A DNA stretch of 64,000 nt from Chlamydiales bacterium (GTDB taxonomy: Bacteria; Chlamydiota; Chlamydiia; Chlamydiales; SM23-39), in assembly GCA_035480535.1 (NCBI GenBank), contig DATIHQ010000001.1, positions 2,814-66,813 of the forward strand. Direction: 5' to 3'. Each line of letters opens with the position of its first letter. The first letter of the stretch is position 1. Under the pieces are notes generated by a model. The model saw only the letters and a program-made list of their open reading frames with translations, was not told the DNA's origin and did not search any database. This document shows positions 1 through 64,000 of this stretch, one piece after another. A program made the translations under genes and the position numbers.

Positions 1-1
1 T

Positions 2-958
2 TCCTATGATCAGCAGGCGCTGTCTGATTTGGCCATCGATGCGTTGGATATGAGTGTAGCTTCTCGATTCTTTCAGTCTATTGGCAAAGAGATCAATGAA
101 GAAAAGCTCCGATCCTTGGGCGTGTTGACTTCAGTGGCCAACCGTTGGGTTCCATCGATTGGAGGATTGATTCTATTTGGAAAGAAAATCGAGCAGAGGC
201 GGCACATTCCCGACGCTGAAGTTCGCTGCGCCAGATTTCTAGGAGATACAAAAACTCATATTTTAGACCAATTGGATGTGGAGGGAACCATTTTAGATGC
301 AATCCACGAAGTTCCCAAATTCATTGCCCGCAACACGCGCCTCACCGCTGCATTTGGAGCGATGCAGCGCAGAGACATCCCCGAATATTCTCCCATTGCT
401 GTTAGAGAAGTCTTGATCAATGCCTTTGCCCATGCTGATTATTCTTTGCGGGGATCGCATATCCAAGTTGCCATCTTCAACAACCGTTTAGAAATTCAGA
501 ATCCGGGGATGTTTCCCTTTGGGTTTACTCTCGAGGATCTAAAAGCGGGCGTGAGCCGGATTCGGAATCGAGTCATTGTGCAAGTGTTTCACGCATTGCA
601 ATTCGTTGAGAAGTGGGGAAGTGGCTACAAACGAATTATCGACGCCTGCAAAGAAGGGGGATATCCCGAACCTAAGTGGGAAGAACTCGGCACGACTGTC
701 CGCGTCACTTTTTATCCCCATCCTCTGGCGATTCTTCCCCAAGGGCATCTTCTGGCTGAAGAACCTCTTCTCTGTCGCGAAGAGGCAATTTTAAATCTAT
801 TTCAAGGAAATAAGACCTTGCCTTTCCGCGAGATCCATCAAAGGTTAACTCCACCCATTTCTCAGCGTATGCTGCGATATGACCTAGCCCTAATGAAGAA
901 GAAAGGCTTACTCACCTCCCGCGGCAAAGGCCGCTCAATCGTTTGGCAAAGATACTGA
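2..958 (+). CDS. ATPase-like/winged-helix regulator of the COG2865 type (HATPase_c_4 core, Schlafen/AlbA_2-associated family); the 5' end lies outside the window
   Basis: The frame of ORF 29..958 stays open back to nt 2. Motifs REVLINAFAHADYS, IFNNRLEIQNPG and EKWGSGYKRI fit this family. The C-terminal ~70 aa look like a wHTH. Confidence 0.7.
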   Translation, partial: SYDQQALSDLAIDALDMSVASRFFQSIGKEINEEKLRSLGVLTSVANRWVPSIGGLILFGKKIEQRRHIPDAEVRCARFLGDTKTHILDQLDVEGTILDAIHEVPKFIARNTRLTAAFGAMQRRDIPEYSPIAVREVLINAFAHADYSLRGSHIQVAIFNNRLEIQNPGMFPFGFTLEDLKAGVSRIRNRVIVQVFHALQFVEKWGSGYKRIIDACKEGGYPEPKWEELGTTVRVTFYPHPLAILPQGHLLAEEPLLCREEAILNLFQGNKTLPFREIHQRLTPPISQRMLRYDLALMKKKGLLTSRGKGRSIVWQRY

Positions 959-1017
959 TTACCAGTTGAAAAAATAAGGGGAAGGAGTTATTTAAAGCTT
1001 TCTACCTGGAGTCATCG

Positions 1018-1836
1018 ATGAACCTTCTTTTGGCGCCTATTGTTATATCTTTGCTGGGATCTTCTTTTCCCGCCAATCAGCTTCCCTCTCGGGGGAAAGA
1101 ACAGATAAGGGTGATGCCCGTTGCGGCAACGCCTGAACCGTATACGGTGAATCTGGCGATCCAGATTCCCAAAGATGGACAACCGCTCAGCGGCAATCCC
1201 ATTTGGGTGCAACTGCGTCTCGATGGCTACTCTCTTGGAGCCGCTTCGCAATTTGAGAGGGCGGATGATATCGCCGTCTCGAATATGGGACAGACGGCCC
1301 GCGTGGTTGTGGACAACGATCCCTTTTTCGCGATCAATGAGCCGGCGATCGATCCCTTCTATGAAGATGGCTTCTATTACGACATGAGCTATAAGTTTGA
1401 AGTTCCCTATCGATTGAAAGAAGGGATGCACACCCTTCGGGTCTTTGAGGCCCGCTCTTTTGGAGAAAGTCTCAAAGGGGGCAATACGTTTCGCTCTATT
1501 TATTTTTATGTGGGAAGTCAAGAAAACAGGCCGGGGATGGATCTATCAGCCCCCTACATCACCTATAATGAGCCCAGCGGCCAAATGGATCTCAAAGAAG
1601 ATCAACCCGTTCTTCTCGATTTCTGGGTTTCTAACACGGAGCTTTCTGCAGATGGATATAAAGTCCGTCTCACGATTGATGGGAAAACCAAGAGAAACCT
1701 AACTTCTTGGCAGCCCTATTACATCTACGGCCTCAAGCAAGGAAAGCACACGGTTCGCCTAGAACTGGTCAATCCGCAGGGCACAAGGGTTCCGGGACTG
1801 TTCAACGACACAGAAAGAACCATCCAAGTTCGCTAG
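1018..1836 (+). CDS. hypothetical secreted protein (N-terminal hydrophobic signal-like segment, beta-rich)
   Basis: 272-aa ORF with GGAG 8 nt upstream of the ATG and the N-terminus MNLLLAPIVISLLGSS. I recognised no family. Confidence 0.6.
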   Translation: MNLLLAPIVISLLGSSFPANQLPSRGKEQIRVMPVAATPEPYTVNLAIQIPKDGQPLSGNPIWVQLRLDGYSLGAASQFERADDIAVSNMGQTARVVVDNDPFFAINEPAIDPFYEDGFYYDMSYKFEVPYRLKEGMHTLRVFEARSFGESLKGGNTFRSIYFYVGSQENRPGMDLSAPYITYNEPSGQMDLKEDQPVLLDFWVSNTELSADGYKVRLTIDGKTKRNLTSWQPYYIYGLKQGKHTVRLELVNPQGTRVPGLFNDTERTIQVR

Positions 1837-1844
1837 AGGTCGGA

Positions 1845-1906
1845 AAAATCTGAAATCTGAATTATGAAATCTGAAACGGTCGGGGGCGTTGCCCCCCGCA
1901 TCCCCC
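1845..1906 (-). repeat. R1 dispersed repeat, one unit (reverse orientation of the consensus GGGGTGCGGGGGCGAAGCCCCGACGTTTTCAGATTTCATAATTCAGATTTCAGATTT)
   Basis: AAAATCTGAAATCTGAATTATGAAATCTGAAACGGTCGGGGGCGTTGCCCCCCGCATCCCCC. It matches the copies at 23866, 47291 and 47750 and starts 9 nt after the stop of CDS 1018..1836. Confidence 0.85.
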
Positions 1907-1950
1907 AATGGCGTTTTCCCTCCGTTTTTCTAAAAAAGATCTCTGGAACT

Positions 1951-2100
1951 GGGGGCAGCGGGGGCTTCACCCGACTGTTTTGGGGTGCGGGGGCGAAGCC
2001 CCGACGTTTTCAGATTGGCGATCCAGCATAGAATTTGCTGGGGATCGCATTCCGGCGGGCTACGCCCGTCCTCCATTTCATAATTCAGATTTCAGATTTT
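1951..2100 (+). repeat. R1 dispersed repeat, full two-hairpin unit, interrupted by a 58-bp insertion (2017..2074)
   Basis: GGGGGCAGCGGGGGCTTCACCCGACTGTTTTGGGGTGCGGGGGCGAAGCCCCGACGTTTTCAGATT (1951-2016) resumes as TCATAATTCAGATTTCAGATTTT at 2078-2100. ATT is present at both junctions. Confidence 0.85.
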
Positions 2101-4204
2101 CTTGGGGGACGGGACACGAGAAGTGGTTGCTCCACTGCTTCAGGGCATCGAGGATGGCGTTGTGGAAGTCGGTTGCTAGGGTTGGTGTGTCGGAGCGGAG
2201 AATGTAGCCCAATGTGGAGAGCTCATGCACTTGAAGAAAGGTGCTGGTGAGGTCGTAGGAGGGGATTTTGAGTCTGTCGATAGCGTTTGCGACGTATTCT
2301 TTGAAGGTGGGCGCCAGGGCGCCAATGTAATAGAGAAAGAATTTTCCTTCTTGGGCTGTTTTAAGAGTGTAGGTGCGCTCGGAGAGGTCGTCTTGGATGA
2401 GTTCGGTGAGGAGGGAGAAGTGCATTTTAAGGATGAGGGGGTCATGCACCGTTTGCATGATGCCGGGACGGAGAGAGTAGAAGTAGTTCTCCAGGAGGAA
2501 CTCTTGCTCTTCTGAAATCGAGTTGAGGGTGCCGCGAAGAAGATCGAGCGATTCATCTTGTTTGAGGATCATGCCCCCATTGTAGTCGCGGAATTCCCCA
2601 ATGATCCGCGCTAGCTCGAGGACGACTTTCTGGCGAGCCCGAAGAAGATCTACGGAATAATCAGAGCGGAAGAAGAGCGATTTATTGAGAGTCACGCGGA
2701 GGATAGCCCCTTCTTTCAGATATTTGTTCTTGAGCATCCCCATGATCCGAATCTCATCAATAGTAAAGATCAGGGGAGAGTCGACCGTAAGCAGGCGATC
2801 CTTAAGAGAGGTTTCCCTATCGTGGGTGAGGCGCGCTAGGAGAATGGTGAAGGAGAGATCGGAGTTTGTCTGCTTCTCGTAATGGATGCTCACCTGGGGG
2901 AGGTCGCGCACATATTTTAGCTGGCTGCAAAGCGTGATGAGATTCCGGAGGAGTTCCTCTTCATTCCGCGGCATGAAGATGGGATGTACGGCACTTTCAA
3001 TCTGCTTTTTAATTTCCCCGGGAAGTTCTTTGCGCAAGAGCCTGATTTCATCGTTGGTAAAGGGAGTGAATTGCGGTTTTTGAACCTCGATATAAAGGAA
3101 TCGCACTTTGTCATCTCTCCGATCGACAATGAAGGAGTCTTTAATCGGCATTGTTTCCGGCAAAAATCTCCGGATCGCGTCCATGAGTTGCTTCTTCTCA
3201 ACTCGTTCACTGTCGCGCAAGAGATTGGTCCCCAATAAAATGCCCAAAACGGGCTCTGTATCTTGGAGAGACATCTTGAAGACTTTGATGTTTAAATGGC
3301 GCTCGTTCGGCACTTTTTGAATCGAGTCTTGGAGGACTTTTTTAAACAGATAATGGAGCGCGATGACCCGGCTGATATGGCGCGTGTCGCGCCTCGAGGA
3401 AAACTGGTCGCGGAAGAGAATGGTGAAATGGGTCATTTCATAAAATACATCGCGATCAAACGCTTTGGGACGAGCATTCCTTAGCTGCGCAATGTTCTTT
3501 TTCACCTGCCCAATTTTTTCTTCCGCAGAGAGCTTGAGGAGAAAACCCTGCATGTGATCGTAAAGACTTCGGTCTATCTCAGATGAGGGAAGGTGGAGGA
3601 TTGAATTGAGATTTTCTTGGATGAGTTTATTTTTTTCTGCAAGAGAAATGCTCCGAAGCGAGGCAATGTAGCGGGCATGATAGACCGCCTGGATGTTCAT
3701 TTTCATCTCTTCGACGAGATTCGGGAGTGTGCTTTGGATGATTTGCAATTCATCTTCATCGTCAAAGCCAACAATTTCTTGCGCAATAAAAAATCTTTGA
3801 GAGGGACAATTTTCGAAATGAAAATTCAGAGTGATCGACCCTGTGATCATGAGCTGTTTTCCTGGAATCAGCCAACGGCTTAACGTATCCACGACATAGC
3901 GCCCCACCCCAGTGGTGTAATCAGCCGGGCAGAGAAAGGTGACAGGTAAAGAGCCTGGAGATTTATTGGGAAAAGAATATTCGATCAAGGGAAGCGATTT
4001 CATGAGGCGATAGGCCCACATCGATTCTTCATTTCCCAGGTCGGATCCATTCGACTCAAGCCAGAAATTCTCCGGGAGAACAGATTCAACTAAGCGCTGC
4101 ACCACATTGAGAAAATCGGCTTCGGTCGACACATCGCCGCTGAGCATCGGAAAGGTGGGTTTTATCTGCAAAGAGATCAAGGGTTTAATGAAATCTAAGC
4201 TCAT
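2078..4204 (-). CDS. conserved-looking hypothetical protein, 708 aa; the start overlaps the upstream oppA-like stop (ATGA)
   Basis: Long uninterrupted ORF. ATG 4204-4202 overlaps TGA 4203-4201 of the upstream CDS. The last 7 codons and the stop lie inside the R1 repeat. I recognised no family. Confidence 0.7.
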   Translation of the reverse strand: MSLDFIKPLISLQIKPTFPMLSGDVSTEADFLNVVQRLVESVLPENFWLESNGSDLGNEESMWAYRLMKSLPLIEYSFPNKSPGSLPVTFLCPADYTTGVGRYVVDTLSRWLIPGKQLMITGSITLNFHFENCPSQRFFIAQEIVGFDDEDELQIIQSTLPNLVEEMKMNIQAVYHARYIASLRSISLAEKNKLIQENLNSILHLPSSEIDRSLYDHMQGFLLKLSAEEKIGQVKKNIAQLRNARPKAFDRDVFYEMTHFTILFRDQFSSRRDTRHISRVIALHYLFKKVLQDSIQKVPNERHLNIKVFKMSLQDTEPVLGILLGTNLLRDSERVEKKQLMDAIRRFLPETMPIKDSFIVDRRDDKVRFLYIEVQKPQFTPFTNDEIRLLRKELPGEIKKQIESAVHPIFMPRNEEELLRNLITLCSQLKYVRDLPQVSIHYEKQTNSDLSFTILLARLTHDRETSLKDRLLTVDSPLIFTIDEIRIMGMLKNKYLKEGAILRVTLNKSLFFRSDYSVDLLRARQKVVLELARIIGEFRDYNGGMILKQDESLDLLRGTLNSISEEQEFLLENYFYSLRPGIMQTVHDPLILKMHFSLLTELIQDDLSERTYTLKTAQEGKFFLYYIGALAPTFKEYVANAIDRLKIPSYDLTSTFLQVHELSTLGYILRSDTPTLATDFHNAILDALKQWSNHFSCPVPQENLKSEL

Positions 4205-5772
4205 AACTGATCACTGGGTCGAATTTTTTTATAAATAAGGGTTCCTAGGGGAGAGAATTGGAGATTTGTAAATCGGGAATTACTCAAAATGGCCTGGTTA
4301 AAATGATAGATTGGAGCGAGCGGCATATCTTGGGCCATAATGGATTCAGCTTTTTGGAGGAGATGAAGCCGTTCCTCTGCATCATTGACTGCCGATGCGC
4401 GGTTAAGGGTTTGAATGTATTCCTGATTTTCATAGCCGGGGAAATTTTTCTTTGTCGTGCGAAACTTAAATCGCTCCAAGATGCTCACCGGATCTGTGTA
4501 TTGGACCACCCAAGAATCGAGGGCAATGGAATAATTTCTATTTTGCAAGAAGGCCATCTGGGTTTTAAAATCAGATTCACTCAATCGAATATTGAGGCCA
4601 AATGCGTTTTTCCATTGCTGCTGAATCGCTTGGGCGATTCTTCGATGAAGCTCATTGGCTTGATAGTTTAGAATGATCTCTTCACTTGGGAAAAACCCAA
4701 GCTCTTCCACTCCTTTTTGGAAGAGAATCTTCGCCCGAGCTAAATCGCAAAAGGGAAATAGAGATTCATCGCAAGGCATAACCACTGAAGGAATGTAGCG
4801 GGTAGCCGGCTCTTCTGATAATTGAGAGATGTTTTCGATGATCGCCTTTCGATCGATCGCAAGCGACAGAGCTTTCCGGATCGATGGGTTATTGAGCGGC
4901 GTCCGCTCCAAGTTGAAGGTGCAGAAAAGGGTCCCCCCCAAACGGTTAATGGCTACTTTTCCCATCTTTCGCAAGGAAACTACCTCGTCGATGGAGAGAT
5001 TGGAAGTTTGGGAATTGAGAATATCGAGATCTTCATTCTCAAACATCCTGAGAGTTGTTTTTTCATCGGATACAATGCTGATATGGAGAGCATCTAGATG
5101 GACATTTTCCGCATCCCAATATTGGGGATTTTTCACGAGGGAGATTTCATGATTTCGATCCCATTTTTTCACTATGTAAGGACCATTTGTGACGAAGGAG
5201 TTGAGGTGCCAAGCGGGATTTTTTAACTCCATATGTTTAGGAATAGGATAAAAATTACAAAACGTGATGAGAGAGAGGAAGTAGGGGGTTGGATTTTCCA
5301 ATTCCACTTTTAATGTATGGTCATCCAGCGCCGTAATGCCGACCTTTTCTGGATCAATGGCCCCATTGATTGCCCTTTCGGCGTTGAGAATGCAGTAGAG
5401 AAGATAGGGGCATGAAGAGCCGAAGCTAGGGGTTAAAATCTTCTTCCAAGAATGTTCAAAATCATGTGCTGTGACAGGGACCCCATCGCTCCAATTTGCA
5501 TTTCGCAAATGGAATAGGTAGGTTTTCCCATCTTCGGAGATATCGACTGATTCAGCTAAAGCCAACTCCACTTTTCCTTCCGGCAAAAGCCTCGTCAGCC
5601 CTTCATAGACCATGAAAAGGAGATTGGAAGTGTAAACATCGGCATTTTTCCGAGGATCGAGGCTCGTTGGATCGGAATGAAAACAAAAGCGCATAGTTTC
5701 TGTTTTTTGAGGGGTTTTTTGGCACGATTGGAACATCGCACAGAAGAACAAGAATAGCAGCCACTTCTTCAT
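4201..5772 (-). CDS. oppA: oligopeptide/dipeptide ABC substrate-binding lipoprotein (family 5 SBP, OppA-like)
   Basis: Signal peptide plus Cys (MKKWLLFLFFCAMFQSC). DPRK, YEGLTRL and WSDG motifs are shared with the two neighbouring paralogs. Confidence 0.85.
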   Translation of the reverse strand: MKKWLLFLFFCAMFQSCQKTPQKTETMRFCFHSDPTSLDPRKNADVYTSNLLFMVYEGLTRLLPEGKVELALAESVDISEDGKTYLFHLRNANWSDGVPVTAHDFEHSWKKILTPSFGSSCPYLLYCILNAERAINGAIDPEKVGITALDDHTLKVELENPTPYFLSLITFCNFYPIPKHMELKNPAWHLNSFVTNGPYIVKKWDRNHEISLVKNPQYWDAENVHLDALHISIVSDEKTTLRMFENEDLDILNSQTSNLSIDEVVSLRKMGKVAINRLGGTLFCTFNLERTPLNNPSIRKALSLAIDRKAIIENISQLSEEPATRYIPSVVMPCDESLFPFCDLARAKILFQKGVEELGFFPSEEIILNYQANELHRRIAQAIQQQWKNAFGLNIRLSESDFKTQMAFLQNRNYSIALDSWVVQYTDPVSILERFKFRTTKKNFPGYENQEYIQTLNRASAVNDAEERLHLLQKAESIMAQDMPLAPIYHFNQAILSNSRFTNLQFSPLGTLIYKKIRPSDQL

Positions 5773-5815
5773 AAGAAAAATATATACGATTTATTGAGAT
5801 TAAGTAAAAGGAAAT

Positions 5816-7375
5816 TTAAGATGCGGCGATTGTGTAGCGGCTTTGGGGGGAGGGGCTCGACTGGGATTGATGGAAATGGAACCCGCCAATCGCATTGATT
5901 TGAACGCCGCTGAGATGAGGTTTACAAAGAAAAGCGTGGTTGTAGTGATAGATAGGAGCCAAGGGCATATCGTCGAGAAAGAGCGATTCGGCTTGGGTAA
6001 GAATTTTCTTTCGTTCAACGGGGTTGGCTTCGCAGGATGAAAGATTTAGGAGTTCATTGAAGCGGGGGTTTTCATAGCCAGGTAAGTTTTTGGGAAGAGA
6101 GCGGCTTTTAAACCTCTCGAAAATACTCATCGGGTCGTTAAATTGGGCCAGCCAATAGGCAAGACCCAAGCTATATTTGCCTTTATTAAATCTCTGGATA
6201 AAAGAGTTATAATCGCAGCTTTCCAGCCGCACCTTGAATCCAAGAACTCGTTTCCATTGTTCTTGCAAAGTATCCACAATTTTTCTGTTCAAGGGACTGG
6301 AAACAAAGGTGAGGGTCAAGTTATTTAAGAATAATCGGATCGCTAAGTCGGGATCTCCTTCCTCTTCAAGCTCTTGAAGACCCTCATTCAGATGTTTTCT
6401 GGCCAAATTCTCATCAAATCCAGGGAAAAGAGGCGTGTTTTCATTTTGAGTGAGGGTGGGTGGAAGGCAGCGAGTAGCCGGAATCTCATTTAGGCGAGTC
6501 ACTTGCTCAACAATGAAGTGGCGGTCGATCGCATAGGAAAAGGCTTTTCGAATATTTTGGTTATGGAAGGGATATTGATGGGTATTAAAAGAGCAAAATA
6601 CAGTTCCTCCCATTGGGAAAAATTTCAATATTCCCTCTTGGGCGTAAGGGTTGAGCGATTCAAGAGGAAGCGAACAGAGGATGACGGAAACAAGGTCCAG
6701 CTCATCTTGATCAAAGAGTTGTAAAACAGAGTGGGGATTATTGATGATGCTGATATGAATCGAATCCAAAGTTACATTTTTGGCATCCCAATAGAGAGGA
6801 TTCTTCTCACAAATGATCTCACATTTGGGTTTCCATTTGGCAATTTTGAAGGCTCCGCTGGTCACGAGTTCATGGACAGGGGCGTTTTCCCACTGTCCAT
6901 TTTTCGTTTCGATGTGTTTGGGAATCGGACAAAAATTACAAAATGAAAGGAGGACAAGAAAATAAGAGGTAGGGTGATGAAGCTCGATCTCCAAGGTCGT
7001 ATCGTCGAGGGCACGGATGCCCACTTCATCGAGAGGAACCAATCCCGAAGAGGCCGCCTCCGCATTTTTGATGGGAAAAAAAAGCTGGGGGGAAAGACAG
7101 GGGAATTTCGGGTCTAAGCCTTTCAACCAAGAGTAGGCAAAATCATGCGCTGTCAGAGGATGTCCATCGCTCCAATAGGCTTCTCTTAAATGGAATCGAT
7201 AGGTTTTTTGATCTGGGGAAATCTCGACCGATTCGGCCAAAGCCAGTTCGGGCTCTCCATTGGGTTTGAGCCTTGTGAGAGCATCATAGATCAAAGAAAG
7301 AAAGGTGGAGGTGATTTGGTCTCCATTCTTTCGAGGATCGATCGTTAGGGGGTCGATGCTAAAACAGGTACGCAT
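5816..7375 (-). CDS. OppA-like family 5 SBP paralog without signal peptide or lipobox (possibly decaying)
   Basis: It aligns with its neighbours from MRTCFSIDPLTIDPRK onward. An in-frame TAG lies 8 codons upstream of the ATG, and only 73 bp separate it from the upstream gene. Confidence 0.7.
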   Translation of the reverse strand: MRTCFSIDPLTIDPRKNGDQITSTFLSLIYDALTRLKPNGEPELALAESVEISPDQKTYRFHLREAYWSDGHPLTAHDFAYSWLKGLDPKFPCLSPQLFFPIKNAEAASSGLVPLDEVGIRALDDTTLEIELHHPTSYFLVLLSFCNFCPIPKHIETKNGQWENAPVHELVTSGAFKIAKWKPKCEIICEKNPLYWDAKNVTLDSIHISIINNPHSVLQLFDQDELDLVSVILCSLPLESLNPYAQEGILKFFPMGGTVFCSFNTHQYPFHNQNIRKAFSYAIDRHFIVEQVTRLNEIPATRCLPPTLTQNENTPLFPGFDENLARKHLNEGLQELEEEGDPDLAIRLFLNNLTLTFVSSPLNRKIVDTLQEQWKRVLGFKVRLESCDYNSFIQRFNKGKYSLGLAYWLAQFNDPMSIFERFKSRSLPKNLPGYENPRFNELLNLSSCEANPVERKKILTQAESLFLDDMPLAPIYHYNHAFLCKPHLSGVQINAIGGFHFHQSQSSPSPQSRYTIAAS

Positions 7376-7448
7376 AGGGGCCTTTTCTAATAAGCTCTAA
7401 CCTTATACGGATTTCGGAGATTCGGTTAAAGAAAATCTTGCGTCAGAT

Positions 7449-8960
7449 TTAAAGTTTTTTAAGATGTGCTCTTTCAAATAGGATGCCGCCGCTGCAAGTG
7501 GTGGCCATTTTTGAGAGGCGTTTTCCATTGAGACTTGGATTGCTCCAATGATAAATAGGCGCGATCGCCATTTCTTCCGCAAATAGAGCTTCCGCTCTTT
7601 CCAAGAGCTCCATTCTTTTTAACTCGTCGCTCGTTTCTGAGGCAGCGTCGAGTAAATGGATAAACTCTTGGTTTTCCCACCCAGGATAATTTTTTACATT
7701 TTTTCGGCTTTTGAAGCGATCCAAAATATTGATGGGATCGTGAAATTGGGCAATCCAAGAAGCCAAAGAGAGCTGATACTCTCTTTTCTGCAGATTTTGC
7801 ATATGCGTTTTCACATCGATCGACTCGAGTGCGACCGAAACTCCCAATACCTCTTTCCATTGTTTTTGCAAGGCCAAGGCCAGCCTTTTTTCCGTCTGGC
7901 CTGGTTTGTAGAATAGCGTTAAGGGTCCTATCTCGCCCAGCTCATCGACTGCCTTTTTATAATACTCACGAGCCATTTCAGGATCGAAAGTTGGAAATAA
8001 TGCCTTATTTTTGCCATTGAACAGAGAAGGGGGAAGGGGACGGGTGGCGAGAAGTTGGCCGCAAAGCGCGACGTGATCGACGATTTCTGCCCGATCTATG
8101 GCATAGGAAAAAGCCTTTCGGAGATTTTCATTCTGGAAGGGAAAGGTCTCTGTGTTAAACGTGCAAAATGTCGTGGCGGCCATCGGAATGAAATGGAGCT
8201 CGCCCCGTTTTTGCAGAGATTCAAGTGCATCGGGAGGGATGGGAGAAAAGGGACCTCCCAGCCAATCGAGCTCCCCCCGTTCAAACAGATGAAAAGCGGT
8301 CATTTCATCGGGGATGATGCCAATATGGATCTCATCGAGAAAGACCCCTTTTGGATTCCAGAACCGTTCATTTTTAACCAATGCAATTTCCCCATTGGGG
8401 ACAATCCGGTCAATCCGGAAGGGGCCGTTCGAGGCGCTCTCTTTAAAAGGAAGAAAAAGGGGAAAGGCAGTTAAAGAGAGAAAATAGGGAGTGGGTCTTT
8501 CCAGCTCAACCTGGAGAGTCAACTCATCGAGTGCTTTAATCCCCACCTCGCTTAAAGGAACTGTTCCCATCCTGGCCTTTTCTCCATTTTTGATCGGATA
8601 GAGCAGGTAGGCGCATAGAGAGGGAAACGTTGGCTCGAGGATTGTTTTCCATGAATTTTCAAAGTCGAAAGCGGTGACAGGTGTTCCATCGGTCCAAACT
8701 GAAGGGCGCAAATGAAAGGTATAGAGTTTTCCATCGGCAGAAACCTCAACCGCCTCAGCTAAGGCCAGCTCAAACGATCCATTGGCATCGCATCGAGTCA
8801 ACCCCTCATAAATCAAGCAGATGAGAGTGGAGGAGGTGAAGTCGCCACTTTTACGCGGATCGAGAGTAGCGGGATGATTATTGAATGAAATCCTTAACTG
8901 TTGAGGAGGAGTCGAGGAGGTGCAGGCGGCCAGTAGAAAAAGAAATATAATAAATTTCAT
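7449..8960 (-). CDS. oppA: oligopeptide/dipeptide ABC substrate-binding lipoprotein (OppA-like)
   Basis: Lipobox MKFIIFLFLLAAC. Family 5 SBP motifs are shared with 4201..5772 and 5816..7375. Confidence 0.85.
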   Translation of the reverse strand: MKFIIFLFLLAACTSSTPPQQLRISFNNHPATLDPRKSGDFTSSTLICLIYEGLTRCDANGSFELALAEAVEVSADGKLYTFHLRPSVWTDGTPVTAFDFENSWKTILEPTFPSLCAYLLYPIKNGEKARMGTVPLSEVGIKALDELTLQVELERPTPYFLSLTAFPLFLPFKESASNGPFRIDRIVPNGEIALVKNERFWNPKGVFLDEIHIGIIPDEMTAFHLFERGELDWLGGPFSPIPPDALESLQKRGELHFIPMAATTFCTFNTETFPFQNENLRKAFSYAIDRAEIVDHVALCGQLLATRPLPPSLFNGKNKALFPTFDPEMAREYYKKAVDELGEIGPLTLFYKPGQTEKRLALALQKQWKEVLGVSVALESIDVKTHMQNLQKREYQLSLASWIAQFHDPINILDRFKSRKNVKNYPGWENQEFIHLLDAASETSDELKRMELLERAEALFAEEMAIAPIYHWSNPSLNGKRLSKMATTCSGGILFERAHLKKL

Positions 8961-9035
8961 GGGGAACCATTAAACTACCTTCGACTTGTAAAAGTAAAGG
9001 GATTCCAGTAAGGTGACCCTTAGAGGCCAGGTAGG

Positions 9036-9464
9036 ATGCGTATGACTTATCTCAAGAGTTTGTTTTTCAATTTCTTAGTTGTTTTTTTCGCCAACCATAT
9101 TTTGCCGGGGATCGAGGTGGTCAATCAGACCAAACTCCCCAATTTTGGCGGAGATTTCCCTTTTGCGCTCGCCCTAGGCTTTTTAAACTCGCTGATTTAT
9201 CCCGTCTTAAAACTCCTGAACCAGCTGACGATGCTCCGGATTGCCATGGTTGCCCTCATCCTCAACTTTGCTGTCTATGCCCTTTTGAAGCTCTTTTCAT
9301 TTGTGGGGATCCAAATTCAGACGGTGGAAGGGTATATTTTTGCCTCTGCTGCTGTGGCGTTGGGAAGCTTCATAACCAACTTCCTTGAATTCAAGCGCCA
9401 TCACCCACATAAAGCTCATATTGAACCTCTTCATAAGTCTCATACCGAGCATCCCCATTCATGA
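9036..9464 (+). CDS. DUF360 / phage-holin-family-4-like small membrane protein
   Basis: Pattern ..ILPGIEV.., LGFLNSLIYPVLKLL, four hydrophobic segments, 142 aa. Confidence 0.6.
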   Translation: MRMTYLKSLFFNFLVVFFANHILPGIEVVNQTKLPNFGGDFPFALALGFLNSLIYPVLKLLNQLTMLRIAMVALILNFAVYALLKLFSFVGIQIQTVEGYIFASAAVALGSFITNFLEFKRHHPHKAHIEPLHKSHTEHPHS

Positions 9465-9835
9465 GTTATTTCCGCAACTTCCTGCTCATTTTCCTCGTCG
9501 TATTTTTCATCGATCGGGTGGCTCCGGGGGTGGAGATTTCATCTTTTGAGCAAGTGCCCAACATTGGGGCGGACATTTTCTTCTCGGCCATTGTTGGATT
9601 TCTCAATGCGTCGGTCTTTCCCTTCTATGCGATTTTCGAGATCAAAGTGACGAAACTCAAAATAGCAATCGCTACCTTCATCATTAGTTTTGGAGCGTTC
9701 CTTCTCATTGCGATCATTCCATTCGGCGTCCGTGTCGTCAGCGCATGGGGAGTGATCATTGGCGGGCTCGTCGTCTGGGCCGTGGCCTTTGTGGGGAATT
9801 ATTTAGAGTGGCAAAGAGACACGAAAGGCTCATAG
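9461..9835 (+). CDS. DUF360 / phage-holin-family-4-like small membrane protein (tandem paralog)
   Basis: ATGA overlap with the previous CDS and the same pattern (VAPGVEIS.., VGFLNASVFPF). Confidence 0.6.
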   Translation: MSYFRNFLLIFLVVFFIDRVAPGVEISSFEQVPNIGADIFFSAIVGFLNASVFPFYAIFEIKVTKLKIAIATFIISFGAFLLIAIIPFGVRVVSAWGVIIGGLVVWAVAFVGNYLEWQRDTKGS

Positions 9836-9865
9836 CCCCGCGGGGGGAAGCCCCCGCACCCCCAT
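9836..9865 (-). repeat. R1 fragment (hairpin core only)
   Basis: CCCCGCGGGGGGAAGCCCCCGCACCCCC directly after the stop at 9833-9835. It resembles the R1 core CGTCGGGGCTTCGCCCCCGCACCCCC. Confidence 0.5.
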
Positions 9866-9872
9866 TTAAATT

Positions 9873-9957
9873 GCACGGATGACAGGATAGTCAGGATAAG
9901 GAAAGAAAATTATATTTTTTATCCTGTCCATCCTGTCATCCGTGCTAATTTTTTTTA
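9873..9957. terminator. long hairpin plus T-run between convergent genes (putative bidirectional terminator)
   Basis: Perfect 16-bp arms GCACGGATGACAGGAT (9873-9888) and ATCCTGTCATCCGTGC (9930-9945), inner pairing CAGGAT/ATCCTG, followed by TAATTTTTTTTATT. Confidence 0.6.
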
Positions 9958-10899
9958 TTTGGCGGTGAAGAGATAGGCTAGGTTGCTGCGGAGCGACCAG
10001 GCTTTTAGGAAATCTTGCAGGGTGTAGGAGACGAAGGTCGATTCGTTGTCCGGCGCGGCGGGGTCGATGGCGAGGACTCGGTTGTTGTCGTAGCCAATGA
10101 TGCAGACGAGATGACCTGAGGTGTAGACGCGGGGGGCGCCCCGGATGGGGCCTTTGATACTCACGACTACGGGGTGGTTTTTTGCGAGGTATGAGTGGAG
10201 TGCGGTAAAGTTGTTGAGCCGCGCGACGTGAACGCGATAGAGGCCGTTGAGATGCTGGTAGGCTTCCGCTGTATTCAAGATCCAGTTTCCATAGATATCA
10301 AATTCGTCATCATGGCTGCGGCTGGCAAAGTGGAGAGGATGGATTGCGTGTTTGCGAAGGAGATAGTTGATGGCGGTCGAAGTTGAGGTGGGCGAACACA
10401 TGTCTTTATTGCGGGGATGATCGAGAATTATTTGCGATTGCCGCGGAACATTGGGGAGAAGGATGGGCGATAGGGATGGAGTGGGTTGAATAGAGAGAGA
10501 GGATAGGTCGGAGAGGCAGACGTAGAGGGAATCGAGATGCTGGAGCGTGGCGCCTTCTTCTGCAATGATTTTGACTCGGAGCGAGTCGCAATGGCCTGTT
10601 TTTGGCTGAATGGCATCTTGATAGGTTTCTGCAAAGGAATCAATGGGCGCCGTTTTAAAGGTTTTTTGGGTGAGAGGTGTCCATTCGGCGTATTTGAGCC
10701 ACGGAGACCAAGATTGTTGGTGTAGGGAAATGTAGAGAGTCCATTTCCCCTTTTCAGGGCGAAGCCCATTCCAGGAAACAATCGCCTCATTAAATGGACG
10801 AACTGTTTCCAAGTTCCAAACGAACTCATTTTCCTTCAGATTTGAAAGAATTCGCTCGTGAGTTGTTGAGAAATCAACGGTTCTTTTTACAAATTGCAA
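9955..10899 (-). CDS. peptidase C39-like (C39_2-type) cysteine protease domain protein with an unknown N-terminal domain
   Basis: The C-terminal half has DMCSPTSTSTAINYLL (Cys) ... HPVVVSIKG ... GHLVCIIGYD..AIDPA (His), the C39_2 layout. Confidence 0.55.
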   Translation of the reverse strand: MQFVKRTVDFSTTHERILSNLKENEFVWNLETVRPFNEAIVSWNGLRPEKGKWTLYISLHQQSWSPWLKYAEWTPLTQKTFKTAPIDSFAETYQDAIQPKTGHCDSLRVKIIAEEGATLQHLDSLYVCLSDLSSLSIQPTPSLSPILLPNVPRQSQIILDHPRNKDMCSPTSTSTAINYLLRKHAIHPLHFASRSHDDEFDIYGNWILNTAEAYQHLNGLYRVHVARLNNFTALHSYLAKNHPVVVSIKGPIRGAPRVYTSGHLVCIIGYDNNRVLAIDPAAPDNESTFVSYTLQDFLKAWSLRSNLAYLFTAK

Positions 10900-11060
10900 T
10901 TCGTTTCTGGCGCCTAGTGTTTAAAGGAGAATTTTTCACTTTATCATCGCCTGGGGGAACGAGTATACAACAAGTTGCTAAAACCTTGGGACCGCTCTGT
11001 TTTCCTTGCATAAGCCTATCGTTAAAAAAAGATCAAGCAAAGGGCAAAGTCAAATTAAGG

Positions 11061-12260
11061 TCAAGAGGAAATTTTTTGTGGTTTGAAACCAATGAAGGCA
11101 AGAAGGAAGGCAATGGCCGCCAGAAAATAAAAAAGGCCCGCAGAGCCGAGGAAACTCATCGCAACGGGGGCCATGAGAGGCCCAGCAATGGCGCCCATTC
11201 CATAAGAGAGAACAAAACCGCCTGTTGCGGCAATGATTTGATTCTCCTGCACCTTCTCGCAAGTGTAGGCCATGCTGAGAGGATAAAGAGTGAAAGAAAA
11301 TCCCCCAAAACACCAGGCAAGCGGGAAGAGAAGGAGGGGAGAGAGCTGTTCCATTTGGGCAATCGCGAGGCCAAAAAGAGCGGTGAGTAAACTCATAATA
11401 TTCAAAACGCGTCTTCGATTTCCTTTGTCAGCCCAATGTCCAATCGGCCACTGCAGACTCAATCCTCCGAAGATGAGAATGGCCATAAAAGTTCCCACTT
11501 CTGAAATGGTCATTCCATTTTCTCGAGCATAGATAGGGGCAAGCCCATAGATGACCGCGAGGAGCATGCCAGAAATGATGCCTCCCATAAATCCAAGGGG
11601 AGAAATCCGGAAAAGTTGAAAGAGGTTGAGCTGAACTGGTTCCGAGACCGGTTTAGGTTGCGGCAATTTCATGAGCGTCACGGGCAGGATGGAAAGAGCG
11701 GAAAGAAACGCTGTGATGAAGAAAGGGTAAATTCCTTTGGGATCAGAGAGATTAATGAGAAATTGACCGAGTGAAAGGGCTCCATAAAAAACAGCCAAGT
11801 AAACGGAGAGAATTTTTCCCCGCATATTGGCGGGGCTTTGGATCAGAAGCCAGCTCTCAATGACGATGAAGATCCCCGCTGTGCAGATGCCGCCGATAAA
11901 GCGAAGAAAACTCCAAAACCAGGGATTCACCCAAATTGCCTGGAGTAGGACGACGAGGGTGATCAGAATCGCAAAAATAACAAAAGAACGGGCATGTCCC
12001 TGTTTTGAGATCAATTGATCGATCCGGAGAGAACCCACTAAAATTCCCAAATAAAGGGCTGAAATGACGATCCCAATGACCTCTGGAGAATGCCCTTCAA
12101 GTTCTAAGCGGATGGATACAAAGGTGTTAAAGAGACCGCTTGCTAAAATGAGAAGGGCCAGACTGAAGAGAGGGGCGAAGAGGGAGCGAATCAGGGCAAG
12201 CATGTCGGGCCTCACCTTTATGGTGGCTGAATAGGCCATTTTTCTAGTACAAAAATCCAT
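11061..12260 (-). CDS. MFS transporter
   Basis: About 12 hydrophobic segments and a 399-aa MFS-like 6+6 layout. The exact start is uncertain (three Met in the first 20 aa). Confidence 0.8.
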   Translation of the reverse strand: MDFCTRKMAYSATIKVRPDMLALIRSLFAPLFSLALLILASGLFNTFVSIRLELEGHSPEVIGIVISALYLGILVGSLRIDQLISKQGHARSFVIFAILITLVVLLQAIWVNPWFWSFLRFIGGICTAGIFIVIESWLLIQSPANMRGKILSVYLAVFYGALSLGQFLINLSDPKGIYPFFITAFLSALSILPVTLMKLPQPKPVSEPVQLNLFQLFRISPLGFMGGIISGMLLAVIYGLAPIYARENGMTISEVGTFMAILIFGGLSLQWPIGHWADKGNRRRVLNIMSLLTALFGLAIAQMEQLSPLLLFPLAWCFGGFSFTLYPLSMAYTCEKVQENQIIAATGGFVLSYGMGAIAGPLMAPVAMSFLGSAGLFYFLAAIAFLLAFIGFKPQKISS

Positions 12261-12362
12261 AAGTTATTGATTGTTAATAATATAACAAAGTAATAATTCA
12301 AATTGAAACAAAATAGTAATAAAGTTAATAATAATAATAGATTCTAATTTACGGATAATTAT

Positions 12363-14552
12363 ATGATTCCAAAGGTAAAAGAATTAATTGGCGTTCAGGA
12401 CGCGATGGATAACCTCGCAGCCATCGTGGGGATCAACATGGAGAATCCCCCTCCGATTGGAATCATTAAAAAGCACCGGATCGTTACGGATGAAGAGGAA
12501 TTTGGCCCTCAAAATGTGCAATGGCTCAGCGCTGAGGGGAGCGAATCGATTTTAGATATTTTGGACGCCACCTATCGATCGATTCACAATCATCTTCTGA
12601 CCCTCTATGAAAATCCCGAAATGAATTGGGACAATGAAAAAACCCGGAAGGGGATCGCCGCCATGATGTCTCTTGTCGGTGAATCAGCTCAAAAGATCGA
12701 AACCTATCTCATCTATCGCCTCGGAAGACCTCTCGCAACAAAAATTGCCGATCGGGATGAATTCAAAGCGCTCCAGTATTTCTATACGCAGCGATTCGTG
12801 AAGAAGTTCAAGCAAGGCGTAGAGGGAGAAGAGGCTTGGAAAGAAGAATGGGAAGAGAATGAAGAGGCCGCTTCACTGGATGTTTCTAAGACAGGTTTAA
12901 AGGATTTTGAAACGGTGCGCCGCGATCAGGAATATGAGCTTTTCTACATCCGCAATGAAGAGGGAAAATCCTATTTCAATGCAGAGCTCTTAAGAAACAT
13001 TAAATTGACCTGTGATTTTGAAGCGGAAGGGGAAGAATTTGAAGAAGATCCTCTCTTGAAAGTGCGCGCCATGCAAGATCGCGACGTTCTCGGCTCTGCA
13101 GGACAAATCTTGGGAGAGTGTCATTCAGCGATAGTCGATTTTTATAAGATCTTTCAGAAGCTTCCTGAAAACGAATTGGCCCACTCTCTGAGTTTGTCGC
13201 TTCTCGCCCTATTTCTAGCGGCCAATCCTCGTCATCTTTTGCAAAACACCAATGGAAAAAGCTGCCTCCAATATTTTGATGATTTCCATCGCTATTTACG
13301 CCGCACCATGAAAACTTCCGAATATCAAAAAATGATCGCCTATCCCCCAGATAAAGGGGATAAAACAGCCTATTTCCTCCTCTACCTCACTCATTCGCTT
13401 TCCCGCGCCCTTTTCTATCGAACAGGTGGGATCAGACAAGAGTCAATCGGCCTGATCCATCGCACCATGCGAAGAGGGGAGGAGATCAAGCAAAAAGGGA
13501 AAGAAAAGCTGTTGAAAGGGGAGACGATTTGGAATCAATTTCTTCTCGACGATGAAAAATTGCGCACGCTGCTCAATCAATTTCCCAATGGGCCTCTCTT
13601 TAAAATCCTCGATCTGATCCGAGAGGAGCAAGATGAAGATACGATCATCCCCTTCGATCCCATTGGACAAGGCAATTTGCCCAGCCGTATTTTTGAGATC
13701 AATTACCGCGACCATAAAATCGACGTCCTCCGCATTCCCTCTCCCATGCGCCAATCCTATATCCACAAAGTGGAAATCCTCGATGAATTCCGTGGACTTC
13801 TCCGCTCCTATGCCATCGATCAGACGCCTAAAAGACACCTCATGGTCAATTTACACGATCGCACTTCCTGGAAAGAATACGCCCGCAGCCGCGCCCTGGA
13901 AGAGCTCCATAAAAATGCGGAATTCACACAGCAAATCATCACCATCACCCTACCCAAGGCAACCGACTTTTACTATCAGAACAATGAATATCTAAATATG
14001 AACAGCGCCGAAGATTTCATCCTCGCCTTCAGAGCGCAGCTAGCCGCTCCGCAAGAGTGTGGCTTTTTCCTCCCCATTTCTCCCAAAGAACTGATCCACT
14101 TCACGGAAGGCGCCCTTCCCCTCATCCACGAACATTTTTTCCATCACAAAAACAGCCTGACGCGCCGCAACCGAGAAGATTTCATCGAGATCTTCTACCA
14201 ATTCCTCATCCTCAAGTGCATCGATCTTCTCCACCCCCACTCTCTCAGTTTTACCTGTAAAGATGCCATTGACACAGGCGCAGCGGAGCAGGCGACGTTC
14301 TATGGATTTATGCAGCTTCTTACATCTAATTTTTCTCAGAAAGAGGAGCAAGATTTTCTTCGCTGGCAGCTCTACACGCCGGCTCTTTTCATTCGGGAAA
14401 GAGCGATCGACTCAGAGCGGCTCAACCGCGCCATCTCTGCCCTCGAGCGCCTCGATGGCGAAATGGCTGAGAGAGGGAAAGTGATTCTTAAGGCATTTGG
14501 CGACTTCTATCATCCCCAAACGTTCAAGACACTTGGCGTGAAACATCTCTAA
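12363..14552 (+). CDS. hypothetical protein, 729 aa, soluble, acidic patches
   Basis: Long ORF behind a ~100-bp almost pure A/T leader. I recognised no family. Confidence 0.65.
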   Translation: MIPKVKELIGVQDAMDNLAAIVGINMENPPPIGIIKKHRIVTDEEEFGPQNVQWLSAEGSESILDILDATYRSIHNHLLTLYENPEMNWDNEKTRKGIAAMMSLVGESAQKIETYLIYRLGRPLATKIADRDEFKALQYFYTQRFVKKFKQGVEGEEAWKEEWEENEEAASLDVSKTGLKDFETVRRDQEYELFYIRNEEGKSYFNAELLRNIKLTCDFEAEGEEFEEDPLLKVRAMQDRDVLGSAGQILGECHSAIVDFYKIFQKLPENELAHSLSLSLLALFLAANPRHLLQNTNGKSCLQYFDDFHRYLRRTMKTSEYQKMIAYPPDKGDKTAYFLLYLTHSLSRALFYRTGGIRQESIGLIHRTMRRGEEIKQKGKEKLLKGETIWNQFLLDDEKLRTLLNQFPNGPLFKILDLIREEQDEDTIIPFDPIGQGNLPSRIFEINYRDHKIDVLRIPSPMRQSYIHKVEILDEFRGLLRSYAIDQTPKRHLMVNLHDRTSWKEYARSRALEELHKNAEFTQQIITITLPKATDFYYQNNEYLNMNSAEDFILAFRAQLAAPQECGFFLPISPKELIHFTEGALPLIHEHFFHHKNSLTRRNREDFIEIFYQFLILKCIDLLHPHSLSFTCKDAIDTGAAEQATFYGFMQLLTSNFSQKEEQDFLRWQLYTPALFIRERAIDSERLNRAISALERLDGEMAERGKVILKAFGDFYHPQTFKTLGVKHL

Positions 14553-14570
14553 TTCATAAGTCGATTACGA

Positions 14571-14794
14571 GCTTAGGATCTGAGCCGTAATGCGAATATC
14601 AGCGCAGAGGCGCGAGACGCGCGAAGAGAGTTAGCCGCAGAGGACGAGAGGTGAGGGAAGCCCTCACACACCCAGAAAAGATATAAAATTTGGGAGTATG
14701 AGGGCATCCCTCATCTCTGCGTTCTCCGCGGTTATCTCAGTGCTTTTCTCCGCGCTGATATTCGCATTACGGTTTCGATCCCAAGCCTGTCTGA
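14571..14794. repeat. R2 palindromic element, copy A
   Basis: Termini CCGTAATGCGAATATCAGCGC (14585-) and GCGCTGATATTCGCATTACGG (-14772). The whole element folds on itself. It lies between convergent CDS. Confidence 0.9.
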
Positions 14795-14820
14795 CAAAAA
14801 ATGGGCCTGTTACGATGCGA

Positions 14821-15318
14821 TTAGCTATTTAAGAGTCTGTGTTGTTCTTTTGTGAGGAGAGGGGGAAGGATAGGAGCTCTGGTTTCTCCCGGATAAGGGT
14901 ATTGAGCGTACAATTCACTAAAGGTCTCTTCATCCATGAGAGGAGGACGGCTTGTCCATACCGATCTGATTGCAAAATAGGGGTCGGTATCCAATAGTTT
15001 TTGCTTGGCTGCCTTAAAATCTGCTGCTGCATTTGTCAGATTGGCGATTCGCTGGGTTTGTTGAGTGGCGGCCGTTTTCTCGGCTTCGTCAGATTCTTTG
15101 ATTGCATCCAGCAACTTTTGATCTTCTTTAAAAGCTGCTTTGGAATCGCGTCGGATTTGGATGACTTGTTTCACACTCCAAACGAAAGCAACGGTCAGGG
15201 TCGCTAGGGCAACGAAGGGAGCGTAGGTCGCGAAGAGGGAGGGCGCGACTGGAGCAGGGGTAGGGGATGAGAACCAATTGATACTATCTAATAGACGTGA
15301 GGCAATTGAGCTAAACAT
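14821..15318 (-). CDS. hypothetical membrane protein, 165 aa (single ~22-aa hydrophobic segment)
   Basis: ORF with an upstream TATAATATT box. Hydrophobic stretch LFATYAPFVALATLTVAFVW. Confidence 0.5.
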   Translation of the reverse strand: MFSSIASRLLDSINWFSSPTPAPVAPSLFATYAPFVALATLTVAFVWSVKQVIQIRRDSKAAFKEDQKLLDAIKESDEAEKTAATQQTQRIANLTNAAADFKAAKQKLLDTDPYFAIRSVWTSRPPLMDEETFSELYAQYPYPGETRAPILPPLLTKEQHRLLNS

Positions 15319-15375
15319 TGGATGTCCTTTTTAGCTCAATATTATAATAGATAATTAGAAATAATTCAAGTTAAT

Positions 15376-16593
15376 TTATAGATTGCCTTCTGCGATGAGC
15401 CCTTCATTATAAAGTTTTATTGAATCGGAAAGGCCTTGAACTTTGCGCATTAGGTCTGCAAAATCTTTTTTGAATGCATCGCTTTGGACGATTTTAGCCC
15501 GCTCGCCGTCGGCTCGATTGAGGAGCTCGGTGAGGCGGCCAATGGAGGTGTTCATGGCGTCGATTTCCCCCTCAAAGTAGGTACGAAATTCTTTAGGGGT
15601 ATCGAGCGCCTTGAGGAGATTGGCTTTCTTGGTGCGGCTTCGCTGCCAATGTTTGTCGTATTGGAAGAGGAGGCCGTAGTGATTGATGTCGTTCATCAGG
15701 GTCTCTCCTTTGCTGAAGAGAGAGGTGAGGCGAAGATAGAAATCATCGCCGGTGATGAAGCGGCCCAAGGTTCCCGTCCCACTGGAGATGTCGCGGGAGA
15801 TTTGATTGAGATTGCGGAGCGTTTGGGCGCCGTCGTTATTGAAGTGGGCGGTGGCTGTGTTGAGATTTTCTGTGAGGCTGGCAAATTTGTGGAGGAGCTG
15901 GTCTTCATCGAGGCTGGTGCGGAGATAGTTCATATTTTCATTGAGGAGGCCGACCGATTCGCGAACCGCGGGGACGAGATGTTCATTGTCGACCGATTGG
16001 AGGAAGGTATTTACTTGGCCCATCGCCCCATCGAATGATTTCAGGACGTTGGTGAGATAGGTTTGATTTTCGTTGAACCATTGATCGAGGTGGGAGATGG
16101 TGGCTTCCATGCGGGAGGCGACTTTGCTCACTTGGGTAAAGGTATTTTCTAAATTATCGACCGAGTTGGCGTAAATGATCTGATCTTTGACAGGCTCATT
16201 TATTTTCCCTTTGGGAAGGGCTTTGGGGAGGATGGCCACCGATTTTTCTCCCATGAGGCCAGTGGTGCGGACGGCAATTTCATCGGTTGGATAGACAGTG
16301 ACGCTGGAATCGACTTTTAAGAGGAGTTGATAGAGGAAGACGCGCCCCGTATCGTCGGGGGTTTCTTCGCGGGCGCTGGCAATTTCATGGATCTGCACCA
16401 CTTCCCCGACCGGTTTTCCCGCAAAAGTGACGCGGGTTCCCACAGAAATGCCCGCGATATTCGCAAAGCGAACATGGAGCGTTTTTTTCCCATCGCCCAC
16501 CATCGGCTCAAAAAAGAGGATCATCCCAATCATGATGGTCAGGGCGGCCGCCACAAAAAGGCCGATCAAGATATTTTTCTTCTGGTCAGTCAT
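15376..16593 (-). CDS. mlaD: MCE/MlaD-family substrate-binding protein with a long coiled C-terminal extension
   Basis: N-terminal TM followed by an MCE-domain pattern (VRFANIAGISVGTRVTFAGKPVGEV). It overlaps the mlaF stop. Confidence 0.8.
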   Translation of the reverse strand: MTDQKKNILIGLFVAAALTIMIGMILFFEPMVGDGKKTLHVRFANIAGISVGTRVTFAGKPVGEVVQIHEIASAREETPDDTGRVFLYQLLLKVDSSVTVYPTDEIAVRTTGLMGEKSVAILPKALPKGKINEPVKDQIIYANSVDNLENTFTQVSKVASRMEATISHLDQWFNENQTYLTNVLKSFDGAMGQVNTFLQSVDNEHLVPAVRESVGLLNENMNYLRTSLDEDQLLHKFASLTENLNTATAHFNNDGAQTLRNLNQISRDISSGTGTLGRFITGDDFYLRLTSLFSKGETLMNDINHYGLLFQYDKHWQRSRTKKANLLKALDTPKEFRTYFEGEIDAMNTSIGRLTELLNRADGERAKIVQSDAFKKDFADLMRKVQGLSDSIKLYNEGLIAEGNL

Positions 16594-17366
16594 CTCGGTT
16601 TCCTCGGTTTAGAGAGAAGTGTGTTTCGTAAGAAGGTAATGGTTGGATCGTCGATCTTCATGAATGTGTCGGGATCGGCGATGTGGATGATTTGCCCATC
16701 TTGGTGCAGCGCGAGACGATCGGCGATGTAAAGAGCGGAGGAGATGTCGTGCGTGACGACGATGCTCGTTCCTTTCAGTTCATTTTGCGTTTTGACAATG
16801 AGTTCATTGATCTGCTGCGCGGTGATCGGATCGAGACCTGTAGTTGGCTCATCATAGAGAAGGATCGCGGGGCGGTAGACGATCAGGCGAGCAAGACCTG
16901 CCCGTTTTCTCATCCCGCCGGAGAGATCGGAGGGCATTTTTTCCTCTGTCCCTTCCAAGCCCACCATTGCTAGGGCATTTTTCACTTTTCGCTCGATTTC
17001 TTCAGGAGAAAAAGGCTTGCCGGTGACGGGATCTCCATGCTGCTTTAAATAGAAGGAGGTGTTTTCTTCGATATTCATTGAATCGAAGAGAGCGGAGCCT
17101 TGGAAAAGCATCCCCATGTTTTTCACGGCAGCGTAGATTTGATTTTTTTTAAGCTGGGTGATGATCGTGCCGTCGATTTCAATTGAGCCCCGATCGGGCT
17201 TTTCAATCCCAATGATGTGGCGCAGCAGAACGCTCTTCCCTACGCCAGAGCGACCCAAGATGACGAGGATTTCGCCGCGGTTGGCCTCTAGATTCAGGCC
17301 CCGCAGAACATCATTTGTTCCGTATCGTTTCCAAAGATTGCGAATTCGAATCAAGCTTTCATCCAA
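16590..17366 (-). CDS. mlaF: ABC transporter ATP-binding protein (MlaF-like)
   Basis: Walker A GRSGVGKS, signature LSGGMRKR, Walker B LLYDEPTTGLD. Confidence 0.9.
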   Translation of the reverse strand: MDESLIRIRNLWKRYGTNDVLRGLNLEANRGEILVILGRSGVGKSVLLRHIIGIEKPDRGSIEIDGTIITQLKKNQIYAAVKNMGMLFQGSALFDSMNIEENTSFYLKQHGDPVTGKPFSPEEIERKVKNALAMVGLEGTEEKMPSDLSGGMRKRAGLARLIVYRPAILLYDEPTTGLDPITAQQINELIVKTQNELKGTSIVVTHDISSALYIADRLALHQDGQIIHIADPDTFMKIDDPTITFLRNTLLSKPRKPR

Positions 17367-18154
17367 CCGTATTTGAGTTCCTGATGGATCATATTCAGGG
17401 CCATTGTCAAGAGGAAATCGGCGACAATAATTAAAATATAACTGGTGACGACGCTCTGCGTGGTCGCGCGCCCAACGCCCGCCGCTCCACCCGTCGTTTT
17501 CATTCCTTTATAGCAACAGACAGTGACGAGTAAAACGCCGAAGACAAATGCCTTGATCACTCCCGATGCGACATCAAACAAATTGATGTGGGCTTGCATC
17601 GGATTGAAGTAGGTGGTGGGGGAGAGGTGAAACAAATAGACGGCGATTAAATAGCCTCCAAAAATTCCCATCATCGTGCTGAAAAGAGTCAGCAGCGGCA
17701 TCATCACAATCCCAGCGAAAAAGCGGGGCGCGATCAGATAGGAATTGGGGTTAATTGCCATCGATTTCAATGCATCGATCTGCTCGGTGACTTTCATCGT
17801 TCCCAGCTCAGCGCACATCGAAGAGCCCACTCTCCCAGTTACCATCAATGCGGTCAACACCGGGCCCAGCTCGGTGATCATCGATTTTCCCACCAGCGCG
17901 CCCGTGACTCCAGCCAGCCCTTTCTCACCCAGCTGATAAAAAGACTGGGCGGCCAGCACAAAGCCCGTCGTAAAGCCAGTGATCGCCACAACGCCCACCG
18001 ACATCACGCCGATGTGATACAATTGCTCGCGAAGCAATGCCCACGCCGGCGGCCGTCTCACCGCCGCGCCAAAGACATCGATGATGAGCGAAACATATTC
18101 CCCCACCATCGCTAAAATCCGAACCGAGTGCTTCCTAACGAGAACGAACATCAC
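17351..18154 (-). CDS. mlaE: ABC transporter permease (MlaE-like)
   Basis: 267-aa polytopic protein directly upstream of and overlapping mlaF, the typical MlaE position and size. Confidence 0.85.
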   Translation of the reverse strand: MMFVLVRKHSVRILAMVGEYVSLIIDVFGAAVRRPPAWALLREQLYHIGVMSVGVVAITGFTTGFVLAAQSFYQLGEKGLAGVTGALVGKSMITELGPVLTALMVTGRVGSSMCAELGTMKVTEQIDALKSMAINPNSYLIAPRFFAGIVMMPLLTLFSTMMGIFGGYLIAVYLFHLSPTTYFNPMQAHINLFDVASGVIKAFVFGVLLVTVCCYKGMKTTGGAAGVGRATTQSVVTSYILIIVADFLLTMALNMIHQELKYGWMKA

Positions 18155-18203
18155 CTACCCCTTTTCTTCATAGTACGAAAAGGGGAGTTTCAGGTCAAAG
18201 AGC

Positions 18204-18362
18204 CAATTGCAAAACTCGCTTTCTTGCACAAATTCGATGATTTTGGCACCGGTTCGCGCTCGCCGCAAGTTGACATATCCGAATGGCCATAGGCAACTTG
18301 CGGCGGGACCGAACCCGGTGGCAAAAGCGCGGATTTGGGCTGAAATTGGGGTTTTGCAACTG
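18204..18362. repeat. R4 long imperfect palindrome (single copy in this window)
   Basis: CAATTGCAAAAC...CCGCAAGTTG // CAACTTGCGG...GTTTTGCAACTG. It sits between the stop of CDS 18372..19136 and the start of mlaE. Confidence 0.6.
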
Positions 18363-18371
18363 GCTCCAAAG

Positions 18372-19136
18372 TTATCTCGCGCGCGATACAGAGTCAGTTA
18401 CGTCCATCGCCTTATCGAGGACGCGGCTCTTCTCTTGCTCAGCATTTCCTTGCGTCTGTTTATTGGCCTGTTCTTGCTGCAGTCCATTCAATGACAGGTT
18501 TTCAGTACCTCGTCTGATACCAAGGTCTCCTTGCCATCGATTGGAGAAGAACTGACCCAAAGTAGGTACCTGTTGAGCACCGAGCTGAATTGCATTTCTC
18601 ATTGCTTCGTTATTTGCGAATTTAAGCTGACCCAAGGAAACGACAAATGAAGCCACCGCGAAAATAACTCCAATTGTTCCAATTTTTCTTTGGAAAGAGG
18701 CTTGATCTTGAATTGCCTTTTTAAATTCGGTCTTTAAGTTTTCGATCAGCAGGCGATCTTTTTCCATCAAGCGATCTCGCTGGCGATAAGAATAGGCGAT
18801 GATATCTCTCAACTTAATAATGAAATTTGCCTCTTCGGGAAGAAATTTTCCTTCCTGAATGGCCGCATTGAGCAGTTTTGATTCTTTTTGAAATTGCTCA
18901 TATCCTTCTGGAGAGAGTTCTTCCGCAAAATCAATAATACTTTCTGGAAGTTGGGTGACTCGGCCCGCCTCCAAACTTTCTACATTTGAAAGATCGTATC
19001 TGTTGAGAATGGCCGCGGCTTCTCCTGTTCTTATTGTTTGACTCGCACCCAAAATACCTATTTTATCATCTTCGGAATCGAGACGCTCATACTCAACAGC
19101 TTCTCCTCCTCCAAGACCCCCTACACCAAAAGACAT
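18372..19136 (-). CDS. putative T3SS minor hydrophobic translocator (YopD/CopD-position protein)
   Basis: Third gene after the LcrH-type chaperone. One central hydrophobic segment (IGTIGVIFAVASFVVSLG) and a Gly-rich N-terminus. AGGGGG SD. Confidence 0.45.
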   Translation of the reverse strand: MSFGVGGLGGGEAVEYERLDSEDDKIGILGASQTIRTGEAAAILNRYDLSNVESLEAGRVTQLPESIIDFAEELSPEGYEQFQKESKLLNAAIQEGKFLPEEANFIIKLRDIIAYSYRQRDRLMEKDRLLIENLKTEFKKAIQDQASFQRKIGTIGVIFAVASFVVSLGQLKFANNEAMRNAIQLGAQQVPTLGQFFSNRWQGDLGIRRGTENLSLNGLQQEQANKQTQGNAEQEKSRVLDKAMDVTDSVSRAR

Positions 19137-19144
19137 AATTCCCC

Positions 19145-20023
19145 CTATAAGTTAACTCTAGATCCATCAAGGCCTCTCTGAATGCCATCCGTAGTGGATT
19201 GCGATCCTTCGAGTGACCCTTCTACGCGCTTTGCACCTTCACTTGATCCGTGATAAAGGAGCGTCATAGAACCTTCTTCTTCTTTCATTCTCATCGTTAA
19301 ATTGCCAATCTTTCGCTCGATCGTGGCTTCGCCAATTCGAGCACCGCCTTGTATCACAGTACCTACGAATCCAACACCGGTGGTGATATTTTTAATTTTC
19401 GAAGCAGTAGTTCCTGCAGCTGCGGCGCCGAGGGCTCCCGCTTTATAGGCCCAAATGCCCCCCGCAATGCCAAGACCTGCTGCGATGAAGAAAACACTAG
19501 TATCGAGGATCCGTGCCCATTTAACCTGCAATTCTTCCGATTTAGTAAACCATGAAGCAACGGCTTTCCAGCCGCCGGTGTCGGACATAATGCAGTTAGC
19601 GAGGGCCAAGCCTCCAGAGGCAATCAAAAGGGCCCCCGGAGCAGAACCAACTCCTGTGGCCATGCATGCAATTCCAACGGCAATAGAGACAGCTGCTGTG
19701 ACATATTGCGCTACTTTCCCAAATATGCTCCAAGTCTTGCGCGATTTCACTTCTCTTGCATATTGATCGAGAGCTTCTTTTTTAGCCGCTGCGTGTCGTT
19801 CAATCTCAGGTCCTTCTCTTTTTTCTTCTTCGATATAGTTCCCTAGGATTCGGCCGGTCTGTTTCTCTTCAGCTAACTTGGCTCCGATTAACCCATATCT
19901 TGGATCTCCTAGAAACGTATCCCGCGGGGCCTGTAATTGCGGAGGGGCAAATTGAGGAGGCGCGCTCAGCAATTCCTCTCTTTCTTCCGTCTCAAAAGAA
20001 CCGACTGAACCTATACTGCTCAT
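19145..20023 (-). CDS. putative T3SS major hydrophobic translocator (YopB/CopB-position protein)
   Basis: ATG at 20023 forms an ATGA overlap with the chaperone stop and has the SD GGAAGGTGAGG; the ORF-track start 20038 is a GTG. Two long hydrophobic regions (VTAAVSIAVGIACMATGVG..LLIASGGLALA and VFFIAAGLGIAGGIWAY). Confidence 0.55.
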   Translation of the reverse strand: MSSIGSVGSFETEEREELLSAPPQFAPPQLQAPRDTFLGDPRYGLIGAKLAEEKQTGRILGNYIEEEKREGPEIERHAAAKKEALDQYAREVKSRKTWSIFGKVAQYVTAAVSIAVGIACMATGVGSAPGALLIASGGLALANCIMSDTGGWKAVASWFTKSEELQVKWARILDTSVFFIAAGLGIAGGIWAYKAGALGAAAAGTTASKIKNITTGVGFVGTVIQGGARIGEATIERKIGNLTMRMKEEEGSMTLLYHGSSEGAKRVEGSLEGSQSTTDGIQRGLDGSRVNL

Positions 20024-20442
20024 AGCCTCACCTTCCACTGTTCTCTTAAAAGGGAGATTTTCCCTTTTAAAGGATGGGTTTTTGGAGTCCTGACCTCAGC
20101 CTCTTTCAACGCCATGGCCGCATCTTCAGACCATTGGAGCGAAATGCAACATTCCGCGGCGTGGAAATGGGGATAGGGATCTTCTTTTTGCAGGAGAGCT
20201 GCCATCGCCCAAGCGTGGAGCGCATCGCTATAGCTTTTCGATTCTTGGAGCGTGGCTCCGAGGGCAAACCAAAAGCGGGACTCGAGGGGGCGGCGGGTGC
20301 AAAGGAGGCGGAAGAGATCGGCAGCCTCCGCCCAGTTGCCGCTATTGTAAAGAGCAAACCCATAGCTGTAGAACTTCTCCACTTCCTCTTCGGAGAGGAG
20401 AAGATCTTTACGCGGGTTTTTCAGCAGCTCTTCCAATGACAT
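20020..20442 (-). CDS. lcrH: type III secretion class II (translocator) chaperone, TPR, SycD/LcrH family
   Basis: YSYGFALYNSGNWAEAADLFRLLC...RFWFALGATLQ...YPHFHAAEC aligns by eye with the LcrH/SycD signature (..FHAAEC..). Confidence 0.85.
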   Translation of the reverse strand: MSLEELLKNPRKDLLLSEEEVEKFYSYGFALYNSGNWAEAADLFRLLCTRRPLESRFWFALGATLQESKSYSDALHAWAMAALLQKEDPYPHFHAAECCISLQWSEDAAMALKEAEVRTPKTHPLKGKISLLREQWKVRL

Positions 20443-20444
20443 GT

Positions 20445-21272
20445 TTATTTGCCCATGTTTCTCAAGATGGCTTGAATCTCATCTTTTTGCGTATCGACCA
20501 CCTTCTTCATCGTTTGGTCGATCGATTGTTGTAAATTGAGTTCCACCAAAGCACTTGTGGAGATCAGCCTCTGTACTTCCTTTTCAAACTGGCTAATACG
20601 GGTTCCAATGAGAGATTTTAATCCTCCCATCGCCTCTTTCTTCACGATATCTTTCTCCCAAACGGTGATGCCTAATGCACTCAATTGGATTCGGATCGCC
20701 TTGGCCTTATCGGAGAGGTGATAATCTTTATCGGAAGGAGCAGTGATTAATTCTGTATTGAAATCGAGGAGACGGTCGATCTTTTCCTGGGCTTTTCGAA
20801 TATTTTCCAGGGTGAGATCCATTTTCTTCTGGGTGCTCTCATATCTTCTTTGGCCTGCCTTTAAGATTTCCAAAGCGGGAAAAGGATCACTTGAAACTTT
20901 CTGATCTTCAGGAGCTAATCGAGCGGGTCCTTCCCCTTCGCTTCCTGGGGCGAACAGAGAGAAGTCATCATTTCGTTTGGAGCCAACTACGGGCTGAGCT
21001 ACCGCATCGACTTTATTGGCTTCAGGACTAACAAAATCGGCGGAGATCTCATTTCTCTTTCCCAAACCAGAGCTTTTTACAGCATAAGGAGAAGAGTTAT
21101 CCCATTTGGGCGCGCGCTCGGTACCCTCGATGATGCCAGGAGAAATCTCTTCGATTTTCTGTGTATCTTGATTTGCCTGCCCAATCCCGATTTTGGTATC
21201 TGCGGGACTCGACGACATTGGAGCATATATGAGGTTTCCCTCTATATCTTTACCGACAACTTCAGTATCCAT
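20445..21272 (-). CDS. hypothetical protein, 275 aa, disordered N-half and coiled-coil C-half, first gene of the chaperone/translocator operon
   Basis: AAGGAGG SD. Its stop lies 2 nt before the chaperone ATG. I recognised no family. Confidence 0.55.
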   Translation of the reverse strand: MDTEVVGKDIEGNLIYAPMSSSPADTKIGIGQANQDTQKIEEISPGIIEGTERAPKWDNSSPYAVKSSGLGKRNEISADFVSPEANKVDAVAQPVVGSKRNDDFSLFAPGSEGEGPARLAPEDQKVSSDPFPALEILKAGQRRYESTQKKMDLTLENIRKAQEKIDRLLDFNTELITAPSDKDYHLSDKAKAIRIQLSALGITVWEKDIVKKEAMGGLKSLIGTRISQFEKEVQRLISTSALVELNLQQSIDQTMKKVVDTQKDEIQAILRNMGK

Positions 21273-21447
21273 AACTTCCTCCTTTCACTCATGCCGCTCG
21301 TGTGGGCGCATCTCTACTATAGAATTCCCAGAATAATGGCGCCAGACGAGCAATTATTTTAATCTTAGCCCTTATAAGAACAGGACTTAAGAGGGAAGGA
21401 TGCTAAGGAATCAAAGAATTTACATCAAGAAATCTTCCATTTGATAT

Positions 21448-21608
21448 ATACACAAATTGCTTCAAAAATCGGTTTTGTGCTGCGTCGGCTTTGCCTCATA
21501 TTTCTTGTCCTCGCTTCGGACCGTGCTTCTAGCACGGCCTCTCGCTCCGGCCAAGAAATCTGAGGAGCCTCCTTGCCCAATTCCCGATTTTTGAATCAAC
21601 TTGTGTAT
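21448..21608. repeat. R3-related palindromic element (TIR ATACACAAnTTGnTTCAAAAATCGG)
   Basis: ATACACAAATTGCTTCAAAAATCGG (21448-) versus CCCGATTTTTGAATCAACTTGTGTAT (-21608), centre GTGCTTCTAGCAC. It shares TGATTCAAAAATCG with the R3 termini. Confidence 0.75.
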
Positions 21609-22719
21609 GGTTCAAAAAATGAATGAATTGCGCGATCTTCTCCCTGGAATTAAGGATTGGAACTACTTTAACTACGCTGCTGCAGGCCCGCTGTTAAAGC
21701 CTTCTTCCGATTTACTCAAAGAAAGAGCAGAGCAAAATCTTTCTCCGCCGTCCCTTTATCGTGAAAGTTGGCTCAGACAAATCGAAGAAACAAGGGCAAC
21801 TTGCGCTGAATTCATCGGAGCTGCGCCAGAGGAGATTGCCTTTGTCACCAACACGGGCGCGGGGCTGAATCTCGTCGCCAATGCGATTCACTGGAAGGCA
21901 GGGGATCGGATCCTTTTTCCAGAAGATGAATTTCCTACAAATCGCATCGTTTGGGAGAATTTAGCCGTCAAAGGCGTGTCTCCCGAAGCGATTCCGGTTG
22001 ATTCCAAACGCTCTTTTGCCGATCAGCTGGCCGCCATGGATCTAACAAGAGTGCGCCTGATTGCTGTATCTGCCATTTCTTATTGCGATGGAAGGGCGCA
22101 TGAGCTGGGAAAGATCTCCCAACTCTGCAAGAAGATCAACGCCTACTTTTCCATCGATGCGATTCAAGCTTTGGGGACGATGGAGTTTGATCTGCGCAAG
22201 ACTCCGTGTGATTTTCTCTCGACAGCCAGCCGCAAATGGCTCTTTGGCCCTCTCGGCGCTGGGTTTCTCTACATTAAGCGATCGCGCCTTCCCGAGCTTT
22301 TCGTTTCCAATGCTGGCTGGATGAGCGTGAAAAATGAGGCCAAAGCCCAGTGGGAATTTATCGATGGCGCCAAGCGCTTTGAATCGGGGCTTCTCTATCC
22401 CCCTGCGATCCATGCGATGGGGAAATCGATCCAGACTCTAAAAGCCTTTGGTTGGCCGCGGATCTTTCAAAGGATTGAGAAACTCCACAGCCATTTAAAA
22501 CATGAATTACAGGCAATGGGCCACACGCCCTATCGCCCCGATGCCAAACATGGCATTCTCGTCCTAAAAATGGATGACAAGGCAGGCCCCTTTGCCACAA
22601 AATGCGCCGAGCACAAACTCCTCCTCACCGAGAGGAAAGGCCTCGTCCGGATCTCGTTGCACGCGACGACTCTAGACAAAGAAATCGAGCTTCTTCTCCA
22701 GCTCCTCAAGAAAAATTAG
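21607..22719 (+). CDS. class V aminotransferase (cysteine desulfurase / selenocysteine lyase-like)
   Basis: YFNYAAAGP, FSIDAIQALG and SRKWLFGPLGAGFLY (PLP-Lys region). The start is ATG 21607 or 21619; the track start 21601 is a TTG. Confidence 0.8.
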   Translation: MVQKMNELRDLLPGIKDWNYFNYAAAGPLLKPSSDLLKERAEQNLSPPSLYRESWLRQIEETRATCAEFIGAAPEEIAFVTNTGAGLNLVANAIHWKAGDRILFPEDEFPTNRIVWENLAVKGVSPEAIPVDSKRSFADQLAAMDLTRVRLIAVSAISYCDGRAHELGKISQLCKKINAYFSIDAIQALGTMEFDLRKTPCDFLSTASRKWLFGPLGAGFLYIKRSRLPELFVSNAGWMSVKNEAKAQWEFIDGAKRFESGLLYPPAIHAMGKSIQTLKAFGWPRIFQRIEKLHSHLKHELQAMGHTPYRPDAKHGILVLKMDDKAGPFATKCAEHKLLLTERKGLVRISLHATTLDKEIELLLQLLKKN

Positions 22720-23552
22720 GAACTGGGCTTAGGGGTTATGTCGCGAACCATCGTCATGCCGACGGAGGCATGTCCATCATCGATTCCATAAGGGCCGATA
22801 TAGAAACCGTTGTCATCTTTGCCTGCCACTTCATGGACCCTGCCTGCGCTTTCAACATATTCAGAAGTCCATGTTAAGGGACGCGGTATGTCCCAAGTCT
22901 CAGGATGTTGCCATGGATCTTTCTCTGCTGAATAAAGTTCTTTCTCATTATCTGGATAGAGAACTTCCCCTTTGGAAACATATTGTGTCATCGCATGAAT
23001 CACCACTTCTGAGCCAGTAGGAAGCCTGTATTTTGGGTGAGAGGCAAAGAAATCGGTGGCTCGCCCGTTATACAGATTATCTATCGACACACTTCCAGGC
23101 ACTGTTCCTTTTGTGATTAAAAGAACGCGTGAAGGGCCTATCGGAGAAGCTCCCATTGTAGTCGCAACTCCTGCAATCGTGATACAAGGGAAAAGAGGAT
23201 TCCCTTTTGTGGGGTTCTGAGCGAGATATCCCATTTTCTTATGAGTAAAAATTTCTCCATTTAGTGTTTCTGGAATAAAGAGGACATCATGCGTCTCTTT
23301 TGTCTTTTTTCCTGGATAGAATTCACAGTCGCTTTCAAGCATCGCTTGCAAATCTGTTTCATTGGGAAGGGGAGGTTCTTGCCCCGGCTTTGCACCATAA
23401 TGGTCTTCCCACACTTTGAATCTCACCGTTGCGTAATCTGCGACAATTTTAGAGAAATCTTCGAGGAGAAACGGCTTGACTTCTAACACGATCGGCTCGG
23501 GATGATAATAATCACAAACATCAGGCGGTTTTTGGGAAGGAATTGCAGTCAT
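22716..23552 (-). CDS. hypothetical protein, 278 aa
   Basis: Clean ORF. Its 3' end overlaps the convergent aminotransferase gene by 4 nt. I recognised no family. Confidence 0.55.
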   Translation of the reverse strand: MTAIPSQKPPDVCDYYHPEPIVLEVKPFLLEDFSKIVADYATVRFKVWEDHYGAKPGQEPPLPNETDLQAMLESDCEFYPGKKTKETHDVLFIPETLNGEIFTHKKMGYLAQNPTKGNPLFPCITIAGVATTMGASPIGPSRVLLITKGTVPGSVSIDNLYNGRATDFFASHPKYRLPTGSEVVIHAMTQYVSKGEVLYPDNEKELYSAEKDPWQHPETWDIPRPLTWTSEYVESAGRVHEVAGKDDNGFYIGPYGIDDGHASVGMTMVRDITPKPSS

Positions 23553-23682
23553 ATTTCACGCTCTTTAATTTAGAAAGGCGGGAATCATATCGAAATCATT
23601 GGATTGCTTCAATACAGAGAATTTTTTGCATCTACTCTTTAAAGATTCAAAGATTTATAATGAGCACCCTCTTGAGGTGAAT

Positions 23683-23970
23683 ATGAACCAAGAACTGAAG
23701 ATTTTTGCGATAAAGTTTCTCGGGATGCTCCTCGCTGCCCCCATTGTTGGATGGGGCATAATGATCTGCGCTGAGAAGTGTGAGAAATCCTGGAAAACAA
23801 ATAATCGGAGAAAAAAATGGTTGGCTTCATGTGGGTTATTCTTATTACTGGCCACCGTGGAGTTTGGGGGCCGCGGGGGGCGAAGCCGCCCGACGGTTTG
23901 TTGGGGGTGCGGGGGCGCCAGCCCCGACACTTTCAGATCTCATAATTCAGATTTCAGATTTAGTAATTGA
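23683..23970 (+). CDS. possible small membrane protein (95 aa) whose C-terminal third is R1-repeat encoded
   Basis: GAGGTGA SD 3 nt before ATG 23683. Hydrophobic segment FAIKFLGMLLAAPIVGWGIMI. From about codon 62 the sequence is the R1 repeat. Confidence 0.35.
   Translation: MNQELKIFAIKFLGMLLAAPIVGWGIMICAEKCEKSWKTNNRRKKWLASCGLFLLLATVEFGGRGGRSRPTVCWGCGGASPDTFRSHNSDFRFSN
23866..23961 (+). repeat. R1 dispersed repeat, full two-hairpin unit
   Basis: GGGGGCCGCGGGGGGCGAAGCCGCCCGACGGTTTGTTGGGGGTGCGGGGGCGCCAGCCCCGACACTTTCAGATCTCATAATTCAGATTTCAGATTT. It abuts the tamB stop. Confidence 0.85.
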
Positions 23971-26900
23971 GCGTCCACTTAAAGGTAAACTTGCCTTGCT
24001 CTTCTTGCTGGAGCGATTCGGCTTGGAAGACAAAGTTGTCTTTGATCTCCACTTGGACGCTGGCGTTGATGTTGCTGTCTTCGGCGCCTTGGGAGAAGTT
24101 GACGATGACTCCTTCGGCGGCGTATTTGCCGGTTTGAATGGAAACGGTTTCGTTTCCGTCGATGCCGGGAGGGCCGATGATGCGGAGGCGGTCGAGGCCG
24201 AGGGCGCGGCGGGTGCTTTCCATAATGTCAGGGCCTTCGCCGACGAGCGAGGTGAGGGAGGTGGCGAGTTGGAGCGCTTGATAGCCGGTGAGTTCTGAAA
24301 GGTCTTGCCCAAAGAGGAGGTAGGACATAATGGTGCTGAGGGGGAGGGGGGGCGTGGATTGGAGCGAGACTTGGGGCGCGTTGAGGGGGCCTTTGAGGCG
24401 CGCGGTGATGAGAATTCCCTTTTGAGTGGTAGCGCCGGCAAGATTGAGATAGGGCATTTCATGCTCCTTGCCAGTGAGGGAGAGGGTGCCCTCTGTAAGC
24501 GTGAAGGTGCGGGAGGAAAAGTTAAATTCACCGGCGATGAGTTCGAGATTGCCTTGGGCGGCGATCTCAGTGAAGGTGCCGCCGACATGAAAGTCTCCTT
24601 TCCACTCCGAATCGAGGCCGCGGCCCGAGATGAAAATGTGATCGGGAGCGGTGAGGTGAAGGTCGAGGTTGAAGGGATAGGGATGGAAATCGTCGGATTC
24701 GGGGGGGACGATGGGGCGAGAGGGGTTGCGATAGATGACTTGGAGGTTGGGGAGAGGACGAGGAATGTGGTCGGGAATGGTGAGGCGGCTCTCTGCAACG
24801 TTGACATTTCCTGTGGCGAGGGCGGCATCGCTGTTTCCTTGGATGTTGATTTTTCCATTGGCAATGGCTGTGACGAGATCGATGTCGACGAAATTGAGGT
24901 TGCGGAACGAGAGGTCGAAGCGGAAGGGGAAAAACTCTCTGGGGATGAGGTGGATTTCTCCGACGGCTGTGAGAATGCCGCCGCCTGTCATATCTTCAGC
25001 GGTTAAGCTGCGGAGATAAAGGGTTTGTTTTTCAGCGAGCCAATCGGCGCGGATGTTTTTGAGCTCTGTTCCCGTATAATAGTTTTGGTAGATTCCATTT
25101 TCAAACTGGCAGCGCCCTTCGAGAAGGGGGCGATAGAGCGTGTTGGAGAATTTTAGATCGCAAATGCAGATGCCCTCCAAGCGGTGAGTGCCGAGATCGA
25201 AGAAATCGAGGAAGTCTTGGATGGGGCCATTGAGGAGGATCTGTCCTTTGGCGTTTTTTTCGGGGAGAACGGCGGCTTCAAAAGGCCAAATGGAGAGGTG
25301 GATGGGGATGGAAGCATCTAAATTGAGAAGAGGCGCATTGCGCGCGATGAGATTTGCCTTAAAATTCAGGCGGTCTCGATCGAAATGCCCCTCTAATTTT
25401 CCCGAAGCATTGAGCTTGCCCGTCTCATTGATCGATTCCACTTCCATCTGCTCGATGGAGGCGATGAGATCTCCATTGAGTTGTTCCTTTTCTTCCACAA
25501 GGGTTGTTTCTAGATTGATCCGCCCTGCAATGGAGACTTCGAGGGGATTGACGGAGAGAATATCGAGGGGAAGTTGATTGAGTTTTAGATGGGCATCGGT
25601 GTGGTCTCCCTTTCGATTGACCATGGCAAAAAGAGAGGCTTTTTCAAACCCAATTTCAAGATCGGTGAGGCGGAAAATGTCTGGAGAGAATTCAAAACTC
25701 ACGGGGGATTTTAAAGCGAAGGGGTGTTTGTAATAGTAGCCATTCCAATCTTGAATCACGGCGAGAAAATCAGGCTCCTGATAGTGCCAATAGCCATTCA
25801 TATGCACCTCGAGCGGGTGCTTCCAAGTCCCTTCGCCAAAGAAACGGAAAGGCCAATTTTCCCCTTCATTCGACGTTTCTAAACTCGCCGATTCGAGCTC
25901 TAGTGTTTTCCACTTAAATCGCTCAAAATCGAGATAGAGGTTTCCTTGCAATTCATGGAAGGGGTTAATGAGATCGGAATAGAGAGAAACTTTTTGGCTA
26001 TAGATTTGCCCATAATAGAAATCGGTGAAAATCCCATCGAAACGGAGACCTTGTTTCTCTTCCAGAGGCATCCATTCGAGTTTGGCCTTGAGAGTGCCAT
26101 AAAAATCGGGGTAGGGGAGATGGAGCGCTTGCAGATTCTCGGCAGCGATTTCTTGAGTTCCAATGAGCATTCCATCGGGGCTTATTTCTAAGTTGCCTTT
26201 TCCTTCTGCGTAGGGGCCTTTGACTTCAAGCGTGGGGAGATAAAGAGGAGCGCCATCGGCCCAGGAGAAGTTGCTTTTTGCTTGCCATTCCTCTCCATAG
26301 ATTTTGGCAAAAGCTTCGCCAGTTCCCTCAAGTGCGCTATTTTTCCAAAGAGCATCGATATTTCCGCGGAGTGAATGGGAGGGGATTTGGATTGTGCCGG
26401 TGGCTCTCAACGCATTTTCTTCTGGGACGACGTGAAGGTAGGCAAACATGCGCCCGGGAAAAAAGGCGGGGAGAAGATGATCCGATTCAATTTGCCCTGT
26501 CGCTTCTTGCAAATGGAAAGTGGGATCAAAGGTCGCTTTGGCTTTTGCATTGAGGAGATCGCTTCGCGCCGATAGATTGGAAATGAGGAATTGTCCTTGG
26601 TTGTTTCTTTGGAAGCGCCCCGCAAAAGTCCATTCTCTTTCCAGCTGGAAAGGGACAGAGCGGGGGGTGATCGTTCCCTGGATTTTTCCTTGCAGGATTG
26701 TTCCTTTGCCTGTGCCGGTAAAATGGGTTTTAAGAGAAGCGTCAAATGGGGCTGTAATATCAAGAGATTTAAGGGTAGTGAGATTGAGATCGCCGCGCCA
26801 CTGCAGGGTTCCATCTTTTTGGATCAAGAGGACGAGGTGGCTCGTATCATTGGGAAACTCAGGCCGCGAGGCGCGCACATCGAGAAAACGAGTTCGTTTG

Positions 26901-27328
26901 CCTAATTTTAGGCGCCCCTCGAAATTTGCAGTGAAATAGTTGGGAATGGCGACATTTAAGAGACGAAAGTACTCTACATAGAGGTTGAGATCTTGCTTTA
27001 AGTCCGGTTTCCCTTTCCAAGTAATCCCATCGGCATAGAGATGAAGGAAAGCGACCTCCCGTTTCAATAGGCGGAAAAGCGAGAGTTCCAGATCGATGGT
27101 TTGGACAGTGATTTCAAGATCCTCTTTTTTGATGAAGACATTTTGTAAAACCAGACGATTGGGCAAAGTTCCATCGATATGGCCTACATCGACTTGAAAG
27201 CCGCTTCTTTGCAAGGCATCGCTCAAAAGCGTTTTTGCTTTTTCTCTTCCCCATTCGCTGCGGAGTACCGCGACCAGGCCGCCGAAGAGAGAGAGGATGA
27301 GGAGGATGGCAATGGCTAATTTTCTCAT
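23960..27328 (-). CDS. tamB: translocation and assembly module protein TamB (DUF490 C-terminus)
   Basis: 1122 aa with an N-terminal anchor MRKLAIAILLILSLFGGL. It is beta-rich throughout, sits directly downstream of the Omp85-type gene (TGATG junction), and has the C-terminal pattern GKYAAEGVIVNFSQG. Confidence 0.8.
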   Translation of the reverse strand: MRKLAIAILLILSLFGGLVAVLRSEWGREKAKTLLSDALQRSGFQVDVGHIDGTLPNRLVLQNVFIKKEDLEITVQTIDLELSLFRLLKREVAFLHLYADGITWKGKPDLKQDLNLYVEYFRLLNVAIPNYFTANFEGRLKLGKRTRFLDVRASRPEFPNDTSHLVLLIQKDGTLQWRGDLNLTTLKSLDITAPFDASLKTHFTGTGKGTILQGKIQGTITPRSVPFQLEREWTFAGRFQRNNQGQFLISNLSARSDLLNAKAKATFDPTFHLQEATGQIESDHLLPAFFPGRMFAYLHVVPEENALRATGTIQIPSHSLRGNIDALWKNSALEGTGEAFAKIYGEEWQAKSNFSWADGAPLYLPTLEVKGPYAEGKGNLEISPDGMLIGTQEIAAENLQALHLPYPDFYGTLKAKLEWMPLEEKQGLRFDGIFTDFYYGQIYSQKVSLYSDLINPFHELQGNLYLDFERFKWKTLELESASLETSNEGENWPFRFFGEGTWKHPLEVHMNGYWHYQEPDFLAVIQDWNGYYYKHPFALKSPVSFEFSPDIFRLTDLEIGFEKASLFAMVNRKGDHTDAHLKLNQLPLDILSVNPLEVSIAGRINLETTLVEEKEQLNGDLIASIEQMEVESINETGKLNASGKLEGHFDRDRLNFKANLIARNAPLLNLDASIPIHLSIWPFEAAVLPEKNAKGQILLNGPIQDFLDFFDLGTHRLEGICICDLKFSNTLYRPLLEGRCQFENGIYQNYYTGTELKNIRADWLAEKQTLYLRSLTAEDMTGGGILTAVGEIHLIPREFFPFRFDLSFRNLNFVDIDLVTAIANGKINIQGNSDAALATGNVNVAESRLTIPDHIPRPLPNLQVIYRNPSRPIVPPESDDFHPYPFNLDLHLTAPDHIFISGRGLDSEWKGDFHVGGTFTEIAAQGNLELIAGEFNFSSRTFTLTEGTLSLTGKEHEMPYLNLAGATTQKGILITARLKGPLNAPQVSLQSTPPLPLSTIMSYLLFGQDLSELTGYQALQLATSLTSLVGEGPDIMESTRRALGLDRLRIIGPPGIDGNETVSIQTGKYAAEGVIVNFSQGAEDSNINASVQVEIKDNFVFQAESLQQEEQGKFTFKWTLNY

Positions 27329-47401: not shown

Positions 47402-47788
47402 TTAGTTGGCTTTTGTTTTCTTAGAGACTGAGGTGAAGATAGCGACTAATTCTTCGGCTTCTTTATATAGGGAGGATAGGCGGTTTTTGGGGATGAGTTT
47501 TGTGTCCATCAGCAGTTCTAACCAATAGAGAGATTCGTCAAGTTCCTGGAGGGTTAGATCTAGTTTAGCTACAAACTCCGCTTTTGACCGCCCTCTATAA
47601 GCCTCTCGTAGGTGGGCTCCAGCAGAAGTGCCGCTTCTAAGCAGCTGTTTTCCAATCATCCCGGCGGCCATTGTCTTGGGTAAATGGGTATATAAATTAA
47701 CGACTCTAATAGCAAATTTTTTAGTACGATCCCTTAAATCCCCCTTAACGGGGTGCGGGGGCGAAGCCCCGACGTTTTCAGATTTCAT
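47402..47788 (-). CDS. four-helix-bundle protein (23S rRNA intervening-sequence protein family, TIGR02436/PF05635-like)
   Basis: DLRDRTKKFAIRVVNLYTHLPKT..GKQLLRSGTSAGAHLREAYRGRSKAEFVAKL..ELDESLYWLELL. The start codon and first ~14 codons lie in R1. Confidence 0.75.
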   Translation of the reverse strand: MKSENVGASPPHPVKGDLRDRTKKFAIRVVNLYTHLPKTMAAGMIGKQLLRSGTSAGAHLREAYRGRSKAEFVAKLDLTLQELDESLYWLELLMDTKLIPKNRLSSLYKEAEELVAIFTSVSKKTKAN

Positions 47789-47973
47789 AATTCAGACTTC
47801 AGATTTTCCCCATGGGGTGCGGGGGCGAAGCCCCGACGTTTTCAGATTTCATAATTCAGACTTCAGATTTTCCCCATGGGGTGCGGGGGCGAAGCCCCGA
47901 CGTTTTCAGATTTCATAATTCAGACTTCAGATTTCCCTCTGGGGTGGATTTCATAATTCAGATTTCAGATTTT
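47750..47973 (+). repeat. R1 tandem array: three 64-bp units (47750, 47814, 47878) plus a core-deleted fourth unit
   Basis: GGGGTGCGGGGGCGAAGCCCCGACGTTTTCAGATTTCATAATTCAGACTTCAGATTTTCCCCAT is repeated head to tail. The last unit is GGGGTGGATTTCATAATTCAGATTTCAGATTTT. Confidence 0.95.
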
Positions 47974-48529
47974 AATACCCGTGAGAAGTCCCGCAGCCGC
48001 AGGCGGATTTCACATTGGGGTTGGTGATTTTGAAACCGGCGCCTTGGAGGCCGTCGAGATAGTCGATGACGCAGCCCATGAGGCGGTCAGCTGATTTATG
48101 ATGGAGGTGGATTTGGATGCCGCTGGACTCGAGAACGAGGTCGCCCGGCTTCGCCTTCTCTGAATAGTCAAGGAAATATTCGAATCCGCTGCAGCCCGCC
48201 GCTCGCTCGCCAAAACGGAGGCTCCAGCCAGTCTTGCCTTCTTCCGCGAGAATGTTGAGGAATTTTGCAGCCGCTTTGGGGGTGATGGTAATGGTGGTGA
48301 GGTCTTCTTGCTCTGCAAGGACTTTATTGAGGTTGTTCAGGAGCTTGGTGAGGTCCTCTTCCGTCATGCCATGGCCCAGCATTCCGGCTTCGATCGTCTC
48401 CCAAGTGGAGGCGCTGCAGCCGACGCAATGGAGCCCCATGTTAGTCATTTCTTGAGCCAGCTTTTGGCTCTTGTGAGGGAATCGTTTAAAAATTTCTTCG
48501 ATCGTCATGTCGCGGGTGATTTGTGCCAT
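47972..48529 (-). CDS. fusion of a DUF1858 (hybrid-cluster-protein-associated redox disulfide) domain with a HesB/IscA-type Fe-S assembly domain
   Basis: N-terminus: TIEEIFKRFP..GLHCVGCSAS.WETIEAG. C-terminus: GCSGFEY...FKITNPNVKSACGCGTSHGY. Confidence 0.75.
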   Translation of the reverse strand: MAQITRDMTIEEIFKRFPHKSQKLAQEMTNMGLHCVGCSASTWETIEAGMLGHGMTEEDLTKLLNNLNKVLAEQEDLTTITITPKAAAKFLNILAEEGKTGWSLRFGERAAGCSGFEYFLDYSEKAKPGDLVLESSGIQIHLHHKSADRLMGCVIDYLDGLQGAGFKITNPNVKSACGCGTSHGY

Positions 48530-48541
48530 AGAGGTCCTAAA

Positions 48542-48805
48542 TTAAAATTTGATTTTGATACAGCCGCCCTTGATCCTGCATTGGCAGGCGAGGCGCTCTT
48601 TATCGAGTTCGCCGAGAAAGTCAGACTCGGCTTGGTTGAATTCAGAGAGGTTTTCCATCCCTTCGGTCACTTCGATGACGCAGGTGCCGCAAACCCCTTC
48701 CGTACAGGCAAAAGGGACCCCCGCTTGCTCACAAGCTTCTATAATGGGGGAATCGTCGGGTAACTCCACTTCTTCCCGGCTATCTTCAAAAATAATCTTT
48801 GCCAT
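48542..48805 (-). CDS. 2Fe-2S ferredoxin-like protein
   Basis: ACTEGVCGTCV (C-x4-C-x2-C) plus a distal LACQC; 87 aa. Confidence 0.75.
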   Translation of the reverse strand: MAKIIFEDSREEVELPDDSPIIEACEQAGVPFACTEGVCGTCVIEVTEGMENLSEFNQAESDFLGELDKERLACQCRIKGGCIKIKF

Positions 48806-49052
48806 AGGGGAACCTTCTTTCCACTAGGCAATATAGCTGTTAGCCCAGAAAAATACAAGGTCTTCCCAGCTCATAATATTGAAAATTTTATTATACTAAA
48901 AATCATAATAGTTAAATTTATAATATTATAACTATTTAATTTACCTGCCTTTTGTTGTTGAATTTATAATCAGATTCTATTAAAATATTGCATAAATTTA
49001 AATAAACTAAACAAAGATAAAAACTTAATAATCCAAGTATTGGAGATAATTT

Positions 49053-52000
49053 ATGTCAGTACCAAAACTATCAGACGCTGTTGCCGCTGCTTCAATTGCA
49101 GAAGGGATAGAAGCACGCAACCTACCCAATGATCAAGACGCAACGCAAGTATATGAGAATCTTGCAGCGCTCTCAGCTGAAAGACAAAGAACCATTGTCC
49201 GGCAAGAGAGTGCTTTTGCAAACGAAATCGACCCCAAAGCAAAAGCTCGGCCAGCACAGCAAAAACTCGATCTTCAATGGGCTAACAAAGAAAACTTTTT
49301 CAAGAAACATTTCCCAAATCTTTTCGGGAAGACTAAAGCTCCTGAAGCAACGCCTTCTAAAGAAGGGGAACAACTCGGTGCAATGCGAACAGTAACGAAT
49401 GAAACTACCGATGCAGAAGATACCAACCAAGTGCTCCGCGCGCAACACATTGCCGCAAAAGCCGCAGATGAACTTTCAGATCAAAATGAAACAAATCGTA
49501 AAAAGGGCGTACACGCTATTCTTCCCGACACGGGAGATGATGAAGATGCGGATGTTCAAGGAAGCGGTACTCTAAAGACTTCAGATGGCAAATCAAGAGT
49601 CGTTGAGTATTTTAACCGAACGTCTCTTTTTGATCACATGTTCAAACTTTCGTATGAACTTCAAGATAAGGCGAAAAATACAGAGGGCACAAAAGGGATT
49701 CTGAAGGCCGTATTGGCTGGTGTCTACACTCTTGCCATGGTGTTTATAGCACTACCCTTATTCACCCTACTCGGCTTTGGTGCCCCATGGACAATCCGAT
49801 GGGATAGCGATACAAAAGTCGAAGTTCTAAAATCATCTGACACGAATAACCTGAAACAGGCTGCTGCTGATGGATCAGAAAAAGCAGGCGCAGCTCTAGA
49901 TGTTAGACTTTCCGTCATTTCTCAGCCAGGTGCATCGAATGAAGGCAGAAAGTCAGTTAGCGCAGTTAGAGGCGAAAATGATCTTTCTGGTGTTGAAGAA
50001 GAAGTAGAAAGAAAAACAGCTGCAGATGCGCAAGATGACAAATCTGTTAAGGATACTGCTGTTAGCACGATGACACTCTCTCAAAAAATAAGAAGCGGGC
50101 TGTCAAGAGTATTAGCTAAATTCAGCAAAGCTCAGGCATCTGATCCAGTGGTCTTAAGCGATTACGCGAAGGCACGAGGCGCTATTCGAAAAGAAGTTGA
50201 AAAATTAGTGGATAGCATCGTTGATGAATATCAATTGATCAATAGACAAGTTCAGGGCCGAAGCCGGTTTTATGACAAATTAGGTAATGAAGTCCAGGCA
50301 GATGCGCAAGGTCATTTGACAAATCTTGTGAATGCATTGGCAAAGCATGCAAATGGAGCCACGCCAGAAGAACAGTTTGATCTGTATGGATTCTTTACAG
50401 GCCGTTTAGCTGCAAGCGCAGGAGATAAGAAGCTTGTGAATCCTTCTCTACTCATCGTTGATAGAGGTGGGGAATTCCACAAAGATGCTTTGATTCAAGA
50501 TGAGATCTATGCTTACGTTGTCCAGCATGCCGACGATTTCCGAAATGCTTTCGGAGAGGCATGTGAAAAGGCATACGTATTTGCTCTGCAAAACGGAACG
50601 CCTGCACAAGCGACTGAAGAGCTGTTGAGAAATCTCAATGGCGCCGTTGCAAAAGGCTTCATGACCAATGATCAAATAGACGCTGTCTTGGCCCACGTTC
50701 GCGATTCAGAAGATGTTCGATTGGCTCAAGTTCAAGCCGCAGTGGATGAGATCAAAAAAGATGGAAACAAACAAGCCCATTCATTTGGCGACGAACTAGT
50801 TCAATCTAGTGTTCTAAATGAAGCAGATCAGCCAGCATTCGAGCAAGCTGTTGAAGCTAGGATAAAAGGAATCCAGGCTAAAAAAGCTCTGCAAGAAAAA
50901 GCTAAATTGCAAAGACAAGCAAGCGTAGCTAAGCTTGGACAAACGCTCGGCGATATCGTCCAGCGTGCTCTAAGAACACGCGCAATGGCTAAGATCGATG
51001 CTAATCTGAAAACTCGCGCGCAAAAAGCTCGAGAAAACGTTGCAAAAGCACGAAGAGCGTTGTTTGACCAATTTAATGAACGGTTAGCTCAAATTACCAA
51101 TGCTCAAAGAGCATTGAAAGCTCTAAATCGCCAGTATGGTGTATTAGTAGACACAGGCGAAAGATTGGAAGCAGAATACACTATGCTTGAAAATATCCTG
51201 ATCGATGTTCAGATTTTCAGACCTGAAGAGGTTGTAGAAAATGGAGTAAGAACAGTAAGTCCGGTAGCCAAAGAAACGAAACGAATGACCATTGGTCAAG
51301 CAATAGAAGAAATTCGTATAGCTCGGGCTGCAATCCAGGCTTATCCAGGTGCTCAAGCCGCAGATAAACGAAATCTAACAGCTAAGTACAACAAATTGAC
51401 ACAAGCTGTTCGTTCAGAAGTTGATAAGCTTTCGGCGAAGGGAGAAGAAATTCGCGTTAACAATGCTTCCTTGATCTCGTTTAATGACAAGATCCTTGAA
51501 CAATTAGCGCAAGTCGATGCTGCTATAGCGGCGTATAAAGAATTTGCTTCTAAACCAAGAAAAATTAATTTGGATGACGGTCAGAAGAAAATTATGAATA
51601 CCGTTTTTGCGGAGAAAGAAGCAACCCAAAAAGCTCTTAGAGAAGAGATTGTAGGGCTTCAGCAATCAGGCGCTGGCATTGTCGATATAAACTTGGCAGG
51701 ACTCCTCAAGAGACCTGATCAAGCGGCTAATGTGCTCGCTAATGCTATCCCAGCACCAAGACTCTCTGTTGCAGCACCCGTTGTAAATGGGGAAGATCCC
51801 CTCGGCGCAGCCCCAGCGGCAGCTCAAAAAGCTCCAGTTGCTGAGAAAGAACCAGAGCAAGCTCCGGTTCCGCTAATTCCAGCTCCAGTTGCTGAGAAAG
51901 AACCAGAAGTTCTAGGTAATGCGTTTAATGCTAACCTCGATTCTCCTAGACCAGGAATGTTTAGTGGAATAGGCCTGCCAGCTTTCTTGAAGAGAGCTGC

Positions 52001-52217
52001 CGCACCTACCACACCAGCAGTGGCAGTGACGCAAGAAGAACCTAGAGATCAAGAGCTTGATTTAGATGGTGATGTAGCTGATGTTGAACAACCATCAGGG
52101 CTTCTTAGCAGGCTGTTTGGTTGGGGAAGACCAACTGCTCCAACAACGCCGGCATTGCCAGTTATTACGACTGGGCCAAGCGTTGGTAATGCGCTCAATG
52201 TTTCCGACATAGCATAA
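49053..52217 (+). CDS. large orphan coiled-coil protein (1054 aa) with one Inc-like bilobed hydrophobic hairpin
   Basis: TGGAGA SD. Hydrophobic hairpin ILKAVLAGVYTLAMVFIALPLFTLLGFGAPW at about aa 225-260, long heptad-like stretches, and a duplicated C-terminal APVAEKEPE motif. Confidence 0.65.
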   Translation: MSVPKLSDAVAAASIAEGIEARNLPNDQDATQVYENLAALSAERQRTIVRQESAFANEIDPKAKARPAQQKLDLQWANKENFFKKHFPNLFGKTKAPEATPSKEGEQLGAMRTVTNETTDAEDTNQVLRAQHIAAKAADELSDQNETNRKKGVHAILPDTGDDEDADVQGSGTLKTSDGKSRVVEYFNRTSLFDHMFKLSYELQDKAKNTEGTKGILKAVLAGVYTLAMVFIALPLFTLLGFGAPWTIRWDSDTKVEVLKSSDTNNLKQAAADGSEKAGAALDVRLSVISQPGASNEGRKSVSAVRGENDLSGVEEEVERKTAADAQDDKSVKDTAVSTMTLSQKIRSGLSRVLAKFSKAQASDPVVLSDYAKARGAIRKEVEKLVDSIVDEYQLINRQVQGRSRFYDKLGNEVQADAQGHLTNLVNALAKHANGATPEEQFDLYGFFTGRLAASAGDKKLVNPSLLIVDRGGEFHKDALIQDEIYAYVVQHADDFRNAFGEACEKAYVFALQNGTPAQATEELLRNLNGAVAKGFMTNDQIDAVLAHVRDSEDVRLAQVQAAVDEIKKDGNKQAHSFGDELVQSSVLNEADQPAFEQAVEARIKGIQAKKALQEKAKLQRQASVAKLGQTLGDIVQRALRTRAMAKIDANLKTRAQKARENVAKARRALFDQFNERLAQITNAQRALKALNRQYGVLVDTGERLEAEYTMLENILIDVQIFRPEEVVENGVRTVSPVAKETKRMTIGQAIEEIRIARAAIQAYPGAQAADKRNLTAKYNKLTQAVRSEVDKLSAKGEEIRVNNASLISFNDKILEQLAQVDAAIAAYKEFASKPRKINLDDGQKKIMNTVFAEKEATQKALREEIVGLQQSGAGIVDINLAGLLKRPDQAANVLANAIPAPRLSVAAPVVNGEDPLGAAPAAAQKAPVAEKEPEQAPVPLIPAPVAEKEPEVLGNAFNANLDSPRPGMFSGIGLPAFLKRAAAPTTPAVAVTQEEPRDQELDLDGDVADVEQPSGLLSRLFGWGRPTAPTTPALPVITTGPSVGNALNVSDIA

Positions 52218-52245
52218 TTCATTATCCTTCTAGGAAAGTGAATCC

Positions 52246-52276
52246 AAAAGGCCCTTTTTTAAGGGCCTTTTTTATT
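52246..52276. terminator. bidirectional rho-independent terminator
   Basis: AAAAGGCCC TTTTTTAA GGGCCTTTT followed by TTATT, between convergent CDS 49053..52217 and adk. Confidence 0.7.
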
Positions 52277-52380
52277 GGGAAAGAGCTTGTGAAAAAATGG
52301 GGACATCCACCGATTTTGATGAGATTTTTCTGCACTTTCAGGGCCAAAAATCTCGCAAAAGCGGCTGGGTAACCATTTTT

Positions 52381-53004
52381 TCACAAGCTCAGAAGCTCTG
52401 AAAGTCCGACGAGTACATCGCGGAGGACTTCGAGAGGCTTTTGATCGGCGTTAAAACGGGAGATGAGGCGGCTTGGGTAATGCTTGAGCAGTTTGACTGT
52501 ATCGCGCTGATAGACTTCCATCCGGGTGCGCAGCACTTGGGCATCCATGTCATCTGTCCTCTTTTCAATGAGCGCTCTTCTTTGAAGCCGTTTGATGAGT
52601 TCCTCGATGTTTTCAATGTCTAAGACAACGATCCGTTCAATGTGAATGTGCTTTTCCAGCAGGTCGGCTTGGCGCAGGGTGCGGGGAATGCCATCGAGGA
52701 GGAGGAGCTGCTGGGAGGGGAAATAGCGGTTGGTGGCGATGAGGCCATGGACGAAGTGATGCCAGATCTGGAGGGTCACTTCATCGGGCAGCAGAAGCCC
52801 CTTTCCGGCGTAATTGTGATAGAGCTTGCCTGCGGGAGACTCAGGGGAAAGGCCCCGGAAGATATCGCCGGATGAGAGGTGGAAATGGTTCCCCGCGCTG
52901 CTGAGGAATTTGCCCAAGGTGCCCTTCCCAGACCCAGGGGGGCCAAAGACCAGAACTGAGCGAAACGGCTCCGTATGATGGGGGATAATCGATTCTTCCT
53001 TCAT
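52381..53004 (-). CDS. adk: adenylate kinase family nucleoside-monophosphate kinase (short, no obvious lid)
   Basis: P-loop FGPPGSGKGT, then SSGDIFR and LLDGIPRT motifs. Confidence 0.65.
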   Translation of the reverse strand: MKEESIIPHHTEPFRSVLVFGPPGSGKGTLGKFLSSAGNHFHLSSGDIFRGLSPESPAGKLYHNYAGKGLLLPDEVTLQIWHHFVHGLIATNRYFPSQQLLLLDGIPRTLRQADLLEKHIHIERIVVLDIENIEELIKRLQRRALIEKRTDDMDAQVLRTRMEVYQRDTVKLLKHYPSRLISRFNADQKPLEVLRDVLVGLSELLSL

Positions 53005-53091
53005 AATTGGGAGCTTAGTTTAAAAGGTGATTCTATACAAGGTCTTTGAGCCTGAGGGGGTTGGGGTTTGGTTGAGGGTTTAAATCCCTAA

Positions 53092-53120
53092 TTGATTGAA
53101 ATACAAATATTTGATATAAT
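53092..53120 (+). promoter_or_regulatory. sigma70-like promoter candidate: TTGATT-N17-TATAAT
   Basis: TTGATT at 53092-53097 and TATAAT at 53115-53120, 24 nt before ATG 53145. Confidence 0.4.
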
Positions 53121-53144
53121 ATTTGGGATAAATTGGAATAAATT

Positions 53145-54341
53145 ATGCCGGTTAGCAATTCAGCCCCACTTCCTAGCTTTTTGCCCCCAATGGGTCAGCT
53201 TCCGACTGGAGTAGACACCGATGGGGATTGGCTCTATTTTCGAAATGCTCTTTGCTCAGATAGGGGCGATTGGTCCGATATAGCCGTCCTGAGAGCTGAT
53301 TTATTGAAAGGCAGGGTTTTGCCGATGATTGATCATCGGTTGCAAGAAGAGGCTCTGACGGTGATTCCAAAGGCAGCTTATGCTCTTTTTCAGGCTAACA
53401 TGGGTTCTACAGCCTTCCTATTCAAAACAAATGGACAGCCAGCAAGCGACGCTTTATCCATTATCGATTCACCCTTTGAAGTATTGAACGGCAAAGGCAA
53501 TTTTCATGAGTTGCAAGAGCGGAAAATTGATCGGCGGCAATTGGCTGCAGAAGTCTTCGCGGATGCCCCAACAACCACAAAGGTTGCGCGAAAGGCTTAT
53601 CAGATTCTTTCTCCCAAAAAAGATCTGACGAATGCTTTGTCATCCATTGTCATCACCCGAATCGCAGCTCCATCTAACCCAGCTCCCATAAATCTTCCCC
53701 CTCTTCCACCAGCTAATGCGAGTCCAAGAGTTGTTGCTACAGAACCTCCAGTAGCCAGAGCGCCGTCGCCTGTTGTCTCTGAAATGGAATCTGTTGTTAG
53801 CGGCCCATTGCCAGCTCTTTCAAGTCTTCCAGAAGAACCTTCTCCTGCCCCAAGCAATGCTTCATCGCCTATTTCAAGCCCTCGAATGGCTCCTTCTTCG
53901 AGCAGCGTAAATCCAATCATTAAGGAATGGCGCGATCTTTTAGAAGCTTGGTCTGTTCAGTATGGAACAGAACACCCAGGATCTTTCTTGGAAGATGTTC
54001 GATATAGCGATTTAAAACCCCACACTCAGAATGACTCGGAAGCAGCGAAAAAGGGCAAGGCGGCTCTTCGAAAGCTAGTTGTAAATCCAGAATCCGATGA
54101 CGCTGATGCGGTAGAAATGAGAAATTGGCTCATTGAGTTGTCTAGAAAACTCTTCCATGAATATTGGGTAAAAATAGCTGATGAGAATTACTCAGATTAT
54201 ACATGCCGTCCTAAAGTCTATGCTAGCATAGATGCTTACCGTAAAGCGCAAGCTTCTGGTGGTTTTGTGAATTCATTGGATGTGCCGCGCCTCGATACAA
54301 CACCGCTTTGCAATCATCTAATTAAATTTTTTAGTGAATAA
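53145..54341 (+). CDS. orphan protein, 398 aa, with a central Pro/Ser-rich linker
   Basis: ORF behind the AT-rich leader. Linker APSNPAPINLPPLPPANASP...SPAPSNASSPISSPRMAPSSSS. I recognised no family. Confidence 0.6.
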   Translation: MPVSNSAPLPSFLPPMGQLPTGVDTDGDWLYFRNALCSDRGDWSDIAVLRADLLKGRVLPMIDHRLQEEALTVIPKAAYALFQANMGSTAFLFKTNGQPASDALSIIDSPFEVLNGKGNFHELQERKIDRRQLAAEVFADAPTTTKVARKAYQILSPKKDLTNALSSIVITRIAAPSNPAPINLPPLPPANASPRVVATEPPVARAPSPVVSEMESVVSGPLPALSSLPEEPSPAPSNASSPISSPRMAPSSSSVNPIIKEWRDLLEAWSVQYGTEHPGSFLEDVRYSDLKPHTQNDSEAAKKGKAALRKLVVNPESDDADAVEMRNWLIELSRKLFHEYWVKIADENYSDYTCRPKVYASIDAYRKAQASGGFVNSLDVPRLDTTPLCNHLIKFFSE

Positions 54342-54413
54342 TTCAAATAGATTCGTTTATATCTAAATAATAAGAATATAGGCTATAATATTATCTCTTT
54401 AGCTTGAGATACT

Positions 54414-55832
54414 ATGGGTTCATATTCGGTTCAACTCGATACATTAAGCGCACCTGGGAGCGCCCCGCTGGAACTGCAACAGTTCCATAAAGAGCGCGCT
54501 GAATCAACTCTATCAAAATATTTATTGAAAGATGGGGCGATTCGCTCGTTTTTTGATCGAATGGGCTCTGAGACAAGTTTTAATTTCACCATCGGCCGAA
54601 GGGGAGTGGAGATTGTTCCAGAAGGGGAGAGGGCAAGGTTTTTCAAGATGGAGCCGGGGCCTTTAAAAGAGCTGAAAAAACTGGCTCGCATTCCGCAATT
54701 CTATTCCCATATCGGAGCAGTAAAGGAGAAGCCGGTCGATGCGGAAGAGGAAGCGGTGAGGAAGAAGACGGCGAAAGTCGCTGTCGATGCGATGCTGAAA
54801 TCTTCCGTTCCCGGAGTGAAGGGAAACATATTGACCTTAACAGCCATCAGCGAAAACACTCTGTCTCTCACGCGAGATATCTTGAGATCGGTTCCGATGA
54901 TTGGCCCAAGTCACATCATCCCTCACAATTTAGCCTATGGCGCAGGTGCACTTTGGACGATTTTTGGCGCTCGCGAAGTGAGAGGGGGCTGGAAAGATTA
55001 TAACCATGCGAAACAAATTAGAGATGATGAGGGAAAGAACCGCGCTGTTGGCCGATTGACAACGGGTAGTTTGGGAACGACTGGGTCGGTTTTCTTTATC
55101 GCTGGAAAAGCAGCTGTTTCAACAAATGCGGCTGTGATGACGGCGACGGGTTTGTCATTTGTTGCGGACTTGCTTTTCGGGATTGGATCGATTGTGGGTA
55201 TCGGATTATCGAGTTTGGGCATTTATCGCTGTTGGGATTTTCGCAAAGAAGTGAATAAATACTATGAAAATAAAGAATTGAGTAGGGAACAGCAGGTGAG
55301 AGGAACGCTGAACTTTTTAAAGGAGAAGCTTTCAGTCTCGAAAAATGAACAGAGAGATTTGATCCACGAGATCAATGAAGAGCATCCTGAGATGAGCAAA
55401 CAAGAAAAAGAAGAGCTTTTTAAACAAAGACTTGCCGATAAGGCCGAAGTGAAGGTGAAATATCTAAAGCGGCGAACGAGCAATAAAAGCTTGGATCTCA
55501 TCTTAAATAAGGTAGAGCCTCTTTTAGCGAGATTGAATGACCCCGCCGCCCTAGAAGAAGCGGATGCACTCATTCAAACAATCCTGAAAGAAAACAAAGT
55601 GAAGATGGGTCTTTATTTGGTTGGATTGATTTTCTCTGTCGTAAGCTTAATTGGGGTCATTCTGGCTGACTTCTTCTCTTTCGGAACTTTGCCCTATATC
55701 ATCATGGGGGTCGCTTCGGCTGTCTTCCTGTTGATTACGCTCTATAATTTCTTTGTCCAATTGATGAAGAAAGACCCCGATTCGGGCGCCCTTGTCATGG
55801 GCCCTCTCGATGCCCCTGCGGGTGGTATTTAA
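54414..55832 (+). CDS. orphan polytopic membrane protein, paralog A (472 aa)
   Basis: Hydrophobic blocks in the centre and at the C-terminus (MGLYLVGLIFSVVSLIGVILADFFSFGTLPYIIMGVASAVFLLITLY). It shares WDFRKEV/THDFRKEL and its overall architecture with 55883..57292. Confidence 0.65.
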   Translation: MGSYSVQLDTLSAPGSAPLELQQFHKERAESTLSKYLLKDGAIRSFFDRMGSETSFNFTIGRRGVEIVPEGERARFFKMEPGPLKELKKLARIPQFYSHIGAVKEKPVDAEEEAVRKKTAKVAVDAMLKSSVPGVKGNILTLTAISENTLSLTRDILRSVPMIGPSHIIPHNLAYGAGALWTIFGAREVRGGWKDYNHAKQIRDDEGKNRAVGRLTTGSLGTTGSVFFIAGKAAVSTNAAVMTATGLSFVADLLFGIGSIVGIGLSSLGIYRCWDFRKEVNKYYENKELSREQQVRGTLNFLKEKLSVSKNEQRDLIHEINEEHPEMSKQEKEELFKQRLADKAEVKVKYLKRRTSNKSLDLILNKVEPLLARLNDPAALEEADALIQTILKENKVKMGLYLVGLIFSVVSLIGVILADFFSFGTLPYIIMGVASAVFLLITLYNFFVQLMKKDPDSGALVMGPLDAPAGGI

Positions 55833-55882
55833 AATAAATTCTATATTGTTTTTTGTTGTTTATTATGTTATAATAATAAATT

Positions 55883-64000: not shown

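Follow-up and report, generated by a model that had tools for sequence, protein, structure and literature searches.

R2, a probable MITE- or REPIN-like fold-back repeat family of an uncultured environmental chlamydia

The four R2 copies and their neighbouring genes

The window analysed here, a stretch of 64,000 nucleotides (64 kb) from an uncultured environmental chlamydia, contains four copies, A to D, of a repeat of about 220 bp that we call R2. Copy A is at 14567..14794, copy B at 35196..35420, copy C at 39997..40210 and copy D at 59339..59590, each recorded without a strand and 214-252 bp long. Copy A was recognised as a full-length imperfect palindrome by direct reading, by its termini and fold, and by an arm profile. 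Copy C was placed by its termini and fold, and the central loop of copy D is longer than in the other three. An earlier note on this DNA had reported four copies, and direct reading of the sequences found them at those sites, but the bounds given there were too narrow and the true ones are those listed above.

Our search with the 19-mer GTAATGCGAATATCAGCGC, allowing up to three mismatches, gave exactly 8 matches in the 64-kb window, against 0.02 expected by chance in shuffled sequence. They form four inverted pairs (14587/14752, 35216/35378, 40017/40172 and 59359/59553), which bears out the shared inverted ends proposed previously for all copies. The left terminus of copy D has two mismatches to the 19-mer. 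A profile HMM built from the 8 R2 arms revealed no other copy, solo arm or strongly diverged copy in the window. The alignment of these arms showed that pairing extends about 22 nt outward of CGTAATGCG in all four copies. This outer arm reads roughly ACGGGCTTAGGATCnnnnCCG, close to ACGGGCTTAGGATC-nnnn-CCG. It is clear in copies A and B, and more diverged yet mirrored in copy C, where it reads CAGTCC..., and in copy D, where it reads ACGGGCTTATAACC / ACGGCTCATCACC.

The termini common to the four copies take up about 48 nt per arm. The left terminal arm of copy A (14567..14610, plus strand), delimited from the repeat families and the 8-arm alignment, is made up of ACGAGCTTAGGATCTGAGCC, its outer arm, and then GTAATGCGAATATCAGCGCAGAGG. 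Its equivalents are the right terminal arm of copy A (14748-14794) and the terminal arms of copy B (35196-35239 and 35374-35420), copy C (39997-40040 and 40168-40210) and copy D (59339-59382 and 59549-59590). Box ATCAGCGCAGAGG of this arm is also present in elements of other genomes. The sequence GATCCyAAGCCTGTCTGA is shared by copies A and B, as had been stated, but it is not a flank. Since its reverse complement makes up the left ends of the same two copies and pairing continues to this depth, it belongs to the element as its right outer arm. The two outer arms of one copy show no significant excess of similarity to each other of the kind that arm-to-arm conversion would leave (5440 of 20000 random pairings reach the observed value). 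By eye, about 6 of 9 bases of the R2 terminus agree with the XerC/D dif site; a tyrosine recombinase gene is located at 57292-58161.

Copy A lies between two convergent genes, one of 729 aa (plus strand; stop at 14550-14552, 15 nt left of the copy) and one of 165 aa (minus strand; stop at 14821-14823, 27 nt right of it). Copy B lies between a 390-aa gene on the plus strand, whose stop is 3 nt from the left end of the copy, and fabI on the minus strand. Copy C is found between an FKBP gene (plus; stop at 39964-39966) and a HemN-like radical-SAM gene (minus; stop at 40213-40215), with gaps of 30 nt and about 3 nt to the two stops. Copy D begins 4 nt past the stop of gatB (59595-59597, minus) and is upstream of an ankyrin gene, both neighbours being on the minus strand. 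The gene context described earlier, with A, B and C at convergent junctions and D separating the gatB stop from the ankyrin gene, is therefore correct. Copy D directly adjoins the first ATG of the ankyrin ORF (59338); a more plausible start is an ATG near 59273, which is preceded by AAGGAG.

Thus, 7 of the 8 gene ends that flank R2 copies are 3' ends, and three of the four copies are at convergent junctions in a window where 10 of 51 junctions are convergent (p about 0.02). Some long palindrome or inverted-repeat element is held by 7 of the 8 non-overlapping convergent junctions in the window. The eighth has a textbook bidirectional terminator, and so this organism uses ordinary terminators as well.

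The fabI ORF (35407..36339) has a Pfam match to enoyl-ACP reductase. Because the right outer arm is part of the element, copy B contains the stop and the last 4-5 codons of this gene. The stop and the four codons before it (35407..35421, minus strand) read ATC AGA CAG GCT TAG, which encode I R Q A *, and fall in the outer right arm. The same bases recur as non-coding sequence at the right end of copy A. In 120 FabI homologues, the tail after ...HAMGLAVDS was found to be hypervariable, and none of the 120 ended in IRQA. The idea that fabI captured its end from the element has thus survived the comparison of FabI C-termini. The predicted protein has 310 aa in total, the commonest length among relatives, which suggests that the element replaced a few fabI codons rather than adding them.

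Folding, modules and relatives in other genomes

At the RNA level, each copy was predicted to fold as one long imperfect hairpin. The folding energies were -145.2 kcal/mol for copy A (z -16.8), -153 kcal/mol for copy B (z -15.5), -123 kcal/mol for copy C (z -11.6) and -149 kcal/mol for copy D (z -14.2). Dinucleotide shuffles, which served as controls, gave about -70 to -78 kcal/mol, and none of them folded as stably as any copy. This agrees with the earlier description of one long imperfect hairpin with sub-hairpins. An internal sequence common to A, C and D had also been claimed correctly, these three being about 88% identical. They lie in the same orientation and align better so than when flipped, because a sub-hairpin GCGCGAGACGCGC (14610..14622 in copy A, plus strand) sits in their left arm alone and gives them a polarity, as seen in arm-versus-arm alignments. 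Another sub-hairpin, GTGAGGGAAGCCCTCAC (14651..14667, plus strand), belongs to the A/C/D core and is mirrored in the right arm.

Copy B is built differently. Past box ATCAGCGCAGAGG its interior has no significant similarity to that of A, C and D (z 0-2.8), while the two arms of its core match each other (z 7-9). It had been described as termini of about 35 bp around an unrelated core. The core is indeed unlike that of the other copies and self-complementary, but the termini are of about 48 nt, as in A, C and D, and the core is a member of a wider family.

All R2 copies carry a CGCAGAG-type 8-mer about three times per arm, and every element is built of three layers. On the outside is a species-specific outer arm. 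Next comes a conserved box ATCAGCGCAGAG(G) with further CGCAGAG-type 8-mers, and then an inner module whose arms each bear a G+C-rich sub-hairpin. Inner modules are of at least two kinds, the A/C/D type GAGGTGAGGG..CCCTCAC and the B type GGGACCCTGCCCGGAG, and both were also found in other genomes, joined to other ends. The longest stop-free stretch within a copy has 48-71 aa and shows no protein-family signal. Rfam 15 gave no matches to the R2 copies at gathering thresholds; at E<1 there were only generic miRNA-precursor hairpins, far below threshold. Strand-specific G-U wobble pairs, a sign of selection on RNA, showed no consistent strand bias across copies. The motif GGTTTCGATCC was once considered as a remnant of a tRNA T-arm, and this was dropped as ARAGORN found no tRNA.

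Our analysis showed that the B core is homologous to elements at loci L002, L009-L017 and L019, two of which are metagenome contigs outside the MAG SZAS-17 (JAFEGL01). The element at L002 (17420-17710) has a 25-nt exact stretch, CTCTCTAACTCCGGGCAGGGTCCCG, in common with the copy B core (z 16.8), and quite different ends. A 20-mer from the B core was found at 9 loci among species-representative genomes, all in SZAS-17, where the family thus has at least 9 members. This MAG is labelled Verrucomicrobia; we treated it as chlamydia-like, the best named GatB matches being chlamydial. One further B-type element, L019, came from a metagenome scan. In all B-type elements the box ATCAGCGCAGAG(G/A) is present exactly, as an inverted pair 177-245 nt apart, and the boxes common to copy B and its relatives are ATCAGCGCAGAG, CGCAGAG and CCCTGCCCGGAG. 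When 11 elements from four organisms were aligned, the boxes ATCAGCGCAGAG, CGCAGAG and GGGnCCCTGCCCGGAG and their mirror images were invariant or nearly so, and the sequence between them was variable. In this alignment, 16 of 62 predicted base pairs stay paired through substitutions on both sides.

The ends of these elements are another matter. Beyond ATCAGCGC the outer ends differ between organisms, and the B core is set within different outer ends in L002, SZAS-17 and L019. One element in SZAS-17 combines ends of two types, and its central loop is conserved in part. By crude ORF calling, SZAS-17 copies are also found in tandem junctions and in one divergent junction. An inverted-repeat search of related species' loci identified long palindromes at gene ends whose arms are made of the purine 8-mers CGCAGAG, CGCAAAG and CACAGAG. 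The motifs CGCAAAG, CACAGAG and CCACAGAG of the relatives' palindromes are related to the CGCAGAG 8-mer of R2.

The A/C/D type has a counterpart as well. A 30-nt stretch of the right inner arm of copy C matches a palindromic element of locus L018, where it occupies the orthologous HemN/FKBP junction (z 9.7); the cores of copies A and D are weakly similar to this element (z 2.0 and 3.3). Its hairpin GGGGTGCGGGG...CCCCGC is weakly similar to that in the core of another repeat family of the window (z about 2-3.5). The presence of the B core within other ends and of the copy C stretch in the L018 element shows that R2 termini and cores are separable modules which occur in different combinations. 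The "swapped core" of copy B is better described as reassortment of modules within a wider superfamily. The arrangements at L017 and L019 may be interpreted as an entire element nested in, or beside, a partial one or solo arms.

Turnover was seen at several orthologous junctions. No palindrome follows gatB in L002, whose GatB is 86% identical. The fabI junction measures only 107 bp in a JGI relative, and in L018 it measures 49 bp and has only a solo-end relic, TTTCATCAGCGCAGGG. The junction after the DUF6268 gene has different palindromes in L002 and L004, and is a 36-bp spacer in a strain 99% identical to the host. From species to species, orthologous junctions gain and lose such elements. 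Another TIR element of the host genome (41967-42141) is missing from a MAG contig of 99.8% identity, which has CCCCTT-GTC-CCCCTGG at this site. This suggests that elements of this general TIR kind were moved or lost recently in the host genome.

The GatB and FabI sequences assign the host to the Chlamydiota, as an uncultured environmental member. A strain of the same species, 99.2-99.8% identical, is represented by MAG GCA_964548615.1 and by Logan assemblies of SRR9179560, SRR9179561 and SRR9179563. All four R2 sites are filled in the strain MAG (L001, L005 and L020), and there is no within-species polymorphism for R2 in this comparison. One contig of this MAG ends within copy D, and Logan contigs end within copies A and B. 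Such breaks are expected of repeated or strongly self-complementary sequence and do not amount to a copy count. There are four R2 copies in 64 kb, and the exact 22-nt terminus TAATRCGAATATCAGCGCRGAG had no match in 185,579 GTDB species-representative genomes or in JGI metagenomes, which suggests that the terminus is specific to the host lineage. Likewise, the paired-box patterns had no match in IMG/VR, copies A and B had no BLAST match in PLSDB plasmids, and the spurious peptide ...SALIFALRLRS, used as an alignment query for a census, found nothing at E <=10.

Origin of R2 and other explanations

Any account of R2 starts from what is observed, namely its repeat structure and modules, the conserved boxes, the turnover between species and the overlap with fabI. 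We regard R2 as probably a lineage-specific, non-coding, fold-back repeat family of the MITE/REPIN kind, which belongs to a wider modular superfamily of environmental chlamydiae. The earlier note had left a choice between a MITE family defined by its terminal inverted repeats and a selected bidirectional terminator or RNA-stability module. Of these, the MITE-like option fits better, though no consistent target-site duplication was found, nor an autonomous partner in the window, and the terminator option is weak as a primary explanation. R2 elements are short and dispersed, code for no protein, have long inverted ends and carry boxes that are conserved across genera in multi-copy relatives. They are present or absent at orthologous junctions in related species, one of which has a solo-end relic, and appear to have overwritten one gene end, that of fabI. 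That boxes are invariant in a multi-copy family across genera is better explained by a cognate protein that recognises them than by structure alone, such conservation of sequence beyond structure being what recognition would predict. With copies only about 88% identical to one another, any spread was not recent.

Several results do not favour a standard MITE. Copies A and C have no direct repeat of >=4 nt at matching offsets. Copy B has one 6-mer direct repeat, CTACAC, with an estimated random chance of about 0.1 per copy, and copy D has only T-runs. With four copies only and exact ends uncertain, no consistent target-site duplication was identified, and this sets R2 apart from MITEs in the strict sense. 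No empty palindromic target ATCAGCGCTGAT, as expected for insertion with GCGC duplication, was found in the 227 kb searched. The genes of the 64-kb window include no transposase, Y1/RAYT included. The autonomous transposase-bearing element with R2 ends that the earlier note had envisaged does not lie in the window, and no 1-2-kb inverted pair of the box, which would mark an autonomous element, was found in about 160 kb of related loci. Both core types are palindromic along their whole length, more than an end-binding transposase requires. The convergent placement of three of the four copies (p about 0.02) would also be produced by selection for a function at gene ends.

This last point leads to an unlikely alternative: that the hairpins are kept at gene 3' ends to terminate or insulate convergent transcription and to stabilise mRNA 3' ends, their repetition being due to duplication or co-option of a useful cassette. 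The seven flanking 3' ends, the enrichment at convergent junctions and the filling of seven of eight such junctions with palindromes or inverted repeats would all follow from it; the R2 stems are very stable on both strands, and compensatory changes preserve pairing. Copy B even has a canonical hairpin followed by T7, an intrinsic-terminator-like site in its right arm (35319..35344, plus strand; CCGGGCAGGGTCCCGG then CTTTTTTT), and box CCGGGCAGGG is conserved across species. However, this is the sole canonical site in the four copies, and no U-tract follows any stem in A, C or D on either strand, although the host does use a textbook bidirectional terminator elsewhere. Nor is the more stable strand consistently the transcribed one: the plus strand of copy D is about 9 kcal/mol more stable, and both its neighbours are on the minus strand. 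Homologous copies in SZAS-17 occur at tandem and divergent junctions too, subject to the crude ORF calling, and at orthologous junctions of relatives the elements are missing or replaced by different ones. Moreover, a hairpin needs no invariant sequence boxes to act in this way.

The full-length palindromy and the missing target-site duplication would be explained if R2 were REPIN/RAYT-like or derived from IS200/IS605, and moved as single-stranded DNA by an HUH tyrosine transposase with specificity for the folded hairpin. All of R2 folds into a hairpin bearing sub-hairpins, and its persistence across genera, conserved boxes and lineage variants resemble vertically inherited REPIN-RAYT systems (PMC3116915, bioRxiv 10.1101/2021.07.10.451892). 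We nevertheless consider this quite improbable: R2, at 210-250 bp, is much longer than a REP of roughly 20-40 bp or a REPIN of about 100 bp (PMC3733652), the 8 aligned R2 ends have no GTAG or CGTC tag, and there is no Y1 transposase gene in the 64-kb window. Invariance of the boxes across genera, the threefold CGCAGAG-type 8-mer of each arm and the related motifs in relatives' palindromes would suit DNA structural or protein-binding sites, such as cruciforms or CGCAGAG arrays to which a host protein of the nucleoid, of recombination or of regulation binds; the copies might instead form a family of small-RNA genes. We find this the least probable of the explanations, and very improbable, since the orientation of the copies relative to genes is inconsistent, their positions vary between species, neither the copies nor the sequence beside them has a sigma-70-like promoter, and no Rfam family matches.

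Under the preferred reading of R2 as a MITE/REPIN-like family, copies would be spread by an enzyme that acts in trans and recognises the conserved boxes, either as duplex or as hairpin. Recombination between repeated CGCAGAGG motifs, or nested insertion, could give rise to new combinations of modules. Copies would persist mainly in short spacers downstream of genes because insertions are tolerated there. Once transcribed in a 3' UTR, a stem of about 100 bp may block 3' exonucleases, offer a substrate to RNase III and impede convergent read-through. In our view, such an influence on RNA 3' ends is a by-product or an occasional co-option, and not the reason why the family exists. A bolder and rather doubtful extension is a chlamydia-wide superfamily of modular fold-back replicators, in which the boxes ATCAGCGCAGAG, CGCAGAG and CCCTGCCCGGAG would be read by a dedicated, vertically inherited putative enzyme in a partnership like that of REPIN and RAYT, here within obligate intracellular bacteria. 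Insertion at the hairpin tip (nested insertion) or recombination at CGCAGAGG would swap the modules, and hosts would recurrently recruit insulators at convergent gene ends.

Significance and comparison with known repeat systems

The window shows at least one environmental chlamydia in which most convergent junctions are occupied by long palindromic repeats of several families, and one of these families spans genera with conserved boxes. Short-read assemblies of these organisms are interrupted at elements of the R2 type, which can also rewrite the 3' ends of genes, as in fabI, and which give rise to spurious small ORFs in annotations. They could serve as good strain-typing markers and as a handle for finding the mobilising enzyme. 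Should the hairpins indeed shape the 3' ends of mRNAs, their importance would extend to gene expression in organisms that are difficult to manipulate genetically.

Among known systems, the hairpin MITEs of bacteria, which are Correia/NEMIS of Neisseria, ERIC/IRU and YPAL of enterobacteria and RUP of pneumococcus, have 70-300 bp (PMC3733652). They are co-transcribed, and their robust RNA stems can stabilise or destabilise mRNA (PMC3733652). R2 is similar to them in its size range, its lack of coding capacity, its terminal inverted repeats and its intergenic position next to coding sequences (PMC3733652). Unlike these MITEs, whose TIRs are of 15-30 bp, R2 is palindromic over its whole length, has no TA or other target-site duplication and has no known cognate IS. 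R2 is not known to have sequence similarity to the Correia/NEMIS, ERIC/IRU, YPAL or RUP families; the BLAST comparison covered plasmids.

REPs are imperfect palindromes of 20-40 bp tagged by GTAG or CGTC and occur singly or as inverted pairs (PMC3733652). R2 resembles REP, BIME and REPIN elements in being an extragenic hairpin palindrome with a BIME-like mosaic build and no target-site duplication (PMC2817692, PMC3116915). It also resembles REP and REPIN in its lineage-specific repeat sequence and long persistence as a family (PMC2817692, PMC3116915). Unlike them, it is several-fold longer (214-252 bp), with no GTAG/CGTC end tag and no RAYT gene in the window. Size and end tag place R2 outside the REP/REPIN class. 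The BOX elements of Streptococcus pneumoniae are intergenic, have the interchangeable modules boxA, boxB and boxC and form stable secondary structures, as R2 does. They are not full-length palindromes, and the modules of BOX and of R2 have different sequences.

In Rickettsia, an obligate intracellular bacterium, palindromic repeats are known as Rickettsia palindromic elements (RPE; PMC3733652). Like R2, an RPE can become coding sequence, and RPEs insert in frame inside ORFs. R2, in contrast, overwrites only the last 4-5 codons of one gene and is otherwise intergenic. Chlamydiae are usually regarded as repeat-poor, and our literature search found no description of MITE-like or REP-like families in them. 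Set beside these systems, R2 is most likely an ordinary kind of bacterial repeat that is new to chlamydiae.

Traces of R2 in related genomes

Comparison of the fabI junction, at which copy B of R2, the main fold-back repeat family, lies in the window, revealed that in a relative (L018, 89% identical) the spacer 3′ of fabI is 49 bp long (6925–6973) and includes TTTCATCAGCGCAGGG. This sequence is a solo remnant of the conserved end box of R2. The gatB junction, which carries copy D in the window, is interrupted in another relative (L004, GatB identity 83%) by a run of N, an assembly gap at 11483–11582 that begins 13 nt past the gatB stop. About 850 bp without a called gene lie between this run and the next called gene, and a repeat may be hidden within the gap.

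Complete elements within, or beside, the partial end of another element were found in L017 (2578–2920), a locus of the MAG SZAS-17, and in L019 (2113–2530), a metagenome contig with a B-type element. The partial ends were seen as extra fragments, ATCAG... and ...GCGCTGAT. These arrangements suggest nested insertion or internal replacement.

SZAS-17 (JAFEGL01, L009–L017) bears the label Verrucomicrobia, but at least nine members of the chlamydial repeat family reside in it, and a GatB sharing 76% identity with that of the window was tentatively linked to it. The label is probably wrong. The SZAS-17 elements have two differing end types, and a G+C-rich CCGCC...GGCGG hairpin adjoins the long end in four loci.

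Other repeats of the window

Our analysis also showed a second repeat family, in which AAATCTGAAATCTGAATTATGAAATCTGAAA is joined with the hairpin GGGGTGCGGGGGCGAAGCCCCGAC, at 1845–2100, 23905–23970, 41925–41964, 47316–47390, and 47750–47981. One occurrence is a 255-bp palindrome with perfect ends of 26 nt, and one consists of three tandem 64-nt units. A similar hairpin lies at the palindrome cores of the relatives L002 and L018, the resemblance being weak for L018. Units of this family lie on either side of a 23S rRNA intervening-sequence protein gene (PF05635; 47402–47788).

At 41967–42141, a divergent promoter region contains an element of 175 bp whose inverted ends are 25 nt long (ATACCGCTCGTGATTCAAAAATCG...). 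The 99.8%-identical MAG contig of a near-identical strain lacks this element and has CCCCTT-GTC-CCCCTGG at the site, a difference that resembles a polymorphism left by recent insertion or excision. Inverted repeats related to the element were found at 21440–21616 and 31024–31273.

Direct repeats with a 15-nt period (31782–32711; 132-nt unit, 18 overlapping copies, 61–73% identity) lie within the ORF 31726–32982, whose product is probably a repetitive protein.

Other convergent junctions

The convergent junction 9835/9955 is filled by an unrelated palindrome of 83 bp (9868–9950; 32-nt arms, 88% complementary). At the convergent junction 52217/52381, we identified a bidirectional intrinsic terminator of the textbook type (AAAAGGCCCTTTTTTAAGGGCCTTTTTT, 52243–52275), and ordinary terminators are therefore in use by this organism.
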